Shown: positions 1 through 21,799 of the stretch, piece by piece
Layout of the letters: every line of letters starts with the position of its first letter
Position numbering within the stretch: position 1 is the first letter of the stretch
Source of the DNA: a virus
Lineage: Duplodnaviria > Heunggongvirae > Uroviricota > Caudoviricetes
Strand: one strand, 5' to 3'
DNA length: 21,799 bases
Virus record (IMG/VR): IMGVR_UViG_2690316325_000016
Made by a program: the position numbers and the translations under genes
The notes under the pieces: generated by a model
What the model was told of the DNA's origin: nothing
The model's database searches: none
Seen by the model: the letters and a program-made list of their open reading frames with translations, nothing else

Positions 1-529
<529 letters not shown>

Positions 530-540
<11 letters not shown>

Positions 541-670
541 GTTTTCTCCTCATGGACACCACCAGTGCATAAAGCAGCAACAAACAGCCAGACAGCATCA
601 GAGACGCTGGCAGACCTGCATACAGATAAACGCCAGCAGTGAGCAGACCGAAACCGATCAGCCCGGTCAT
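530..670 (-). CDS. Possible small hydrophobic protein (46 aa) between terminase and portal
   Basis: ATG at 670, translation MTGLIGFGLLTAGVYLYAGLPASLMLSGCLLLLYALVVSMRRKHAS; no clear SD; overlaps portal start by 11 nt. Confidence 0.2.
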
Positions 671-687
671 ATCAGTAATAAGCTGTT

Positions 688-2445
688 TCACAGAATTAAC
701 AGGTCCTCATCAGGATCAAGCGTGGACAGAAAGTCATTCACGCCCCCGCCATTTACCAGAAAGCGGCTCATGGCTGTAAAAAGCGCAACAGGGCCGTCGA
801 TTTTGGCTTCCGGCGTGGATTTATTCGGGAAGATGTTGTCGTTTTTGTCCGGTTTTACAGTAACGTTAGACATCATCCAGTTCATGACCGGATGATTGCT
901 GTGATGGAAACGCCCGGCATAAACCAGTGATTCCGTTTCCTTCATGGCCTCTGACAGATTGCGGACCGTCTGCGGAACCTCCACCAGCGGTATCCCTTCT
1001 TCAGCCAGTGCCAGGCTGAACTGCATTGCGCTCCACGGGTCAAACCCCAGTTCCCTGAGGTTTTCACCGCCAATCCATTCCAGTAAGTCACTTTTTATCT
1101 GAGCATGATCGATAACATCACCATCCGTCAGGATGAGCTTATCCATCTCCGCCCACTTCCGGTAAAGTTCTGCCTGCTGCCGCGAGCATCGTTCCAGCCG
1201 TCCTTCCGGAAGCCAGAATTTAAAATCAGCATGAACATGTCCGTTATCGGTTCGCCAGAGTTTTGCCGCCGCACAGATATCAATCTTATGAGCAAGGTCG
1301 ACGCCGACCCACATGGGATATGTTTTCAGCTCATGTTGTGGAGCAATGTATTCGCACTTCTCCCACTTAATCATATCCATCCAGGCAGATTCGGCAGTGA
1401 CCCACACATTCATGTGTTTGGTAAAAAAATTCACCCGCGCAGAGACCTGCTCCTTCGCTTTTTTCGCCAGACGACGCAGATCATCCCAGCGTTTACAGAT
1501 GCCCAGGCCAGGATTCGCTTTCTGCCAGACCGTTTCATCAAACGGATCATCTCCCTCATCGAGCGTGTAAATGATCGCAAAGTAGGAGTCGTCTTTTACC
1601 GCGCCCTCCACGTCGCTGTTATAGCCTCGCAATACCTTAATGGCGTAATCGCGCTGCTCGTAGCAAATCCCTTCCTTGTTAAAGCCAGCCGTGGTGATGC
1701 CAAATAACAGAGACTGCAGACGGGCACCGGTTGCCGTTTCCAGAACGTCCCACACGTCACGGGTTTTATGAGCATGCAGCTCATCAATAATGGCGCAGTG
1801 GATGTTCAGACCGTCCAGGTTGTTTGCATCCGAGGAAAGCGGTTCAAATTTTGATGCGCTCTGCTCCTGGTAAATCGCCAGCTTGTTGAAATCAAACAAC
1901 CGCCCGAGTGTCGACCGGGCTTTTCTGACCATATTTTTGGCGTCTTCAAACACAATTCTGGCCTGGTCACGCGTGGTTGCGGCTGAATACACCTCAGCCC
2001 CGCCTTCACCATCTGCCCCCGTCATATACAGACCGATACCCGATGACAGGGTTGATTTTGCGTTTTTACGGGCAACTTCGTTGTATGCTGTCCGGAACCG
2101 GCGCACCATCACCGGGCGTCCACTGCCATCGCTGCGCATGACAACTTCCCCGGTTTCTTCATTCACCAGCGGAATGACAAAACCAAAAATATTAATGAGG
2201 ATAAACACATGCCAGTCCATCAACTCAATGGGCTGACCTGCCAGCGCCCCTTTCACATGGGGTACAAATTTGTAGAAATTAAGGATGTGCTGTGCACGGG
2301 GTTCACTGAAATAAATCCCCCGCTCTTCGCCGTACTTCAGATCATCAAGAAAACGCTGGCAGGCCAGACGGACAAATTCGCCAGCAACAATTTCTCCTGC
2401 AACAACACGTTCGGCGTAGCGGATCCCGTCAGCCACTTTTGCCAT
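688..2445 (-). CDS. Terminase large subunit
   Basis: 585 aa ORF with terminase ATPase/nuclease-like sequence; ATGA overlap with upstream small terminase subunit. Confidence 0.9.
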   Translation of the reverse strand: MAKVADGIRYAERVVAGEIVAGEFVRLACQRFLDDLKYGEERGIYFSEPRAQHILNFYKFVPHVKGALAGQPIELMDWHVFILINIFGFVIPLVNEETGEVVMRSDGSGRPVMVRRFRTAYNEVARKNAKSTLSSGIGLYMTGADGEGGAEVYSAATTRDQARIVFEDAKNMVRKARSTLGRLFDFNKLAIYQEQSASKFEPLSSDANNLDGLNIHCAIIDELHAHKTRDVWDVLETATGARLQSLLFGITTAGFNKEGICYEQRDYAIKVLRGYNSDVEGAVKDDSYFAIIYTLDEGDDPFDETVWQKANPGLGICKRWDDLRRLAKKAKEQVSARVNFFTKHMNVWVTAESAWMDMIKWEKCEYIAPQHELKTYPMWVGVDLAHKIDICAAAKLWRTDNGHVHADFKFWLPEGRLERCSRQQAELYRKWAEMDKLILTDGDVIDHAQIKSDLLEWIGGENLRELGFDPWSAMQFSLALAEEGIPLVEVPQTVRNLSEAMKETESLVYAGRFHHSNHPVMNWMMSNVTVKPDKNDNIFPNKSTPEAKIDGPVALFTAMSRFLVNGGGVNDFLSTLDPDEDLLIL

Positions 2446-2927
2446 CAGTCTCTCGCTTTTAAAAGCTCTGCCAGCGGATCAACATCATCCGGTCCGGCGG
2501 TATTTACTTTCGCCCGGCTTGCCGGTGACATACCAAACTCTGCAAGCATCGCCCGAATCCGCTTCCAGGCATCAGCCTTCATCGCAGCAGCCGGGTGTGC
2601 CTTGATCAGCACATCGCCATTCTGCGTTTCCGTGCGGTAGGTATAACCCTCAACATCGAGTATTTCGCAGTGATGCCGGTATTCGGTGTAGGCTTCCACC
2701 AGTAACTCGAGCGCACGTGCATCGAGCTGAGAAATGATCCCTTCCGCATTCAGCTCTTCCGCCATTCGCCTGAACCAGTACTTCCCCTGCGCCCCTAAAT
2801 GTTGCGGAATTTTAGGGAGACCTTTTTCATCCTTTTTAGCGGTTTTTTTGGAGTCTTTAACTGGCCGCTTTGAGGGGTTACCTCGTATCAAATGCAGGCG
2901 TGGCGGGGTTTTCGGGGGTCCAGACAT
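2445..2927 (-). CDS. Terminase small subunit (P27/HK97-like)
   Basis: 160 aa basic N-terminus, sits between HNH endonuclease and large terminase; stop overlaps terL start. Confidence 0.8.
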   Translation of the reverse strand: MSGPPKTPPRLHLIRGNPSKRPVKDSKKTAKKDEKGLPKIPQHLGAQGKYWFRRMAEELNAEGIISQLDARALELLVEAYTEYRHHCEILDVEGYTYRTETQNGDVLIKAHPAAAMKADAWKRIRAMLAEFGMSPASRAKVNTAGPDDVDPLAELLKARD

Positions 2928-3074
2928 AATCGGTTTTACCTATCAATCATTTAATCACATTCCAAAAAAAAGTTTTCGAACCTGCGGCGATGCGAGGAAA
3001 GGTCAGGCGGCGGTACTGAGCAGCCAGGGTTGCAGAGATTTGACCTGCCCCTCCCCTACAGATGGGAACTGTTA

Positions 3075-3425
3075 TCAATTGATGCGTTCGCGCGCTGTTT
3101 TTGCTTTATGACAGGGCCAGCACAGACTCTGCAGGTTACTGTCTGCATCCGTGCCACCATGAGCTTTCGGAATGATGTGGTCCACAGTTCTGGCTTCAAC
3201 GGCTCTCCCATTGCGCAGGCAGTTCTGACACAGATGATTATCACGCTTCAGTATGCGCGCACGTATGGCATCCCATTTCGAGCCATAGCCACGCTGGTGG
3301 CGGCTCAGTCCGCGTTGATGCTGTACCCATCCTTCGCCACGATGTTTATCGCAGTAACCAGAACTGTCTGTGGTTGTACCTGCACATCCACGCTTACGGC
3401 AGGCGCGTGGGATTCGTGGGGGCAT
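3075..3425 (-). CDS. HNH homing-type endonuclease (packaging-associated); alternative upstream start at 3524
   Basis: Cys-rich and His-containing HNH motifs (CQNC...HIIPKAHGG...CWPCH); GGAG 5 nt upstream of ATG 3425; HNH-terS-terL arrangement typical of cos phages. Confidence 0.8.
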   Translation of the reverse strand: MPPRIPRACRKRGCAGTTTDSSGYCDKHRGEGWVQHQRGLSRHQRGYGSKWDAIRARILKRDNHLCQNCLRNGRAVEARTVDHIIPKAHGGTDADSNLQSLCWPCHKAKTARERIN

Positions 3426-3545
3426 ATGTACTCCAATGAAGAAGCCACCGACATAGCCTCCTCCATTCATAGTGAAACTATTTTCATCTACCCAGTAATG
3501 AATTCTTTGTAGAGTTGTGATCAATACAACTCACTAATGGAGAGG

Positions 3546-3567
3546 CTTGTCCAACACGTTGGACAAG
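3546..3567 (+). other. Perfect 9 bp stem / 4 nt loop hairpin followed by T-rich tract (candidate terminator or packaging-region structure)
   Basis: cttgtccaa-cacg-ttggacaag then tttcctgtttgattt. Confidence 0.35.
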
Positions 3568-3647
3568 TTTCCTGTTTGATTTACTGGACACTATAGAAGG
3601 ACAGAATGCCTTCATCACTCGAATAACATCAATTAAGGAGGTTCAAC

Positions 3648-3770
3648 ATGTTTCATTCCACAAATCATCAGGCTGTAATTATGGCTGCATCAGCTTGTGC
3701 CACAGACCTTTTCCGCTTCACTTTGAGCCTGATTCATTTCTACCTGACCGGCTCGCCTCTATCTTTTTAA
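3648..3770 (+). CDS. Small ORF (40 aa) with consensus Shine-Dalgarno
   Basis: AAGGAGG at 3634-3640, 7 nt spacer, ATG 3648; translation MFHSTNHQAVIMAASACATDLFRFTLSLIHFYLTGSPLSF. Confidence 0.3.
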   Translation: MFHSTNHQAVIMAASACATDLFRFTLSLIHFYLTGSPLSF

Positions 3771-3950
3771 TCCCCGCTTTATCCAAATTGCATTGCCAGA
3801 ATGCTGACAACAGACTGACATTCAAATCCTGACTACCTCCAATAGGCTGAGCATCCACCTATATAGTTTTAATTTTCATCAATCCATTTAACTATCGTTT
3901 AATTGTTGTCACATAGGATTCTGCCGTTTTTAACAATGCAGGATAATAAG

Positions 3951-4244
3951 ATGAAAAAAATGTTGTTTTCTGCCGCTCTGGCAATGCTTATTACAGGATG
4001 TGCTCAACAGACGTTTACTGTTGGAAACAAACCGACAGCAGTAACACCAAAGGAAACCATCACCCATCATTTCTTCGTTTCGGGAATTGGACAGGAGAAA
4101 ACTGTTGATGCAGCCAAAATTTGTGGCGGCGCAGAAAATGTTGTTAAAACAGAAACCCAGCAAACATTCGTAAATGGATTTCTCGGTTTTATTACTTTAG
4201 GCATTTATACTCCACTGGAAGCGCGTGTGTATTGCTCACAATAA
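3951..4244 (+). CDS. bor: Bor outer-membrane lipoprotein (serum resistance, lysogenic conversion)
   Basis: 97 aa, signal peptide with lipobox LITGC, near-identity to recalled lambda Bor; opposite strand to late operon as in lambda. Confidence 0.9.
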   Translation: MKKMLFSAALAMLITGCAQQTFTVGNKPTAVTPKETITHHFFVSGIGQEKTVDAAKICGGAENVVKTETQQTFVNGFLGFITLGIYTPLEARVYCSQ

Positions 4245-4254
4245 TTGCATGAGT

Positions 4255-4272
4255 TGCCCATCGATATGGGCA
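4255..4272. terminator. 18 bp perfect palindrome between convergent bor and Rz (candidate bidirectional terminator)
   Basis: TGCCCATCGATATGGGCA; no strong U-tract on either side. Confidence 0.3.
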
Positions 4273-4275
4273 GCT

Positions 4276-4737
4276 CTATCTGCACTGCTCATTAATATAC
4301 TTCTGGGTTCCTTCCAGTTGTTTTTGCATAGTGATCACCCTCTCTCTGAGGGTGAAATAATCCCGTTCAGCGGTGTCTGCCAGTCGGGGGCTGGTTGCAT
4401 TATCCACGCCGGAGGCGGTGGTGGCTTCACGCACTGACTGACAGACTGCTTTGATGTGCAACCGACGACGACCAGCGGCAACATCAGCGCGCAGAGTTTC
4501 ATTTTCAGCTTTCGCATTGGCTAATTCTCTCGAGTACTTTGCATCGAGTGCAGCAACATCACGCTGACGCTGCTGCATGTCAGCGATGGTGGCGATCGCC
4601 TGCTTCAGCTCACTGACTTTTTTATCACGCTGTTCTTTGTAGGCGATGGCGTTATCACGGTAATGATTGACCGCCCACGACAGGCAGACGATGATGCAGA
4701 TAACCAAAGCATAAATAATCGCGGCGACTCTGCTCAC
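4276..4737 (-). CDS. rz: Rz i-spanin (inner-membrane spanin); GTG start overlapping endolysin stop (track shows a TTG start at 4752)
   Basis: N-terminal TM segment then coiled-coil region; close match to recalled lambda Rz; GGGGGA upstream of GTG 4737. Confidence 0.9.
4335..4517 (-). CDS. rz1: Rz1 o-spanin lipoprotein, embedded in the +1 frame of Rz
   Basis: 60 aa, lipobox LVVVGC, proline-rich; fully nested within Rz. Confidence 0.9.
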
Positions 4738-5267
4738 TGCTCTATCCCCCAACAGGCTAATGCGCTTTCCTGGTCACGACGAATAACCTGTCCATAGCAG
4801 TTATTTGAACGTATGCGGCAATCGCGCCCACCATCTTTTATCCACCAGCGAATCGCCTCGCATGCGCCCTTACGATCACCGGCATTCAGCCGCTTATAAA
4901 ACGTCGACGGGAAACACTTACCGGGGCCAATGTTATAGGGACAGAATGACGCTATACCCGCTTTTTGTGGTTCGGTCAGTGGTACTTTAATATTGCGCTC
5001 CACCCATGCCAGCGCCTTATCACGCTCAATGGCGTTGACCTGGTCGCATTTTTCCTTCGACAGTTTCATACCGGGAAAAACGGGTTTTCCATCCACCATC
5101 GTGGCACCCCGACAGATGGTCCAGATGCCGGACCCATCGCGGTATGCCGTTGTGTGGTTACCTTCTTTTTCATCCAGAAACTGGTCGAGAATATCAGGCG
5201 CGGGCGCACCGACGGCAATCAGTGCCAGAACGGCAGCCGACAGGCCGTATCTGATTTTTGCGTTCAT
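4734..5267 (-). CDS. SAR endolysin (phage lysozyme, T4-lysozyme-like GH24, P21 R / RrrQ type)
   Basis: 177 aa; hydrophobic N-terminal signal-anchor-release segment [21 protein letters not shown] followed by lysozyme domain. Confidence 0.9.
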
Positions 5268-5330
5268 GGATATTTATCAGGATTTATCGGTTTCTGCCCA
5301 CGGACAGGTTTATCTGTTCCGGTCAGTGAC

Positions 5331-5681
5331 TTAAGGTTGTGATTCCGGAGGAGTCTTCAGAGAACCAGTAATTCTTCCCGGTAGCTTTCCTTTGTAGGTT
5401 ATCCATACATTCTGCGCCTCTAAAATTACGGGGCGCTTTTCCGGCGACTGCTCATCCCCTTCACATAACCCGGCAGCAACATCCAGGAAGACCTGTCTGA
5501 TGCTCATTCTGGCTGCTGCCTCATAAAACTCCAGCGCGGCACCTTCAACACGGTCCAGCGAGATGTCCAGGTCAAAAATTTCACCGTCAAAGCGTTTTTT
5601 GTCCCGTAACGCTAAAGTTACCGTAACTTTATTCTCAAAATTGCGGATCCCTTTCACAATCAGTTCATAGTTTTGAGTCAT
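5331..5681 (-). CDS. Hypothetical protein inserted between holin and endolysin (YdfR-like position)
   Basis: 116 aa ORF, GGGGAGAG SD upstream of ATG 5681; occupies same slot as ydfR in Qin-type lysis cassettes. Confidence 0.6.
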   Translation of the reverse strand: MTQNYELIVKGIRNFENKVTVTLALRDKKRFDGEIFDLDISLDRVEGAALEFYEAAARMSIRQVFLDVAAGLCEGDEQSPEKRPVILEAQNVWITYKGKLPGRITGSLKTPPESQP

Positions 5682-5685
5682 TGAA

Positions 5686-5901
5686 TTACTCTCCCCGTGC
5701 AGCCTTACGACGGTCCTCTCTGATTTTGAAATACAGGTTAGTCAGATATGTCAGCAGCCCAAACAGCAGACTCCCCAGCACGCCTATTGCCGCCCACTGA
5801 GACGGGGAAACCCTGTCCAGCAACTGCAGGAACCAGTAGCCCGTTCCCACCGCTGACGTGGTGTATGACACACCTGTTGTGATTTTTTCCATCTGGTCCA
5901 T
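5686..5901 (-). CDS. Pinholin, S21/EssQ-like class II holin with dual-start motif (Met1/Met4)
   Basis: 71 aa [10 protein letters not shown]...; two TM segments and C-terminal [13 protein letters not shown]; pairs with SAR endolysin. Confidence 0.85.
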
Positions 5902-6208
5902 ACCCCGTCTCCCGTTATCCGGAAGCTGACAACAATAAAAAAGCCACCAGTTAACTACTGATGGCTCTGATAACTCATGCAAGCGTCTCAGACGACCCAC
6001 TGACACTACCGGTGAGTTTAACGATACCTTCCATTTGACTGGCTCACTTTTTATGATGATGCCGGTGCATTTATCTCCAGCACCAGACTTTCTATCTCAA
6101 CGCCATACGTTGCATTTTTGGTAATATCCGTCAGCGTCAGTGCATTTAGTCCCACTGCCAGACTGTCTTTTATGGCCTGGAATGCCGGGCCAGTACGATG
6201 ACGTAGTA

Positions 6209-6397
6209 TCACTCCGGCTCAGTTGCACCACTGACCACCACATCACCTTCTGCTGCAATCGCCTGCATCAGGGTATAAGGGGTTATGGCCACCGGACTAC
6301 CAAACGGCTGCCAGCCCTCTTTCAGTTTATGTGTCAGCTTTTCCGCAAGATCTGACGGCGGCGCCGCCCTGACAACATCATAGTATTTAAATGCCAT
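6209..6397 (-). CDS. Hypothetical small phage protein (62 aa); possibly the N-terminal part of a frameshifted longer gene extending to 6051
   Basis: ATG 6397 with GGTGGAAAG SD; a protein-like reading frame continues in a different frame downstream to TAA at 6051. Confidence 0.45.
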   Translation of the reverse strand: MAFKYYDVVRAAPPSDLAEKLTHKLKEGWQPFGSPVAITPYTLMQAIAAEGDVVVSGATEPE

Positions 6398-6656
6398 GGT
6401 TCTTTCCACCATCTGAAAAATAATTCTTTAAAATACCTGACATGTAATACAGAAAAAACACAAAACCATACCTTAAATAAAAACCTGATTATCAAGCAGA
6501 TATGCATGGATAAACTACAAGACGAGATATAAACCACCCTGTATTTAAATAAACAATAAACAACATCAGAAAAATAATTCTGCTCTATGGTTTAATTCAA
6601 AAATATCATTTATACTTTTCAGAACATCACCAGCAAGGCATAAACAAGGAAAGTAA

Positions 6657-6992
6657 ATGAAGTGGATTGTGATTGATACAGTTATCCAGCCATCATGCGG
6701 AATATCTTTTTCAGTCATATGGAGTAAAATAAAATTAATAATCTGGTATCAATCGGATGCTTTCTTACCTCCTGAAAGTATATTTACACTGACTCACACA
6801 GGCATCATGCTCAATAACAAAGTGCTACCTGTAACCATTTACAACGTAGTACCATTCAATAAAACATTCTGGAATTTAATCAAAAACAACCAGGAATGCC
6901 CTACAAATACAGATAACGTAATGAATGAATGCTTTAATAACCGTTGCACTCTGCAAATATGTCCTTATGGACTAAAACAACAAAGTCCATAA
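6657..6992 (+). CDS. AT-rich moron protein (111 aa), antisense to late operon
   Basis: AAGGAAAG SD 6 nt before ATG; TATACT -10 at 6611-6616; 11 bp stem hairpin at ORF end; 6 of 13 Ile codons are AUA. Confidence 0.5.
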
Positions 6993-6994
6993 GG
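6963..6994 (+). terminator. Hairpin (11 bp stem, 10 nt loop) at 3' end of plus-strand moron ORF
   Basis: ccttatggact-aaaacaacaa-agtccataagg; weak U-tract. Confidence 0.35.
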
Positions 6995-7009
6995 AGTTTA
7001 CTCACATCT

Positions 7010-7048
7010 GACAAAATCAATATAAACAGCCCCTCCGGAGAGGGGCTG
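7010..7048 (-). terminator. Intrinsic terminator-like hairpin plus U-tract for minus-strand transcription
   Basis: 9 bp GC-rich stem cagcccctc/gaggggctg with cgga loop, followed on minus strand by TTTATATTGATTTTG. Confidence 0.5.
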
Positions 7049-7272
7049 GAGAGTGGCGCTATGTGCCATTGCATGGTGCCGGGTGCCTCCCGGTGAATTC
7101 AGTACCAGCACCTGAATCCGCGATTATCCCATATACCTACTCGCTGATTGCCCCTCCGCACAGGGGGATTCACCATGCCAGTTTCTTTTAACAAACTCCC
7201 CGCAAACCAGACAACAGTCAACCGCCTGAATTGTGAAGTATTTAAAAATTTCTCCCGCTAACTGATACCCGG

Positions 7273-7359
7273 CTAACAGTCTGGCGTTTTCTTTTTCAGC
7301 AACGGGAAAGCAACAACCACCACACCCGCCACCAGCACACCGTCAGCCAGCACTGACAT
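7273..7359 (-). CDS. Possible 28 aa hydrophobic peptide (type I toxin-like or leader)
   Basis: MSVLADGVLVAGVVVVAFPLLKKKTPDC; no strong SD; lies in hairpin-rich region. Confidence 0.2.
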   Translation of the reverse strand: MSVLADGVLVAGVVVVAFPLLKKKTPDC

Positions 7360-7439
7360 TATCCGGCTGCTGCAATGCCACTCACAAAAACAGTAAGCAA
7401 TCACTTTTTACCGTAACAAGTGATAATCCAGATATGTAT

Positions 7440-7766
7440 CTACCCCAGATGAGTAATCCGAAGTTCATCCATACCACAGGTACTGGCTATTCTGTTGTAC
7501 TCCTGAACAAGAGCAAATAATTCTGAATTAGCAACCATGAACTCATCGCAAACCCTCTGTATAGCATCACTATTCAGAATAATAACGTCTCTTCCCGAAA
7601 GACGATCAGGAGTACAGAACAAAACTGTCAAACGGCTGAAGGCCTTTGCTCGTCCTGCATTGACTATATCAATACGCTGCCTAAGGATGAAACACCCCGA
7701 CGCCTCATCAATATTCACTCTACCCACACCATATGAATGATAAATATTTAATGCTGAAAAAACCAT
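7440..7766 (-). CDS. Moron protein at Q-downstream locus (108 aa from first ATG; track ORF begins at TTG 7793)
   Basis: Protein-like ORF in late-transcript orientation; weak RBS; 3 AGA, 2 AGG and 3 AUA codons. Confidence 0.4.
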   Translation of the reverse strand: MVFSALNIYHSYGVGRVNIDEASGCFILRQRIDIVNAGRAKAFSRLTVLFCTPDRLSGRDVIILNSDAIQRVCDEFMVANSELFALVQEYNRIASTCGMDELRITHLG

Positions 7767-7906
7767 TAGACCGTATAACAAACACTCAATCAATACTTAA
7801 CAGAACTTTTATTTTTGACAAACATAAAATATTTTCAACAATATCCTGAGCCAGGTATATTTCAGTATAAGGCTCTGCCGGAAGGAATCTGGAAGAATGA
7901 ATATAG

Positions 7907-7980
7907 CGCGCTGTACTGGATTCGAACCAGTGACCGATTGCTTAGAAGGCAATTGCTCTGTCCGGCTGAGCTAACAACGC
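7907..7980 (-). tRNA. tRNA-Arg (anticodon UCU), CCA not encoded
   Basis: Cloverleaf parsed by hand: acceptor GCGTTGT/ACAGCGC, D-arm GCTC/GAGC, anticodon loop CTTCTAA, T-arm ACTGG-TTCGAAT-CCAGT. Confidence 0.9.
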
Positions 7981-8080
7981 TGAATACCGATAATGGACCG
8001 CCATCGGGGACCCGCCCCCGCACCAACAACCCTGTTATCGTGTCGTCTGCTCTTCCTGATAAGCTAATGGCGGTTTGTGA

Positions 8081-8156
8081 TGGTGGCCCTTGCTGGATTT
8101 GAACCAGCGACCTGGCGATTATGAGTCGCTCGCTCTCACCACTGAGCTAAAGGGCC
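8081..8156 (-). tRNA. tRNA with CAU anticodon, ileX-like (tRNA-Ile2, lysidine) rather than Met; CCA encoded
   Basis: GGCCCTTTAGCTCAGTGGTGAGAGCGAGCGACTCATAATCGCCAGGTCGCTGGTTCAAATCCAGCAAGGGCCACCA; close to recalled E. coli ileX. Confidence 0.85.
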
Positions 8157-8195
8157 GGGAGCAGAATAATAACGGTCCGTAATTAATTCCGCAAT

Positions 8196-8218
8196 AAAAA
8201 ACCCGCTCGGCGGCGGGT
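8196..8218 (-). terminator. tR-prime-like intrinsic terminator downstream of late promoter
   Basis: Minus strand reads ACCCGC-CGCCGA-GCGGGT followed by TTTTTT. Confidence 0.6.
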
Positions 8219-8266
8219 TGTAGAAACTCTTCTAACGTCAGGCATAAAAAGCCCATTATTATGACG

Positions 8267-8294
8267 AATTTACCACAGATTCCGGAAAAATCAA
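8267..8294 (-). promoter_or_regulatory. Candidate late promoter (PR-prime-like) just downstream of Q
   Basis: Minus-strand -35 TTGATT, 16 nt spacer, -10 TAAATT; about 65 nt upstream of terminator. Confidence 0.35.
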
Positions 8295-8299
8295 CCTTG

Positions 8300-9121
8300 T
8301 TACCTAGTTACCTTTTTTAACTGCCGCTCAGCCCATGCTTCTTCAATATCAAACCGGGTCACCAGCGCATCATAGAATTTCTTAACTGTTTTTTCCCATG
8401 ACGCGCGTGTTATCTGGTTTGTCACCTCGCATATAGCATTAAATGCCTCCGTTGATGGTAGTCTTTCATAGCCACGACCACCACAACGCTGGCAGTCTCT
8501 GATAACAGGCATACCACGTTTTACCGACTCTTCACGATGAATGGCGACACCACGCCCACGGCAATCCTTACAGGCAGTGGAAACCTCACCCTTTCCGCCA
8601 CACTCCGGACAGGCAACTTTTACCACCTCCCTGACTTTTTTCCATTCTTCCCAGTAAGACGAATACACACCTTTCGTACACTTTGCCCATACCGGCGGCT
8701 TACCATCCGGATACTGGACCTTGTTTGTAAAAACTACGCTTTCAATAAATTTTTCCCCATAGCAACAAGGGCACTGCTTTTTACTCGCTGCGCTACGGGC
8801 ATAATCCTCAAAAGCGTACGAAGCCATAATGCGCATCACTACCGGTTTTATTTCTGCCGGAAGTTTTCTCAACGCCGCCACACGATCGCACCGACTGAGT
8901 GCATAATCTGCCAGTAATTCTGTTGCCCGCGCCCTGTCATTCATACTGATGCCCATTTTCCCCAGGAACGCAGAAAAACCCATCTCAGCCCGATTCTGTG
9001 TCATGCCCTGCGCGGCCATCACATCAGTGATACTCAGCGCATCTTTTGACGTTGAGGCCGATGCATCGGTCAGGCCAGGGGATTTTGGGGAGTAGTATTT
9101 CGGTAAATCTTCCAGTTTCAT
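8300..9121 (-). CDS. Putative late antiterminator Q (Q82/QuuQ-like family) with three CxxCGGxG-type zinc knuckles
   Basis: 273 aa; position immediately upstream of PR-prime/tR-prime and tRNAs; motifs CPECGGKG, CKDCRGRG, CQRCGGRG. Confidence 0.55.
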   Translation of the reverse strand: MKLEDLPKYYSPKSPGLTDASASTSKDALSITDVMAAQGMTQNRAEMGFSAFLGKMGISMNDRARATELLADYALSRCDRVAALRKLPAEIKPVVMRIMASYAFEDYARSAASKKQCPCCYGEKFIESVVFTNKVQYPDGKPPVWAKCTKGVYSSYWEEWKKVREVVKVACPECGGKGEVSTACKDCRGRGVAIHREESVKRGMPVIRDCQRCGGRGYERLPSTEAFNAICEVTNQITRASWEKTVKKFYDALVTRFDIEEAWAERQLKKVTR

Positions 9122-9135
9122 TTTTTGACCTGCTC

Positions 9136-9498
9136 TTAATGCATTATGGGGTAAATCTTCACCCCCAGACGTCCACCAGATACTGGCTGACCACGAACGA
9201 TATTGATTTCATCAAACTGCTCATCGTCCATTAACACTCCCGCATGCGTCAGCGCATCCAGCGGTGCTTTCAGGATATTGTCCAGGTCGCGACGACGCTT
9301 ATCCGGTGGCTCTGCAATCACCTTTATCGCCAGCCTTCCGGACAGGTTTAATTTCAGCCGCTGCTGGCGAACAATTAGCGCCACATCACGGCGATAACGC
9401 TTTCCGGCCTCCGAGATGAAATACGTATTGCCATGACGTCGCCAGTAGGTATTCACCGTCGGCGGGTAAGGCAAAACAAATTCTATGCGTTCAGTCAT
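9136..9498 (-). CDS. rusA: RusA Holliday junction resolvase
   Basis: 120 aa; conserved RusA signature DKRRRDLDN and similarity to recalled DLP12 RusA. Confidence 0.9.
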   Translation of the reverse strand: MTERIEFVLPYPPTVNTYWRRHGNTYFISEAGKRYRRDVALIVRQQRLKLNLSGRLAIKVIAEPPDKRRRDLDNILKAPLDALTHAGVLMDDEQFDEINIVRGQPVSGGRLGVKIYPIMH

Positions 9499-10557
9499 TC
9501 ATGCTTTCCACTTCAGGACACCCGAATTTCTCGCGTGCATTAAAAAACGAATCAGCAACAACAGCTGGCTGCCGTGTTTTTCTTCAAAATCTTTTACCCC
9601 GGCGTGCAGTTCGTTATGACATTTACGGCACAGCGGAATAACAAACAAATCATCAGCCTTTGTTCCCATACCTCCCAGGCCATGACCAATGATGTGATGC
9701 GGATCATCTGCCTGATTACCGCACGTCATGCATTTCTGCGTTTTTACCCAGCGCGTGTATACAGGCATCTCTTCCCGTTGTGGTTTCTGGCGCTGGAGAT
9801 ACTGAGCCGGAGACTCCGGATCAACGGCGATGCTTACTAACGTCTTTTCCTGGAGTGGGGGCTGTTGCTGGTGGACGTGAAGTGGCAGCGCAATATTTTT
9901 TGTGCGCTGCTTCAGTATGCTGGTGGCAGTCTGTTCTCCCGGTACGATGTCACTCTCACGGTATACGGAGCGGATTTTTTCCACCGGTAATCCCAGTGAA
10001 CGACACAATACAGACTCCGGAAGCGCATCAGCCACCTGATTGCAGACCGCCCACCAGGATAATTCGGCCAGCGATAACTCCCTCTCCTGCGTACCGCTGA
10101 TTGCGTGACGGATGACGTCAATCATCCATGCTGACAAGTTTTGGTGAGCAAGTTGCTCAAGTGATTCTGAGGTCTGGTCACACAACTGGTTGTCGCAGTG
10201 CCAGCACAACACCATTGCGCCGGTACCATAACGGTGAATGACGGTTTCACTGTGGTGATAATCACCGTGTGGCCACTGGCAGGATTTAATATGGCGCAAC
10301 AGCCAGTCAGACAGTGCACCAGCGCCGCCAGCAGCACGAATCACACGCTCATTGCTGAAAAATGGCAGTAATGATTTATCCTCCGCCAGCGGCTGGCGAA
10401 CGGCAGGGACGACTCCGGATGGCAGGCCGCACATGCTTTTCGGTTCCGGCTCCACCAGCACTCGAGGATTATGAAATATCTGTATGGATTCACGGCCCGG
10501 CTTAAGGACCACCAGCCCAAGCTCAGGCACCAGAACAGGTCTAAGTAATACCCGCAC
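9499..10557 (-). CDS. DUF968-family protein (YdfU-like) with C-terminal HNH-like motif
   Basis: 352 aa; GTG start with GGAGGT SD 4 nt upstream; C-terminal CMTCGN...HHIIGHG...CRKCHNELH. Confidence 0.7.
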   Translation of the reverse strand: MRVLLRPVLVPELGLVVLKPGRESIQIFHNPRVLVEPEPKSMCGLPSGVVPAVRQPLAEDKSLLPFFSNERVIRAAGGAGALSDWLLRHIKSCQWPHGDYHHSETVIHRYGTGAMVLCWHCDNQLCDQTSESLEQLAHQNLSAWMIDVIRHAISGTQERELSLAELSWWAVCNQVADALPESVLCRSLGLPVEKIRSVYRESDIVPGEQTATSILKQRTKNIALPLHVHQQQPPLQEKTLVSIAVDPESPAQYLQRQKPQREEMPVYTRWVKTQKCMTCGNQADDPHHIIGHGLGGMGTKADDLFVIPLCRKCHNELHAGVKDFEEKHGSQLLLLIRFLMHARNSGVLKWKA

Positions 10558-10558
10558 G

Positions 10559-10831
10559 TTACCTCCAGATCCGTTGCTGGAAAGTGCGGGACGGACGTGG
10601 TGGGCGTTCGGAATAAGGCAGCCTGACAGAGATTATCCAGTGCCGATAGTCGAGACTGAGAGCTTTCTTAACCTCGAACCCGCGCCTGCGGTAAGAATGA
10701 ATCAGCCATTCGGCCTGTTCTTCAGTACATGGTGGGTGTTGGTACCAGTCGGTTTTAAATGCGTGTGAACGCCGCTCATGCCGGATGGCAAGGTCGGTAT
10801 CAGAATTGTGAAATTTGGTTTTGTGCGCCAT
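10559..10831 (-). CDS. Hypothetical protein (rem-like position between hok and DUF968 gene)
   Basis: 90 aa ORF, ATG 10831; synteny only. Confidence 0.45.
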   Translation of the reverse strand: MAHKTKFHNSDTDLAIRHERRSHAFKTDWYQHPPCTEEQAEWLIHSYRRRGFEVKKALSLDYRHWIISVRLPYSERPPRPSRTFQQRIWR

Positions 10832-10901
10832 CTGTTTTCTCTGCTGGCGCAGCAGGTGTCAGGTGTTCAGGCTGACGTGCGAATTGTAAACCAGAATGCC
10901 A

Positions 10902-10930
10902 GGAAAAAACAAAACCCGCCGAAGCGGGTT
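10902..10930 (-). terminator. Intrinsic terminator about 70 nt downstream of hok
   Basis: Minus strand AACCCGC-TTCG-GCGGGTT followed by TTGTTTTTTCC. Confidence 0.55.
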
Positions 10931-10999
10931 AAGTGCGGGTGCGTTGAGGATGCCTGACACATCAGCGGTGGCGAGGGATTTCTCCCCCCGCCTGGTCTC

Positions 11000-11155
11000 T
11001 TACTCCTCAGGTTCGTAAGCTGTGAAGACAGCGACCTCCGTCTGGCCGGTTCGGATTCGTACCTCGCAGAGGTCTTTCCTCGTTACCAGTGCCGTCACTA
11101 TGACGGTTAAACAGATGACGATCAGGGCGATTAACATCGCCTTTTGCTGCTTCAT
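11000..11155 (-). CDS. hokD: Hok-family type I toxin (HokD/RelF-like), 51 aa
   Basis: MKQQKAMLIALIVICLTVIVTALVTRKDLCEVRIRTGQTEVAVFTAYEPEE; AAGGAG SD; overlapping short mok-like ORF 11152-11211. Confidence 0.85.
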   Translation of the reverse strand: MKQQKAMLIALIVICLTVIVTALVTRKDLCEVRIRTGQTEVAVFTAYEPEE

Positions 11156-11413
11156 AGCCTGCTTCTCCTTGACCTTTCGGTCCGTAAGAGGCTAATCTCT
11201 ATGTGTCGCATAGATATGGCCTCAGATTAATGTTAAGCGTCTTGCAGGACGCGTAATGTTAACTGGGGCTTTTCTCTATCTGCCTTTTGGTGTTCATGCC
11301 TGAGACAGATAGCCTCAAGCACCCGCAGTCATTCTACTTAACTAAGATTTCCCCGCAAACCGTTTTTGTCCGGCACAGTAAATATCCAACTAAACCAATG
11401 GCGTTCGCTGTAT

Positions 11414-11593
11414 TTACCGCCAGTATTCAATGCACATGACCGCCATGAACACCCCTAAAAAAAGGGCATTTATATATCCAAATATTAATATCAAAACATC
11501 AACTTTTTCCATATACCTTGCTGTGAAGATGATGGGCATACATGATACGAACAACCAGAACGCAACAAACAAAAACTGCAATGCGTTTTTCAT
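11414..11593 (-). CDS. Small two-TM membrane protein (59 aa), AT-rich
   Basis: AGGAGG SD 4 nt upstream of ATG 11593; MKNALQFLFVAFWLFVSCMPIIFTARYMEKVDVLILIFGYINALFLGVFMAVMCIEYWR. Confidence 0.5.
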   Translation of the reverse strand: MKNALQFLFVAFWLFVSCMPIIFTARYMEKVDVLILIFGYINALFLGVFMAVMCIEYWR

Positions 11594-11763
11594 TATTCCT
11601 CCTACAATCAATGTGCAATTACATTTAAACACACCTCAGTTTGGCCGGACATATAAATATCTAAACCAGAAAAAATCACTTACATAGCGTTACAAACTCT
11701 TTAGTCTAAATATTCATCGTAAAACATTCCCCATACTTATCAGCCCGTTCTGCGCCAGGTAGC

Positions 11764-12080
11764 TCATTGCCTTATCTGGGAATCTGTAATCAGGTTTCCG
11801 GATGCTGGTGGATTCTCGCGTTTTAGTTGTTCATAAAAGTGCACAGCTTTAACCAGTTCTTCTGATGTAACCGGGACTGGCGGGGCAGTGAATAAGGCCT
11901 GAATTTCATAGTTCGGCCTGTCGTTACAATCCTCTTTTTTCGGTACATATTTCCAGTCACCAGACCACTACTTCCCCTGAAAGTCCGTAACGCCTTTTTT
12001 TTCACGTAGCGATATCGCCATGCCACTGTTTTTGCTTGCCCCGCCGTTTCATGCCCTTCCTGATAATTAACCTCGCTCAT
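11764..12080 (-). pseudogene. Probable disrupted gene: frameshift at an A8 homopolymer plus in-frame TAG
   Basis: Frame 0 is protein-like up to KKK (A8 tract at 11995-12002); a different frame carries the protein-like tail ...WSGDWKYVPKKEDCNDRPNYEIQALFTAPPVPVTSEELVKAVHFYEQLKRENPP... Confidence 0.35.
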
Positions 12081-12253
12081 TCATCGCCCCACTCATCACA
12101 ATATGCTTCGACCGGAGTTTTTCCTGCTTCATAATCATCACGCCATGCTTCAGCATCAGCAGCACTGCCACCACGTAACTCTGCATAGTCCATTAACAGT
12201 TCATGCCATTCTTCAAAACTGACGTTGTATTTAGTTGAACCAAAATCAGCCAT
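12077..12253 (-). CDS. Small highly acidic protein (58 aa)
   Basis: Codon-by-codon verified: MADFGSTKYNVSFEEWHELLMDYAELRGGSAADAEAWRDDYEAGKTPVEAYCDEWGDE; GAGGAAG SD; ATGA overlap with downstream gene. Confidence 0.55.
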   Translation of the reverse strand: MADFGSTKYNVSFEEWHELLMDYAELRGGSAADAEAWRDDYEAGKTPVEAYCDEWGDE

Positions 12254-12428
12254 TTTGTTCTTCCTCTTCGTCTTTTATTTCGTGATATGAGTAATTGCAG
12301 TAGTTAAAGAAAATATCTTTTGCTTCGTCATGTATTTCATCAGGCGTCGCATCATCATCCACTTCGAATTCATCCTCGAAATCTCCACCGGCTATTCCCG
12401 TTTCAATAATTATTTTAAACTTTCGCAT
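12246..12428 (-). CDS. Small highly acidic protein (60 aa)
   Basis: MRKFKIIIETGIAGGDFEDEFEVDDDATPDEIHDEAKDIFFNYCNYSYHEIKDEEEEQNG; overlaps next gene by 8 nt; SD separated from ATG by a GNRA hairpin. Confidence 0.5.
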   Translation of the reverse strand: MRKFKIIIETGIAGGDFEDEFEVDDDATPDEIHDEAKDIFFNYCNYSYHEIKDEEEEQNG

Positions 12429-12521
12429 TTAACTACCGCCCTTTCGGGCGGCCTCCTGATGTTCTGAGGGTGCAGAAATCCCTCCGGTTAAGGATTAAAT
12501 TTTTAACAGAGCTAAATTTAA

Positions 12522-12878
12522 TTATTCAGTTCTGGATTTTGTCGCCCTGCGTATCCGCGCTTTCGCGTTACGCTCAATCTGAATTAGCTTTTCTATATTT
12601 TTTCGCCTTTCCCGCTCCTCCTGACGCAAGAGCCTTACATCATCTGCCAGTCTGGTTTCTCTTTTCGCCACAGAGAGCATCCAGTCAAATGGCTCCACAA
12701 CTGCACCGCAGATTTTACAGCGGACCTGACGCTCTTTTTCGTCAACCCGGACAGAGGCGTGATGACAATATGGTCTTTCCGATGGCTCATAAAGAAAATT
12801 AACCTGATTACGAGGGTCATCCTCTTTTACCGGAAATAAAACGATATTGCTTAACTCATCCTCTGGTTTTATTTCCAT
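12522..12878 (-). CDS. Hypothetical protein with CHH...CxxC motif and basic C-terminal tail (alternative GTG start 12935)
   Basis: AAGGAGAGGAG SD immediately before ATG 12878; 118 aa. Confidence 0.6.
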   Translation of the reverse strand: MEIKPEDELSNIVLFPVKEDDPRNQVNFLYEPSERPYCHHASVRVDEKERQVRCKICGAVVEPFDWMLSVAKRETRLADDVRLLRQEERERRKNIEKLIQIERNAKARIRRATKSRTE

Positions 12879-12935
12879 GCTCCTCTCCTTTGATGCGAAT
12901 GCCAGCGGTAATTGAAGCCTGATAGCTAATTTCAC

Positions 12936-13358
12936 TCACAGTACCGCCTCCTGAAAATTACCCTGATAGAAAGCCAGTACACGCTGCATAGCTTCACTCT
13001 TCCGGCACTCGCGACAGATTATGTTTAGGCGACTGTCGTAGCGACGTATTTCTCCGTCAGGTAACGACCAGATAAGGTCCGGATCAACCACAACCGGTTT
13101 CTTCAGCTTTGCCCTCGATAATTTTTTGCGGGCATTTTGCCAGTCTTTACGAGCCTGTTCAGACGGGAATAACCCGTAGCCAGAATTGTATACATCGCCA
13201 CTGGCAACCAGCTCTCTGGCCAGAACGCTCATCAGATATCTTGTTGCCCCAGTTTTAGCTTCCAGTTGTCGTAACGTCTCGCGCCCACTCTGGCGTACGA
13301 GTTCAAGAACCTGTCCTTTAATTTTTTCCCGCTCTTCTTGTGTAAAAACTTTTGCCAC
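12936..13358 (-). CDS. Hypothetical protein (140 aa), possible winged-helix DNA-binding protein
   Basis: GTG start with AGGAGGG SD 4 nt upstream; stop overlaps start region of next gene. Confidence 0.6.
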   Translation of the reverse strand: MAKVFTQEEREKIKGQVLELVRQSGRETLRQLEAKTGATRYLMSVLARELVASGDVYNSGYGLFPSEQARKDWQNARKKLSRAKLKKPVVVDPDLIWSLPDGEIRRYDSRLNIICRECRKSEAMQRVLAFYQGNFQEAVL

Positions 13359-13398
13359 AAGCCCTCCTGAAAATTACCTCATGACCAGAAATTAACAC

Positions 13399-14373
13399 TT
13401 ACCCCCTGAAGCCCGGCGGAATTTCGTTATCCGGTTCAGAAATATGATTCACACAACGCTGGTTGTTCGTGCCGCTTACCGGGAGCAGCCAGGGGTTTTC
13501 AAAATTCCGGTCCGGTCCAAAAAACGTCGTCGCTCGCTGAACAAATTCCGTTCCCGTTTTCCCGGTAGCCGCAAGGTATCTTGCGTAACGCCTCACGCCA
13601 TCCAGCATGGCCTCTGGTGGCACCCCCTCGCGTAATCTGGCTTTCCAGGCACTGAAAGCGGATTTCTTCGGGTTTGCCCCGGCACGCAACGGGTATTCCC
13701 GCCAGACCTGTTCGAACACATCAGGATAATCCACTCGTCCCACAGGCTGCCCGGTGTTTTCCGGGACTACCCGATCGGCTTCCCGCTGAATGGCGGAATC
13801 GGCTTCCGGTGTCGTGCCTGCGGGCTGGCCAGGAGTGACGGTCTGAACATCCCCTGCCTGGTTCGTGGCGTTTTTTACGCCATGGACCATAGTGTTTTGA
13901 TCTTCTTGATCTGTATCTTTATCTGTATCTTTATCTGTCGTGACTCGTCGTGACATGTGCGTGACATTTCGTGACTCGCCGTGACAATCGCCATTTTGTT
14001 CCCGCTTTCTTTCCCTCTCTCGCTGCGCCCTCTTGCGCTCTGCCGGAGATTTTGCGGTTTGCGAAATATTGCCGTTGTCCTCTTTCAGCACCTGGCGTTT
14101 TTCCCATCCAGTGATTAAATCACCATCAAGTACCCGCCCCTGCATCGTCTGCAAAATTGAATCAATTACCTCTTCTGTCACGTCGAGCGCACTTGCCAAA
14201 TCTTCTGTCGTGACATCAATGTGACCTCGCGTGACATTTCGTGACGCGCTCACCAGGAGGTGGATATACACTGCCATCACTGTTGCAATTGGCTGCCCTG
14301 ACACCCTGGCAATTGTTCGCCACTTAGGGTCATTTGGCATGTCATGCCATAATCTGAGCCAGGCGTTAGCCAT
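13399..14373 (-). CDS. Putative phage replication initiator (O-like), containing internal iteron arrays
   Basis: 324 aa from ATG 14373 (GAGGTGA SD); position after cro/cII; acidic DKDTDKDTD linker; phased CGTGAC repeats inside gene. Confidence 0.55.
   Translation of the reverse strand: MANAWLRLWHDMPNDPKWRTIARVSGQPIATVMAVYIHLLVSASRNVTRGHIDVTTEDLASALDVTEEVIDSILQTMQGRVLDGDLITGWEKRQVLKEDNGNISQTAKSPAERKRAQRERERKREQNGDCHGESRNVTHMSRRVTTDKDTDKDTDQEDQNTMVHGVKNATNQAGDVQTVTPGQPAGTTPEADSAIQREADRVVPENTGQPVGRVDYPDVFEQVWREYPLRAGANPKKSAFSAWKARLREGVPPEAMLDGVRRYARYLAATGKTGTEFVQRATTFFGPDRNFENPWLLPVSGTNNQRCVNHISEPDNEIPPGFRG
13939..13985. repeat. Iteron-like array: five CGTGAC repeats at about 10 bp phase
   Basis: Copies start at 13939, 13949, 13960, 13970, 13980; preceded by tandem tctttatctgtatc repeats. 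Confidence 0.6.
14209..14245. repeat. Second iteron-like array: four (C/T)GTGAC repeats at about 10 bp phase
   Basis: Copies at 14209, 14220, 14230, 14240; inverted copy GTCACG near 14176. Confidence 0.55.
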
Positions 14374-14444
14374 ACTCACCTCTTCTGATACCGAATCTTT
14401 TTACTCACGAGTTGCCGGAAGCGATTCGATATGGCTATTGTCAG

Positions 14445-14870
14445 TCAATGTACTGCCACAGCATTTCCTGCCGGGCCACCACGGTTCATCTGATTGAAAC
14501 CGGCGATTGCCACTGCGACAAAATCATCAGCGTCTCTCACCAGTCGCTCCCGCGTCTCCACCAGCTCCCGAAAATAAGCTGAACTGTGGCTGCGCATTCT
14601 GGCCACCAGCAAAGGTGGCATTGCCTTTTCGATCGCTGGTAACAACGCCTGAATTTTTTCAACTGCATCAGGGGTGTCTTTCTCTACCCAGCGGAAAATT
14701 TTCTGGGTATTGCGAGCCAGGGCTTCCGGATGGCTGTCGTCATACAGTTCCGGGAACGTCATTCCCAGCTCGAAATACGCTTTGGTAATTTTCGCAGCCG
14801 GTACTTTTTCGCCGTCCGGATGCGCCCAGGCATTCATCGCCATGCGGATGTGTTCATGCTTGATTTTCAT
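14445..14870 (-). CDS. CII-like regulator (YdaT family)
   Basis: N-terminus MKIKHEHI... resembles recalled Rac YdaT; AAGGGGGG SD; directly downstream of cro-like gene. Confidence 0.65.
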   Translation of the reverse strand: MKIKHEHIRMAMNAWAHPDGEKVPAAKITKAYFELGMTFPELYDDSHPEALARNTQKIFRWVEKDTPDAVEKIQALLPAIEKAMPPLLVARMRSHSSAYFRELVETRERLVRDADDFVAVAIAGFNQMNRGGPAGNAVAVH

Positions 14871-15096
14871 GAATCCCCCCTTGGTTAGAAGGCGGATTAT
14901 GATCAGAACCGGGAATGACAACCGTCGGTATGTGTAACTCATATTTGAGCGCCCCGGCAGTGACTGCCTGAATTAGCAACGCCCATTTCCACGGAACCTC
15001 TTCCCCCCACATGCTGACTGTGGTTTTTGACGTTCCTAGAGCTGCGGCTGTTTTAACAACTCCGCCAAAATAGCCTAATACTTCTGATTTTTTCAT
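14854..15096 (-). CDS. Cro-like HTH repressor (YdaS/DicC position)
   Basis: 81 aa, GGAG SD, divergent from cI; HTH segment GGVVKTAAALGTSKTTVSMW. Confidence 0.7.
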   Translation of the reverse strand: MKKSEVLGYFGGVVKTAAALGTSKTTVSMWGEEVPWKWALLIQAVTAGALKYELHIPTVVIPGSDHNPPSNQGGIHENQA

Positions 15097-15187
15097 GAGT
15101 CGCTCCATAAAACTGAACGTCAAAAGTTTAATAATCAAAACCAAAGAAAGTCAAGAAACAAAACCATCTGTGTTTTAAAATCAAAAC
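15097..15187. promoter_or_regulatory. Immunity-region operator/promoter (OR-like): TGTTTT-N6-AAAACA operator overlapping cI start, degenerate copy at 15125-15142, candidate PR -35 TTGACT on minus strand
   Basis: Perfect palindrome at 15171-15188; minus-strand -35 at 15149-15154. Confidence 0.45.
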
Positions 15188-15826
15188 ATGAGCAAGCAAA
15201 CTATATCTGAACGCATAACCCAACGTATGCATGCGCTAAACCTGAAAGGCAAAGACCTTGTCAATGGCACTGGCGCATCAAAAGGCTCCGTAAGTCAATG
15301 GATGAACGGTGGAGGAGCGCCGTCCTCGCGTTACATAAGTTCACTGGCAAAAATATTGAAAGTAAACGAAAATTGGCTTCTTAATGGAGGAGAGTTAAAT
15401 ACAGGTGATTCGCTTGATCTATCTTTACCGCCGATAAAAACGGTTCCGCTACTATCACTTCAGCAGGCAGCAAGCTGGAGTGATTATATGAAAAATTCCT
15501 CAATAACCTCTTGTGTGCAGCTTGTCGGAGAAATCCCGGTCAATACCTTTGCAGTTGTTCTAGAGAGTGACAGTATGTCAACATCTGGTGGGGGAGTTTC
15601 CATCCCAAATGGTTCAACAGTTTTTGTTGATCCCGATCGAACCGTACAACCAGGAAATATTGTCCTTGCCTTACCCAAAGGGACCACAACACCTGTCATT
15701 CGTAAACTGGAGATAGAAGGGCCGGATATTCTTTTAGTCCCCACGAATCCTCGCTACCCTTCAATTATGCTGGATGATCTATCTTGCATATTGGGCGTAT
15801 GCTTTAAAATTCAACAAGATATTTAA
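15188..15826 (+). CDS. CI-type prophage repressor (N-terminal HTH_XRE + C-terminal S24 LexA-like peptidase domain)
   Basis: 212 aa; HTH at N-terminus, catalytic Ser-Lys region in C-terminal half; divergent from cro. Confidence 0.85.
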   Translation: MSKQTISERITQRMHALNLKGKDLVNGTGASKGSVSQWMNGGGAPSSRYISSLAKILKVNENWLLNGGELNTGDSLDLSLPPIKTVPLLSLQQAASWSDYMKNSSITSCVQLVGEIPVNTFAVVLESDSMSTSGGGVSIPNGSTVFVDPDRTVQPGNIVLALPKGTTTPVIRKLEIEGPDILLVPTNPRYPSIMLDDLSCILGVCFKIQQDI

Positions 15827-15890
15827 CCAACCTCATCTATTTGATTAACTGTATGCCATCGTGGTGATGGCTTAACAGCTGCCTGCTTAA

Positions 15891-15939
15891 AATGTTTTGA
15901 TAAAAAAACATTGACCTGAAAAGTTTGTTTTTCTAAACT
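15891..15939 (+). promoter_or_regulatory. PL-like promoter with overlapping operator
   Basis: Inverted repeat AATGTTTT-N6-AAAACATT (15891-15912) overlapping -35 TTGACC (15911-15916); 17 nt spacer; -10 TAAACT (15934-15939). Confidence 0.45.
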
Positions 15940-16118
15940 TCATTCATTCCCTCACCCCATCCTACAGAATGCAGGGCAATACTTCGAGTTACCAGGCAGT
16001 GGTCAGGGGTTAAGTAGCCAGCCCGAGGCGTAAGAACATGACGGCAGGGTTCAACTTTAATAACTATGCAGCAGGTTTTTGTTCCGCTACCCCGGCGTTA
16101 AGGGGAAATGAGGTCAGC

Positions 16119-16274
16119 ATGGATACTATCGATCTTGGCAACAACGAATCTCTGGTGTACGGCGTGTTTCCAAACCAGGACGGCACCTTCACCGCAATGA
16201 CGTATACAAAAAGCAAAACGTTTAAAACCGAAAATGGTGCCCGTCGCTGGCTGGAAAGAAACTCAGGTGAGTGA
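16119..16274 (+). CDS. ydfA: YdfA-like small protein (DUF1391), 51 aa
   Basis: GAGG SD; first gene of dicB-type operon. Confidence 0.75.
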   Translation: MDTIDLGNNESLVYGVFPNQDGTFTAMTYTKSKTFKTENGARRWLERNSGE

Positions 16275-16275
16275 T

Positions 16276-16404
16276 ATGGATTTTGACACAATCATGGAAA
16301 AGGCTTACGAAGAATACTTCGAAGGCCTTGCCGAAGGCGAAGAAGCTCACAGCTTCAACGAATTTAAACAGGCGCTTTCCAGTTCGGCAAAATCTAACGG
16401 CTGA
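16276..16404 (+). CDS. ydfB: YdfB-like small protein, 42 aa
   Basis: MDFDTIMEKAYEEYFEGLAEGEEAHSFNEFKQALSSSAKSNG; starts 2 nt after ydfA stop. Confidence 0.7.
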   Translation: MDFDTIMEKAYEEYFEGLAEGEEAHSFNEFKQALSSSAKSNG

Positions 16405-16433
16405 TAAGCGAAACAGCACCGCGAGGAATCAGT

Positions 16434-16652
16434 ATGCAGAAACGAGAACCCGTCATCATCGCGCCAGACTATACCGATGATGAACTTTATGAGTGGATGC
16501 GCCAGAAAATTAATGCAGCGCAGGATCTGAAATGGGCTAATGAAGCCAGGGCTAAGCAGGCTGAAAATCTGTCCGCTCTGGAGCAGGATATCACCAATCT
16601 GGAAAAAGCAGCGGCATTAAGCATTGCCAGAATGATTACATACCCGCGTTAG
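16434..16652 (+). CDS. ydfC: YdfC-like protein, 72 aa
   Basis: GAGG SD 9 nt upstream of ATG; operon position. Confidence 0.75.
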   Translation: MQKREPVIIAPDYTDDELYEWMRQKINAAQDLKWANEARAKQAENLSALEQDITNLEKAAALSIARMITYPR

Positions 16653-16992
16653 TAGCTAATCAACAAAGCTAAGGTTAGTAATTAAGGAGTTCTCCACGGG
16701 TGAGGTGGAGTGCGTGCGCCGGACACGGGTGCGCATCCGGAACTGACAGTTTACTGAAAGGATATTTCCCTGAAAAGTCAGACCATAACGCGAAAGCGCA
16801 CGGCGAGGTAGCTGGTTCATAGATAGCCTGTCGTTAAATTTTCGTCGACCGTGCGCTTCCGGTTGTGGCAACCCGCGAAATGGCGCGGCGGTAAGTATGG
16901 CGGGGTTATTCCTTCCCCGTTGAGGACACCGGGTTGTCAGGTTGACCATACGCTTAAGTGACAACCCCGCTGCAACGCCCTCTGTTATCAAT

Positions 16993-17050
16993 TTTCTGGT
17001 GACGTTTGGCGGTATCAGTTTTACTCCGTGACTGCTCTGCCGCCCTTTTT
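16993..17050 (+). ncRNA. dicF: DicF small regulatory RNA (ftsZ-targeting), processed from dicB operon transcript
   Basis: Sequence TTTCTGGTGACGTTTGGCGGTATCAGTTTTACTCCGTGACTGCTCTGCCGCCCTTTTT matches recalled DicF; terminal hairpin plus U-tract; correct spacing between ydfC and dicB. Confidence 0.8.
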
Positions 17051-17219
17051 AAAGTGAATTTTGTGATGTGGTGAATGCGGCTGAGCGCACGCGGAACAGT
17101 TAAAACCAAAAACAGTGTTATGGGTGGATTCTCTGTATCCGGCGTTAATTGTTAACTGGTTAACGTCACCTGGAGGCACCAGGCACTGCATCACAAAATT
17201 CATTGTTGAGGACGCGATA

Positions 17220-17408
17220 ATGAAAACGTTATTACCAAACGTTAATACGTCTGAAGGTTGTTTTGAAATTGGTGTCACTATCAGTAACCCAGTATTTACT
17301 GAAGATGCCATTAACAAGAGAAAACAAGAACGGGAGCTATTAAATAAAATATGCATTGTTTCAATGCTGGCTCGTTTACGTCTGATGCCAAAAGGATGTG
17401 CACAATGA
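17220..17408 (+). CDS. dicB: DicB cell-division inhibitor (MinC activator), 62 aa
   Basis: MKTLLPNVNTSEGCFEIGVTISNPVFTEDAINKRKQERELLNKICIVSMLARLRLMPKGCAQ. Confidence 0.85.
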   Translation: MKTLLPNVNTSEGCFEIGVTISNPVFTEDAINKRKQERELLNKICIVSMLARLRLMPKGCAQ

Positions 17409-17596
17409 ATTCAGCATTTGTGCTTGTTCTGACAGTTTTTCTTGTTTCCGGAGAGCCAGTTGATATTGCAGTCAGTGTTCACAGGACAATGCAGGAGTGT
17501 ATGACTGCAGCAACCGAACAGAAAATTCCCGGTAACTGTTACCCGGTCGATAAAGTTATTCACCAGGATAATATCGAAATCCCGGCAGGTCTTTAA
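17405..17596 (+). CDS. ydfD: YdfD-like small membrane protein, 63 aa
   Basis: ATGA overlap with dicB stop; hydrophobic N-terminus. Confidence 0.75.
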   Translation: MNSAFVLVLTVFLVSGEPVDIAVSVHRTMQECMTAATEQKIPGNCYPVDKVIHQDNIEIPAGL

Positions 17597-17688
17597 AACA
17601 GTTCCGTAATAAATATCCGGTTTCATTCTTATATGCCAGCAATGGCAGGGATTTGTTCATCCTTAAATCTGTCATGAGGTTAAAACAA

Positions 17689-20160
17689 ATGAGTAAAGTC
17701 TTTATTTGCGCCGCTATTCCTGACGAACTGGCAACAAGGGAAGAAGGCGCTGTGGCTGTAGCCACAGCCATTGAAGCTGGCGACGAACGCCGTGCTCGAG
17801 CAAAATTTCACTGGCAATTCCTGGAACATTATCCGGCTGCTCAGGACTGCGCTTATAAATTTATTGTCTGCGAGGATAAACCTGGCATACCCCGCCCTGC
17901 CCTCGATTCATGGGATGCTGAATATATGCAGGAAAACCGCTGGGATGAGGAGTCTGCTTCTTTTGTCCCGGTTGAGACTGAATCCGATCCGATGAACGTC
18001 ACTTTTGACAAGCTGGCCCCTGAAGTACAGAACGCTGTCATGGTTAAGTTCGACACATGTGAAAACATCACCGTTGATATGGTTATTAGCGCACAGGAAT
18101 TGTTGCAGGAAGACATGGCAACATTCGACGGACATATCGTTGAAGCGTTGATGAAAATGCCAGAAGTTAACGCCATGTATCCGGAGCTTAAGTTGCACGC
18201 CATTGGGTGGGTTAAGCATAAATGTATTCCTGGTACTAAATGGCCCGAAATTCAGGCAGAGATGCGCATCTGGAAAAAACGTCGCGAAGGTGAACGCAAG
18301 GAAACCGGAAAATACACGTCTGTTGTTGATCTCGCCCGCGCCAGAGCCAATCAACAGTACACTGAAAATTCAACAGGAAAAATCAGCCCGGTCATTGCTG
18401 CCATTCATCGCGAATACAAGCAGACATGGAAAACACTGGATGACGAACTGGCCTACGCTCTCTGGCCTAGTGATGTGGATGCCGGAAACATTGACGGCAG
18501 CATCCATCGCTGGGCAAAAAAAGAAGTTATCGACAACGACCGCGAAGACTGGAAGCGTATCTCGGCATCAATGCGCAAACAGCCTGATGCCCTTCGCTAC
18601 GACCGCCAAACTATTTTTGGCCTTGTCCGTGAGCGTCCGATCGACATTCACAAAGATCCCGTAGCACTGAACAAATATATCTGCGAATACCTGACGACAA
18701 AGGGCGTGTTTGAGAATGAAGAAACAGACCTGGGCACTGTTGATGTTCTCCAGTCATCAGAAACACAAACTGATGCAGTGGAAACTGAGGTATCTGATAT
18801 CCCAAAAAATGAAACCGCGCCGGAAGCTGAACCATCTGTAGAGCGTGAGGGGCCGTTCTATTTCCTCTTCGCAGATAAGGACGGAGAAAAATACGGTCGC
18901 GCAAACAAACTCTCTGGTCTGGATAAGGCACTGGCTGCTGGCGCCACTGAAATCACAAAAGAAGAATATTTTGCCCGAAAAAATGGCACATACACGGGCT
19001 TACCGCAAAATGTAGATACCGCTGAAGATTCAGAACAACCAGAGCCGATAAAAGTTACCGCTGACGAAGTAAACAAAATTATGCAGGCAGCCAATATCAG
19101 CCAGCCTGACGCCGATAAGTTGCTTGCTGCATCACGTGGTGAATTTGTTGAAGGGATTAGTGACCCGAATGATCCGAAATGGGTTAAGGGGCTCCAGACC
19201 CGCGATTCTGTGAACCAGAACCAGCATGAATCGGAACGGAACTACCAAAAAGCGGAACAAAACAGTCCAAATGCGTTACAAAACGAGCCAGAAACGAAAC
19301 AGCCTGAACCAGTAGCGCAACAGGAAGTGGAAAAAGTCTGCACCGCCTGCGGTCAGACCGGCGGCGGCAACTGCCCTGATTGTGGCGCGGTGATGGGCGA
19401 CGCAACATACCAAGAAACATTCGATGAAGAGTATCAGGTTGAAGTTCAGGAAGATGATCCGGAGGAAATGGAAGGCGCTGAACATCCACACAAGGAGAAC
19501 ACTGGCGGCAATCAGCATCACAATAGCGATAATGAAACTGGCGAGACGGCAGATCACCCAATTAAGGTGAACGGTCATCACGAAATCACATCCACCAGCA
19601 GGACGTGTGACCATCTAATGATCGACCTTGAAACCATGGGAAAAAATCCTGATGCCCCGATCATCTCAATAGGTGCAATATTTTTCGATCCGCAAACCGG
19701 AGATATGGGACCGGAATTTAGTAAGACTATCGATCTGGAAACTGCTGGCGGAGTCATTGATCGGGACACCATTAAATGGTGGCTTAAGCAATCACGCGAA
19801 GCGCAATCTGCCATTATGACCGATGAAATCCCGTTAGATGATGCACTGTTACAATTGCGAGAATTTATCGACGAAAACTCCGGTGAATTTTTTGTTCAGG
19901 TTTGGGGAAATGGAGCCAACTTCGACAACACGATTTTGCGCCGTTCATACGAACGGCAGGGGATCCCCTGCCCGTGGCGTTACTACAACGATCGCGATGT
20001 ACGCACAATCGTTGAGCTGGGGAAAGCCATAGACTTCGATGCCAGAACGGCTATTCCATTCGAAGGTGAGCGCCATAATGCACTTGATGACGCCCGTTAC
20101 CAGGCAAAATACGTTTCAGTTATCTGGCAAAAACTGATCCCGAGTCAGGCTGATTCTTAA
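17689..20160 (+). CDS. Large early protein: YdfE/RecE-like N-terminal and middle region, Cys4 zinc ribbon, and C-terminal DnaQ-like (DEDDh) 3'-5' exonuclease domain
   Basis: GAGG SD before ATG 17689; RecE-like segment [28 protein letters not shown]; exo motifs [25 protein letters not shown]. Confidence 0.75.
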   Translation: [823 protein letters not shown]

Positions 20161-20171
20161 TGTTCAACTGT

Positions 20172-20203
20172 CGCCGGTTGTGACTGGTATTCTGCAACCG
20201 GCG
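20172..20203 (+). other. 9 bp stem hairpin between exonuclease gene and xis
   Basis: cgccggttg-14 nt loop-caaccggcg; no U-tract. Confidence 0.3.
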
Positions 20204-20232
20204 CTCGTCTGATGTAAGAGATAAAGAAATCG

Positions 20233-20484
20233 ATGAGCGAAGTAATCATGATTGTCTCTCCCGGCAAATGGGTATCCGAAGAGCAGTTAATTGCGCTGAA
20301 AGGAATAAAAAAAGGTACGTTAAAAAAGGCCCGGGAAAAATCGTTTATGGAAGGAAGGGAATATAAGCATGTCGCTCATGACGGTATGCCATGGGATAAC
20401 AGTCCATGCTTTTACAACCTGGAAGAAATTGATCGCTGGATTGAGCGCCAGGCATCAGCGAGACCAAGACGTCATCTTACTTGA
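20233..20484 (+). CDS. Excisionase-like protein (alternative start at 20248)
   Basis: 83 aa ORF immediately upstream of integrase. Confidence 0.6.
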   Translation: MSEVIMIVSPGKWVSEEQLIALKGIKKGTLKKAREKSFMEGREYKHVAHDGMPWDNSPCFYNLEEIDRWIERQASARPRRHLT

Positions 20485-20518
20485 CTAAAAGCCACACTAA
20501 CTAATGAGAGAAGTTGAA

Positions 20519-21799
20519 ATGAAATATCCGACAGGCGTGGAAAACCATGGAGGGAAATTACGTATCTGGTTTGTTTATAAAGACGTAAGAGTCAGGGAAA
20601 ATCTGGGGGTTCCTGACACAGCAAAAAACAGGCGCGTTGCAGGTGAACTACGCTCCTCTGTTTGTTACGCAATAAAAACTGGTGTTTTCGACTATGCAAA
20701 ACAGTTTCCCTCCTCACGCAATCTGGAAAAATTTGGTGAGGCCCGACAAGATTTAACCATAAAAGAACTGGCTGAAAAATTTCTGGCACTGAAAGAAACT
20801 GAAGTCGCCAAAACATCACTCAACACATACCGTGCCGTCATCAAAAATATCCTGAGCATAATCGGTGAAAAAAATCTTGCCTCATCGATTAATAAAGAAA
20901 AATTACTGGAGGTTCGTAAAGAGTTACTGACTGGATACCAGATCCCCAAAAGTAACTATATTGTTACACAACCAGGGAGATCGGCTGTAACTGTAAATAA
21001 TTACATGACAAATCTTAACGCCGTGTTCCAGTTTGGTGTTGATAACGGTTACCTGGCAGATAATCCGTTTAAGGGGATCTCGCCATTAAAGGAATCAAGA
21101 ACCATTCCGGATCCTCTTTCGCGGGAAGAATTTATCCGTCTTATCGATGCGTGCAGAAATCAGCAAGCAAAAAATTTATGGTGTGTTTCTGTTTATACTG
21201 GAGTTCGCCCTGGTGAGCTGTGTGCACTTGGATGGGAGGACATAGATCTGAAAAATGGAACAATGATGATCAGGAGAAATTTAGCAAAAGACCGTTTCAC
21301 GGTACCAAAAACACAGGCGGGAACCAATCGGGTCATTCATCTTATTAAGCCAGCAATCGACGCTCTCCGGAGTCAGATGACATTAACGAGACTGAGCAAA
21401 GAGCATATCATTGATGTTCACCTCAGAGAGTATGGCAGAACAGAAAAACAAAAATGCACCTTTGTTTTTCAACCTGAAGTGTCAGCGAGAGTAAAAAATT
21501 ATGGTGACCATTTTACCGTTGACTCAATAAGGCAGATGTGGGACGCAGCGATAAAACGTGCCGGACTCCGCCATCGAAAATCATATCAGTCGAGACATAC
21601 TTATGCCTGCTGGTCGCTGACAGCTGGTGCTAACCCGGCATTTATAGCAAACCAGATGGGCCATGCAGATGCGCAAATGGTATTTCAGGTATACGGAAAA
21701 TGGATGTCTGAAAACAATAATGCACAGGTAGCTTTGTTAAATACACAGTTAAGCGAGTTTGCCCCAACCATGCCCCATAACGAAGCAATGAAAAATTAA
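20519..21799 (+). CDS. Tyrosine-type site-specific integrase (lambda Int family); stop codon is the last 3 nt of the window
   Basis: 426 aa from ATG 20519 (GAGAGAAG SD); C-terminal catalytic region with R...HxxR...Y (HTYACW...VYGKW). Confidence 0.9.
   Translation: MKYPTGVENHGGKLRIWFVYKDVRVRENLGVPDTAKNRRVAGELRSSVCYAIKTGVFDYAKQFPSSRNLEKFGEARQDLTIKELAEKFLALKETEVAKTSLNTYRAVIKNILSIIGEKNLASSINKEKLLEVRKELLTGYQIPKSNYIVTQPGRSAVTVNNYMTNLNAVFQFGVDNGYLADNPFKGISPLKESRTIPDPLSREEFIRLIDACRNQQAKNLWCVSVYTGVRPGELCALGWEDIDLKNGTMMIRRNLAKDRFTVPKTQAGTNRVIHLIKPAIDALRSQMTLTRLSKEHIIDVHLREYGRTEKQKCTFVFQPEVSARVKNYGDHFTVDSIRQMWDAAIKRAGLRHRKSYQSRHTYACWSLTAGANPAFIANQMGHADAQMVFQVYGKWMSENNNAQVALLNTQLSEFAPTMPHNEAMKN

Follow-up and report, generated by a model that had tools for sequence, protein, structure and literature searches.

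The AT-rich block downstream of Q in a 21,799-nucleotide (nt) stretch of Caudoviricetes DNA (IMG/VR record IMGVR_UViG_2690316325_000016; hereafter referred to as the window) is the prophage iraL locus already known from uropathogenic Escherichia coli. On the evidence, the block very probably represents the cargo region behind Q in a CFT073 potB-type lambdoid prophage, and its main gene, iraL, very probably acts through RssB and RpoS. The present analysis supplies the identities and families of the elements, their synteny and the sequences of promoter and hairpins, whereas the transcription start, RssB binding and RpoS stabilization are taken from published work on the CFT073 allele, which is 98% identical; we infer that the window allele is expressed and works like its CFT073 counterpart. 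IraL is one reason why some uropathogenic E. coli hold high RpoS levels while growing, and in the window a prophage carries it as cargo. The locus is mostly ordinary and leaves current understanding unchanged.

Organization of the block

The GC content is 0.317 at positions 6413-7017 and 0.391 over 6413-7906, compared with 0.477 across the window and roughly 0.51 in the flanking lysis and Q modules, bearing out an earlier note, made from the sequence by eye, that had singled out an AT-rich block. The note had also placed the block correctly: it belongs to the cargo (moron) region after Q, with the phage tRNAs (7906-7980 and 8081-8156) on one side and the lysis cassette (holin, DUF1327 and lysozyme) on the other. 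It had treated two open reading frames (ORFs) of opposite orientation as neighbours; an sRNA gene (7018-7207) and a DUF3927 gene (7273-7404), both missed at that stage, lie between them. The features are as follows.

6051-6412, minus strand: internally deleted remnant of a nanS-p type gene (DUF1737 plus sialate esterase), with the N-terminal DUF1737 piece at 6209-6412 and the C-terminal piece at 6051-6212
6611-6624, plus strand: putative iraL promoter core, with the -10 element TATACT at 6611-6616 and the transcription start, as mapped in CFT073, at 6624
6657-6992, plus strand: iraL, encoding a 111-residue IraM-family anti-adaptor of RssB, antisense to the phage late operon
6962-6995, plus strand: 12-bp hairpin over the iraL stop codon, a candidate 3′-end or terminator structure with a weak U tract
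7018-7207, minus strand: STnc100-family prophage sRNA (Rfam RF02076), convergent with iraL
7063-7191, plus strand: short ORF wholly antisense to STnc100, a truncated 'hypothetical protein' pseudogene according to PGAP
7273-7404, minus strand: DUF3927 mini-protein gene (43 residues, one hydrophobic segment), in late-operon orientation
7440-7793, minus strand: conserved uncharacterized ORF of family phrog_2873, in late-operon orientation, with TTG 7793 as its maximal start
7906-7980, minus strand: tRNA-Arg(UCU), part of the phage tRNA cluster at 7906-8156
7981-8080, minus strand: degenerate tRNA-Arg-like spacer between the two phage tRNAs
8081-8156, minus strand: CAU-anticodon tRNA, tRNA-Ile according to PGAP
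8300-9121, minus strand: Q, with the block downstream of it

From Q and the tRNAs onward in the late (minus-strand) direction, the block encodes in turn a conserved 92-residue helical-hairpin protein, the 43-residue DUF3927 membrane mini-protein and the STnc100-family sRNA with its terminator, followed by the antisense iraL cassette and the deleted nanS-p remnant, beyond which lies the holin gene. The DUF3927 product matches Pfam PF13064 at 95.6 bits (cut-off 25) and also belongs to phrog_1470 ('TciB-like'; PGAP WP_000562553.1). The DUF1737 piece of the nanS-p remnant is recognized by Pfam (E = 2.5e-16), and no intact esterase domain follows it; the two remaining pieces, both partial pseudogenes in PGAP, match only the ends of the phrog_143 profile (1-58 and 582-632 out of 634 positions).

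The plus-strand gene is iraL

The product of the plus-strand ORF matches the NCBIfam model NF007393 (IraM) at 162.3 bits (cut-off 121) over residues 1-110 of 111, and aligns without gaps to PDB 8twd chain A (IraM) over residues 1-77 (E = 1.4e-31). Pfam alone returned no match for this ORF, and the identification needed NCBIfam together with a sequence search of the PDB. The earlier note had recognized no family for either protein of the block, a statement overturned by these profile searches and, for the minus-strand ORF, by the phrog_2873 match described below. The protein is identical to CFT073 IraL at 109 of 111 residues (N78S and M89L relative to CFT073), and 2 of the 336 nt of the coding region differ (6889 and 6921). 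Hryckowian et al. separate iraL from iraM by at least 95% identity to CFT073 iraL across the whole coding region and by a potB-prophage type context; the window gene has both this identity and the same neighbours. PGAP gives the product the name 'anti-adapter protein IraM', under which it is annotated in thousands of E. coli genomes.

The N-terminal domain of IraM is a PmrD-like β-barrel (PMC10844676), and the matching domain of IraL is, by homology, predicted to be one as well. Among the 15 RssB-contact residues named in the crystal structure of the IraM–RssB complex (PMC10844676), 11 are identical in the window protein (I4, I6, W22, K26, I42, C14, F18, W30, P66, I61 and Y62). The four substitutions comprise two conservative ones, T13S and L75I, and two in cluster III, H63N and I64V. 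The overall pattern could accommodate RssB binding. Half of the four cluster III contacts differ from IraM, however, in keeping with the report that IraL binds in a different way, so that its mechanism is not simply that of IraM.

In CFT073, iraL sits on the potB island (Hryckowian et al., mBio 2014, PMC4045071). [quoted passage not shown]

Promoter and 3′ hairpin of iraL

The plus-strand ORF has its own Shine–Dalgarno sequence (AAGGA), a TATACT -10 element and a putative promoter antisense to the late operon, as read by eye earlier, and the antisense transcription then proposed from about 6620 lies within 4 nt of the published start: the 5′ end of the CFT073 iraL mRNA determined by 5′-RACE (ACATCACCAGCAAGGCATAAACAAGGAAA...) maps to 6624, with TATACT 7 nt upstream. 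CFT073 and phage vB_EcoS-640R1 keep the -10 element, and the O157 Stx2c prophage has it as TATAAT. The putative -35 element is TTTACA in CFT073 compared with TTTA-A in the window, where one C is missing at 6594/6595, and further differences from CFT073 affect base -1 and two bases of the stretch that separates the Shine–Dalgarno sequence from the ATG. Because of the -35 deletion, the -1 change and the two changes in the 5′ untranslated region, the strength of the promoter may differ from that in CFT073. The window allele is 99.9-100% identical to the locus of ST131 strains such as EC958 and JJ1887, and its 1-bp deletion in the putative -35 element could alter RpoS control in that lineage. A promoter scan of 6000-8400 found six sites, no excess over the 5.3 ± 2.7 in shuffled sequence. 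Inspection by eye found no convincing σ70 promoter upstream of the minus-strand ORF.

Both hairpins pointed out earlier fold stably. The one over the iraL stop codon (-17.5 kcal/mol, z = -5.1) is identical in CFT073 and absent as such in K-12 iraM and in the O157 variant. The second, at 7027-7048 (-20.3 kcal/mol, z = -3.5), was identified in a terminator scan as the Rho-independent terminator of STnc100, with a 9-bp GC-rich stem and a U tail; it is a minus-strand terminator rather than the partner of the iraL hairpin, contrary to the picture of two ORFs separated by back-to-back hairpins.

An STnc100-family sRNA converges on iraL

The sRNA matches RF02076 at 132.4 bits (gathering score 47, E = 5e-31) over model positions 1-206 of 206, although about 14 positions in the centre of the model are missing from the window copy. 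CFT073 and the O157 Stx2c prophage both have STnc100 at the matching position. STnc100/PasD prophage sRNAs have been described as lying immediately after the stx slot and immediately before the esterase gene, which agrees with the location of the window copy. No convincing σ70 promoter was found by eye upstream of position 7207, and STnc100 may be processed from a longer transcript. The short ORF at 7063-7191, which lies inside the Rfam match, is probably not a gene.

The position of the two elements raises the idea of a single convergent regulatory unit in which iraL and STnc100 are under mutual control, with read-through from iraL running antisense to STnc100, or the reverse. The distance between their 3′ ends is 26 nt in the window (6992 and 7018) and 11 nt in the O157 Stx2c prophage, where the convergence is maintained although the block is only 68% identical; moreover, no proper U tract follows the iraL hairpin, and the STnc100 hairpin has none on the plus strand. 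Nevertheless, STnc100 occurs without an iraM-like gene in some prophages (L005), K-12 iraM has no detectable STnc100-like flank, and the idea rests on position, so that we regard such a unit as improbable.

A conserved ORF in the cargo position

The minus-strand ORF called earlier at 7440-7793 exists, but TTG 7793 is only its maximal start: the candidates are GTG 7718 (92 residues), ATG 7766 (108 residues) and TTG 7793, and family alignments indicate that translation likely begins at the conserved GTG 7718 (7440-7718, 92 residues). The ORF matches phrog_2873 across the whole 108-position profile (E = 6.6e-70), a PHROGs family that has no assigned function, Pfam model or solved structure, and whose distant relatives suggest a shorter core of 92-95 residues. 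A profile search of 1.84 billion representative proteins retrieved only 20 small relatives, none carrying annotation in the resources consulted. Foldseek searches of the PDB and BFVD with the AlphaFold2 model, a two-helix hairpin with a confident core (pLDDT 74.5), returned only generic coiled-coil or helical hairpins (E > 0.09) and supported no functional inference. A PDB sequence profile search gave a GapR/UPF0335 hit over the first 47 positions (E = 0.05-0.24), which was rejected as non-significant; no member of the family matched the corresponding Pfam model.

By tblastn against 50,697 phage records, the ORF was found in one phage only, mEp460_ev081. This single match made a survey of isolated phages uninformative, and E. 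coli genomes were therefore surveyed instead: a near-identical copy is present in more than 1,100 of those sequenced, the ST131 and CFT073 lineages among them. The ORF is intact in both CFT073 and mEp460_ev081.

Several observations would fit an ORF that is non-functional in this prophage, either a chance survivor or the decaying remnant of a cargo gene. Pfam, NCBIfam and PADLOC gave no matches; a convincing Shine–Dalgarno sequence is missing from all three candidate starts; the substitutions in near-identical copies are mostly non-synonymous (three of three in the mEp460 copy and three of four in CFT073); and an IS element lies directly upstream of the ORF in some divergent relatives. PGAP is also silent in the records inspected, and 39 of 40 rows of a RefSeq sample, all near-identical copies among them, have no annotation over the ORF. 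However, homologues occur at 54-60% and at 32-39% identity with conserved length, and the latter retain the motifs TPDR, AN.EL and EYN and have ATG starts with good Shine–Dalgarno sequences. In a comparison with a 61%-identical homologue over 92 codons, dN/dS is 0.26, third-position changes are in excess and the only stop-free frame is that of the ORF. The strength of the phrog_2873 match and the confident two-helix core of the model also argue against a non-functional ORF, a reading that we consider unlikely, if still a fair minority prospect. On this comparative evidence, the minus-strand ORF is a real, uncharacterized gene, conserved in the Stx position yet missing from RefSeq in every inspected or sampled record that holds a near-identical copy.

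It is a slim prospect that the 92-residue ORF (7440-7718) in the stx2AB position, perhaps together with DUF3927, represents a new kind of late-expressed or lysogenic-conversion factor or, alternatively, that the novelty lies in iraL and STnc100 as a convergent antisense pair.

Proposed role in the lysogen

In a lysogen, iraL would be transcribed from its own σ70 promoter, antisense to the silent late operon, and its product would bind RssB, the ClpXP adaptor, by analogy with the published alleles. With RssB bound, RpoS would not be delivered for degradation and would therefore build up even in exponential growth, and this accumulation would raise the expression of stress-response genes in the host. 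Since such a product changes host physiology, iraL would serve lysogenic conversion in the broad sense, one of the functions that the earlier note had offered for the block.

The note had also offered exclusion or defence, and a reading of the island as an anti-phage defence or superinfection-exclusion locus draws on its surroundings: defence and exclusion genes are frequent in Q-downstream cargo slots, two small proteins of the island have no known function, and the PHROGs label of the DUF3927 family is 'TciB-like inhibition of cell division or resistance to colicin'. We consider this reading highly improbable. IraL, the minus-strand ORF and DUF3927 matched no model of PADLOC-DB 2.0, and the sole PADLOC match, AbiEii against the DUF1737 piece of the nanS-p remnant, is non-significant (E = 0.019). 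The generic helical hairpins from the fold searches of the minus-strand ORF likewise speak against defence, and the largest gene of the island has a documented other role, RpoS stabilization (PMC4045071).

Comparison with known loci

The block has its closest known relative in the potB prophage of CFT073, to which window positions 5600-8198 (2.6 kb) are 98.1% identical at the DNA level. Q, the tRNAs, DUF3927, STnc100, iraL, the DUF1737 remnant and the holin gene are common to both; in CFT073, by contrast, an IS200 element separates Q from the tRNAs, and the middle tRNA-Arg is intact.

K-12 IraM (b1160) belongs to the same family and has the same N-terminal domain as the window IraL, with about 70% nucleotide identity over the coding sequence, to which the alignment is restricted: the flanks and promoter of K-12 iraM are different, and the C-terminal tail of the window protein is four residues longer. 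Mg2+ starvation induces IraM, which contacts both domains of RssB; IraL, by contrast, acts in log phase and bound only the N-terminal domain in the two-hybrid assay (PMC4045071, PMC10844676). The genomic location of iraM is given as the e14 prophage in the IraL paper (PMC4045071), whereas in the MG1655 record the e14 feature stops some 270 bp short of iraM.

Surveying related prophages, as had been suggested, revealed an equivalent arrangement in O157:H7. An iraM-like gene (WP_001303568.1; about 78% nucleotide identity) lies downstream of stx2c in the same antisense slot between STnc100 and nanS-p, and the O157:H7 Stx2c prophage block aligns to window positions 6342-7236 at 68%. Because the start of nanS-p, the iraM-like gene and STnc100 align as a single piece across the whole block, a recent insertion of the iraL cassette was rejected. 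The O157:H7 prophage carries stx2cAB as cargo upstream of STnc100 and an intact nanS-p, whereas the window carries the 92-residue ORF and DUF3927 and has nanS-p deleted. Given the order of cargo, STnc100, antisense iraM-like gene and nanS-p after stx2c in O157, the Stx-equivalent cargo of the window corresponds to the minus-strand ORF and DUF3927. In the resulting slot map, the iraM-like cassette and STnc100 form a conserved convergent pair, directly downstream of whatever cargo occupies the Stx position.

Location and composition of the block

The window represents a lambdoid prophage with its late genes on the minus strand, and the AT-rich block at 6413–7906 is flanked as follows.

Features flanking the block
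8300–9121, minus strand: Q antiterminator (PF03589)
8200–8219: terminator-like hairpin
8081–8156, minus strand: tRNA
7906–7980, minus strand: tRNA
5686–6006: ORF of a class II holin (match covers residues 40–102)
5331–5681: DUF1327
4734–5267: lysozyme

Because Q and the two tRNAs lie on one side and the lysis genes (holin, DUF1327 and lysozyme) on the other, the block is the Q-downstream cargo region, as the earlier note had proposed. Its AT-richness was likewise borne out, with a GC content of 0.317 (6413–7017) or 0.391 (6413–7906) versus 0.477 for the window and about 0.51 in both flanking modules.

The Q antiterminator (273 aa) contains a DnaJ-type CXXCXGXG zinc-finger segment (PF00684, E = 8.5e-7), which may account for the 'prophage chaperone' label on some STnc100 neighbours in Salmonella annotations. 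At 7981–8080 (minus strand), where uropathogenic Escherichia coli CFT073 has a tRNA-Arg(TCG) between a CAU-anticodon tRNA and tRNA-Arg(UCU), the window retains the acceptor and T-arm flanks with the central, anticodon-arm part swapped out, and the stretch is no longer called as a tRNA by either ARAGORN or Rfam. Between the holin start and a nanS-p remnant is a strong terminator-like hairpin (5940–5968, minus strand; 12 pairs and a U run), at the site to which a 2026 preprint assigns the prophage small RNAs (sRNAs) PasA/PasC (order esterase, PasA, holin). Just beyond the lysis cassette, the identical EC32 record annotates a further known antisense cargo gene, iss (increased serum survival lipoprotein, Bor homologue; about 3951–4244, plus strand). 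Both EC32 and CFT073 annotate the type I toxin hokD near 10999–11154 (minus strand), and the same CFT073 prophage also holds the sok antitoxin RNA (RF01794) and DicF.

The plus-strand gene is iraL

The dominant gene of the block is the characterised anti-adaptor iraL. The plus-strand ORF (6657–6992), previously assigned to no recognised family, has no match in Pfam, but scores 162.3 bits against NCBIfam NF007393 ('anti-adapter protein IraM'; curated cut-off 121), and its residues 1–77 match the solved IraM chain 8twd_A (E = 1.4e-31). The split between iraL and iraM has already been described by Hryckowian et al. (mBio 2014, PMC4045071), who placed CFT073 iraL on the potB island, with 58.9% protein identity between IraL and K-12 IraM and at least 95% identity of all iraL matches among themselves. 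The CFT073 potB prophage has the order Q, IS200, three tRNAs, DUF3927, a pseudo-ORF, an iraM-family gene, a DUF1737 remnant and holin. Since window 5600–8198 shows 98.1% aligned identity to this prophage, and 109 of the 111 residues of the encoded protein are identical to CFT073 IraL, the ORF is, as judged from sequence, iraL by the criterion of Hryckowian et al.

The locus carries annotation in thousands of genomes. A megablast search of complete E. coli genomes found 6300–8000 complete in 864 genomes, with EC32 at 100% identity and ST131 strains, EC958 and JJ1887 among them, at 99.9%; PGAP labels there read 'anti-adapter protein IraM', 'DUF3927 family protein', 'hypothetical protein', 'DUF1737 domain-containing protein' and 'tRNA-Arg'. 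A more sensitive search with the plus-strand coding sequence alone separated three groups: 1,415 records with at least 95% identity to the window iraL, O157:H7 and another STEC-like strain at about 78%, and about 3,300 records of the K-12 iraM type at about 70%.

IraL function is taken from the literature on the CFT073 allele. [quoted passage not shown] The window protein keeps 11 of the 15 contact residues named in the IraM–RssB crystal structure (PMC10844676); of the four substitutions, T13S and L75I are conservative, and H63N and I64V fall within the cluster touching the RssB linker and C-terminal domain. This pattern would fit retained RssB binding and the changed footprint that has been reported for IraL.

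Expression signals of iraL

The 5′-RACE end of CFT073 iraL mRNA, ACATCACCAGCAAGGCATAAACAAGGAAACCA (Hryckowian et al., PMC4045071), starts at window 6624, 7 nt downstream of TATACT (6611–6616), and an AAGGA Shine–Dalgarno sequence precedes the iraL ATG; the promoter and start at about 6620 predicted in the earlier note were thus essentially correct. The −10 element is retained, as TATAAT, in the 68%-identical O157 locus. The window and CFT073 show four differences in the promoter and 5′ region.

Differences between the window and CFT073 upstream of iraL
6594/6595, putative −35: C absent (CFT073 TTTACA, window TTTA-A)
6623, position −1: window A, CFT073 G
6653–6654, between Shine–Dalgarno and iraL ATG: window GT, CFT073 CC just before ATG

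As the EC32 and ST131 loci are 99.9–100% identical to the window, those lineages may express iraL differently from CFT073. The proposed terminal hairpin was also recovered: it has 12 bp, spans the iraL stop codon (−17.5 kcal/mol, z = −5.1) and is confined to the iraL allele; at the same place, K-12 and O157 have just a short hairpin, GCCCAUAxGGGC.

The second hairpin belongs to STnc100

An Rfam scan identified a full-length minus-strand STnc100 sRNA (RF02076; 7018–7207), which scores 132.4 bits (gathering score 47). The second hairpin of the earlier note (7027–7048) is real, being recovered by a terminator scan with a folding energy of −20.3 kcal/mol, but it is the 3′ stem-loop of this known sRNA, followed by UUUAUAUUGA on the minus strand. 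In Stx2 phages, STnc100 is reported to lie 75 nt downstream of stx2 (PMC12370729), and it has been linked by evolution to PasD, which is sited immediately ahead of the sialate-esterase gene (bioRxiv 10.64898/2026.05.13.724894). Two short reading frames lie at or next to it.

Reading frames at STnc100
7063–7191, plus strand: short ORF wholly antisense to STnc100, a truncated pseudogene in PGAP and probably spurious
7273–7404, minus strand: DUF3927 gene (43 aa), upstream of STnc100 (95.6 bits; threshold 25)

The observation of the block was largely accurate, but its reading as an undescribed function fails, given that iraL is characterised and the second hairpin derives from a known sRNA.

A conserved minus-strand ORF

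The minus-strand ORF (7440–7793) has no match in Pfam, NCBIfam or PADLOC. It does match a PHROGs family without an assigned function, phrog_2873 (108 positions, E = 6.6e-70). PGAP leaves it unannotated in EC32, CFT073 and every sampled copy at least 98% identical; just one of 40 sampled rows, a copy 76% identical, has a 'hypothetical protein' over it. A word-indexed protein search returned near-identical copies, each of which had hundreds of members, and a second clade at 54–60% identity, and an exhaustive profile search added relatives of 91–106 aa at 32–39% identity (one at 21%), which keep motifs including TPDR, AN.EL and EYN. The phrog_2873 relatives, too, follow a Q-type gene and point in the late direction, some with an AraC-family gene upstream and a DUF1737 gene downstream. 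At the divergent loci L005 (3762–4990) and L006–L008, an IS element (rve/HTH_Tnp_1 genes) directly upstream of the homologue gives a fused N-terminus (protein P0017).

Alignment with the copy in another divergent locus, L009 (4784–5062), is gapless over 92 codons (68% nucleotide and 61% amino-acid identity), with 24, 22 and 42 differences by codon position and a dN/dS of 0.26. Only the sense frame, out of six, combines low dN/dS with zero stops; the wobble-sharing antisense frame also has a low dN/dS (0.24) but is interrupted by 4 stops. A caveat is that near-identical copies differ by few substitutions, most of them non-synonymous. Distant relatives start at an ATG with a good Shine–Dalgarno sequence a few codons ahead of the position of window GTG 7718, and in L009 the stretch upstream of this position is not in frame, so the likely coding sequence is 7440–7718 (92 aa); ATG 7766 is a possible alternative start. 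A further caveat is that all three candidate starts lack a strong Shine–Dalgarno sequence. AlphaFold2 predicted two long helices (19–51 and 66–97 in 108-aa numbering; pLDDT 74.5), for which Foldseek searches of PDB and BFVD returned generic helical hairpins only (E > 0.09). Kinship with GapR was considered and set aside, the profile match being weak and not significant (E = 0.05). We consider it reasonably likely that the ORF encodes a genuine small protein, either of the late region or of the cargo. What remains new at this locus is this conserved small ORF, unannotated by PGAP in all near-identical records inspected or sampled, and the placement of the ORF and DUF3927 at the Stx-equivalent position.

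Comparison with an O157:H7 Stx2c prophage

The O157:H7 Stx2c prophage has the order Q, three tRNAs, stx2cA, stx2cB, STnc100 (158 bits), an iraM-like gene of 107 aa in antisense orientation, a nanS-p type gene and holin. Its segment from the nanS-p start to STnc100 matches window 6342–7236 in one piece at 68%. The iraM-like cassette has hence long been a conserved companion of STnc100 and nanS-p and is not the variable cargo. The nanS-p type gene is intact in O157:H7 (648 aa), whereas only two end pieces remain in the window (6209–6412 and 6051–6212, matching phrog_143 positions 1–58 and 582–632, respectively). The stx-equivalent position is upstream of STnc100, at about 7250–7905: where the O157:H7 prophage carries stx2cA and stx2cB, the window carries DUF3927 and the minus-strand ORF.

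Follow-up and report, generated by a model that had tools for sequence, protein, structure and literature searches.

The AUA, AGA and AGG codons of iraL and ORF117, two cargo genes of a lambdoid prophage, probably reflect base composition, and the phage tRNA genes beside them probably form an independent, generic module with no dedicated coupling to either gene. The window, a stretch of 21,799 nucleotides from a Caudoviricetes virus (IMG/VR record IMGVR_UViG_2690316325_000016), was studied mainly at 6657–8156. In this region, an intact-looking lambdoid prophage of extraintestinal Escherichia coli carries its cargo, flanked by the gene for the Q antiterminator and the lysis genes. Strain EC32 has an identical segment, and ST131 strains and CFT073 have near-identical ones. 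Over the whole window there is a one-base difference from EC32, in a C-run, which offsets annotation beyond window position 10975 by 1 nt.

Genes of the cargo segment

The minus strand is ordered tRNA-Ile2, tRNA-Arg(UCG) remnant, tRNA-Arg(UCU), ORF117, DUF3927 and STnc100, with iraL convergent on the plus strand (Table 1). In the terminator scan, a hairpin (7027–7048) with a minus-strand T-run behind it marks the 3′ end of the STnc100 sRNA.

Table 1. Features between the iraL leader and the Q gene, in window coordinates
Feature	Position	Strand	Basis or description
iraL transcription start and 33-nt leader	6624..6656	+	match to CFT073 5′ RACE sequence
iraL, IraM-family RssB anti-adaptor	6657..6992	+	111 codons, 34% GC
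STnc100 / PasD-family prophage sRNA	7018..7207	-	Rfam RF02076, 132.4 bits (gathering 47), model positions 1–206 of 206
DUF3927 small protein, 43 aa	7273..7404	-	Pfam PF13064, E 1.7e-27; PGAP
ORF117, conserved phage protein, function unassigned	7440..7793	-	phrog_2873
tRNA-Arg, anticodon UCU (reads AGA/AGG)	7906..7980	-	ARAGORN; Rfam tRNA 68 bits
Decayed remnant of middle tRNA-Arg(UCG)	7994..8073	-	alignment to CFT073, GTEN_97, O157
tRNA-Ile2, anticodon CAU, ileX/ileZ type (AUA after lysidine modification)	8081..8156	-	ARAGORN; PGAP tRNA-Ile
Promoter-like element of tRNA cluster	8166..8194	-	TTGCGG 8194–8189, 17 nt, TATTAT 8171–8166, 9 nt to tRNA 5′ end
Intrinsic-terminator-like hairpin and T-run (tR′-like), between Q and tRNAs	8200..8219	-	terminator scan
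Late-gene antiterminator Q, 273 aa	8300..9121	-	Pfam PF03589, E 6.3e-55; PGAP

The product of the plus-strand frame matches NCBIfam NF007393 (IraM) over residues 1–110 with 162.3 bits (cutoff 121) and the solved IraM chain PDB 8TWD with E 1.4e-31, and it shares 62% amino acid identity with chromosomal IraM. With CFT073 iraL, 334/336 nucleotides are identical; the two substitutions change two amino acids (N78S and M89L, given as changes here relative to CFT073). By these matches the frame is iraL, a known RpoS-stabilising gene that has already been characterised. The CFT073 iraL mRNA 5′ RACE sequence ACATCACCAGCAAGGCATAAACAAGGAAACCA (PMC4045071) fits the window from 6624 at 30/32 positions, and TATACT is located ahead of this start at 6612–6617. 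Log-phase cells were used to map the start in CFT073, and RssB binding and sigma-S stabilisation were shown for the CFT073 protein; the multicopy plasmid pACYC184 carrying only iraL, from −100 through the coding region, raised sigma-S in K-12 (PMC4045071). The same paper (Hryckowian et al. 2014) is silent on codon usage and tRNAs, with 0 occurrences of 'trna' in its text. At 98% identity to the CFT073 protein, the IraL encoded here would be expected to bind RssB and stabilise sigma-S, and would act as a self-promoted anti-adaptor stabilising RpoS in growing lysogens. The gene has the properties of a moron: its own mapped start, 34% GC against ~50% in the flanks, and a position between Q and holin, convergent to the late operon. 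No plus-strand terminator for iraL was evident in the terminator scan. The CFT073 locus shares the leader and the neighbours (Q, tRNA cluster, DUF3927, iraL, a DUF1737 remnant and holin) but there the three tRNAs are all retained and an IS200 separates them from Q.

The minus-strand frame, ORF117, was left out by PGAP and RAST and carries no annotation in EC32, CFT073 or phage mEp460. An open frame that had arisen by chance in AT-rich spacer DNA would look much the same in several respects: none of the three candidate starts (TTG 7793, ATG 7766 and GTG 7718) has a clear Shine–Dalgarno sequence, Pfam, NCBIfam and PADLOC gave no match, and the level of rare codons is typical of spurious ORFs. 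The fold search gave no information, the AlphaFold model (a hairpin of two long helices, pLDDT 68.5) having no Foldseek match with E < 0.001 in PDB or BFVD. Such a chance frame is nevertheless improbable in view of the conservation. ORF117 matches phrog_2873 (E 6.6e-70) and, more weakly, phrog_4827, and has 23 homologues, including a clade at 57–60% identity. Against a 68% identical homologue, dN/dS is 0.26, with differences concentrated at third positions (24/22/42 at codon positions 1/2/3). ORF117 is the sole frame of the six without stops in both clades; dN/dS was likewise low (0.24) for the antisense frame with shared wobble positions, which was rejected as coding on account of 2 stops in each clade. 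Protein-level conservation includes the N-terminal extension, for which the other clade has an ATG, and ORF117 is intact in 7/7 loci that carry the module. By these comparisons ORF117 is a real, unannotated conserved phage gene, a late-region gene that annotation pipelines have omitted.

The tRNA cluster is located directly downstream of Q on the late-operon strand (8156–7906). The CAU-anticodon tRNA is, by its sequence, of the Ile2 type and not Met, with lysidine modification predicted; the tRNA-Ile of an O157 Stx2c prophage matches it with 100% identity, and the gene is called ileZ in records of related phages. The tRNA-Arg(UCU) gene encodes CTA for CCA at its 3′ end (GCTA here, GCCA in the aligned copies of CFT073, GTEN_97 and O157). 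The remnant between them aligns to intact tRNA-Arg(UCG) copies at both ends, whereas the anticodon-arm region is scrambled and contains a 3-nt insertion; neither ARAGORN nor Rfam calls a tRNA at 7994–8073. With two of the three tRNAs (Ile2, Arg-UCG and Arg-UCU) called, the cluster is a degraded representative of its type and documents decay within a lambdoid tRNA cluster. Selection on the Arg tRNAs would appear weak here, given a remnant in one case and the loss of the encoded CCA in the other.

Five loci share a conserved 43-nt block directly upstream of the cluster; farther upstream, their sequences are unrelated (IS200 in CFT073, a methylase remnant in O157). A 'pS tRNA promoter' has been named at the corresponding position in Stx2 phages (PMC2858043). 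We infer that the element at 8166–8194 serves as a promoter and that the tRNAs would be expressed in lysogens. From its position, the hairpin at 8200–8219 is taken to be the Q-antiterminated terminator. The idea that the tRNAs are silent in lysogens behind a terminator downstream of Q was dropped in view of the conserved promoter-like block and the published promoter. Part of a 1.9-kb segment is matched in 3345/5426 complete E. coli genomes, at 10,087 places, prophage-type iraL in only ~1,450. In phage mEp460, the Q–tRNA–ORF117 module stands ahead of different cargo, without iraL. The cluster would accordingly be described as an independent module, probably self-promoted, that reappears downstream of many Q genes irrespective of cargo.

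Rare codons against three yardsticks

The preliminary description had reported, from hand counts, that the two frames are enriched in the codons read by the two phage tRNAs, and had argued from this that both are real genes with translation coupled to phage tRNA supply. On recounting, the counts proved exact. iraL contains six ATA, three ATT and four ATC among its 13 Ile codons, with a single Arg codon and no AGA or AGG; ORF117 (117 codons) contains three AGA, two AGG and three ATA, with 11 Ile and 10 Arg codons in total. Combined, the three codons amount to 54/1000 codons in iraL and 68/1000 in ORF117.

How enriched these values appear depends on the yardstick. Against the host background, a single 50-kb sample of 39 CDS and 13,062 codons with 6.0/1000, the enrichment is 9-fold for iraL and 11-fold for ORF117. 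Against the other 44 prophage CDS (22.5/1000, itself 3.7 times the host sample), it falls to 2.4-fold (nominal binomial P 0.04) and 3-fold (P 0.005); neither P value stays significant after correction for 46 genes. Among the 46 prophage CDS, ORF117 ranks 3rd and iraL 5th, and the genes ranked above them include one hypothetical (85/1000) and one for head closure (71/1000). In the late structural genes, which are heavily expressed, the three codons are nearly absent (per 1000: capsid 5, portal 7, tail 0 and protease 0).

Against base composition, the enrichment disappears. In iraL, six AUA, AGA and AGG codons are observed and 7.5 expected, and the ATA share of Ile (6/13) compares with 5.6 expected from third-position composition; in ORF117, eight are observed and 6.1 expected. 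The claimed enrichment thus holds against the host sample and the other prophage genes and is absent against the composition null, so the two genes show no excess beyond both composition and the rest of the prophage. All six frames of 6400–7900 lie at 44–72/1000 ATA/AGA/AGG. In the window, 85 mechanical ORFs lie outside annotated frames; they reach 43.6/1000 (51/1000 in the subset below 45% GC) as compared to 28.7/1000 in annotated frames, and 34% of the 85 reach the IraL value. As these presumably spurious ORFs are richer than annotated frames, the rare codons are no evidence of coding and point, if anywhere, away from it. That both frames are real genes is upheld on other grounds, namely the family match and CFT073 identity of iraL and the phrog_2873 match and dN/dS of ORF117; the rare codons have to be given up as an argument.

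Across the 46 prophage genes, GC content and rare-codon frequency show no correlation (Spearman 0.00), so the composition argument rests on the per-gene expectations and not on regression. The Iss/Bor moron of the same prophage (41% GC) has none of the three codons, against 6.0 expected. The high values in iraL and ORF117 would be a mark of AT-rich, horizontally moving and weakly expressed genes, their codon choice tracking mutational composition rather than selection or adaptation to the adjoining tRNAs; mutational bias as the cause is our inference from these expectations.

Relatives with and without linked tRNAs

K-12-type chromosomal iraM belongs to the same family, has 34% GC and AUA-rich Ile codons, and has three AUA positions in common with iraL. 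It adjoins icd, with no Q gene near and no tRNA within 3 kb, yet its AUA usage is higher than that of iraL (9/19 Ile; 84/1000 as compared to 54/1000). An AUA-rich iraM without a tRNA shows that the codon bias is separable from linkage to tRNAs. The iraM-type copy of the O157 Stx2c phage has ATA at 7/14 Ile. Locus L006 (Q, PemK, methylase, an AraC-like gene and an ORF117 homologue), in which no tRNA was found, carries cargo as rich in these codons (PemK 68/1000, AraC-like gene 58/1000). The ORF117 homologue has three rare codons per 92 both in L006 and in L002, where tRNAs are near. The drop of these codons expected in tRNA-unlinked relatives is not seen.

Linkage of tRNA-Ile2 to prophage iraL-type loci is real: in 9/9 prophage iraL/iraM-type loci inspected, it lies within 1–2 kb, with two Q types and three intervening cargos, although common descent and a fixed genomic slot make the nine a non-independent sample. 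Close relatives carry between 0 and 2 tRNA-Arg genes.

The closest parallel to the cluster is ileZ-argN-argO of Stx phages, also downstream of Q, with an identical tRNA-Ile2, the order Ile-Arg(UCG)-Arg(UCU) and the same upstream block. In Stx2 phages, an IraM-like gene is convergent, directly after stx2B. Here, the middle tRNA has decayed, and ORF117, DUF3927 and STnc100 take the place of stx as cargo. The ATA share of Ile in stx2A of the O157 locus (15/20) is far above that of iraL (6/13), the third-position expectation having been computed for iraL only. Plunkett and co-workers reportedly described ileZ-argN-argO between Q and stx in 1999 and proposed that it aids the rare codons of stx and other genes. 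A codon-compensation model for phage tRNAs is likewise said to have been put forward by Bailly-Bechet and co-workers in 2007. The idea has been cited for phage SfI, where tRNAs lie downstream of Q (PMC3636060). Our data resemble this model in that the codons of the phage tRNAs are 3.7 times commoner in prophage genes than in the host sample. Unlike the claimed coupling, the model applies at whole-genome scale and neither predicts nor needs a special link to two morons, and none is seen.

Explanations for the association

Translation of iraL and ORF117 could have evolved a dependence on, and be gated by, the supply of phage tRNA-Ile2 and tRNA-Arg(UCU). The rare-codon counts at 9–11 times the host sample, the constant presence of tRNA-Ile2 at the iraL-type loci and the AUA richness of stx2A, the classic neighbour of the cluster, all fit such a dependence, as does ORF117 itself, which follows tRNA-Arg on the same strand after 113 nt and has AGA or AGG at 5/10 Arg codons; the seemingly self-promoted cluster may also be on in lysogens. 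We nevertheless judge it very unlikely, and the specific coupling claimed in the preliminary description is not borne out: the bias is at the level of composition, tRNA-unlinked iraM is richer in AUA than iraL, the L006 cargo is equally rich without tRNAs, the ORF117 homologue has the same count with and without them, the Iss/Bor moron has none of these codons, and tRNA-Arg is irrelevant to iraL, which has no AGA or AGG. The state of the two Arg tRNA genes, one a remnant and one without an encoded CCA, also speaks against it. The activity of iraL alone in K-12 argues against a strict dependence on phage tRNAs (PMC4045071); with that plasmid being multicopy, a modest benefit of a generic, quantitative kind may exist.

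The tRNAs might instead be in decay, hitch-hiking with the Q module, or might replace host tRNAs cut by anticodon nucleases during infection, with no present role in decoding the rare codons of the prophage. This is unlikely, though less so than a gated dependence. The scrambled middle tRNA, the CTA end of tRNA-Arg(UCU), the variable Arg tRNA number and the near-avoidance of these codons by late structural genes agree with it, but the perfect conservation of tRNA-Ile2 between distant prophages, along with its promoter-like block, argues for continued selection, and the prophage-wide usage of the three codons fits the codon-compensation view (cited in PMC3636060). In the reading we prefer, of compositional bias beside a generic module, the cluster would boost supply for codons about four times commoner in the prophage than in host genes; as such a module serves the codons of the whole prophage, any help to iraL or ORF117 would be generic and quantitative, not dedicated.

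A more specific possibility, to which we give only a slight chance, is that the AUA codons of iraM and iraL act as a translational throttle, making anti-adaptor output and RpoS sensitive to tRNA-Ile2 supply, so that self-promoted prophage tRNA-Ile2 raises IraL in lysogens. If true, this would be a new regulatory route, by tRNA dosage, from a prophage to the host general stress response (RpoS). On present evidence, the value of the locus is mostly cautionary, with an ordinary rare-codon pattern, a compositional codon bias and a generic lambdoid tRNA module; rare-codon richness beside phage tRNAs should be checked against a composition null and tRNA-unlinked relatives before adaptation or coding is inferred.

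Four of the six AUA codons of iraL cluster in codons 16–28, and all three iraM/iraL paralogues retain AUA at three positions despite 22–30% nucleotide divergence; both could matter for translation. Among the codons read by the cluster, iraL needs AUA only, which agrees with Arg tRNAs varying from 0 to 2 at iraL-type loci.

Prophage and the two genes

The window is an E. coli lambdoid prophage that matches strain EC32 (NZ_CP085619.1) over the whole 21.8 kb bar one base, a difference in the length of a C homopolymer (10975-10990) just downstream of hokD. The segment around iraL and ORF117 is present at 99.9% identity in many ST131 genomes. The hokD/sok toxin-antitoxin pair (11000-11324, minus strand) and the DicF sRNA (16994-17045, plus strand) with the dicB-ydfABCD genes form a Qin/Rac-like immunity and early region. 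Of an intact CI-type repressor ORF of 212 aa (15188-15826, plus strand; HTH_3 and Peptidase_S24), PGAP calls in EC32 only the C-terminal 112 aa, under the name 'LexA family protein'.

Features of the late region from Q to iraL
Feature	Coordinates	Strand	Evidence or arrangement
Q antiterminator	8300-9121	minus	Pfam PF03589
Terminator-like hairpin	8219-8200	minus	terminator scan
tRNA, CAT anticodon (tRNA-Ile2)	8081-8156	minus	
tRNA-Arg, TCT anticodon	7906-7980	minus	
ORF117, 117 codons	7440-7793	minus	
DUF3927 peptide gene	7273-7404	minus	Pfam
STnc100 / PasD-family prophage sRNA, full length	7018-7207	minus	132 bits, gathering score 47
DUF1737 remnant, then holin, lysozyme, Rz, terminase		minus	in this order after STnc100
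iraL	6657-6992	plus	convergent to the whole late-region series

The plus-strand ORF is a gene on evidence independent of rare codons. It scores 162 bits against the NCBIfam IraM model (cutoff 121), matches the IraM chain of the solved structure 8TWD and differs by 2 nt from CFT073 iraL, with neighbours identical in kind; the published 5' RACE sequence of iraL maps at position 6624. IraL, described in 2014, is an RssB-binding protein that stabilises sigma-S in growing cells (PMC4045071). O157 and other Stx2 prophages have an IraM-like gene with 78% nucleotide identity to iraL directly after stx2B, in convergent orientation (L010:4016-4339, L017:3016-3339); the copy of strain UC4224 carries an internal stop and is a pseudogene. 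iraL is bordered directly at its 3' end by the terminator hairpin of STnc100 (7027-7048). A plus-strand PGAP 'pseudogene' (7063-7188) falls within STnc100 and is probably spurious.

ORF117 is annotated neither by PGAP (EC32, CFT073) nor by RAST (phage mEp460). Sequence comparison nevertheless indicates a conserved gene, again independently of rare codons. It matches phrog_2873, and its homologues include a second clade with 57-60% identity; differences at codon positions 1/2/3 number 24/22/42 (dN/dS 0.26), and it is the only stop-free frame in both clades. The predicted model is a helical hairpin, for which fold searches gave no informative structural matches.

Rare codons and base composition

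The preliminary description had counted the codons ATA, AGA and AGG by hand, and its counts are exact: iraL has ATA 6, ATT 3 and ATC 4, and ORF117 has AGA 3, AGG 2 and ATA 3 in 117 codons. The single Arg of iraL is encoded by neither AGA nor AGG. Per 1000 codons, the three amount to 54 in iraL and 68 in ORF117, against 6.0 in the host sample (39 annotated CDS, 13,062 codons; ATA 6.2% of Ile codons, AGA/AGG 4.0% of Arg codons) and 22.5 in the other prophage CDS (n = 44, among them structural genes lying immediately beyond the window). Prophage CDS span 0 to 85 per 1000, with ORF117 ranking 3rd and iraL 5th among 46 (uncorrected binomial P 0.005 and 0.04). The reported enrichment therefore holds, well over the host and moderately over the prophage mean, but neither gene is an outlier and both match their base composition. 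From the nucleotide frequencies of each gene, 7.5 such triplets are expected in iraL (6 seen) and 6.1 in ORF117 (8 seen); third-position composition predicts ATA for 5.6 of the 13 Ile codons of iraL (6 seen), and all six frames of 6400-7900 hold 44-72 per 1000. Base composition accounts for the bias of both ORFs, while the enrichment relative to the host is real. The two richest prophage genes, neither a moron, are a hypothetical early gene (12522-12878, minus strand; 85 per 1000) and a head-closure gene outside the window (L001:4350-4688; 71 per 1000).

Rare codons had also been taken to argue that both ORFs are real genes. That conclusion stands on the independent evidence, but not for this reason: 85 mechanical ORFs (at least 50 aa) outside annotated frames contain 43.6 per 1000, or 51 where their GC is under 45%, versus 28.7 for those within annotated frames, and one third of the spurious ORFs attain the value of iraL. 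Rare codons are no evidence of coding.

tRNA supply and the two genes

The further proposal, that translation of both genes is coupled to phage tRNA supply, is not supported as a dedicated relationship. Chromosomal iraM, beside icd, has no tRNA nearby, yet 9 of its 19 Ile codons are ATA (84 rare codons per 1000). In L006, a Q region where no tRNA was found between Q and the ORF117 homologue, AT-rich genes reach 58 and 68 per 1000; the homologue carries 3 rare codons per 92 in L006 and likewise in L002, where tRNAs are present. The Iss/Bor lipoprotein moron of the window (3951-4244, plus strand; 41% GC), exposed to the same tRNA supply, is the opposite of iraL, with 0 ATA/AGA/AGG against 6.0 expected; it is located in a 39-41% GC island. 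K-12 is not known to carry this phage tRNA cluster. A plasmid with nothing more of the locus than iraL from -100 to the end of its coding region raised log-phase sigma-S in K-12, and iraL at attTn7 also complemented in CFT073 (PMC4045071). The K-12 result rules out strict tRNA dependence; a modest effect is still compatible with it because the plasmid is multicopy.

A real, quantitative effect of tRNA-Ile2 keeps a small probability through its linkage to iraL, the placement of AUA codons and the probable promoter of the tRNA cluster. At all nine prophage iraL/iraM-type loci inspected, the opposite strand carries a tRNA-Ile2 no more than 1-2 kb away; these loci cover two Q types, three kinds of intervening cargo and 0 to 2 Arg tRNAs. 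This linkage is weak evidence, since the loci are related by descent and occupy one fixed genomic slot. Codons 16-28 of iraL hold four AUA, and AUA occurs at three positions common to all three paralogues, against a baseline of 34% of conserved degenerate codons identical in all three. The tRNA-Arg has no bearing on iraL, which has no codons for it. Most likely, iraL and ORF117 are accessory genes of AT-rich composition and unselected codon usage. The codons that the tRNA cluster reads are 3.7 times commoner in the prophage overall than in the sampled host genes. The codon-compensation view of phage tRNAs (cited in PMC3636060) fits this figure. Capsid, portal, tail and protease, the most heavily expressed late proteins, are nearly free of rare codons.

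The Stx-phage-type cluster was reportedly described in 1999, as was the idea of its serving nearby genes rich in rare codons. In stx2A (O157 locus), ATA takes 15 of 20 Ile codons, a far larger share than in iraL, the third-position expectation having been computed for iraL only. No publication was found on iraL codon usage; the observation is one case of an idea already known and fails the controls. The counts are accurate and the genes real for other reasons, and the host-relative enrichment is compositional. The whole interval consists of described kinds: iraL, the Stx-phage-type tRNA cluster, STnc100 and DUF3927.

The tRNA cluster

The CAT tRNA is called tRNA-Ile by PGAP and is 100% identical to the tRNA-Ile of an O157 Stx2c prophage, which makes the Ile2 assignment sound. 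Of the middle tRNA-Arg(UCG), a scrambled remnant is left (about 7994-8073, minus strand), and the 3' end of tRNA-Arg(UCU) (7904-7906) is encoded as CTA versus CCA in the CFT073, GTEN_97 and O157 copies. These sequences point to a three-tRNA cluster decaying here; given the remnant and the CTA end, strong selection for Arg-tRNA supply in this prophage lineage is not suggested. The cluster most likely corresponds to the general tRNA module of lambdoid phages; in Stx phages, from which this module is known, the tRNAs accompany stx. Phage mEp460 shares the Q-tRNA-ORF117 module but lacks iraL and has different cargo. Among 5426 complete genomes, 3345 have some part of the 1.9-kb segment, at 10,087 places in all, and about 1,450 genomes have prophage-type iraL.

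A block of 43 nt upstream of tRNA-Ile2 (8157-8199, minus strand) is conserved in five loci despite unrelated sequence further upstream and includes TTGCGG-17-TATTAT. A 'pS tRNA promoter' is named at the corresponding place in Stx2 phages (PMC2858043). The block is probably the cluster's own promoter, and the tRNAs may thus be expressed in lysogens; on the same grounds, they need not be Q-dependent. In CFT073, the interval from Q to the tRNA cluster contains an IS200C element (L018:5176-5634), placed precisely at the upstream boundary of the promoter-like block.

Follow-up and report, generated by a model that had tools for sequence, protein, structure and literature searches.

An overlooked open reading frame upstream of hok in Qin-type prophages of Escherichia coli probably encodes an orphan membrane micro-protein

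The prophage sequence analysed here (21,799 nucleotides, hereafter the window) contains, next to a hok/sok locus, an open reading frame of 59 codons, ORF59, which in our estimation is probably (probability of about 0.6) a genuine protein-coding gene that has been overlooked. It would belong to an orphan family limited to E. coli and Shigella and consisting of two lineages. Lineage A, to which the copy analysed here belongs, occupies a cargo slot in the nin region of Qin-type lambdoid prophages, where a complete hok/sok locus directly follows it. Lineage B is found in an islet left by a decayed prophage between ttcA and uspF, and a fragment of hok comes directly after it. The view that ORF59 is translated into a micro-protein from a strong ribosome-binding site beside hok is supported by the sequence comparisons, and it is the coding signature of the lineage B paralogue that places this view on a better footing.

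The window represents a degraded, cryptic Qin-type lambdoid prophage of E. coli with several pseudogenes, in which the genes are arranged in the order int-xis, dicB, DicF, ydfABC, repressor and cro, replication, nin region, Q, tRNAs and lysis. It is near-identical to the sequence of strain MCJCHV-1, to which a 601-nt query (positions 11200–11800) gave a 100% match. Rfam models identified an STnc100 sRNA (132 bits; 7018–7207, minus strand), two tRNAs downstream of Q (7907–8156, minus strand; Arg and Ile according to PGAP) and DicF (16994–17045, plus strand), and an IraM homologue is found at 6658–6993. The repressor candidate ('LexA family protein', 15584–15922, plus strand) is just 112 aa long, possibly as a result of truncation, and frameshifts affect both the exonuclease gene (17787–20227) and the DUF6645 gene (4437–6397). 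The early-right operon of the prophage corresponds to the minus strand, and ORF59 is placed on it between a frameshifted phrog_660 gene (on the 5' side) and a complete hok/sok locus (on the 3' side):

11764–12080, minus strand: phrog_660 gene, 111 aa when intact, frameshifted here (PGAP pseudogene, 'frameshifted; internal stop')
11594–11763, minus strand: AT-rich untranslated gap of 170 nt 5' of ORF59, presumed to be a regulatory or promoter region
11598–11603, minus strand: Shine-Dalgarno sequence AGGAGG, separated from the ORF59 ATG by a 4-nt spacer (AATA)
11414–11593, minus strand: ORF59 coding sequence, 59 codons plus TAA (ATG at 11593–11591, TAA at 11416–11414)
11457–11463: A7/T7 homopolymer inside ORF59 (codons 44–46), to which rare frameshift variants map
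11430–11687, plus strand: antisense 85-aa shadow ORF, 'hornerin' in phage records ON470612 and ON470619
11325–11413, minus strand: spacer of 89 nt between the ORF59 stop codon and the start of the hok mRNA
11358–11353 and 11336–11331, minus strand: TTGCGG and TAGAAT, 16 nt apart, putative hok promoter, assigned by analogy
11153–11324, minus strand: hok mRNA leader with the sok-mok region (Rfam RF01794, 106.7 bits, E=1e-23)
11000–11155, minus strand: hok (HokD-type) toxin gene, 51 aa (Pfam PF01848 HOK_GEF, E=1e-23; hokD in PGAP)
10913–10930, minus strand: intrinsic terminator ending the hok transcript (search for terminator-like sites)
Lineage B copy of ORF59: locus L204, 5001–5180 (NZ_CP141085.1, 211107–211283)

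The promoter in the 89-nt spacer is presumably that of hok, an assignment that we base on the promoter and 5' end of R1 hok. The initial annotation had described the frame as lying between a disrupted gene and the Hok toxin, in a locally AT-rich patch. Both statements agree with the layout given above, in which the PGAP pseudogene and hokD flank ORF59, and with the GC content, which falls to 0.34–0.37 around ORF59 (0.34–0.36 across 11375–11750) compared to 0.477 for the whole window. The gap preceding ORF59 measures 212 nt where the phrog_660 gene is intact and can be partly aligned with the region upstream of the lineage B paralogue. Elsewhere the nin genes are tightly packed, so that an untranslated stretch of 170–212 nt stands out as exceptional and hints at a regulatory region belonging to ORF59 itself; a search of this gap in lineage A for a consensus sigma-70 promoter found none. 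The terminator at 10913–10930 is the only terminator-like site on the minus strand between 10850 and 12150. Since no terminator separates ORF59 from hok, transcripts of ORF59 should run into hok/sok. ORF59 is co-oriented with the early-right operon and is therefore expected to be transcribed on induction.

The start signal was correctly recognised in the initial annotation, which reported a 59-aa frame behind a perfect AGGAGG and did not state the strand, which is the minus strand. The predicted product is MKNALQFLFVAFWLFVSCMPIIFTARYMEKVDVLILIFGYINALFLGVFMAVMCIEYWR. In a minority allele the Shine-Dalgarno sequence reads AGGGGG (variant at 11600). The length of ORF59 alone is no evidence for a gene, because ATG-initiated frames of at least 59 aa arise in 23% of Markov-1 random sequences of 429 nt with matched composition when all six frames are considered (P∼0.23). 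What raises ORF59 above chance is the perfect Shine-Dalgarno sequence at a working distance, together with conservation in a divergent paralogue. It nevertheless has to be considered that ORF59 is not functional now, either because the frame merely happens to be open in an AT-rich spacer, on its T-rich strand, or because a gene that once had a function is now drifting in cryptic prophages. Apart from its unexceptional length, this reading draws on the composition of the coding strand (38% T), given that T-rich DNA yields hydrophobic peptides by default, and on the absence of both a PGAP call and a promoter consensus. The perfect Shine-Dalgarno sequence argues against it, as does the comparison with lineage B.

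A homology search had been recommended in the initial annotation, and a search of this kind uncovered lineage B. Initial protein searches with ORF59 returned only near-identical sequences from E. coli and Shigella. A tblastn search of plasmid records retrieved a paralogue that is 40.7% identical over residues 1–59 of ORF59 (E=1e-10), and a phmmer search of 1.84 billion representative sequences returned the same lineage B protein (E=3.7e-9). The latter is encoded by exactly 59 codons (MRKILMYLCISIWIVISCVPIILTSEYLTEASIMALMFGHANALCIGVFISIIYIECWR), begins at the same M1 and ends with the same IE[YC]WR-stop; its Shine-Dalgarno sequence, AGGGA, is found 8 nt upstream of the start. Lineage B is located between ttcA and uspF (the Rac attachment region) in B2-type strains CFT073, Nissle 1917, 536 and LF82, within a 2.3 kb islet of prophage debris with fragments of integrase, hok and ABC-permease genes, and it is the only reading frame of this decayed islet that has stayed intact. 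Its stop codon is followed, 55 nt on, by a C-terminal piece of hok that is interrupted by an in-frame stop (VTKKDLHQVRI*GGQMEVDIYT). In both lineages ORF59 thus precedes hok on the 5' side and is co-oriented with it, and because lineage B also adjoins a hok fragment, the pairing of ORF59 with hok is ancestral.

The two proteins align from end to end without a single indel and share 24 of their 59 residues. Identity is distributed over the first, second and third codon positions as 34, 43 and 28 of 59, respectively; pN and pS are 0.33 and 0.72, and dN/dS is ∼0.19. When the same 72 substitutions were placed at random, the frame stayed open with a probability of 0.028 and at least 24 identical residues were retained with a probability of 0.006. 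The upstream DNA of lineages A and B, by comparison, is alignable only with several indels. Survival of frame, start, stop and length through ∼40% nucleotide divergence, at such a dN/dS and with such probabilities, is difficult to reconcile with a frame that was open by accident.

Lineage A was detected in 1568 of the 5426 complete E. coli genomes (29%), always with at least 95% identity, and lineage B in 1045 of them (19%). Strain CFT073 carries both copies and E. coli K-12 neither. Searches of GTDB genomes, metagenome contigs and protein collections yielded no homologues outside E. coli and Shigella, and no distant relatives beyond lineages A and B were retrieved by phmmer from the 1.84 billion representatives, by a profile run against 5.8 billion proteins or by blastn within E. 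coli. A match in Asticcacaulis (L208; 27 residues, 41%) was judged to be due to chance, and several 'plasmid' matches, one of them labelled Klebsiella oxytoca, proved to be fragments of the same E. coli prophage. In none of the records examined does PGAP place a CDS on the same strand as ORF59, be it in lineage A or in lineage B, and the ttcA–uspF site of the paralogue carries no annotation in the 30 records listed.

Several other interpretations of the same DNA were rejected. The antisense 'hornerin' frame runs across ORF59, where PGAP has also annotated an opposite-strand ORF in NZ_CP148542. As this frame is interrupted by stops in 71 of 196 related loci, and by two stops in lineage B, 'hornerin' is a misannotation and not a gene. 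A longer version of ORF59 that starts at a GTG and comprises 72 aa ('c1418' in CFT073) was excluded because in lineage B an in-frame TAA is found six codons upstream of the start; in addition, GAGG abuts this GTG with a spacer of 1 nt. The name 'c1418' leads in the literature only to an unrelated locus tag. ORF59 is not the decayed 3' part of the phrog_660 gene either, intact homologues of which encode 111–119 aa and end before ORF59. An RNA element in place of a gene was likewise discarded, the region having a folding z-score of -1.0 and no match to an Rfam family.

In order to estimate how well ORF59 is maintained, 116 IMG/VR loci were picked by an upstream 30-mer, so that the sample was not selected for ORF59 itself; the frame is intact in 114 of them. 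Among all loci ORF59 is intact in 268 of 271 (∼99%). The adjacent phrog_660 gene is intact in 22 of 256, and the rarity of intact copies makes a single disruption, in an ancestor shared by most carriers, probable. ORF59 is always accompanied by the hok leader and, being co-oriented with hok, always immediately precedes it; the hok CDS is intact in about two thirds of the loci. In 46 loci (e.g. L172 and L003) hok is cut by an insertion sequence exactly at its ATG (position 11155 of the window) and ORF59 is still intact. The integrity of ORF59 is independent of hok. In PhiR42_1 (L003) the insertion sequence at the hok start is followed by flxA-ydfV-relBE, and insertion at this point looks like the route to the Qin arrangement of E. 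coli K-12, where hokD (relF) is without its own leader and sok.

These observations bear on the possibility that the role of ORF59 is mainly exerted in cis, with the peptide being of secondary importance: transcription or translation of ORF59 would send read-through transcripts into hok/sok, where they would oppose the convergent sok promoter or lengthen the hok mRNA at its 5' end, and in this way tune the toxin system. The invariable position and orientation relative to hok and the lack of an intervening terminator are in line with such a role, and so is the conservation in lineage B of ∼24 nt past the ORF59 stop codon. We nevertheless consider it very improbable. The amino acid-level conservation between lineages A and B would be left unexplained, ORF59 is intact in the 46 loci with an insertion sequence at the hok ATG and in lineage B, where the hok leader is deleted, and most prophage hok loci, for example hokW of 933W and of other Stx phages, are without ORF59.

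The initial annotation had further held that absence of the frame from closely related prophages with conserved flanks would speak against a gene. Such absence does occur: in vB_EcoS-689R5 and vB_EcoM-606R7 the interval that separates hok from the phrog_660 gene (or from the p58 gene) is taken up by other genes. Because close relatives hold different genes between the conserved flanks and hok, we regard this position as a variable cargo slot and ORF59 as accessory. What the absence indicates, therefore, is that ORF59 is accessory cargo rather than that it is not a gene.

Variation within the two lineages is of a different kind from the divergence between them. Lineage A contains 13 non-synonymous variant sites and one synonymous site, and lineage B two and none; all five common lineage-A polymorphisms (V16A, V31I, I37M, Y40H and M53T) change the residue. 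In the neighbouring genes of the same loci the ratio of non-synonymous to synonymous variants is 0.4–1.6, and compared to these no purifying selection on ORF59 is visible in the recent past. The ratio in ORF59 is not significantly above the neutral value of ∼4:1 given by the site counts, and constraint as strong as that on the neighbouring genes is excluded. This excess of non-synonymous variants fits relaxed selection, a time lag of purifying selection or diversifying selection. The window itself carries I37 and Y40; a common lineage-A allele and lineage B share M37 and H40, which are thus probably ancestral, so that the allele of the window probably includes two derived replacements in the second predicted helix. 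Frameshift variants of ORF59 are rare. Their products, which end in FFRGVHGGHVH, form the low-frequency database clusters P0019, P0021, P0024 and P0025, and at locus L158 a 1-nt gap is present at 11463, within the T7 run. They could be either sequencing errors or real on/off variants.

The recent variation can be cited for a frame that is not functional now, since it is consistent with an omega of ∼1 and differs significantly from that of the neighbouring genes; the degraded state of the host prophage with its several pseudogenes and the existence of frameshift alleles point the same way. A high ratio of non-synonymous to synonymous variants among very close relatives is, however, reportedly a known time-lag effect. 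Moreover, ∼99% of the loci have an intact ORF59 beside a gene that is usually broken, and in the decayed lineage B islet it is the one frame that has remained open. Taken together with the coding signature, this leaves a non-functional ORF59 as a doubtful, albeit not negligible, explanation, and we continue to favour a genuine gene.

Two hydrophobic helices had been suggested for the product in the initial annotation. They are recovered in the hydropathy profile, with hydrophobic segments at residues ∼4–24 and 33–55 and a GRAVY value of 1.31, as well as by AlphaFold2, which models a helical hairpin (helix 2–26, loop 27–31, helix 32–58; mean pLDDT 72). The accompanying term 'two-TM' is less secure: because the conserved S17-C18 pair fits the lipobox rule, the protein may instead consist of a signal peptide and one transmembrane segment. 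The residues invariant between A and B are M1, L5, L8, W13, S17, C18, P20, I21, I22, T24, L36, F38, G39, N42, A43, L44, E56, W58 and R59, and G47 is conserved in most alleles. The most conserved block, S17-C18-x-P20-I-I-x-T24 (SCxPIIxT), is positioned at the outer end of helix 1, and helix 2 displays a face of small residues resembling a glycine zipper (G39/A43/G47), with N42 in addition. Since lineage B carries R2 and K3 at its N-terminus and only acidic charges in the loop, an N-in/C-in topology is suggested, in which the periplasmic loop would be short.

At Cys18, lineage A, lineage B and all alleles tested fit PROSITE rule PS00013 for the lipobox, which calls for a Cys at positions 15–35 preceded by a positively charged n-region and an uncharged h-region; only 4–5% of composition-matched shuffled sequences do the same. 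ORF59 might accordingly encode a small lipoprotein, with a signal peptide of residues 1–17, cleavage by signal peptidase II at L-F-V/A-S before C18 and a lipid-anchored peptide of 42 residues with one transmembrane segment. It would then be functionally nearer to small lipoproteins of phages and plasmids, whether these act in exclusion (Llp of T5, Cor of phi80 and N15) or in lysis (entericidin, colicin lysis proteins). Both paralogues possess Cys18, K or R among residues 1–7 and, ahead of [AGS]-C, a hydrophobic stretch that carries no charge; S17, C18 and P20 are invariant across the lineages, and the length of the putative signal peptide is typical for lipoproteins. On the other hand, position -3 is occupied by F in lineage A and V in lineage B and not by the preferred L, hydrophobicity continues just past Cys18 (MPIIFT), where AlphaFold models an unbroken helix, and the Pfam lipid-attachment models, which are short and insensitive, gave no match. 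PS00013 is known to produce false positives on transmembrane helices, and two paralogues do not amount to independent tests. A lipoprotein is consequently a reading that we hold open with some scepticism.

No Pfam family matched ORF59 at E≤0.1, including Hok/Gef (PF01848), GhoT/OrtT and the lipid-attachment models, and neither paralogue had a match in PHROGs, NCBIfam, PADLOC, PDB sequences or Rfam; a defence, toxin or holin family was thus not among the results. Comparison of the AlphaFold hairpin with viral structures using Foldseek was uninformative, with no hits other than generic helical hairpins (best E=0.66). Nor is an upstream membrane ORF mentioned in a survey of Hok diversity. To judge from these searches, the ORF59 family is prophage cargo coding for a predicted micro-membrane protein, of a kind that is familiar but without homology to known families.

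The neighbouring Hok/Gef toxins offer themselves for comparison. They share with ORF59 the small size, the hydrophobicity and the (in the case of ORF59, predicted) location in the inner membrane, as well as a place in the nin region, and the two are linked in both lineages. Unlike Hok/Gef, with which it has no sequence similarity, ORF59 has two hydrophobic helices instead of one and displays neither a mok-type leader nor a fold-back structure nor a detected antisense RNA; of the properties of type I toxin–antitoxin systems it shows that of a small hydrophobic peptide. GhoT and OrtT of E. coli, two-TM toxins of about 57 aa, resemble it in size and in the predicted two-helix hairpin, but a GhoS-like partner and a Pfam match are lacking in ORF59. 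That ORF59 is a membrane toxin of any description is, in our opinion, unlikely. A particular form of this idea, in which ORF59 is a second, type I-like toxin held in check by an antisense RNA (for example Sok produced by read-through, or an sRNA that has escaped recognition) and damages the inner membrane in the manner of Hok or GhoT, appears less likely still. It can be argued for from the fact that in both paralogues a small and very hydrophobic peptide is encoded beside a bona fide type I toxin gene, and from the glycine-zipper-like face G39-A43-G47. Against it stand the absence of promoter-like sites on the plus strand across ORF59 and of Rfam families there beyond the sok of hok, the unremarkable predicted mRNA folding (z=-1.0) with a strong Shine-Dalgarno sequence that is not evidently sequestered, and the lack of a match to the Hok and GhoT families. 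Moreover, ORF59 remains intact where hok has been lost through insertion sequences or deletion, and in the lineage B islet it has no visible partner.

Class II holins and pinholins (two transmembrane helices, about 70 aa) likewise have two helices with the N-in/C-in orientation that is predicted for ORF59. In contrast to them, ORF59 lacks a charged C-terminal domain, its tail amounting to four residues (EYWR), and it is found about 8 kb from the lysis cassette (1123–3758), which includes its own class II holin (3543–3758).

A parallel may also be drawn with tiny envelope proteins that phages carry as accessory cargo, such as Imm of T4, the moron product gp15 of HK97, Llp of T5 and Cor of phi80 and N15. 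ORF59 has in common with these exclusion proteins a composition atypical of the phage and a patchy presence among relatives, both of which also characterise phage morons, and possibly a lipobox. It differs in showing no homology to them (PHROGs, Pfam, PADLOC), in that no promoter or terminator of its own, such as morons possess, was found, and in having no soluble domain, the mature part being nearly all transmembrane helix.

If ORF59 is a gene, as we favour, its transcription would result from read-through of the early-right operon on induction, possibly supplemented by a weak promoter in the AT-rich gap. The product would be inserted in the inner membrane with both termini inside, and its function would reside in the conserved polar and small residues, that is, S17-C18-x-P20-I-I-x-T24 and the face formed by G39, N42-A43 and G47. 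This pattern may serve helix packing or oligomerisation and, in the case of S17-C18, lipid modification. We propose, tentatively and as a speculation that is more apt to fail than to hold, that ORF59 is an accessory prophage envelope protein of the superinfection-exclusion type, acting at the inner membrane or its periplasmic face; this proposal is based on the variable cargo slot, the link to hok and the fast amino acid turnover. Modulation of some host membrane protein is a somewhat shakier suggestion, and the same degree of doubt applies to ORF59 being a gene that is no longer under selection.

Membrane micro-proteins are reported to emerge de novo from thymine-rich DNA, and ORF59 resembles such proteins in its taxonomic restriction, its T-rich strand and a hydrophobicity that is possible from composition alone. 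Set against this likeness, a non-coding ancestral locus was not identified in the comparisons, and two diverged paralogues already exist. It is a long shot, but conceivable, that ORF59 belongs to a young E. coli-specific family, for which T-rich prophage DNA may have been the de novo source, and which encodes a lipid-anchored or hairpin inner-membrane micro-protein under diversifying selection (all five common polymorphisms and 13 of 14 variant sites change the amino acid) that acts with hok/sok, or backs it up, in phage exclusion or abortive infection, with the copy in B2 strains representing a domesticated survivor of a decayed prophage.

If ORF59 is expressed, then ∼29% of sequenced E. coli would contain an unannotated gene for a membrane protein and another 19% its paralogue. 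Carriers of the family include the model pathogens and probiotics CFT073, 536, LF82 and Nissle 1917, and the gene adjoins a well-studied toxin–antitoxin locus. Should it have no phenotype, ORF59 would be one more conserved hypothetical small membrane protein. It provides a test case for companions of prophage hok genes and for the origin and persistence of orphan hydrophobic micro-proteins, as well as a cheap one for the annotation of small proteins, since PGAP misses both copies and other pipelines pick the wrong strand. Close to ORF59, PGAP reports a 59-aa 'hypothetical protein' (WP_001112736.1; 10778–10957, plus strand) that is antisense to the end of a rem-like gene and spans the region of the hok terminator, and which looks like another doubtful call.

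Follow-up and report, generated by a model that had tools for sequence, protein, structure and literature searches.

The window analyzed here, a stretch of 21,799 nucleotides (IMG/VR record IMGVR_UViG_2690316325_000016), is an E. coli lambdoid prophage of the Qin/Rac type, and its segment from 11700 to 12950 (1251 bp) is 99.8% identical to phage vB_EcoS-640R1. According to the annotation of that phage and to family scans of the window ORFs, the minus strand carries the rightward early operon, in which two small genes, ORF60 and ORF58 (named here for the number of residues in their products), overlap each other (Table 1). The same scans and annotation place the pair between the replication genes and hok/DUF968/rusA/Q, as had been proposed from the sequence. 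The initial annotation called this position unexpected; we regard it as ordinary, because this is the stretch, from the replication genes to rusA/Q, in which small mosaic accessory genes are usually found. No promoter belonging to ORF60 or ORF58 was detected in a promoter and terminator scan of the minus strand. In the window as a whole, Rfam matches were obtained to sok, DicF, and STnc100, and ARAGORN predicted tRNA-Arg(tct) and tRNA-Met downstream of Q.

TABLE 1 Features of the ORF60/ORF58 locus, listed in operon order with positions in the window
Feature	Position	Strand	Description
cII/YdaT-like gene		-	First in listed operon order
O-like replication initiator	13399-14379	-	After cII/YdaT-like gene
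DUF977 / Ren-like gene	12936-13358	-	After O-like gene
Zinc-ribbon gene, then ORF60 and ORF58		-	After DUF977 / Ren-like gene
Zinc-ribbon/coiled-coil protein	12522-12878	-	118 aa, basic, phrog_1621; usual upstream neighbor
GC-rich hairpin	12435-12452	-	GCCGCCC-GAAA-GGGCGGU; 6 nt before ORF60 ATG
ORF60	12246-12428	-	ATG start, 60 aa, DUF7167 family
Junction	12246-12266	-	ORF58 ATG inside last codons of ORF60, ATGGCTGA
GAGGA Shine-Dalgarno-like motif	12262-12266	-	8 nt before ORF58 ATG
ORF58	12077-12253	-	ATG start, 58 aa, phrog_519 family
Very basic ORF	11823-12080	-	85 aa; ATGA overlap with ORF58
Broken downstream neighbor	11717-12080	-	Remnant of 171-aa protein starting MSEINYQEGHETAGQAK
Broken gene, small membrane protein, hok/sok, DUF968/HNH, rusA, Q		-	Downstream of ORF58, in this order

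Among the 80 IMG/VR loci recovered by a search with the ORF60 alignment, which comprise near-identical E. coli loci only, 79 keep ORF58 after ORF60 with the same 8-nt overlap, 54 have the zinc-ribbon gene as the upstream neighbor, and 63 carry an intact 171-aa gene downstream of ORF58. Called mechanically, the zinc-ribbon ORF of the window starts at a GTG at 12935 and encodes 137 aa; its homologues start at an internal ATG, and the protein is annotated as 118 aa elsewhere. It gives a weak Zn_Ribbon_TF match and a match to phrog_1621 (E = 3e-56 over residues 20 to 136). In the 93-nt gap between this gene and ORF60, the GC-rich hairpin forms the centroid structure (-15.5 kcal/mol; z = -2.05 for the whole gap). 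A tR2-like terminator was considered for this hairpin and rejected: it is absent from the terminator scan, and it lacks the U-tract that would follow a canonical intrinsic terminator. A weak ribosome-binding site could be provided by its 3' arm. On the other side of the pair, the 171-aa protein is matched by the window in three different frames, with a deletion, and PGAP labels the region "frameshifted; internal stop." The very basic 85-aa ORF that overlaps ORF58 is an out-of-frame remnant of this broken gene and was discarded as a basic partner of ORF58.

The 8-nt overlap of ORF60 and ORF58 described in the initial annotation is confirmed (12246-12253). The same annotation had described the two ORFs as translationally coupled. 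The arrangement expected for coupling is present, since the GAGGA motif falls within Glu codons of the poly-Glu tail of ORF60 and precedes the ATG of ORF58 by 8 nt; this makes coupling plausible, and we infer it from this arrangement.

Both ORFs are real genes, as had been assumed, on the basis of their pN/pS values, their PHROG and Pfam matches, and their homologues in distant phages. Measured against an intact copy with 95% identity, pN/pS is 0.09 for ORF60 and 0.04 for ORF58, which indicates strong purifying selection on both, and stop codons in the two ORFs were found only in a decayed cryptic prophage copy. That they are nonfunctional hitchhiking ORFs or annotation artifacts might be argued from their very short length, from G+C contents (0.37 for ORF60 and 0.44 for ORF58) that lie below that of the window (0.48), and from the lack of a known function. 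We consider this reading vanishingly improbable, as it is excluded by the selection data and runs against the homologues in distant phage families, the conserved hydrophobic cores, the confident fold predictions, and the confinement of stops to the decayed prophage.

The DUF7167 and phrog_519 families

Neither sequence had been recognized at the outset; both are in fact catalogued, as DUF7167 and phrog_519, and the 352-bp block that encodes them is present in 1909 of 5426 complete E. coli genomes (~35%). The ORF60 product is identical to RefSeq WP_001224662.1 ("DUF7167 family protein," PGAP). Its residues 2 to 53 align to the whole PF23768 (DUF7167) profile (positions 1 to 60 of 60; E = 7.9e-15; 55.1 bits, with a cut-off of 24.4), and it also matches phrog_1997 (E = 9e-31). 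The PF23768 assignment is precomputed on nearly all ORF60 homologues, and the only other Pfam match of ORF60 was a sub-threshold one to AnkX_ins. The conserved core of the family, KFxVxIET...FEVEDDAT.EEI..EAKD.F.N.CNYG, is present, and ORF60 is an ordinary full-length DUF7167 member. In an alignment of 56 DUF7167 sequences, I32 is invariant, and V6, I8, E9, T10, E22, A36, F40, C44, and Y46 are conserved at a level of at least 90%; the conserved hydrophobic/aromatic core consists of V6, I8, F21, I32, A36, F40, C44, and Y46. The AlphaFold2 (AF2) model (mean pLDDT, 88.9) predicts a beta-hairpin (residues 2 to 8 and 17 to 23) packed on a helix (residues 29 to 43), which is followed by a disordered, acidic poly-Glu tail. 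The top match of ORF60 in BFVD is a phAPEC8 homologue (TM, 0.78).

The ORF58 product is identical to RefSeq WP_000753060.1 ("hypothetical protein") and belongs to phrog_519 (E = 4.5e-23), with residues 1 to 58 covering positions 76 to 137 of the 143-position profile; it has no Pfam match even at E values of up to 10 and no NCBIfam family. An exhaustive HMMER search collected the family in 65 clusters at 50% identity, nearly all of them stand-alone proteins of 48 to 80 aa, and the additional N-terminal part of the phrog_519 profile is therefore not a conserved domain. A tblastn search with ORF58 gave matches in 202 phage records. Over its full length, ORF58 can be aligned with stand-alone phage proteins of 50 to 65 aa, with which it shares the motif FEEW..L..A..GGS..D..AWR.DYDAG.TP..AW.DEW. 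In the family alignment, W37 is invariant, and F13, W16, Y41, G44, and P47 are conserved at a level of at least 90%; the conserved hydrophobic/aromatic core consists of F13, W16, L20, A24, W37, Y41, A50, W51, and W55. The AF2 model (mean pLDDT, 87.2) predicts a three-helix bundle (residues 13 to 27, 34 to 42, and 47 to 55). As read from the sequence, the helices are amphipathic, and on each of them acidic residues recur at i, i+4, i+7/8 on the solvent side, away from the hydrophobic face; therefore the exposed surface of ORF58 should be covered with carboxylates.

Several labels attached to ORF58 or its relatives were set aside. A link to DUF551 derives from a 95-nt megablast match that is limited to the 3' terminus of ORF58 and the opening codons of the gene after it, and the label is thus uninformative for ORF58. 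A DUF5419 label is carried by an ORF58 homologue in one phage record and was not reproduced, as that protein has no Pfam match even at E values of up to 10. Long apparent homologues of ORF58 (855 to 6207 aa, with several matched stretches) are spurious; the matched stretches are beta-rich surface repeats (YTVTF.DWDGTVL...).

Acidity and comparison with known inhibitors

The residue counts on which the initial annotation based its interpretation are correct: ORF60 has 20 Asp/Glu against 5 Lys/Arg and ORF58 has 16 against 4, and the many aromatic residues remarked on amount to 8 Phe/Trp/Tyr in ORF60 and 9 in ORF58. Net charges are -15 and -12, respectively, with a pI of 4.05 for each. Extreme acidity is a conserved trait of both families, with acidic residues at fixed alignment columns: the median net charge is -13 (range, -18 to -10) in the ORF60 family (n = 56) and -10 (range, -15 to -4) among ORF58 relatives (n = 32). 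Both proteins thus share with DNA mimics as a class their small size, very acidic character (pI of about 3 to 5), and conserved charge. Small neighboring phage proteins are often acidic too, and because many of them carry net charges of -7 to -19, acidity alone discriminates weakly; per residue, the acidity of ORF60 and ORF58 is at the extreme when compared with that of these neighbors. Both structural models are confident, and the proteins they predict are small and single-domain, with no enzyme-like or catalytic features.

The likeness to Ocr and ArdA that had been proposed does not extend to sequence or fold, as neither protein resembles Ocr, ArdA, or any solved DNA mimic. Pfam and profile searches against PDB sequences gave no match of either ORF to Ocr (PF08684) or ArdA (PF07275), and the folds predicted for the single chains do not resemble the elongated, usually dimeric fold of those proteins, which displays carboxylates at B-DNA phosphate spacing over at least 20 bp. 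Single-sequence and profile searches of PDB, NCBIfam, and PADLOC with ORF60 and ORF58 gave nothing relevant, and the PADLOC-DB defense HMMs had no match at E values of up to 1 in ORF60, ORF58, or their neighbors. From these empty homology and profile searches, we conclude that neither protein is a member of Ocr, ArdA, or a characterized inhibitor family. Fold searches returned only generic small folds or uncharacterized phage proteins, and those from BFVD were uncharacterized phage proteins only, including ones from Lactococcus and Streptomyces phages. Neither ORF matched a Nin family (NinB, NinE, NinG, NinH, and others) in Pfam or PHROG, and no homology to a nin-region protein of known function, which would have spoken against an antidefense role, was found in Pfam, PHROG, or NCBIfam. 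Neither an adjacent HTH "aca" gene nor homology to an Acr, as expected of anti-CRISPRs, was observed; the neighbors are the zinc-ribbon protein, Ea22-like proteins, and a small membrane protein.

In general character, the two proteins are comparable to T7 gp5.9, lambda Gam, phi29 p56, Ugi, Ocr, and ArdA, all of which are small, strongly negative, and without enzymatic motifs, although neither has sequence or fold similarity to any solved structure. T7 gene 5.9 lies in a DNA-metabolism region adjoining exonuclease genes, as do members of the ORF60 and ORF58 families. The likeness to gp5.9-type proteins might therefore be read, by analogy, as a resemblance in possible mode of action and not as membership.

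Distribution among phages

Outside enterobacterial lambdoid prophages, the ORF60 and ORF58 families occur separately, and the two do not make up a functional pair, as each family is found alone in other phages. A Klebsiella prophage has DUF7167 without ORF58, and in Enterobacter prophages ORF58 directly follows an Ead/Ea22 (Ead_Ea22) protein without any DUF7167. Because each family occurs without the other, an obligate heterodimer of ORF60 and ORF58 is ruled out.

DUF7167 genes are found in Enterococcus Herelleviridae, inside a TelA/TerD/TerC cluster in Phapecoctavirus-like phages of E. coli and in a Pseudomonas phage of similar type (151 kb), and in Guernseyvirinae, where the gene overlaps the beginning of a gene for a PD-(D/E)XK exonuclease within a gp2.5-like SSB/DNA polymerase module. 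Early-left operons with DUF7167 have the gene orders Arf-Erf-SSB-x-Dam-DUF7167-theta, GamL-DUF3799-RecT-...-DUF7167-...-theta, and Erf-YqaJ-...-SSB-...-DUF7167. Relatives of ORF58 are present in Ackermannviridae (e.g., CBA120 orf183), beside capsid genes in Kuttervirus, in a Morganella phage (Mecenats66 ORF8, an example of phrog_519; the Morganella gene lies two upstream of rdgC), and downstream of the DNA polymerase gene in phiKMV-like Koutsourovirus (Autographiviridae). Others follow HU-like genes in a Mu-like early region, follow a DUF3799 exonuclease-RecT-SSB module, or adjoin Panacea-domain genes. Both families thus recur at a distance of only a few genes from modules for recombination or replication, which include Erf, RecT, or gp2.5-like annealing proteins, YqaJ, DUF3799, or PD-(D/E)XK exonucleases, SSB, Dam, and theta.

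Within the lambdoid phages, the position of the block also varies. In ArgO145 and Stx2a phages, it lies in the early-left region among ead/Ea22-like genes, in the order zinc-ribbon gene, 70-aa insert, ORF60, ORF58, and Ea22-like gene, whereas in the window it belongs to the rightward operon, and therefore the block moves between early operons. Like NinA to NinH, Orf60a, Orf61, Orf63, and Ea8.5 of lambda, ORF60 and ORF58 are nonessential, mosaic, delayed-early small genes at equivalent map positions. In contrast to the small Nin and exo-xis proteins of lambda, both families also occur in virulent phages.

Possible functions

We tentatively favor, at somewhat less than even likelihood, a role of ORF60 and ORF58 as inhibitors of a host or defense protein by direct binding. 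The two would be unrelated, independently mobile early accessory genes of phages that, in E. coli lambdoid prophages, have been joined into what is probably one translationally coupled block, and in the window this block, located behind the replication genes, would be read with the rest of the delayed-early rightward operon. Each protein, predicted to be small, compactly folded, strongly acidic, and free of catalytic features, would bind stoichiometrically, with its carboxylate-covered surface occupying the basic nucleic-acid-binding surface of a host or defense protein. The likely target would be a nuclease or a sensor acting on replicating or recombining phage DNA.

A self-contained function aimed outside the phage is suggested by the fact that the families travel alone, with no constant partner, in very different phages. 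The compact fold, the conserved acidic surface, and the absence of a catalytic motif point in the same direction, as does the occurrence of both families in early accessory and DNA-metabolism regions in phages of hosts from Enterococcus to Pseudomonas. Delayed-early timing suits the protection of replicating or recombining DNA or the evasion of sensors of these processes, and such expression is too late to shield incoming DNA from restriction. Closeness to recombination genes is partly a by-product of the layout of early operons. An antidefense reading would fit these data, and nothing in them contradicts it.

The main rival explanation, which we consider rather unlikely, is that the two proteins are accessory factors for the phage's own replication or recombination machinery; they could, for example, be acidic regulators or chaperones that tune a basic phage DNA-binding protein such as an annealing protein, SSB, an exonuclease, or the upstream zinc-ribbon protein. 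Such a role would accord with the recurrence of both families beside annealing protein, exonuclease, SSB, and polymerase genes in temperate and virulent phages alike, with the basic zinc-ribbon/coiled-coil protein that precedes ORF60 in the 54 E. coli prophage loci mentioned above, and with the location of the window pair directly after the replication module. However, no constant phage partner is evident: the nearby recombinases and exonucleases come from different, unrelated families, the zinc-ribbon neighbor is restricted to E. coli prophage blocks that are close relatives of one another, and the families also occur away from such genes, in the TelA/TerD cluster and beside Kuttervirus capsid genes and Panacea-domain genes. 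It is quite unlikely that ORF60 and ORF58 modulate the lysis-lysogeny decision or host physiology in the manner of the exo-xis proteins (Orf60a, Orf61, Orf63, Ea8.5, and Ea22) of lambda and Stx phages. Proteins of the exo-xis region are reported to shift the developmental decision, and the placement of the block among early-left ead/Ea22-like genes in ArgO145 and Stx2a phages, together with that of ORF58 directly after the Ead_Ea22 protein in Enterobacter prophages, recalls this setting. Both families, however, are present in strictly virulent phages that have no lysogeny decision to make (Ackermannviridae, Koutsourovirus, Guernseyvirinae, and Herelleviridae), which disfavors such modulation; neither was found in lambda among the tblastn matches listed, and signature peptides of both proteins are absent from the supplements of the exo-xis modeling paper (PMC8614690).

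We regard as very unlikely that either protein is a classical DNA-mimic antirestriction protein of the Ocr/ArdA kind or an anti-CRISPR. Small size and extreme, conserved negative charge are what such proteins would have, and a Dam methylase or Mom-like gene is sometimes adjacent to members of these families, yet sequence, profile, and fold searches yielded no positive evidence for DNA mimicry. In the literature, phrog_519 appears only in a machine-learning anti-CRISPR prediction, in which its Kuttervirus members were scored as candidates by PaCRISPR and AcRanker, and this prediction is weak evidence for an anti-CRISPR role. The literature search gave no mention of DUF7167, PF23768, phrog_1997, or the RefSeq accessions, and signature peptides of both proteins are absent from the supplements of an accessory-gene screen (PMC12373910).

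Returning to direct inhibition, a parallel in genomic setting comes from the recombination loci of lambdoid phages. A 2026 bioRxiv preprint about the OLD system of P2 describes these loci as a hotspot at which RecBCD inhibitors and antidefense proteins are encoded (10.64898/2026.07.10.737580). An antidefense gene and a candidate RecBCD inhibitor were found in such a region; the loci contain RecBCD-modulating OLD triggers (gp33 of HK75 and HK446) as well as the OLD inhibitor Oad2 (HK446 gp27), a relative of P22 EaE that in some cases is fused to EaD/Ea22 proteins. The proposal made there is that such loci serve as a reservoir both of RecBCD inhibitors and of anti-immunity proteins that evolve fast, and RecBCD inhibitors are reported to be toxic in OLD+ cells (10.64898/2026.07.10.737580). 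HK446 gp33 has 56 aa and is acidic, with a net charge of -8. The genomic neighborhood is of the same kind as at the Oad2 and gp33 loci, with both families examined here belonging to the variable early accessory genes that surround recombination genes and genes for Ea22/EaE-like proteins; unlike the Oad2 and gp33 genes, the window pair lies in the rightward operon, outside the recombination locus. Homology of ORF60 or ORF58 to Oad2, gp33, or the annotated "anti-restriction" protein gp36 of HK446 was considered and rejected, as only noise (best E, 0.2 to 0.5) resulted when both families were compared, by BLASTP and by profile search, with HK446 gp27, gp28-31, gp33, gp36, and gp46-47.

It is fairly unlikely, though not far-fetched, that one or both proteins represent new families of compact acidic inhibitors of a conserved bacterial DNA-handling protein or of a defense sensor that watches replication and recombination; candidate targets may include RecBCD, an SSB-client nuclease, or an OLD-, retron-, or Gabija-type system. 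If true, this reading would explain why they are carried, as prophage genes, by roughly one E. coli genome in three and also by virulent phages, among which Kuttervirus, Phapecoctavirus, and Enterococcus Herelleviridae are of therapeutic interest. If either protein proved to be a real inhibitor, this would assign a function to two very common phage families now labeled "hypothetical," of which one is a Pfam DUF, and would add evidence for counterdefense genes in the variable accessory blocks of Ea22 or nin type in lambdoid phages. As it stands, the locus is an ordinary case of phage accessory genes with small, acidic products, and it offers a well-defined candidate pair. In ArgO145, the Ea22-like gene directly after ORF58 has local similarity to Oad2 (E = 2e-7), the two proteins sharing a coiled-coil and the TPATDAFLAEVRA segment, and the pair therefore sits in an accessory block of the same variable Ea22/EaE type.

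Genes next to ORF58 and its relatives

Five of the 80 related loci carrying ORF60 (the 60-aa acidic DUF7167 protein gene) have, next after ORF58 (the 58-aa acidic phrog_519 protein gene), a gene for a Mom-like protein, recognized by a weak PF25680 match (E = 1e-4) that lies below the cut-off. Mom is a DNA-modification family tied to restriction evasion. Metagenomic contigs L106 to L108 encode a distant ORF58 relative (38% identity), with one or two genes for SocA_Panacea-domain proteins directly downstream; this domain is familiar from antitoxins of toxin-antitoxin systems. The Ea22-like protein of phage ArgO145 resembles gp27 of phage HK446 (BLASTP E = 2e-7) in the motif TPATDAFLAEVRA and in a coiled-coil segment. 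A 2026 preprint (10.64898/2026.07.10.737580) gives gp27 the name Oad2 and describes it as inhibiting the P2 OLD defense.

Downstream of ORF58 lies the remnant of a 171-aa gene, the product of which begins MSEINYQEGHETAGQAK and for which no Pfam family was found. This gene is intact in 63 of the 80 related loci; in the window, matches to it are spread over three different frames, with an internal deletion. The very basic 85-aa ORF (pI 11.1) that overlaps ORF58 by ATGA was rejected as an independent gene, being the frameshifted start of the 171-aa gene.

Region upstream of the pair and another setting for DUF7167

The most frequent upstream neighbor of ORF60 (54 of 80 loci) is a phrog_1621 gene; in Stx phages, this gene has moved to the early-left region along with the ORF60-ORF58 pair. 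The true start of this ORF in the window is probably an internal ATG at 12878, giving a basic 118-aa protein with a zinc ribbon and a coiled coil. Between this gene and ORF60, 6 nt 5' of the ORF60 ATG, is a stable GC hairpin, which is without a U-tract and received no terminator call. Possible effects are on translation initiation or the stability of the mRNA; alternatively, the hairpin might mark a recombination junction of the mosaic block.

A DUF7167 homolog also occurs inside a conserved cluster of TelA, vWA-TerF-like, TerD, TerC, SprT-like, and PRTase genes in Phapecoctavirus-like Escherichia coli phages; the same holds for a 151-kb Pseudomonas phage that is similar to them and for related metagenomic contigs. 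This setting is completely different from the temperate-phage one.

Other genes and RNAs of the window

Coordinates of features in the window and in the comparison loci
Feature	Location	Strand	Remarks
Ea22-like gene, ArgO145 (L002)	4084-4719	-	directly after ORF58
gp27 gene, HK446 (L115)	8509-9036	-	
Distant ORF58 relative, L106	3297-3473		
Weak Mom-like gene, IMG/VR locus L077	3694-4224		after ORF58; also four similar IMG/VR loci
DUF7167 homolog in TelA/TerD cluster	L103 5001-5186; L010 and L011 2501-2674		
137-aa mechanical ORF	12522-12935	-	phrog_1621
GC hairpin GCCGCCC-GAAA-GGGCGGU	12435-12452	-	in 93-nt gap 12429-12521
Remnant of 171-aa gene	11717-12080	-	includes 85-aa ORF 11823-12080
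hok-family toxin gene and its sok antisense RNA, together	11000-11155; 11153-11324	-	hok, PF01848, E = 1e-23; sok, Rfam RF01794, 106.7 bits
72-aa hydrophobic, membrane-like ORF	11414-11632	-	
DicF sRNA	16994-17045	+	76.7 bits; early-left region
STnc100 sRNA	7018-7207	-	132.4 bits; adjoins ORF 6657-6992 (+)
tRNA-Arg(tct)	7906-7980	-	just downstream of Q antiterminator gene
tRNA-Met(cat)	8081-8156	-	just downstream of Q antiterminator gene

The 72-aa ORF, which had no match in Pfam or PHROG, is conserved: 49 of the 80 related loci carry it as the second gene after the pair. Together, hok and sok (11000-11324, minus strand) constitute a type I toxin-antitoxin module within the nin-like region. 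The ORF adjoining STnc100 matches, in length and position, the IraM anti-adapter gene annotated in related records.

Follow-up and report, generated by a model that had tools for sequence, protein, structure and literature searches.

An origin of replication placed inside the gene for its own initiator is a known arrangement, as in ori-λ within gene O, in pSK41 rep and in the phage replisome organisers. The iterons of λ are bound by dimers of the O protein, and in phages of the SPP1 G38P/Tuc2009 Rep type the origin repeats also lie inside the organiser gene. In λ and Stx phages, the origin occupies the middle of gene O, within linker-coding DNA, where an array of iterons, each a 19-bp imperfect inverted repeat, directly abuts an A+T-rich tract (PMC7466680). 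Similarly, the Rep boxes of the RepA_N system of pSK41 lie inside rep, and the linker of the protein is encoded by the origin (PMC5703833). Here we describe a locus whose closest described kind is this one, found in a 21,799-nt stretch of DNA (hereafter the window) that represents a lambdoid, Qin/DicB-type prophage of E. coli. It differs from the known systems in its short, non-palindromic direct iterons set one per helical turn, in the presence of a second array, in the concerted switching of the repeated word between relatives and in C-terminal modules that resemble DnaT. On balance, the locus is likely to be the replication origin of the prophage, situated inside its own initiator gene in the style of λ and the RepA_N systems and built from direct iterons at 10-11 bp.

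The gene in question runs on the minus strand from an ATG at 14373 to a stop codon at 13399-13401 (13399-14373, within an open reading frame of 13399-14379) and encodes a protein of 324 amino acids, which PHROGs classifies as a replication initiation protein (phrog_3729, E=7e-227) and NCBI names 'phage replisome organizer'. It takes the 'O' position of an early-right operon in the order cI / cro / cII-like / rep, with a cI-like repressor gene at 15188-15826 (plus strand), a P22-Cro-like gene and a YdaT/cII-like gene at 14445-14942 (minus strand). Past rep lie DUF977, small ORFs, hok/sok, DUF968, RusA and Q, as well as genes for a zinc-ribbon protein and DUF7167, and the other side of the window carries DicF, an exonuclease and an integrase. 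As in λ, the gene follows cro and cII in the early-right (pR) operon.

The hexamer CGTGAC on the plus strand, which reads GTCACG on the coding strand of the replication gene, forms two arrays within this gene. The first, referred to here as the linker array (13939-13985, minus strand), comprises five exact direct copies whose plus-strand starts at 13939, 13949, 13960, 13970 and 13980 are spaced 10, 11, 10 and 10 bp apart; Tandem Repeats Finder reports it as a period-10 array at 13937-13986, and it encodes the pairs C-H / S-R / V-T / S-R / V-T within residues 130-145. The second, the N-terminal-domain array (14209-14245, minus strand), consists of three exact copies starting at 14209, 14230 and 14240 together with a one-mismatch variant, TGTGAC at 14220-14225 (GTCACA on the coding strand), which gives spacings of 11, 10 and 10 bp across the codons for S44-T55 (SRNVTRGHIDVT). 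In the codon alignment described below, most orthologues carry the exact word in this variant slot. Between the arrays lies a single inverted copy of the word (14177-14182, plus strand; GTCACG on the plus and CGTGAC on the coding strand), which encodes D64-V65-T66. An earlier sequence-only reading of this DNA had placed two phased 6-bp arrays of five and four copies, preceded by tandem tctttatctgtatc repeats, inside a putative replication-initiator gene. Both arrays do fall within the phrog_3729 gene and the five copies of the first are exact, but the second holds three exact copies and a variant rather than four, while the tandem repeats are recovered by Tandem Repeats Finder as a 12-bp unit (TCTTTATCTGTA) present 2.9 times at 13904-13938, adjoining the first array.

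This clustering of iterons is far beyond chance. Eight same-strand copies fall within 307 bp (Poisson P ~3e-16), the biggest cluster in 1000 first-order Markov simulations had four copies, and the remaining 20.8 kb of the window contains six copies with both strands counted; no second repeat cluster of comparable strength was found in the 21.8-kb window. Iterons in general come as at least three direct repeats in one orientation and in helical phase, and the five and four copies at 10-11 bp agree with this description. The arrangement is nevertheless unlike that of λ, in that the units are direct repeats of 10-11 bp with a non-palindromic 6-bp core, GTCACG, rather than 19-bp inverted repeats, and in that a second array lies inside the coding region for the DNA-binding domain.

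A first concern, which the sequence-only reading had itself named as fatal to its proposal, is that the repeats could simply follow from repetition in the amino-acid sequence and have no function at the level of DNA. The peptide SRNVT does occur in both arrays, followed by DKDT repeats. However, the nine copies of the word are spread over all three frames counted from the ATG at 14373, being read as GTC-ACG (Val-Thr), g-TCA-CGa (Ser-Arg) and tGT-CAC-g (Cys/Gly-His), and the period of 10-11 nt is not divisible by three, which means that a peptide repeat cannot be their source. Furthermore, a codon alignment of 20 genes from the closest clade, in which the word is GTCACG and the hosts range from 34 to 63% GC, revealed that synonymous sites within the word are frozen. 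In the N-terminal-domain array, V47 is encoded by GTC, T48 by ACG, the glycine by GGT and V54 by GTC in 20/20 orthologues each, S44 by TCA in 19/20 and the histidine by CAC in 19/19; in the linker array, the serine is TCA and the valine GTC in 19/19, and CAC is frozen as well. Invariant residues outside the word, by comparison, use three to six codons (R7 six, L8 five, T20 four, V32 four, R87 five). Accordingly, the major-codon fraction is 0.957 in the 12 word columns versus 0.534 in the 58 other conserved columns (Mann-Whitney P=2e-7), and the clade whose word is GAACGC (15 genes) replicates this result, with 0.955 inside the word versus 0.541 (P=6e-6). Conservation as DNA beyond coding need, another general property of iterons, is thus found in two clades, and the coding by-product that had been put forward as a refutation is left with next to no chance of being correct.

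Given these frozen synonymous sites, the invariant peptide words SRNVTRGH.DVT and CH.ESRNVT largely reflect selection on DNA. In an AlphaFold2 model of the protein, built with an 83-sequence alignment, the N-terminal-domain array covers the codons for loop 46-55 and for the end of helix 29-45, and the linker array those for residues 130-145, which are disordered, so that both arrays sit where the protein tolerates an imposed sequence. On the strength of the codon data, we regard selection on the words as a nucleic-acid element, be it DNA or RNA, as established; selection of this sort implies a function of the DNA (or RNA), and in itself proves neither which protein reads the words nor where replication starts. 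Frozen synonymous sites alone would fit selection at either level, and the words might in principle act in the mRNA, for instance by pausing translation or by serving as a motif that an RNA-binding regulator recognises. Several observations speak for DNA instead. The strict period of 10-11 nt is that of the B-DNA helical repeat, the repeats are direct and offer no obvious RNA structure, and no Rfam family overlaps the array region. The inverted copy is conserved too, its Val codon being GTG in 16/16 orthologues with Val at that position, and the A+T-rich repeat and the initiator/helicase gene context suit an origin. A constraint at the level of the mRNA thus appears very improbable, and we favour a DNA element.

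The A+T-rich repeat is a purine-skewed tandem element that lies directly beside the linker array (13890-13938, minus strand; coding strand ACAGATAAAGATACAGATAAAGATACAGATCAAGAAGATCAAAAC, encoding DKDTDKDTDQEDQ) and holds two GATC sites, at 13899 and 13908. In the window, both 13890-13938 and the 60 nt past the last iteron have a GC content of 35% versus 54% for the gene. Across almost all clades, the sequence after the final linker iteron is [AC][CT]AGATAAAGATAAAGA, and the element is kept at the nucleotide level, with D158 encoded by GAT in 18/18 and K159 by AAA in 16/17 sequences, even in hosts of 60-63% GC. Among relatives, the ensuing 60 nt have 25-47% GC, compared with 42-67% for whole genes, and purines make up 57-85% of the coding strand there. 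The adjacent A+T-rich element that generally accompanies iterons is therefore present here, both in composition and in the conserved AGATAAAGATAAAGA. The GATAAA repeat was also considered as a set of DnaA boxes or as a DnaA-trio, and was rejected on its sequence and polarity when set against what is generally known of these elements. On the model of the A+T-rich tract in ori-λ (PMC7466680), we consider 13890-13938 likely to be a DNA-unwinding element.

We then compared 58 loci with relatives of the N-terminal domain, taking one genome per species, from gamma-, beta- and alpha-proteobacteria, Acidobacteria and one Gemmataceae MAG (a planctomycete). Of the 56 full genes, ~45 have the two-array layout at homologous places, with the most over-represented hexamer located ~128-160 and ~350-450 nt from the ATG, and the order in relatives is that of the window: an array in the winged-helix loop, an array in the disordered linker and then AGATAAAGATAAAGA. 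Spacings across the family are 10 bp (168 cases), 11 bp (38) and 20-21 bp (17). The word itself differs between clades, being GTCACG in the window and in loci L004-L024 (except L006), L026 and L027, GTAACG in L006, L025, L034, L040 and L041, (C)GAACGC in ~18 loci that include those from Acidobacteria and Gemmataceae, and GTGACG in L057. One gene always uses one word in both of its arrays, the word thus changing in concert, and peptides are doubled through the shared word, as seen for NATERGRTQ and PNATERxRTP, and for TTGNAGVTQG, which occurs twice in L040. Copies per array vary from two to seven, and the loop that carries the N-terminal-domain array varies in length (L005, L027, L040) as well as in copy number. 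Array-to-array start distances at the family loci are ~225-350 bp, with no clear helical phase lock found among them, and the 5.5-kb flanks of the loci hold 0-4 copies of the word, apart from an outlier of 8 in L057. The earlier suggestion of a λ-like origin with a short motif phased at ~10 bp is supported by this comparison, in that its sequence-level predictions held and the layout is kept across proteobacteria, Acidobacteria and a planctomycete.

Nearly every member of the family has the linker array, with a word particular to its clade, and it is the only array in L038, L052 and L043/L058, where the word of the last pair is CTACG(TA); a few low-GC members have just one or two recognisable copies. 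The linker array is proposed to provide origin-proximal binding sites for the initiator, and the N-terminal-domain array, because some relatives lack it, probably provides auxiliary binding sites. The dispensability of that array in some relatives would also suit a different function, in which the words are sites where the initiator or another phage regulator exerts autoregulation or copy control, through a roadblock, titration or P1 incA-like handcuffing, with the origin lying elsewhere. Two separated arrays recall control iterons, and both lie within the transcribed rep gene. We nonetheless judge it unlikely that control is their sole role, since the linker array is joined to a conserved, A+T-rich and strand-skewed element of the type that typically partners origin iterons, since the window has no other repeat cluster of similar strength, and since the characterised gene-internal analogues are origins (PMC7466680, PMC5703833).

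Binding by the initiator is something that we infer, and the arrays of a probable origin might instead be read by another protein, such as a host factor, the DUF977 or cII-like product, or the terminase small subunit, which would make them a pac site. The pac site of P1 likewise consists of phased hexamer clusters in two groups. Against such readers, the arrays travel with the N-terminal domain across phyla and through many downstream genes and contexts, and the word co-varies with the basic-helix sequence of the same protein (see below). In addition, the same rep gene and arrays are found in records named as siphoviruses (vB_EcoS) and as a myovirus (vB_EcoM), a classification that goes by name only, and to our knowledge GTCACG is not a DnaA box. 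Another reader of the arrays therefore seems quite improbable, and the initiator is the reader that we favour. Phages 813R8 and Tritos and the window share the same rep gene with identical arrays and have different immunity modules; this counters a further candidate role that was considered for the words, as operators of an immunity repressor.

The C-terminal 137 codons of the gene have 83% DNA identity to 'O' genes found in PhiR5_2 and in Stx phage 75/02. In their N-terminal halves, these two genes are unrelated to the window gene, and no comparable iteron array was found in that half of the PhiR5_2 gene. With a shared C-terminal part joined to unrelated N-terminal halves, the N-terminal domain and the arrays act as an exchangeable module, in a manner similar to λ O-type genes, where the N-terminal domain and ori are swapped as a unit and other 'O' proteins have the C-terminal domain in common. 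Such an exchangeable N-terminal module resembles the origin-specificity exchange seen in lambdoid phages. A scan of viral contigs returned only near-identical E. coli copies, and a homologue search with the C-terminal domain returned almost solely E. coli fragments. The plasmid collection yielded no case in which the rep gene is clearly the sole replicon, and the two 51-kb Pseudomonas 'plasmids' that carry it look like phage genomes. All 25 phage records with the N-terminal domain are uncharacterised, none being a studied model, and a search of the open-access literature found no account of these iterons, of the initiator family or of its origin.

In the AlphaFold2 model, the initiator has a confident N-terminal domain (aa 1-98; 14080-14373, minus strand) with helices at 16-25, 29-45, 56-63 and 67-77 and a β-wing at 78-88, followed by a stretch (99-215) that is disordered apart from a basic helix at 110-127, and a helical C-terminal domain (216-300) with pLDDT >90. 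The fold of the N-terminal domain is a winged helix closest to the DnaD NTD, with a RepA_N initiator also among the matches, and we propose that it binds the iterons or oligomerises. Pfam searches with the whole 324-aa protein gave no family above threshold (none at E <=0.01); specifically, there was no match to RepA_N (PF06970), a λ-O family was not among the matches of the separate domains even with E allowed to reach 10, and PF09681 was matched below threshold (12.9 versus 23.3 bits, E=0.11, aa 5-78 against model positions 1-78). The protein thus resembles the PF09681 phage replisome organisers, such as SPP1 G38P and Tuc2009 Rep, in its naming by NCBI and PHROGs and in its DnaD NTD-type winged-helix fold, but the iteron sequence and architecture are unrelated to theirs. 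Likewise, unlike the RepA_N systems of Firmicutes exemplified by pSK41, the family belongs to proteobacterial phages rather than Gram-positive plasmids, and differs in the form of its iterons and in its dual arrays.

The basic helix (aa 107-127, AKSPAERKRAQRERERKRE; 13993-14055, minus strand) is encoded just upstream of the linker array and is a candidate specificity determinant. When the alignment is sorted by word, the helix reads AAERKRxQRERE with GTCACG, SAER[AGS]KxWRE with GAACGC, [EAD]RV[KR]x[YF]RE with GTAACG, in three unrelated lineages, and ERTRAYRE with GTGACG. Locus L038 has the appearance of a recombinant: its winged helix is of the GAACGC lineage and yet its linker iterons are GTCACG and its basic helix is of the GTCACG type, while the N-terminal-domain array is absent. 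These patterns lead us to hypothesise that the basic helix sets the specificity for the word. There is an exception, however, in that L026 (GTCACG) and L006/L025 (GTAACG) share nearly one helix, and the helix is encoded at most 60 bp from the linker array, which makes plain linkage an alternative source of the co-variation.

At its other end, the protein carries a C-terminal tail (VNHISEPDNEIPPGFRG, aa 308-324; 13402-13452, minus strand) that resembles the C-terminus of DnaT. These last 17 residues are almost identical to the DnaT C-terminus, sharing SEPDxxIPPGFRG with the E. coli protein, and phmmer matches them to the DnaT chains 6aep, 2ru8 and 9zbt in the PDB at E=3e-4 to 7e-3. The NCBIfam DnaT model is matched by the window protein at DnaT positions 156-179 and by the tail only, with 19.3 bits versus a threshold of 201. 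A profile of the family (A2) matches the DnaT CTD (E=5.5e-4), and the DnaT ssDNA-binding domain PF17948 is present in most or many family members (P0074: 3e-18), whereas a Pfam search gave no PF17948 match for the window protein. DnaT differs from the window protein in lacking a sequence-specific dsDNA-binding domain and in acting in the PriA/PriB restart pathway. The CTD of DnaT filaments on ssDNA and marks the site of helicase loading (PMC13377028), and we propose that the tail provides a link to the host DnaB/DnaC loading machinery. In pSK41, by contrast, the CTD of the initiator contacts the DnaG primase.

Relatives differ in the gene found directly 3' of rep. It is λ-P-like (Phage_lambda_P) in L007, DnaC/IstB-like in L025 and L040, DnaB in L019 and L049 and DUF6475 in L032, and is without a Pfam match in L011, L015, L021 and L037. 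A λ-P-like loader gene next to the initiator, as in λ itself, is thus seen in relatives only; unlike λ, the window has no P gene directly downstream, and no helicase or loader gene was found in the window, the interval between its cII-like gene and Q included. As a result, the step that follows origin binding in this prophage can only be conjectured.

These observations are compatible with the following model. The initiator would combine its N-terminal DnaD-like winged-helix domain with the basic helix that follows it, and monomers would sit side by side, one per helical turn, on the 10-11-bp direct iterons with the core GTCACG. The five linker iterons abut the conserved (GATAAA/GATACA)n element, which is the proposed place of duplex opening, and the four iterons ~230 bp upstream may act as auxiliary sites in cooperative loading, looping or copy control. 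Recruitment of the host helicase would then fall to the C-terminal part, and in most relatives this could involve the DnaT-like ssDNA-binding domain and, where the initiator gene is followed by one, the product of a P-like loader, DnaC-like loader or DnaB gene. In the window, which has no such partner gene, the DnaT C-terminal tail may take this part.

A broader proposal can be put forward more tentatively, and as a single statement it is more apt to fail in one of its parts than to hold in all of them. A large, uncharacterised initiator family ranging from E. coli to Acidobacteria would carry its own binding sites within the codons that specify its DNA-binding domain and linker, so that selection on the sites dictates residues of the protein that appear 'invariant'. 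Switches of specificity between GTCACG, GTAACG, GAACGC and GTGACG would rewrite both arrays and the peptide together, with the basic helix as the determinant of specificity, and the E. coli version would load the host helicase by mimicry of DnaT, without a phage loader. If confirmed, the locus would add to the λ / RepA_N paradigm a compact type of origin with monomer-sized direct iterons of 10-11 bp, and would offer a clean natural case of a cis-element fixing residues in the very protein that reads it. The words, at least four in number, would supply orthogonal origin/initiator pairs for incompatibility studies or vector design. Prediction of origins would become feasible for thousands of prophages, Stx-related and DicB/Qin-type ones among them, and the DnaT-like C-terminal modules would tie phage initiation to the host restart primosome. 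The element is a common one, with relatives across the proteobacteria and beyond, and the 551-bp region is present in 2091/5426 complete E. coli genomes.

Across the compared loci (L004-L059), the basic helix that follows the winged-helix domain of the initiator, encoded at 13993-14055 (-) in the window, co-varies with the iteron word from lineage to lineage. In one of these loci, L038, a domain of the GAACGC lineage occurs together with GTCACG iterons and a helix of the GTCACG type, and the comparison of L026 with L006 and L025 provides an exception to the co-variation. Two further relatives, from a Serratia MAG (L043) and from Pantoea (L058), carry arrays of (A)CTACG(TA) in place of the usual words at about nt 325-700 of the gene. 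In both, the orientation of the copies is partly mixed, and the copies fall into two groups about 320 bp apart. The proteins of these two loci also have a longer and different central and C-terminal part, which includes the amino-acid words SNPWAR... and KDLK.

Two GATC (Dam) sites lie within the A+T-rich repeat that adjoins the linker array, at 13899 and 13908, and AAAGATCTAAAAGAT occupies the equivalent position in many enterobacterial relatives. The GATC sites could place the putative origin under the control of methylation or of SeqA.

Over its final 137 codons (window 13399-13809, compared with 3001-3411 of locus L003), the rep gene shares 83% DNA identity with the 'O' genes of phages PhiR5_2, phiSTEC1589-Stx1c and Shigella Stx phage 75/02. 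In their N-terminal halves, these three 'O' genes are unrelated to the rep gene of the window, and in each phage a DnaC gene comes next after 'O'. This pattern resembles a shuffling of domains at the linker, immediately downstream of the proposed origin. The rep gene also varies in length, being 975 nt long in the window as against 1071 nt in phages 813R8, Tritos and Evi. The 96 bp by which the gene of the window is shorter map to the region coding for the disordered linker, downstream of the proposed origin (window ~13770-13850 versus ~3440-3540 in loci L001 and L002), and a 10-bp direct repeat, ATCGGCTTCC, is present nearby at 13774 and 13798.

No helicase, helicase-loader or primase gene was found after the initiator (12936-13358 (-) and 11823-12935), where the genes encode a DUF977 protein ('Ren-like' in PHROGs), a zinc-ribbon protein, a DUF7167 protein and small unknown ORFs. 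The sole lead to how DnaB might be recruited is the DnaT-like C-terminal tail of the initiator.

Elsewhere in the window, Rfam matches above the gathering score identified the sRNAs DicF (16994-17045 (+)) and STnc100 (7018-7207 (-)), together with a sok antitoxin RNA (11153-11324 (-)) accompanied by a hok-type ORF at 11000-11155. One of the few copies of CGTGAC outside the rep gene, at 17027-17032, falls within DicF. The prophage also carries two tRNA genes on the minus strand (7906-7980 and 8081-8156), one for Arg (tct) and another, with the anticodon CAT, which ARAGORN assigns to Met; the PGAP annotation of a related prophage has two tRNA-Arg genes and one tRNA-Ile gene at the corresponding place. 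Finally, ATAAAC occurs four times in about 50 bp of an A+T-rich intergenic stretch (6510-6556), the only hexamer cluster of at least four copies in the window besides the iterons.

Follow-up and report, generated by a model that had tools for sequence, protein, structure and literature searches.

The window analysed here, a 21,799-nucleotide stretch of viral DNA, is a Qin/Rac-like lambdoid prophage of Escherichia coli. Over positions 14800–16100 it displays 99.9% identity to phage vB_EcoS-640R1 (accession number ON470612). An O-like replication gene (positions 13399–14379), ydaT (14445–14870) and cro (14854–15096) are found on the - strand. The ydaT product, the CII-equivalent regulator of the switch, has the Pfam YdaT_toxin domain and is 87% identical to YdaT of prophage CP-933P (PMC9986795). 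The cro open reading frame encodes an 80 amino acid protein of the P22_Cro type (Pfam) with the recognition helix SKTTVSMW. On the + strand is a gene for a cI-type repressor (15188–15826), whose 212 aa product shows an HTH_3 N-terminal domain and an S24 C-terminal domain (Pfam). The early-left operon, also on the + strand, carries ydfC-, dicB- and ydfD-like genes, an exonuclease VIII-like gene, xis and int according to the annotation of ON470612; a DUF1391 (ydfA-type) open reading frame precedes this operon, and dicF is inside it. The immunity module is found in 1042 of 5426 complete E. coli genomes (about one in five), and its carriers include uropathogenic strains, e.g. NU14, and O157:H7 strains.

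Searches of PDB sequences show cI to match lambda cI over both domains (E-value = 7.5e-10), and the 434 repressor and P22 c2 over the N-terminal domain. Together with the Pfam assignments, these matches identify the pair found in lambdoid switches, a cI-type repressor (HTH plus S24) divergent from a small Cro-type repressor. The recognition helix of cI is SKGSVSQW. Cro homologs from the six lineages compared display SK[TS]TVS[MLI]W, which is close to the cI helix. In phages lambda, 434 and P22, cI and Cro read one common operator set. With respect to the S24 domain of cI, the Ser residue is present (S129), lambda K192 aligns with R172 (K173 is adjacent), and the lambda cleavage site A111–G112 aligns with A94–A95. 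The cI proteins of the diverged relatives described below have Lys at the K192 position and A-E, A-V or A-A at the cleavage site.

YdaT is situated downstream of cro as a CII equivalent, and there is a YdaT site at the cro/ydaT junction; both are properties of a CP-933P-type switch. The site, GGGATTCATGAAAATCAA (- strand, positions 14860–14877), has two left-arm mismatches to the YdaT motif TTGATT-N6-AATCAA (PMC9986795). YdaT was considered as a binder of the 18-bp sites described below and was rejected, since it has this motif of its own and the motif is located elsewhere.

A sequence-only reading of the window had proposed the motif TGTTTT-N6-AAAACA as an operator shared by an OR-like and a PL-like promoter. 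Both copies are present, at 15171–15188 (TGTTTTAAAATCAAAACA) and at 15893–15910 (TGTTTTGATAAAAAAACA). They are the only exact matches in the 21.8 kb with both strands scanned, where 0.01 would be expected by chance, and none of 100 shuffled sequences had two or more. Both are intergenic, one on either side of cI. The description of the sites as perfect 18-bp palindromes applies to the 6-bp arms but not to the central 6 bp. A third, degenerate copy (AGTTTAATAATCAAAACC, positions 15125–15142) is also found as described; its three mismatches leave it short of significance when taken alone, but it is validated by its conservation in relatives. Matches with three mismatches or fewer number 28 in the window (16.8 expected). 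The shorter core GTTT-N8-AAAC occurs six times compared to an expected 0.57, and four of the six are in OR or OL.

There are no more exact copies, but two extra sites had been overlooked, one at 15922–15939 over the -10 of the PL-like promoter, and a half-conserved one at 15148–15165 over the -35 of PR. The proposal that one operator set is shared by OR and the PL-like promoter is thus supported by comparison, but it was incomplete, as there are five sites and not three. The family consensus of the 18-bp sites is [T/A]GTT[T/C][T/A]-N6-[A/T][A/G]AAC[A/T/C], with GTTT-N8-AAAC as its core.

Three of the 18-mers are in OR, 23 bp apart (15125–15142, 15148–15165 and 15171–15188), and are termed ORc, ORb and ORa. 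As in lambdoid switches, there are several similar sites between cI and cro that appear to overlap both divergent promoters. ORa, the OR3-position operator (15171–15188), is an exact match to the motif, with the spacer AAAATC between TGTTTT and AAAACA. Relative to the proposed PRM it extends from -17 to +1, and its final base (15188) is the A of the cI ATG, as had been pointed out. ORb, the OR2-position site (15148–15165), has the sequence AAGTCAAGAAACAAAACC, i.e. arms AAGTCA and AAAACC with the spacer AGAAAC, and is 23 bp from both neighbours. Only its right arm fits the motif; the PR -35 occupies the left arm. ORc, the OR1-position operator (15125–15142), consists of AGTTTA, the spacer ATAATC, and AAAACC. 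Its left arm AGTTTA, read on the - strand, is the -10 hexamer TAAACT of PR. The PR-like promoter of cro was found by promoter scan (positions 15125–15154, - strand), with -35 TTGACT (15154–15149), an 18-bp spacer and -10 TAAACT (15130–15125).

The other two sites are at the PL-like promoter (15911–15939, + strand), which the promoter scan shows as -35 TTGACC (15911–15916), a 17-bp spacer and -10 TAAACT (15934–15939). This promoter drives the ydfA-dicF-dicB-exonuclease-xis-int operon. OL2 (15893–15910), an exact match with the spacer GATAAA between TGTTTT and AAAACA, has the highest score in the window with the matrix described below. It was correctly placed by the earlier reading but does not overlap the -35; it abuts TTGACC with a gap of 0 bp and extends from about -53 to -36. 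OL1 (15922–15939) has the sequence AGTTTGTTTTTCTAAACT, with arms AGTTTG and TAAACT and the spacer TTTTTC. It is a GTTT-N8-AAAC match, ranks third with the matrix, and its right arm is the PL -10. Since arms of this type must double as -10 hexamers, they read TAAACT rather than AAAACA, and the sites concerned look degenerate for that reason. The PL leader is conserved but has no Rfam match; its RNA stability is not unusual (z = +1.5) and covariation is weak.

Variation among close relatives was assessed in E. coli with 62 distinct sequences from 187 loci. OL2 and the three OR sites show essentially no variation; the substitutions are in the stretches between sites. ORa is invariant in the 187 E. 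coli-type loci, ORb is likewise invariant in E. coli-type loci, and OL2 is nearly so. The OL1 left arm is polymorphic in E. coli ([A/T]GTT[C/T][A/G]), and the window has the minority form. In the 84% variants, OR is almost invariant. Eighty IMG/VR loci and most metagenome loci are 98%–100% identical to the window; because close homologs are nearly identical, they are of little use for footprinting. A word-indexed protein search yielded only 12 clusters at 72% identity or above, so the family is narrow at that sensitivity.

Four diverged lineages were used for comparison: Symbiopectobacterium purcellii (L088), which was the single distant locus found in a scan of genome contigs, two IMG/VR contigs (L169 and L193), and a metagenome contig (L197). 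Their cI amino acid sequences are 39%–47% identical to that of the window, and the recognition helix is kept (SKG[SA]VSQW). All four have three OR 18-mers at 22–23 bp spacing. ORa ends on the A of the ATG in five of five lineages, the window included, and the proposed embedding of the cI start codon in an operator is thus conserved in every lineage examined. In the relatives the AGTTTA arm of ORc doubles as the PR -10, and this arm is identical in the window, L088, L169 and L193. ORb contains the PR -35 (TTGATC in the relatives), and a half-conserved equivalent is present at the 22–23 bp spacing in all of them.

The second set of sites, at the early leftward promoter downstream of cI, is another property of lambdoid switches and is also kept in the relatives. 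The same PL-like promoter is present in the relatives and in CP-933P. In the relatives the OL2 site is 4–6 bp upstream of a TTGACA -35, the OL1 equivalents are TGTTTT-N6-TAAACT and TGTTCA-N6-TAAACT, and the right arm TAAACT is the PL -10. The distance between the OL2 and OL1 centres is 29 bp in the window compared with 33–35 bp in the relatives; in view of this difference, conserved pairwise cooperativity at OL is not evident.

Among the window, L088, L169 and L193, the arm cores show 93% pairwise identity, with 35 of 40 columns invariant, and the spacers show 44%, with 4 of 30 columns invariant. Conserved arms with drifting spacers are the pattern that should be expected of half-sites contacted by a protein. 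An arms-only matrix was built from L088, L169 and L193 with the window excluded. It ranks window sites 1, 2, 3 and 6 among 21,782 positions, the sixth being ORc, although the test is not fully independent because the sites in the relatives were chosen by eye, guided by the window motif. ORb ranks only 223 of 21,782. At a score of 12.6 or more there are six matches in the window compared to 0.6 in simulated sequences. The relatives are homologous modules, and their conservation is therefore partly inheritance.

When all 4-mer dyads were enumerated in eight regulatory regions from four lineages, GTTT-N8-AAAC came first and was present in seven of the eight. An everted dyad, AAAC-N7-GTTT, is found in all four OR regions compared, but was set aside as a mere by-product of the fixed ORb–ORa spacing. 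Two further loci serve as specificity controls. L247 has a homolog of the N-terminal domain with a different helix (SSGMYSQW), and has ACTAAGA repeats upstream instead of the motif. In L249 the helix is the same, the S24 domain is missing, and the repeats are GTTTAG/CTAAAC.

The cI open reading frame has no Shine-Dalgarno sequence, as was noted in the earlier reading; the 17 nt preceding the ATG are TGTTTTAAAATCAAAAC. An in-frame TAA at 15176–15178 means that cI does not start earlier than 15188. The annotation in GenBank ON470612 puts the start at 15227. Homologs of 39%–47% identity retain the 13 cI residues encoded upstream of 15227, in alignments these residues fall on helix 1 of the 434 repressor and P22 c2, and the window and L088 show synonymous codon differences in the stretch of those 13 N-terminal codons. 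This conservation, the synonymous differences and the helix 1 alignment support a start at 15188 and not at 15227.

A candidate PRM -10 hexamer, TAAAAT (15176–15181, + strand), can be read from the sequence in the ORa spacer at -12 to -7 from the cI ATG. A -10 hexamer seven nt upstream of the ATG, together with the lack of a Shine-Dalgarno sequence, is the arrangement of a leaderless message, and a transcript from the candidate PRM would begin with the A of the cI start codon (A15188). The lambda cI mRNA made from PRM has been shown experimentally to be leaderless. In L088, L169 and L197, AATAAT occupies the register of TAAAAT, and no Shine-Dalgarno sequence precedes the ATG. In L193 that register holds no -10; an SD-like AAGG is found 5 nt before its ATG, with a TATAAT farther upstream, and this arrangement indicates that overlap of operator and ATG alone does not imply a leaderless mRNA. 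In CP-933P, GATAAT is at -12 to -7 of the paaR2 ATG, which is the start mapped by 5′RACE, and the paaR2 mRNA is leaderless by 5′RACE and N-terminal sequencing (PMC8630535). On these comparisons the cI mRNA is a reasonably good candidate for a leaderless transcript.

The closest characterised switch is that of CP-933P of E. coli O157:H7 (PaaR2/YdaS/YdaT; Jurenas 2021, PMC8630535; Prolic-Kalinsek 2023, PMC9986795). The divergent repressor and cro-like genes are ~90–97 bp apart in both prophages. PR933P and the PR of the window are identical in TTGACT, 18 bp and TAAACT, and in both the -10 doubles as an operator arm, AGTTTA (PMC8630535). The two also share a PL downstream of the repressor operon with -10 TAAACT, a homologous PL leader, regularly spaced 18-bp sites some of which lack one arm, a recognition helix common to the repressor and the Cro-like protein, and a repressor-gene -10 at -12 to -7 from the ATG.

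The proteins are different, however. BLASTP gave no alignment of the window cI to PaaR2, nor of the window Cro to YdaS (HTH_XRE). Unlike CP-933P, the window has an S24 domain in cI and no paaA2-parE2 toxin-antitoxin pair. GTTTA/TAAAC-like arms are present in both, 6 bp apart in the window and 8 bp apart in CP-933P; the half-site of the latter, GTTTAGTAA (GTTTA-N8-TAAAC), is not that of the window operators, in which the inner bases differ too. The promoter-proximal operator IR1 of CP-933P spans -29 to -12, whereas that of the window spans -17 to +1, and the start codon is within the operator only in the window. The CP-933P array is ~12 bp further upstream than that of the window, where the middle site lies away from the activating position of -42/-43; in CP-933P activation has been observed (PMC8630535). 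Since the scaffold is shared but the proteins and the arm spacing differ, the window displays a different repressor/Cro/operator cassette on the same scaffold.

The window resembles lambda in having a cI with an HTH and an S24-type C-terminal domain, a tripartite OR with 23–24 bp spacing and divergent promoters, another group of operators at a PL that follows cI, and, as proposed for the window, a cI mRNA that starts at the AUG. It differs from lambda in that its N-terminal domain is of the 434/P22 (HTH_3) type, its Cro has the P22_Cro fold, its operator sequence is unrelated, OL has two sites and not three, and YdaT replaces CII. ORa covers the PRM -10 and +1, while lambda OR3 is at about -27 to -11, and the geometry does not fit activation from OR2. 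Arg is at the K192 position, and Ala-Ala is at the cleavage site. With respect to 434 and P22, the DNA-binding domains of the 434 repressor and P22 c2 align with that of the window over the full N-terminal domain and Cro is in the P22_Cro Pfam family, but the recognition helix SKGSVSQW and the operator sequence are different. The 434 operators are ACAA-N6-TTGT and the P22 half-sites are of the ATTTAAG type; the P22 operator length is 18 bp, as in the window. Full-text searches of the searchable literature gave no paper that describes the operators of the window.

We consider it highly probable (about 0.85), from the comparisons of sequence given above, that the 18-bp sites are operators of cI and Cro. 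The existence and positions of these sites, their conservation, and their overlap with promoter hexamers and the start codon are shown by the sequence and by comparison; the assignment of proteins to sites, the filling order and the transcript start we infer as follows. The operators would be common to the cI-type repressor and the P22-Cro-type Cro, whose recognition helices are nearly identical. ORc would cover the -10 and spacer of PR, ORb the -35 of PR, and OL1 the -10 and spacer of PL. From this geometry, binding of cI, or of Cro when it is more abundant, at ORc/ORb and OL1/OL2 would make the -10 and -35 hexamers of PR and PL inaccessible. ORa would cover a weak cI promoter, whose -10 TAAAAT is in the operator spacer and which would give a leaderless transcript from the A of the ATG. 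Its occupation by Cro or by excess cI would turn off cI synthesis, and Cro would prefer this site if the lambda and 434 switches are a guide. The site centres are at -8.5, -31.5 and -54.5 from the cI start and not at -42, and activation of PRM in the manner of lambda is therefore not expected. The whole model, with the leaderless cI start included, appears likely.

A departure in wiring from both lambda and CP-933P may also be considered, in which the repressor is subject only to negative autoregulation and lacks RecA-type self-cleavage. It is suggested by the array being ~12 bp nearer cI, which would put the best operator over the -10 and +1 of a leaderless cI promoter, the lack of an activating site, the Arg at the Lys position and the absence of Ala-Gly, but it is regarded as unlikely. 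If there is no self-cleavage, induction would take place by another route, e.g. an antirepressor or YdaT.

Other explanations of the sites have been weighed. The inverted repeats may be mainly Cro sites, with cI reading an overlapping but different pattern, such as the 9-bp element A[T/A]CAAAAC[A/C]. OR has direct repeats of this element every 23 bp, and OL2 has a single copy; ATCAAAAC or AACAAAAC is found on the cI-proximal side of each OR site in direct orientation. The perfect palindromes are at the OR3 position, where lambda and 434 Cro bind best. In CP-933P, the footprints of PaaR2 and YdaS overlap and there are both inverted and direct sets of repeats, with neither set assigned to a reader (PMC8630535). 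Nevertheless, the different lineages keep both arms of ORa, ORc, OL1 and OL2, and cI and Cro share a recognition helix, which in lambda, 434 and P22 goes together with shared operators. A division of the sites between the two proteins is thus rather improbable. Still less credible, to the point of being very nearly dismissed, is that the palindromes arose by chance in A/T-rich promoter DNA (UP-element-like tracts) or are host-factor sites. Both regions are indeed A/T-rich, and OL2 is where a UP element would be situated. However, only 0.01 exact matches are expected, and the arms are conserved while spacers that are equally A/T-rich drift. The motif follows the repressor helix in E. coli, Symbiopectobacterium, and unassigned viral and metagenomic contigs, and is absent beside the homolog with a different helix (L247). 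The motif is not known to resemble the CRP, FNR, LexA, TyrR, Fur or IHF consensus.

The start of the cI message has its own alternative, a leadered mRNA from a promoter further upstream, with ORa as a downstream operator or roadblock. Such a promoter may be inside or beyond cro, may be a YdaT-activated PRE-like promoter, or may use an AATAAT found within the ORc spacer. No -35 can be recognised for the proposed PRM, and the consensus promoter scan of the window does not list it but does list a + strand match at 15053–15082; this match is within chance, however (three found compared to 2.2 expected). The SD-like AAGG of L193 and its lack of a -10 in the leaderless register also point to a leader, but the window, L088, L169 and L197 have no Shine-Dalgarno sequence before the ATG and do have a -10-like hexamer in the exact leaderless register, and CP-933P, which is leaderless by experiment, has the same geometry. 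At the ydaS/ydaT junction of CP-933P there is also a PRE that depends on YdaT (PMC9986795), and part of a YdaT site persists at the corresponding place in the window. Both kinds of transcript, a leaderless one from PRM and one of the PRE type, can nevertheless be made side by side, as happens in lambda. A leadered message is accordingly held to be the less probable form, with a modest but appreciable chance of being correct, and the leaderless start at A15188 is retained as the preferred reading.

The window displays a new DNA specificity in a known and ordinary lambda-style switch. Understanding of how such switches work is unchanged and the conceptual surprise is low, but the CP-933P-type promoter scaffold gains a second example, unrelated in sequence to the first, and the locus illustrates the exchange of specificity modules within one scaffold. 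The operator set can be used as an immunity-group marker for prophage typing, it allows prediction of superinfection immunity between these prophages, and it supplies sites that can be mutated or fused to reporters.

Some minor observations relate to OR. A fourth OR site in the cro 5′UTR, comparable to IR4 of CP-933P, was looked for and is unsupported in the window. L193 alone shows an additional TGTTGA-N6-TAAACT abutting ORc. The best palindrome of OR is on the cI promoter and not on PR, an unexpected place for it if cI affinity followed from the symmetry of the arms.

The cI open reading frame is 212 aa in length when read from the start at 15188. A deposited record, that of phage vB_EcoS-640R1 (ON470612), has cI beginning at the internal Met14 instead (position 15227, 200 aa). 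Initiation at Met14 would leave the DNA-binding domain without its helix 1. Sequence homology supports the 212 aa chain, and 15188 is taken here as the probable start. Several copies of the module carry altered cI genes. The copies in E. coli O157:H7, including that of strain 2159 (L194), are 97.9% identical, and their annotation covers only the C-terminal part of cI; thus cI is disrupted in these. In the FORC_041 locus (L195), cI is split and cro carries a frameshift, and another locus, L082, encodes a cI of 178 aa in which the interdomain linker is deleted.

Residues related to self-cleavage (A94-A95, S129 and R172-K173, encoded within 15188–15826) were compared with those of lambda cI. A gap-free alignment shows that, unlike lambda cI with its catalytic K192, all E. 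coli-type variants have an Arg (VIRKL) at the matching position; the relatives L088 (Symbiopectobacterium purcellii), L169 and L193 have a Lys. The lambda A111-G112 cleavage site aligns with A-A in the window cI, and with A-E, A-V or A-A in the relatives. Because of the Arg at the K192 position together with A-A at the cleavage-site position, a RecA-type self-cleavage of this repressor is doubtful.

At PL, the most polymorphic regulatory DNA is the OL1 left arm (15922–15927) with the 5 bp that precede it (15917–15921), which display 24 variants among near-identical E. coli copies. The left arm found in the window, AGTTTG, is present in just 4 of 187 loci, the commonest being AGTTCA and AGTTCG. 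In OL2, the A run of the spacer has sustained a 1-bp deletion (TGTTTTGAT-AAAAAACA) in L082, L083 and 6 of the 187 loci, so that the arms are 5 bp apart instead of 6. Other repeats accompany two N-terminal-domain homologs. A 121 aa HTH protein from a metagenome (L249, VFSW01123909.1) has the same recognition helix, SKGAVSQW, without an S24 domain, and its gene is flanked by differently arranged GTTTAG/CTAAAC repeats. A second homolog (L247, Ga0265319_1036149) has the helix SSGMYSQW and ACTAAGA repeats.

The prophage CP-933P has a YdaT operator, OM (PMC9986795), found at 1395–1412 of locus L196 (TTGATTCATGAAAATCAA). Its equivalent by position in the window is a site at the cro/ydaT junction (14860–14877, minus strand, GGGATTCATGAAAATCAA). 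The two sites agree fully in the right arm and the spacer, since this part falls inside the 5′ coding sequence of ydaT; in the left arm there are 2 changes relative to OM, which accompany a different cro 3′ end. The two YdaT proteins show 87% identity.

Between the cI stop codon and OL2 there is a hairpin, GCCATC-GTGGT-GATGGC (15855–15871), whose stem is retained in the 84% variants with an altered loop. It has no U tract after it and so cannot count as a canonical terminator that would keep PRM transcripts out of the dicB-containing PL operon situated 3′ of cI.

The PL leader has a block (15975–16045, CGAGTTACC...AAGTAGCCAGCCCGAGGCG..GAACATGACGGC) that is kept at the nucleotide level 3′ of PL in this module, CP-933P, Symbiopectobacterium and L169, while the flanks diverge. 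An Rfam search with the block found no family, its folding energy is not unusual, and a predicted hairpin in the leader displays a few compensatory changes. The window as a whole has Rfam matches at the gathering score: the DicF sRNA within the PL operon (16994–17045, plus strand) and, on the minus strand, a sok antitoxin RNA (11153–11324), the STnc100 sRNA (7018–7207) and two tRNA genes (7907–7980 and 8084–8156).

Follow-up and report, generated by a model that had tools for sequence, protein, structure and literature searches.

Why would a lambdoid prophage place, a few genes from its xis-int pair, a RecE-like protein that ends in a DnaQ-type nuclease and has no annealase beside it? The question is raised by a gene in the window, that is, the whole 21,799-nt stretch of Caudoviricetes DNA (IMG/VR record IMGVR_UViG_2690316325_000016) that we analysed. 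The initial annotation had described its product as a RecE-like early protein with a DEDDh-type 3'-5' exonuclease domain and a zinc ribbon, and had pointed to the domain fusion and the missing partner as the features worth pursuing.

17689..20160, + strand: complete CDS, 823 aa plus stop; full-length match to PHROG 2082

The open reading frame spans 17653-20160 (+), and its start codon, ATG at 17689, is preceded 9 nt upstream by the ribosome binding site GAGG (17676-17679). The same start is used by PGAP in the 100% identical chromosome of E. coli EC32, whose CDS is likewise 100% identical and bears the product name 'exonuclease'. Residues 1-256 share 99% identity with ydfE of E. coli K-12, where the copy is a pseudogene cut short by IS2; judged from these alignments, the gene is an intact allele of that pseudogene. 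The architecture has already been catalogued, as PHROG 2082, as YdfE_N plus YdfE_C plus an Rv2179c-like domain in Pfam and as 'exonuclease' by PGAP, and precomputed Pfam assignments of relatives place PF27430 (YdfE_N) and PF27432 (YdfE_C) on clusters that are 86-100% identical. No functional study of a ydfE-type DEDDh protein was found in the literature searched, and a paper on Gifsy-1 RtcR (PMC9879122) proved to have no relation to it. The protein is a variant, listed in databases but functionally unstudied, of an early protein that is very common in lambdoid prophages. Names differ among copies ('exodeoxyribonuclease VIII', 'exonuclease' or '3'-5' exoribonuclease'), related annealase fusions are labelled 'exonuclease', and the inconsistency amounts to a widespread annotation problem. 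Many database entries of the family are fragments.

The C-terminus carries the nuclease domain.

19612..20127, + strand: DEDDh 3'-5' exonuclease domain (predicted activity), aa 642-813, Pfam PF16473

This part had been read as carrying DnaQ-like Exo I/II/III motifs in place of the PD-(D/E)XK fold of RecE, and profile searches bore the reading out by returning a DEDDh family. The Rv2179c-like model PF16473 matched with an E-value of 2.4e-67 and 226.5 bits (cutoff, 27) over model positions 2-177 of 177, and the catalytic pentad is complete (Exo I D646/E648, Exo II D746, Exo III H796/D801 as Hx4D). These five residues do not vary across an alignment with a T4-type DexA among its sequences, and they correspond to the catalytic set of that enzyme, in which the glutamate is E9 by count and is printed as E12 in PMC12153337. 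Pfam gave no match in the protein to a PD-(D/E)XK domain of the PF12684 type, the kind seen in the crystal structure of RecE, and phmmer with RecE 595-866 recovered the sister alleles described below and not the DEDDh type. In the PDB, sequence searches led to T4 DexA, an exodeoxyribonuclease of 227 aa (8KEL/8KEN); at E <= 0.01 the two DexA sequences were the only chains, and no Rv2179c chain was recovered. The domain predicts a 3'-5' polarity, opposite to the 5'-3' polarity of RecE.

The remainder of the protein can be divided as follows.

17689..18468, + strand: YdfE_N module, aa 1-260, with a confident alpha/beta fold at aa 1-205
18472..19569, + strand: RecE-homologous middle, aa 262-627, equivalent to Rac RecE 278-592 (BLASTP E-value 2e-61)
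19108..19191, + strand: conserved 28-residue motif, aa 474-501, common to RecE
19339..19386, + strand: zinc ribbon, CxxC-x7-CxxC, aa 551-566

The description 'RecE-like' therefore fits the middle third (aa 262-627) and fails for the first 260 residues and for the C-terminus. BLASTP against K-12 Rac RecE detected no similarity between RecE 1-277 and the N-terminal 260 residues; in the position of the N-terminal Exonuc_VIII domain PF06630, for which Pfam gave no match in the protein, stands YdfE_N. From about aa 470 on, the alignment with RecE is near-identical. The RecE equivalog model of NCBIfam, NF007259, missed its cutoff (281.6 bits against 1269), with a match confined to model positions 271-600 of 877. 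According to the AF2 confidence profile, the middle region consists of a helical domain (241-345), a small beta/alpha domain (386-435) and disordered acidic linkers. The segment that the initial annotation had assigned to Rac RecE is indeed there, as the motif at aa 474-501, and its RGE[FY].xG[IV]S core is seen in many family members with differing C-termini. The zinc ribbon announced ahead of the nuclease is present as well (CTACGQ at 551-556, CPDCG at 562-566), but it is no trait of the fusion, since Rac RecE carries the same ribbon, CNACGQTGGDNCPDCG, in the BLASTP alignment. It occurs only in a subset of relatives, independently of the C-terminal domain type, and comes with the RecE-type middle region. 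The counterpart region of RecE is non-catalytic and of unknown function, and the large N-terminal region of RecE has had no function assigned since RecET was adopted for recombineering (PMC11611040). As a whole, the protein resembles beads on a string: YdfE_N, the helical and beta/alpha domains, the motif, the ribbon and acidic linkers, followed by a terminal DexA/Rv2179c-type DEDDh domain.

The point at which the two parentages meet is sharply defined.

19555..19556, + strand: mosaic junction at codon 623, beyond which the DNA no longer resembles Rac recE or the sister alleles

When the window was compared by blastn with three related loci (L003, L006 and L007), every alignment ended at 19555. 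Sister alleles that are 97% identical over the front end continue into a PD-(D/E)XK (PF12684) nuclease with RecT adjacent, and RecT follows every PD-(D/E)XK allele examined. Further alleles of the same front end have a Rad52-like annealase or RecT fused in-frame. The DEDDh fusion itself exists on two distinct front ends, YdfE_N and RecE_N. These alignments show that the architecture arose through cassette exchange at a sharp junction in the pre-nuclease linker, at codon 623. The linker (aa 624-640) has no detectable DNA similarity to the 5' UTR of a standalone gene. True standalone DEDDh genes occur in Salmonella and in PhiR47_1. The 183-aa E. coli 'standalone' copies (P0176) were rejected as contig-end or N-gap artefacts or disrupted copies of the fused gene; they provide no evidence for a natural split.

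The absence of a RecT- or Bet-like neighbour withstood a wider search. Pfam found no annealase among the ORFs of the window, and none is present in the whole prophage according to the PGAP annotation of EC32. The complete phage PhiR42_1, HannyBb (examined over its non-structural half) and a set of 80 related viral contigs likewise have no gene of the RecT, Bet, Erf, Sak or Rad52-like types. A tblastn search with five queries (RecT, Bet, Erf, Sak and a Rad52-like domain) gave no match over 1.09 Mb of related loci, and none of about 90 loci had an annealase within 10 kb. No homologue of lambda Exo, Bet or Gam was detected.

The combination is by no means rare. The DEDDh cassette was found in 4069 of the 5426 complete E. 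coli genomes and the RecE nuclease domain in 1736, which rules out rarity of the fusion protein and makes the cassette commoner in E. coli than the canonical RecE nuclease. The full-length ORF is kept in about 3500-4000 complete genomes, with related copies numbering up to 10 per E. coli genome (median, 2). Phage records contain the gene in intact form too: identity is 99-100% in PhiR42_1, HannyBb and Tritos, and 92% in mEp460. Every folded module is under purifying selection, with dN/dS of 0.07-0.15 overall (0.07-0.14 for the folded parts of the middle, 0.14 for the zinc ribbon and 0.15 for the DEDDh domain), and the linkers are near-neutral (0.75-0.88).

The surroundings of the gene place it in an early operon.

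15911..17596, + strand: early-left (dicBF-type) operon, upstream part, from PGAP of identical DNA, Rfam, a promoter scan and the K-12 arrangement
15911-15939, + strand: promoter-like site from the promoter scan
16994-17045, + strand: DicF RNA (Rfam, 76.7 bits)
17220-17408, + strand: dicB
17405-17596, + strand: ydfD
20233-20484, + strand: excisionase (DUF1233), directly downstream of the exonuclease gene
20519-21799, + strand: integrase, downstream of the excisionase

Upstream of the exonuclease gene, the operon comprises ydfA, ydfB and ydfC, then the DicF RNA, dicB and ydfD. The intact ydfE is the last gene of this repressor-controlled dicBF (PL-type) early-left operon in a Qin-like lambdoid prophage. 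Because no promoter-like site lies directly upstream of it, the gene is probably co-transcribed with dicB; overall, promoter-like sites were below the shuffled expectation, and there is a weak hairpin resembling a terminator at 17634-17647. DicA represses the dicBF promoter, which is PL-like, and the operon is kept repressed in lysogens (PMC6832061). The exonuclease-xis-int order is repeated in loci L001, L008-L011, L019 and L106, and xis and int form the module that travels with the DEDDh cassette.

The explanation that we consider most likely, with somewhat better than even confidence, is that the protein attacks DNA ends as a 3'-5' exonuclease independent of any annealase, and that it is expressed from the dicBF operon, which is normally repressed. 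Upon derepression, the front end would direct the enzyme to whatever DNA-associated target it has in RecE, and the DEDDh domain would then strip nucleotides off free 3'-OH ends by two-metal-ion hydrolysis. Its action would be on DNA, with no need of an annealase, and candidate substrates are the DNA of the host, of competitors or of recombination intermediates. Because digestion of this polarity would produce 5' tails, not 3' ones, and the protein lacks a partner, DNA-end trimming or degradation is likelier than strand-annealing recombination of the Red or RecET type. This remains a leaning, because a 3'-5' exonuclease can join recombinational repair, as does DexA, which takes part in intron homing (PMC12153337). 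We favour DNA over RNA as the substrate because the sole solved relative by sequence is the DNA exonuclease T4 DexA (PMC12153337) and because the alternative partners of the front end are all DNA-recombination enzymes. If host or competitor DNA is degraded, the protein would have a bearing on prophage induction and on how phages compete with one another in most E. coli strains; were it no more than an accessory for end trimming, the enzyme would be an ordinary one.

A wider reading, which we offer tentatively and would not call probable, makes YdfE_N or RecE_N together with the middle region a recruitment scaffold in general use among enterobacterial lambdoid phages, which would bring interchangeable DNA-end enzymes (PD-(D/E)XK exonucleases of 5'-3' polarity, DEDDh exonucleases of 3'-5' polarity, Rad52-type annealases or RecT) to one common target. 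The DEDDh version would then be a distinct annealase-independent, reverse-polarity system of DNA-end processing or DNA destruction, carried by roughly three in four complete E. coli genomes and more often than RecET, and its part in phage development, in takeover of the host or in competition between phages would so far have escaped recognition. Part of the RecE N-terminal region is in any case a portable module that prophages combine with at least four DNA enzymes, most frequently in E. coli with a DEDDh exonuclease without an annealase rather than with the RecE nuclease, and what these differently ended proteins have in common offers a handle on the function of the front end.

The preferred reading of a DNA-end exonuclease has to be weighed against four others. 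RNA substrates are possible because the Pfam family is named after an exoribonuclease: the best model is 'Rv2179c-like 3'-5' exoribonuclease', many copies have been named accordingly by PGAP, and DicF is encoded in the same operon. The protein would in that case resemble M. tuberculosis Rv2179c and trim or degrade RNA 3' ends during induction, with DicF, host RNA or nanoRNA as substrates. We consider this unlikely, since the PDB searches yielded DexA and no other chain at E <= 0.01, the front end is otherwise fused only to DNA-recombination enzymes, and standalone homologues adjoin xis-int in prophages that lack DicF.

A quite unlikely alternative is that the protein is the exonuclease of a two-component recombination system whose annealase is supplied in trans, by RecT or Bet of co-resident prophages or by host RecA/RecFOR, and that it processes ends or flaps. 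The front end is common to RecE and the annealase fusions, E. coli genomes hold a median of 2 and as many as 10 related copies as well as many prophages, T4 DexA has its role in intron homing, and the front end of full-length RecE boosts linear-linear recombination (PMC11611040). An enzyme of the predicted polarity, however, would remove the very 3' tails on which annealases and RecA act, and the PD-(D/E)XK alleles examined all precede RecT, whereas none of the about 90 loci has an annealase nearby.

The third possibility, to which we give little credence, is a prophage-borne defence nuclease of the 'HREX' type, one that leaves unmodified host DNA alone and degrades incoming 5hmC-modified (T-even) DNA. 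The model for it is EcD, an E. coli DexA homologue that cleaves 5hmC DNA, protects against T4 and leaves unmodified dsDNA uncleaved at 25 °C (PMC12153337). Membership of the window domain in the same DexA-related family, the phage resistance given by the neighbouring dicB on expression (PMC6832061) and the high prevalence of the cassette in E. coli are all in keeping with such a role, but the residues with which DexA is reported to read 5hmC are not conserved: by the DexA numbering of PMC12153337, W152 is replaced by Tyr (in RYYNDRD) and D169 by Ala. The column of D90, which forms the DexA tetramer and is Ala in EcD, is occupied by Asp718 in the alignment, with Ala719 as its neighbour, but at 28% identity the placement may be off by one residue. 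In addition, the operon is repressed in lysogens, PADLOC returned only a weak, generic DEDDh match, and EcD (starting with MIDTET and ending with TIPETYD according to its primers) lies outside the 120 closest clusters. No MIDTET...TIPETYD sequence (EcD, HAK9828821.1) was present among the 240 sequences collected, and the 23-nt core of the EcD primers was absent from the viral and genome contig databases, perhaps because the gene was codon-optimised.

Finally, the gene might be in decay, an in-frame join left by chance when illegitimate recombination struck a defective prophage, and serve no selected function. This view is very improbable and already largely refuted: the K-12 pseudogene and the fragmentary database entries would suit it, but all folded modules are constrained, thousands of complete genomes retain the full-length ORF, as do phage records that were deposited as complete, and the same fusion is found on both front ends.

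The window protein has partial counterparts among known systems. With Rac RecE (exonuclease VIII), the protein has in common the middle region, the motif, the zinc ribbon and the acidic linkers, and both genes belong to an early-left operon, with xis-int only a few genes away; it differs in lacking the PD-(D/E)XK domain and the adjacent RecT, in having YdfE_N in place of PF06630 and in its opposite predicted polarity. T4 DexA (exonuclease A; 8KEL/8KEN), a phage-encoded 3'-5' DNA exonuclease that works without an annealase (PMC12153337), belongs to the same DEDDh fold family and has identical catalytic residues; it is only about 28% identical and stands alone as a 227-aa protein with extra loops, whereas the window protein has a 640-aa front end. 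EcD of the HREX type is also a DexA-family DEDDh exonuclease of E. coli (PMC12153337), but it is short, standalone and different in sequence. Rv2179c, the namesake of PF16473, is linked to the window domain by the full-length match to the family model and set apart by its description as an exoribonuclease and by not being a phage early-operon gene. In lambda Red (Exo/Bet/Gam) and other SynExo recombinases, an equivalent slot of the lambdoid PL operon is occupied by a nuclease of different fold and, as predicted, different polarity, and the window locus lacks their annealase. The standalone prophage DEDDh exonucleases of Salmonella, Klebsiella, Citrobacter and E. coli (for example P0211 and the PhiR47_1 'exodeoxyribonuclease VIII') are 57-64% identical to the window domain and, like the fused gene, lie directly upstream of xis-int with no annealase nearby; at 183-191 aa, they differ from it in being free of a RecE-like or YdfE front end.

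The open reading frame at 17653-20160 has its ATG at 17689, 9 nt 3' of a GAGG, the start that PGAP chose in Escherichia coli EC32, whose chromosome is 100% identical to window 74-21799. This best genome match begins at 74, another genome matches from 1, and positions 1-73 lie inside the portal gene. The 823-aa product has one strong Pfam domain, PF16473 (Rv2179c-like 3'-5' exoribonuclease domain; aa 642-813, E = 2.4e-67), with a weak RNase_T match to the same residues, and it aligns end to end with PHROG 2082 ('exonuclease', 823 positions). BLASTP aligned aa 262-627 with residues 278-592 of K-12 Rac RecE (E = 2e-61), near-identically from about aa 470, whereas aa 1-260 had no counterpart in that protein. 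The initial annotation of 17689-20160 as RecE-like with a DEDDh (DnaQ-type 3'-5') exonuclease domain was therefore correct, and these statistics leave no room for chance, but RecE-likeness holds for aa 262-627 and not for the first 260 residues. The near-identical stretch contains both the segment that the initial annotation assigned to Rac RecE (aa 474-501) and the CxxC-x7-CxxC zinc ribbon (aa 551-566); the ribbon does precede the nuclease, but it is no departure from RecE, which has it too.

By sequence, solved structures are available for one relative only, the 227-aa exodeoxyribonuclease of 8KEL and 8KEN, which is T4 DexA (PMC12153337). The DnaQ-like motifs reported at the C-terminus are complete: D646, E648, D746, H796 and D801 are invariant among the window protein, five standalone enterobacterial homologues and T4-type DexA, and match the DexA catalytic residues, the glutamate being E9 by our count and E12 as printed in PMC12153337.

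The window holds a lambdoid prophage's early region and some of its late region; in EC32 this prophage occupies the Qin site, between rspB and truncated ydfJ. On the plus strand, a cI-like repressor gene is followed by ydfA, ydfB, ydfC, DicF RNA, dicB, ydfD, the exonuclease gene, xis and int.

Features of the operon
15911-15939: promoter-like site downstream of the repressor gene (promoter scan)
16994-17045, plus strand: full-length DicF sRNA between ydfC and dicB (Rfam RF00039, 76.7 bits)
17653-20160, plus strand: open reading frame of the exonuclease gene (ORF list)

Because DicF is full-length and lies between ydfC and dicB, the dicBF-type operon is complete. K-12 has the same gene order, but its counterpart of the exonuclease gene, ydfE, is a pseudogene interrupted by IS2E. 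With the order shared and 99% identity between aa 1-256 and the 256 residues that K-12 ydfE retains, the window gene is the intact ydfE. The K-12 dicBF promoter is PL-like and DicA-repressed, and the operon mRNA is undetectable from its native locus (PMC6832061). Because of this repression, and because the scan found no promoter-like site directly upstream of the exonuclease gene, the latter is likely expressed only after derepression. A weak terminator-like hairpin (17634-17647, plus strand; 5-bp stem, T-poor tail) between ydfD and the exonuclease-gene RBS may be a chance occurrence or an attenuator.

For the repressor, PGAP called a 113-aa 'LexA family protein' (15488-15826), and the open reading frame from ATG 15188 (15188-15826, plus strand) encodes 212 aa with HTH_3 followed by Peptidase_S24. 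This is the layout expected of a cI-type SOS-cleavable repressor, so the annotated start probably lies too far downstream.

The statement that no annealase partner is encoded also held. Pfam detected no RecT, Erf or Rad52 family in ten window ORFs (nin, replication and immunity regions plus xis), where it matched DUF968/HNH, RusA, DUF977, YdaT, a cI-type repressor and excisionase. No annealase is annotated by PGAP across the entire EC32 prophage, in the complete phage PhiR42_1 (gene 100% identical) or in the non-structural half of HannyBb (gene 99.7% identical). Using RecT, lambda Bet, P22 Erf, ul36 Sak, a Rad52-like domain, lambda Exo and Gam as tblastn queries (E <= 1e-3), we obtained 0 matches in the window, the related loci L001, L002, L004, L008 and L019 and 80 IMG/VR loci (1.09 Mb), and likewise 0 in L104-L106.

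Other prophage genes (cargo from PGAP of the identical EC32 DNA; DUF968 and RusA from Pfam)
3952-4245: iss (serum-survival lipoprotein)
6658-6993: iraM (anti-adaptor)
7908-7981: tRNA-Arg
8082-8157: tRNA-Ile
9136-9498, minus strand: RusA
9499-10557, minus strand: adjoining DUF968 protein (352 aa)
11000-11155: hokD toxin

The DUF968 protein also matches the HNHc_6 nuclease domain, though weakly (E = 1.2e-7), so the nin region may encode a second nuclease.

Searching with aa 1-640, we recovered 900-aa proteins with a 96-97% identical front end, in which PF12684 (DUF3799, PD-(D/E)XK) replaces PF16473. YdfE_N and YdfE_C, two new Pfam families, are also present in these sister alleles, and on their contigs, at the Rac (ttcA) site, dicB-ydfD is followed by the allele, RecT, Lar, DUF1187, xis and int. 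In blastn, base 19555 (codon 623) is the common end of window similarity to the sister alleles and Rac recE; similarity returns only weakly, inside int. The exonuclease module joins the front end within a disordered linker. Because HMMER with aa 1-623 against 1.84 billion representative proteins (E <= 1e-3) matched just 244 clusters, the front-end family is narrow. Domain mapping revealed an N-module of YdfE_N or RecE_N (PF06630), each joined to the common middle region, with several endings.

C-terminal endings by domain mapping
DEDDh: for example P0010, P0249, P0260, P0262, P0360
PD-(D/E)XK: many clusters
RecT: P0320
Domain without Pfam match: 13 clusters
Further unassigned tail: P0246, P0253

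The YdfE_N type accounts for 60 and the RecE_N type for 18 of the 80 IMG/VR loci. P0320, a 703-aa protein representing one cluster, combines RecE_N, the middle motif and RecT (PF03837, E = 1.2e-42) in a single chain, from which the RecE nuclease domain appears to have been deleted. In P0246 (702 aa) and P0253 (683 aa), the C-terminal 60-240 aa form a fourth tail type (...LTIAALHGLCANPA...) behind the same front ends, matching only PHROG 26058, a function-unknown family. P0249 (RecE_N plus DEDDh) directly precedes xis-int, without RecT. Salmonella prophages and E. coli phage PhiR47_1 have true standalone DEDDh genes (183-191 aa, 57-64% identical) directly ahead of xis-int, with no annealase nearby. 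Because fused and standalone DEDDh genes both directly precede xis-int, the exonuclease-xis-int unit behaves as a single module; the fusion is a cassette exchange and no one-off event. In the Salmonella prophages, a DndB-like gene (PF14072; L008:5743-6852) sits directly upstream of the standalone exonuclease and xis-int.

Selection was estimated against phage Evi, which is 87% identical in nucleotide sequence.

dN/dS by module
YdfE_N: 0.09
Helical domain: 0.14
Small beta/alpha domain: 0.07
Zinc ribbon: 0.14
DEDDh domain: 0.15
Two acidic linkers: 0.75 and 0.88

This sharp contrast between folded and unfolded parts accords with the AF2 model of aa 1-623 (pLDDT >90 for aa 1-205, 241-345 and 386-435; <50 in linkers). 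Of 5426 complete E. coli genomes, 3537 have a full-length copy; 4069 have the DEDDh cassette when it is counted alone, and 1736 have the nuclease domain of Rac-type RecE.

These results show that the DEDDh active site is intact, that every folded module is under selection, that the gene sits at an early-left operon end, that modules are exchanged with recombination enzymes and that an annealase is absent. Members of the DnaQ-like superfamily share a two-metal hydrolysis mechanism, by which the DEDDh domain would remove nucleotides from free 3'-OH ends; exonuclease activity is predicted with high confidence. An RNA exonuclease is suggested by the PF16473 family name and the PGAP naming, but DNA is the probable substrate because the closest sequence relative with a solved structure is an exonuclease that acts on DNA and because all alternative front-end partners are DNA-recombination enzymes. 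The front end would bring the catalytic domain to the same target as in RecE, whose N-terminal region has no assigned function and is dispensable for nuclease function, yet boosts linear-linear recombination (PMC11611040). Because the predicted polarity would destroy the 3' tails used by annealases and RecA, and no partner is encoded, DNA-end trimming or degradation is favoured over Red/RecET-type recombination. Taken as a whole, this mechanism is somewhat better supported than not. The protein might instead serve recombination together with a trans-supplied annealase, though linkage gives this reading no support. A defence role of the EcD/HREX kind (an E. coli DexA homologue acting on 5hmC DNA) is weakened, as the reported 5hmC-reading residues are not kept (Tyr aligns with W152 and Ala with D169), lysogens keep the operon repressed and the EcD sequence differs. 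A decaying, non-functional remnant is refuted by the dN/dS of the folded modules and the prevalence in complete genomes.

We found no paper on this protein type or on the combinatorial exchange of C-terminal enzymes, but databases already list the architecture (PHROG 2082; Pfam YdfE_N, YdfE_C and Rv2179c-like; PGAP names), and the finding itself is sound but common. Of most interest is the portable front end common to nucleases of both polarities and annealases. The window protein, a PF16473 member, is predicted to act like DexA/Rv2179c-family exonucleases. Although it contains the RecE middle module, it falls outside the RecE equivalog family: the NCBIfam model covers aa 246-623 only (model positions 271-600 of 877; 281.6 bits versus a cutoff of 1269), and the protein differs from RecE in its nuclease domain, its N-terminal domain and the missing RecT partner.
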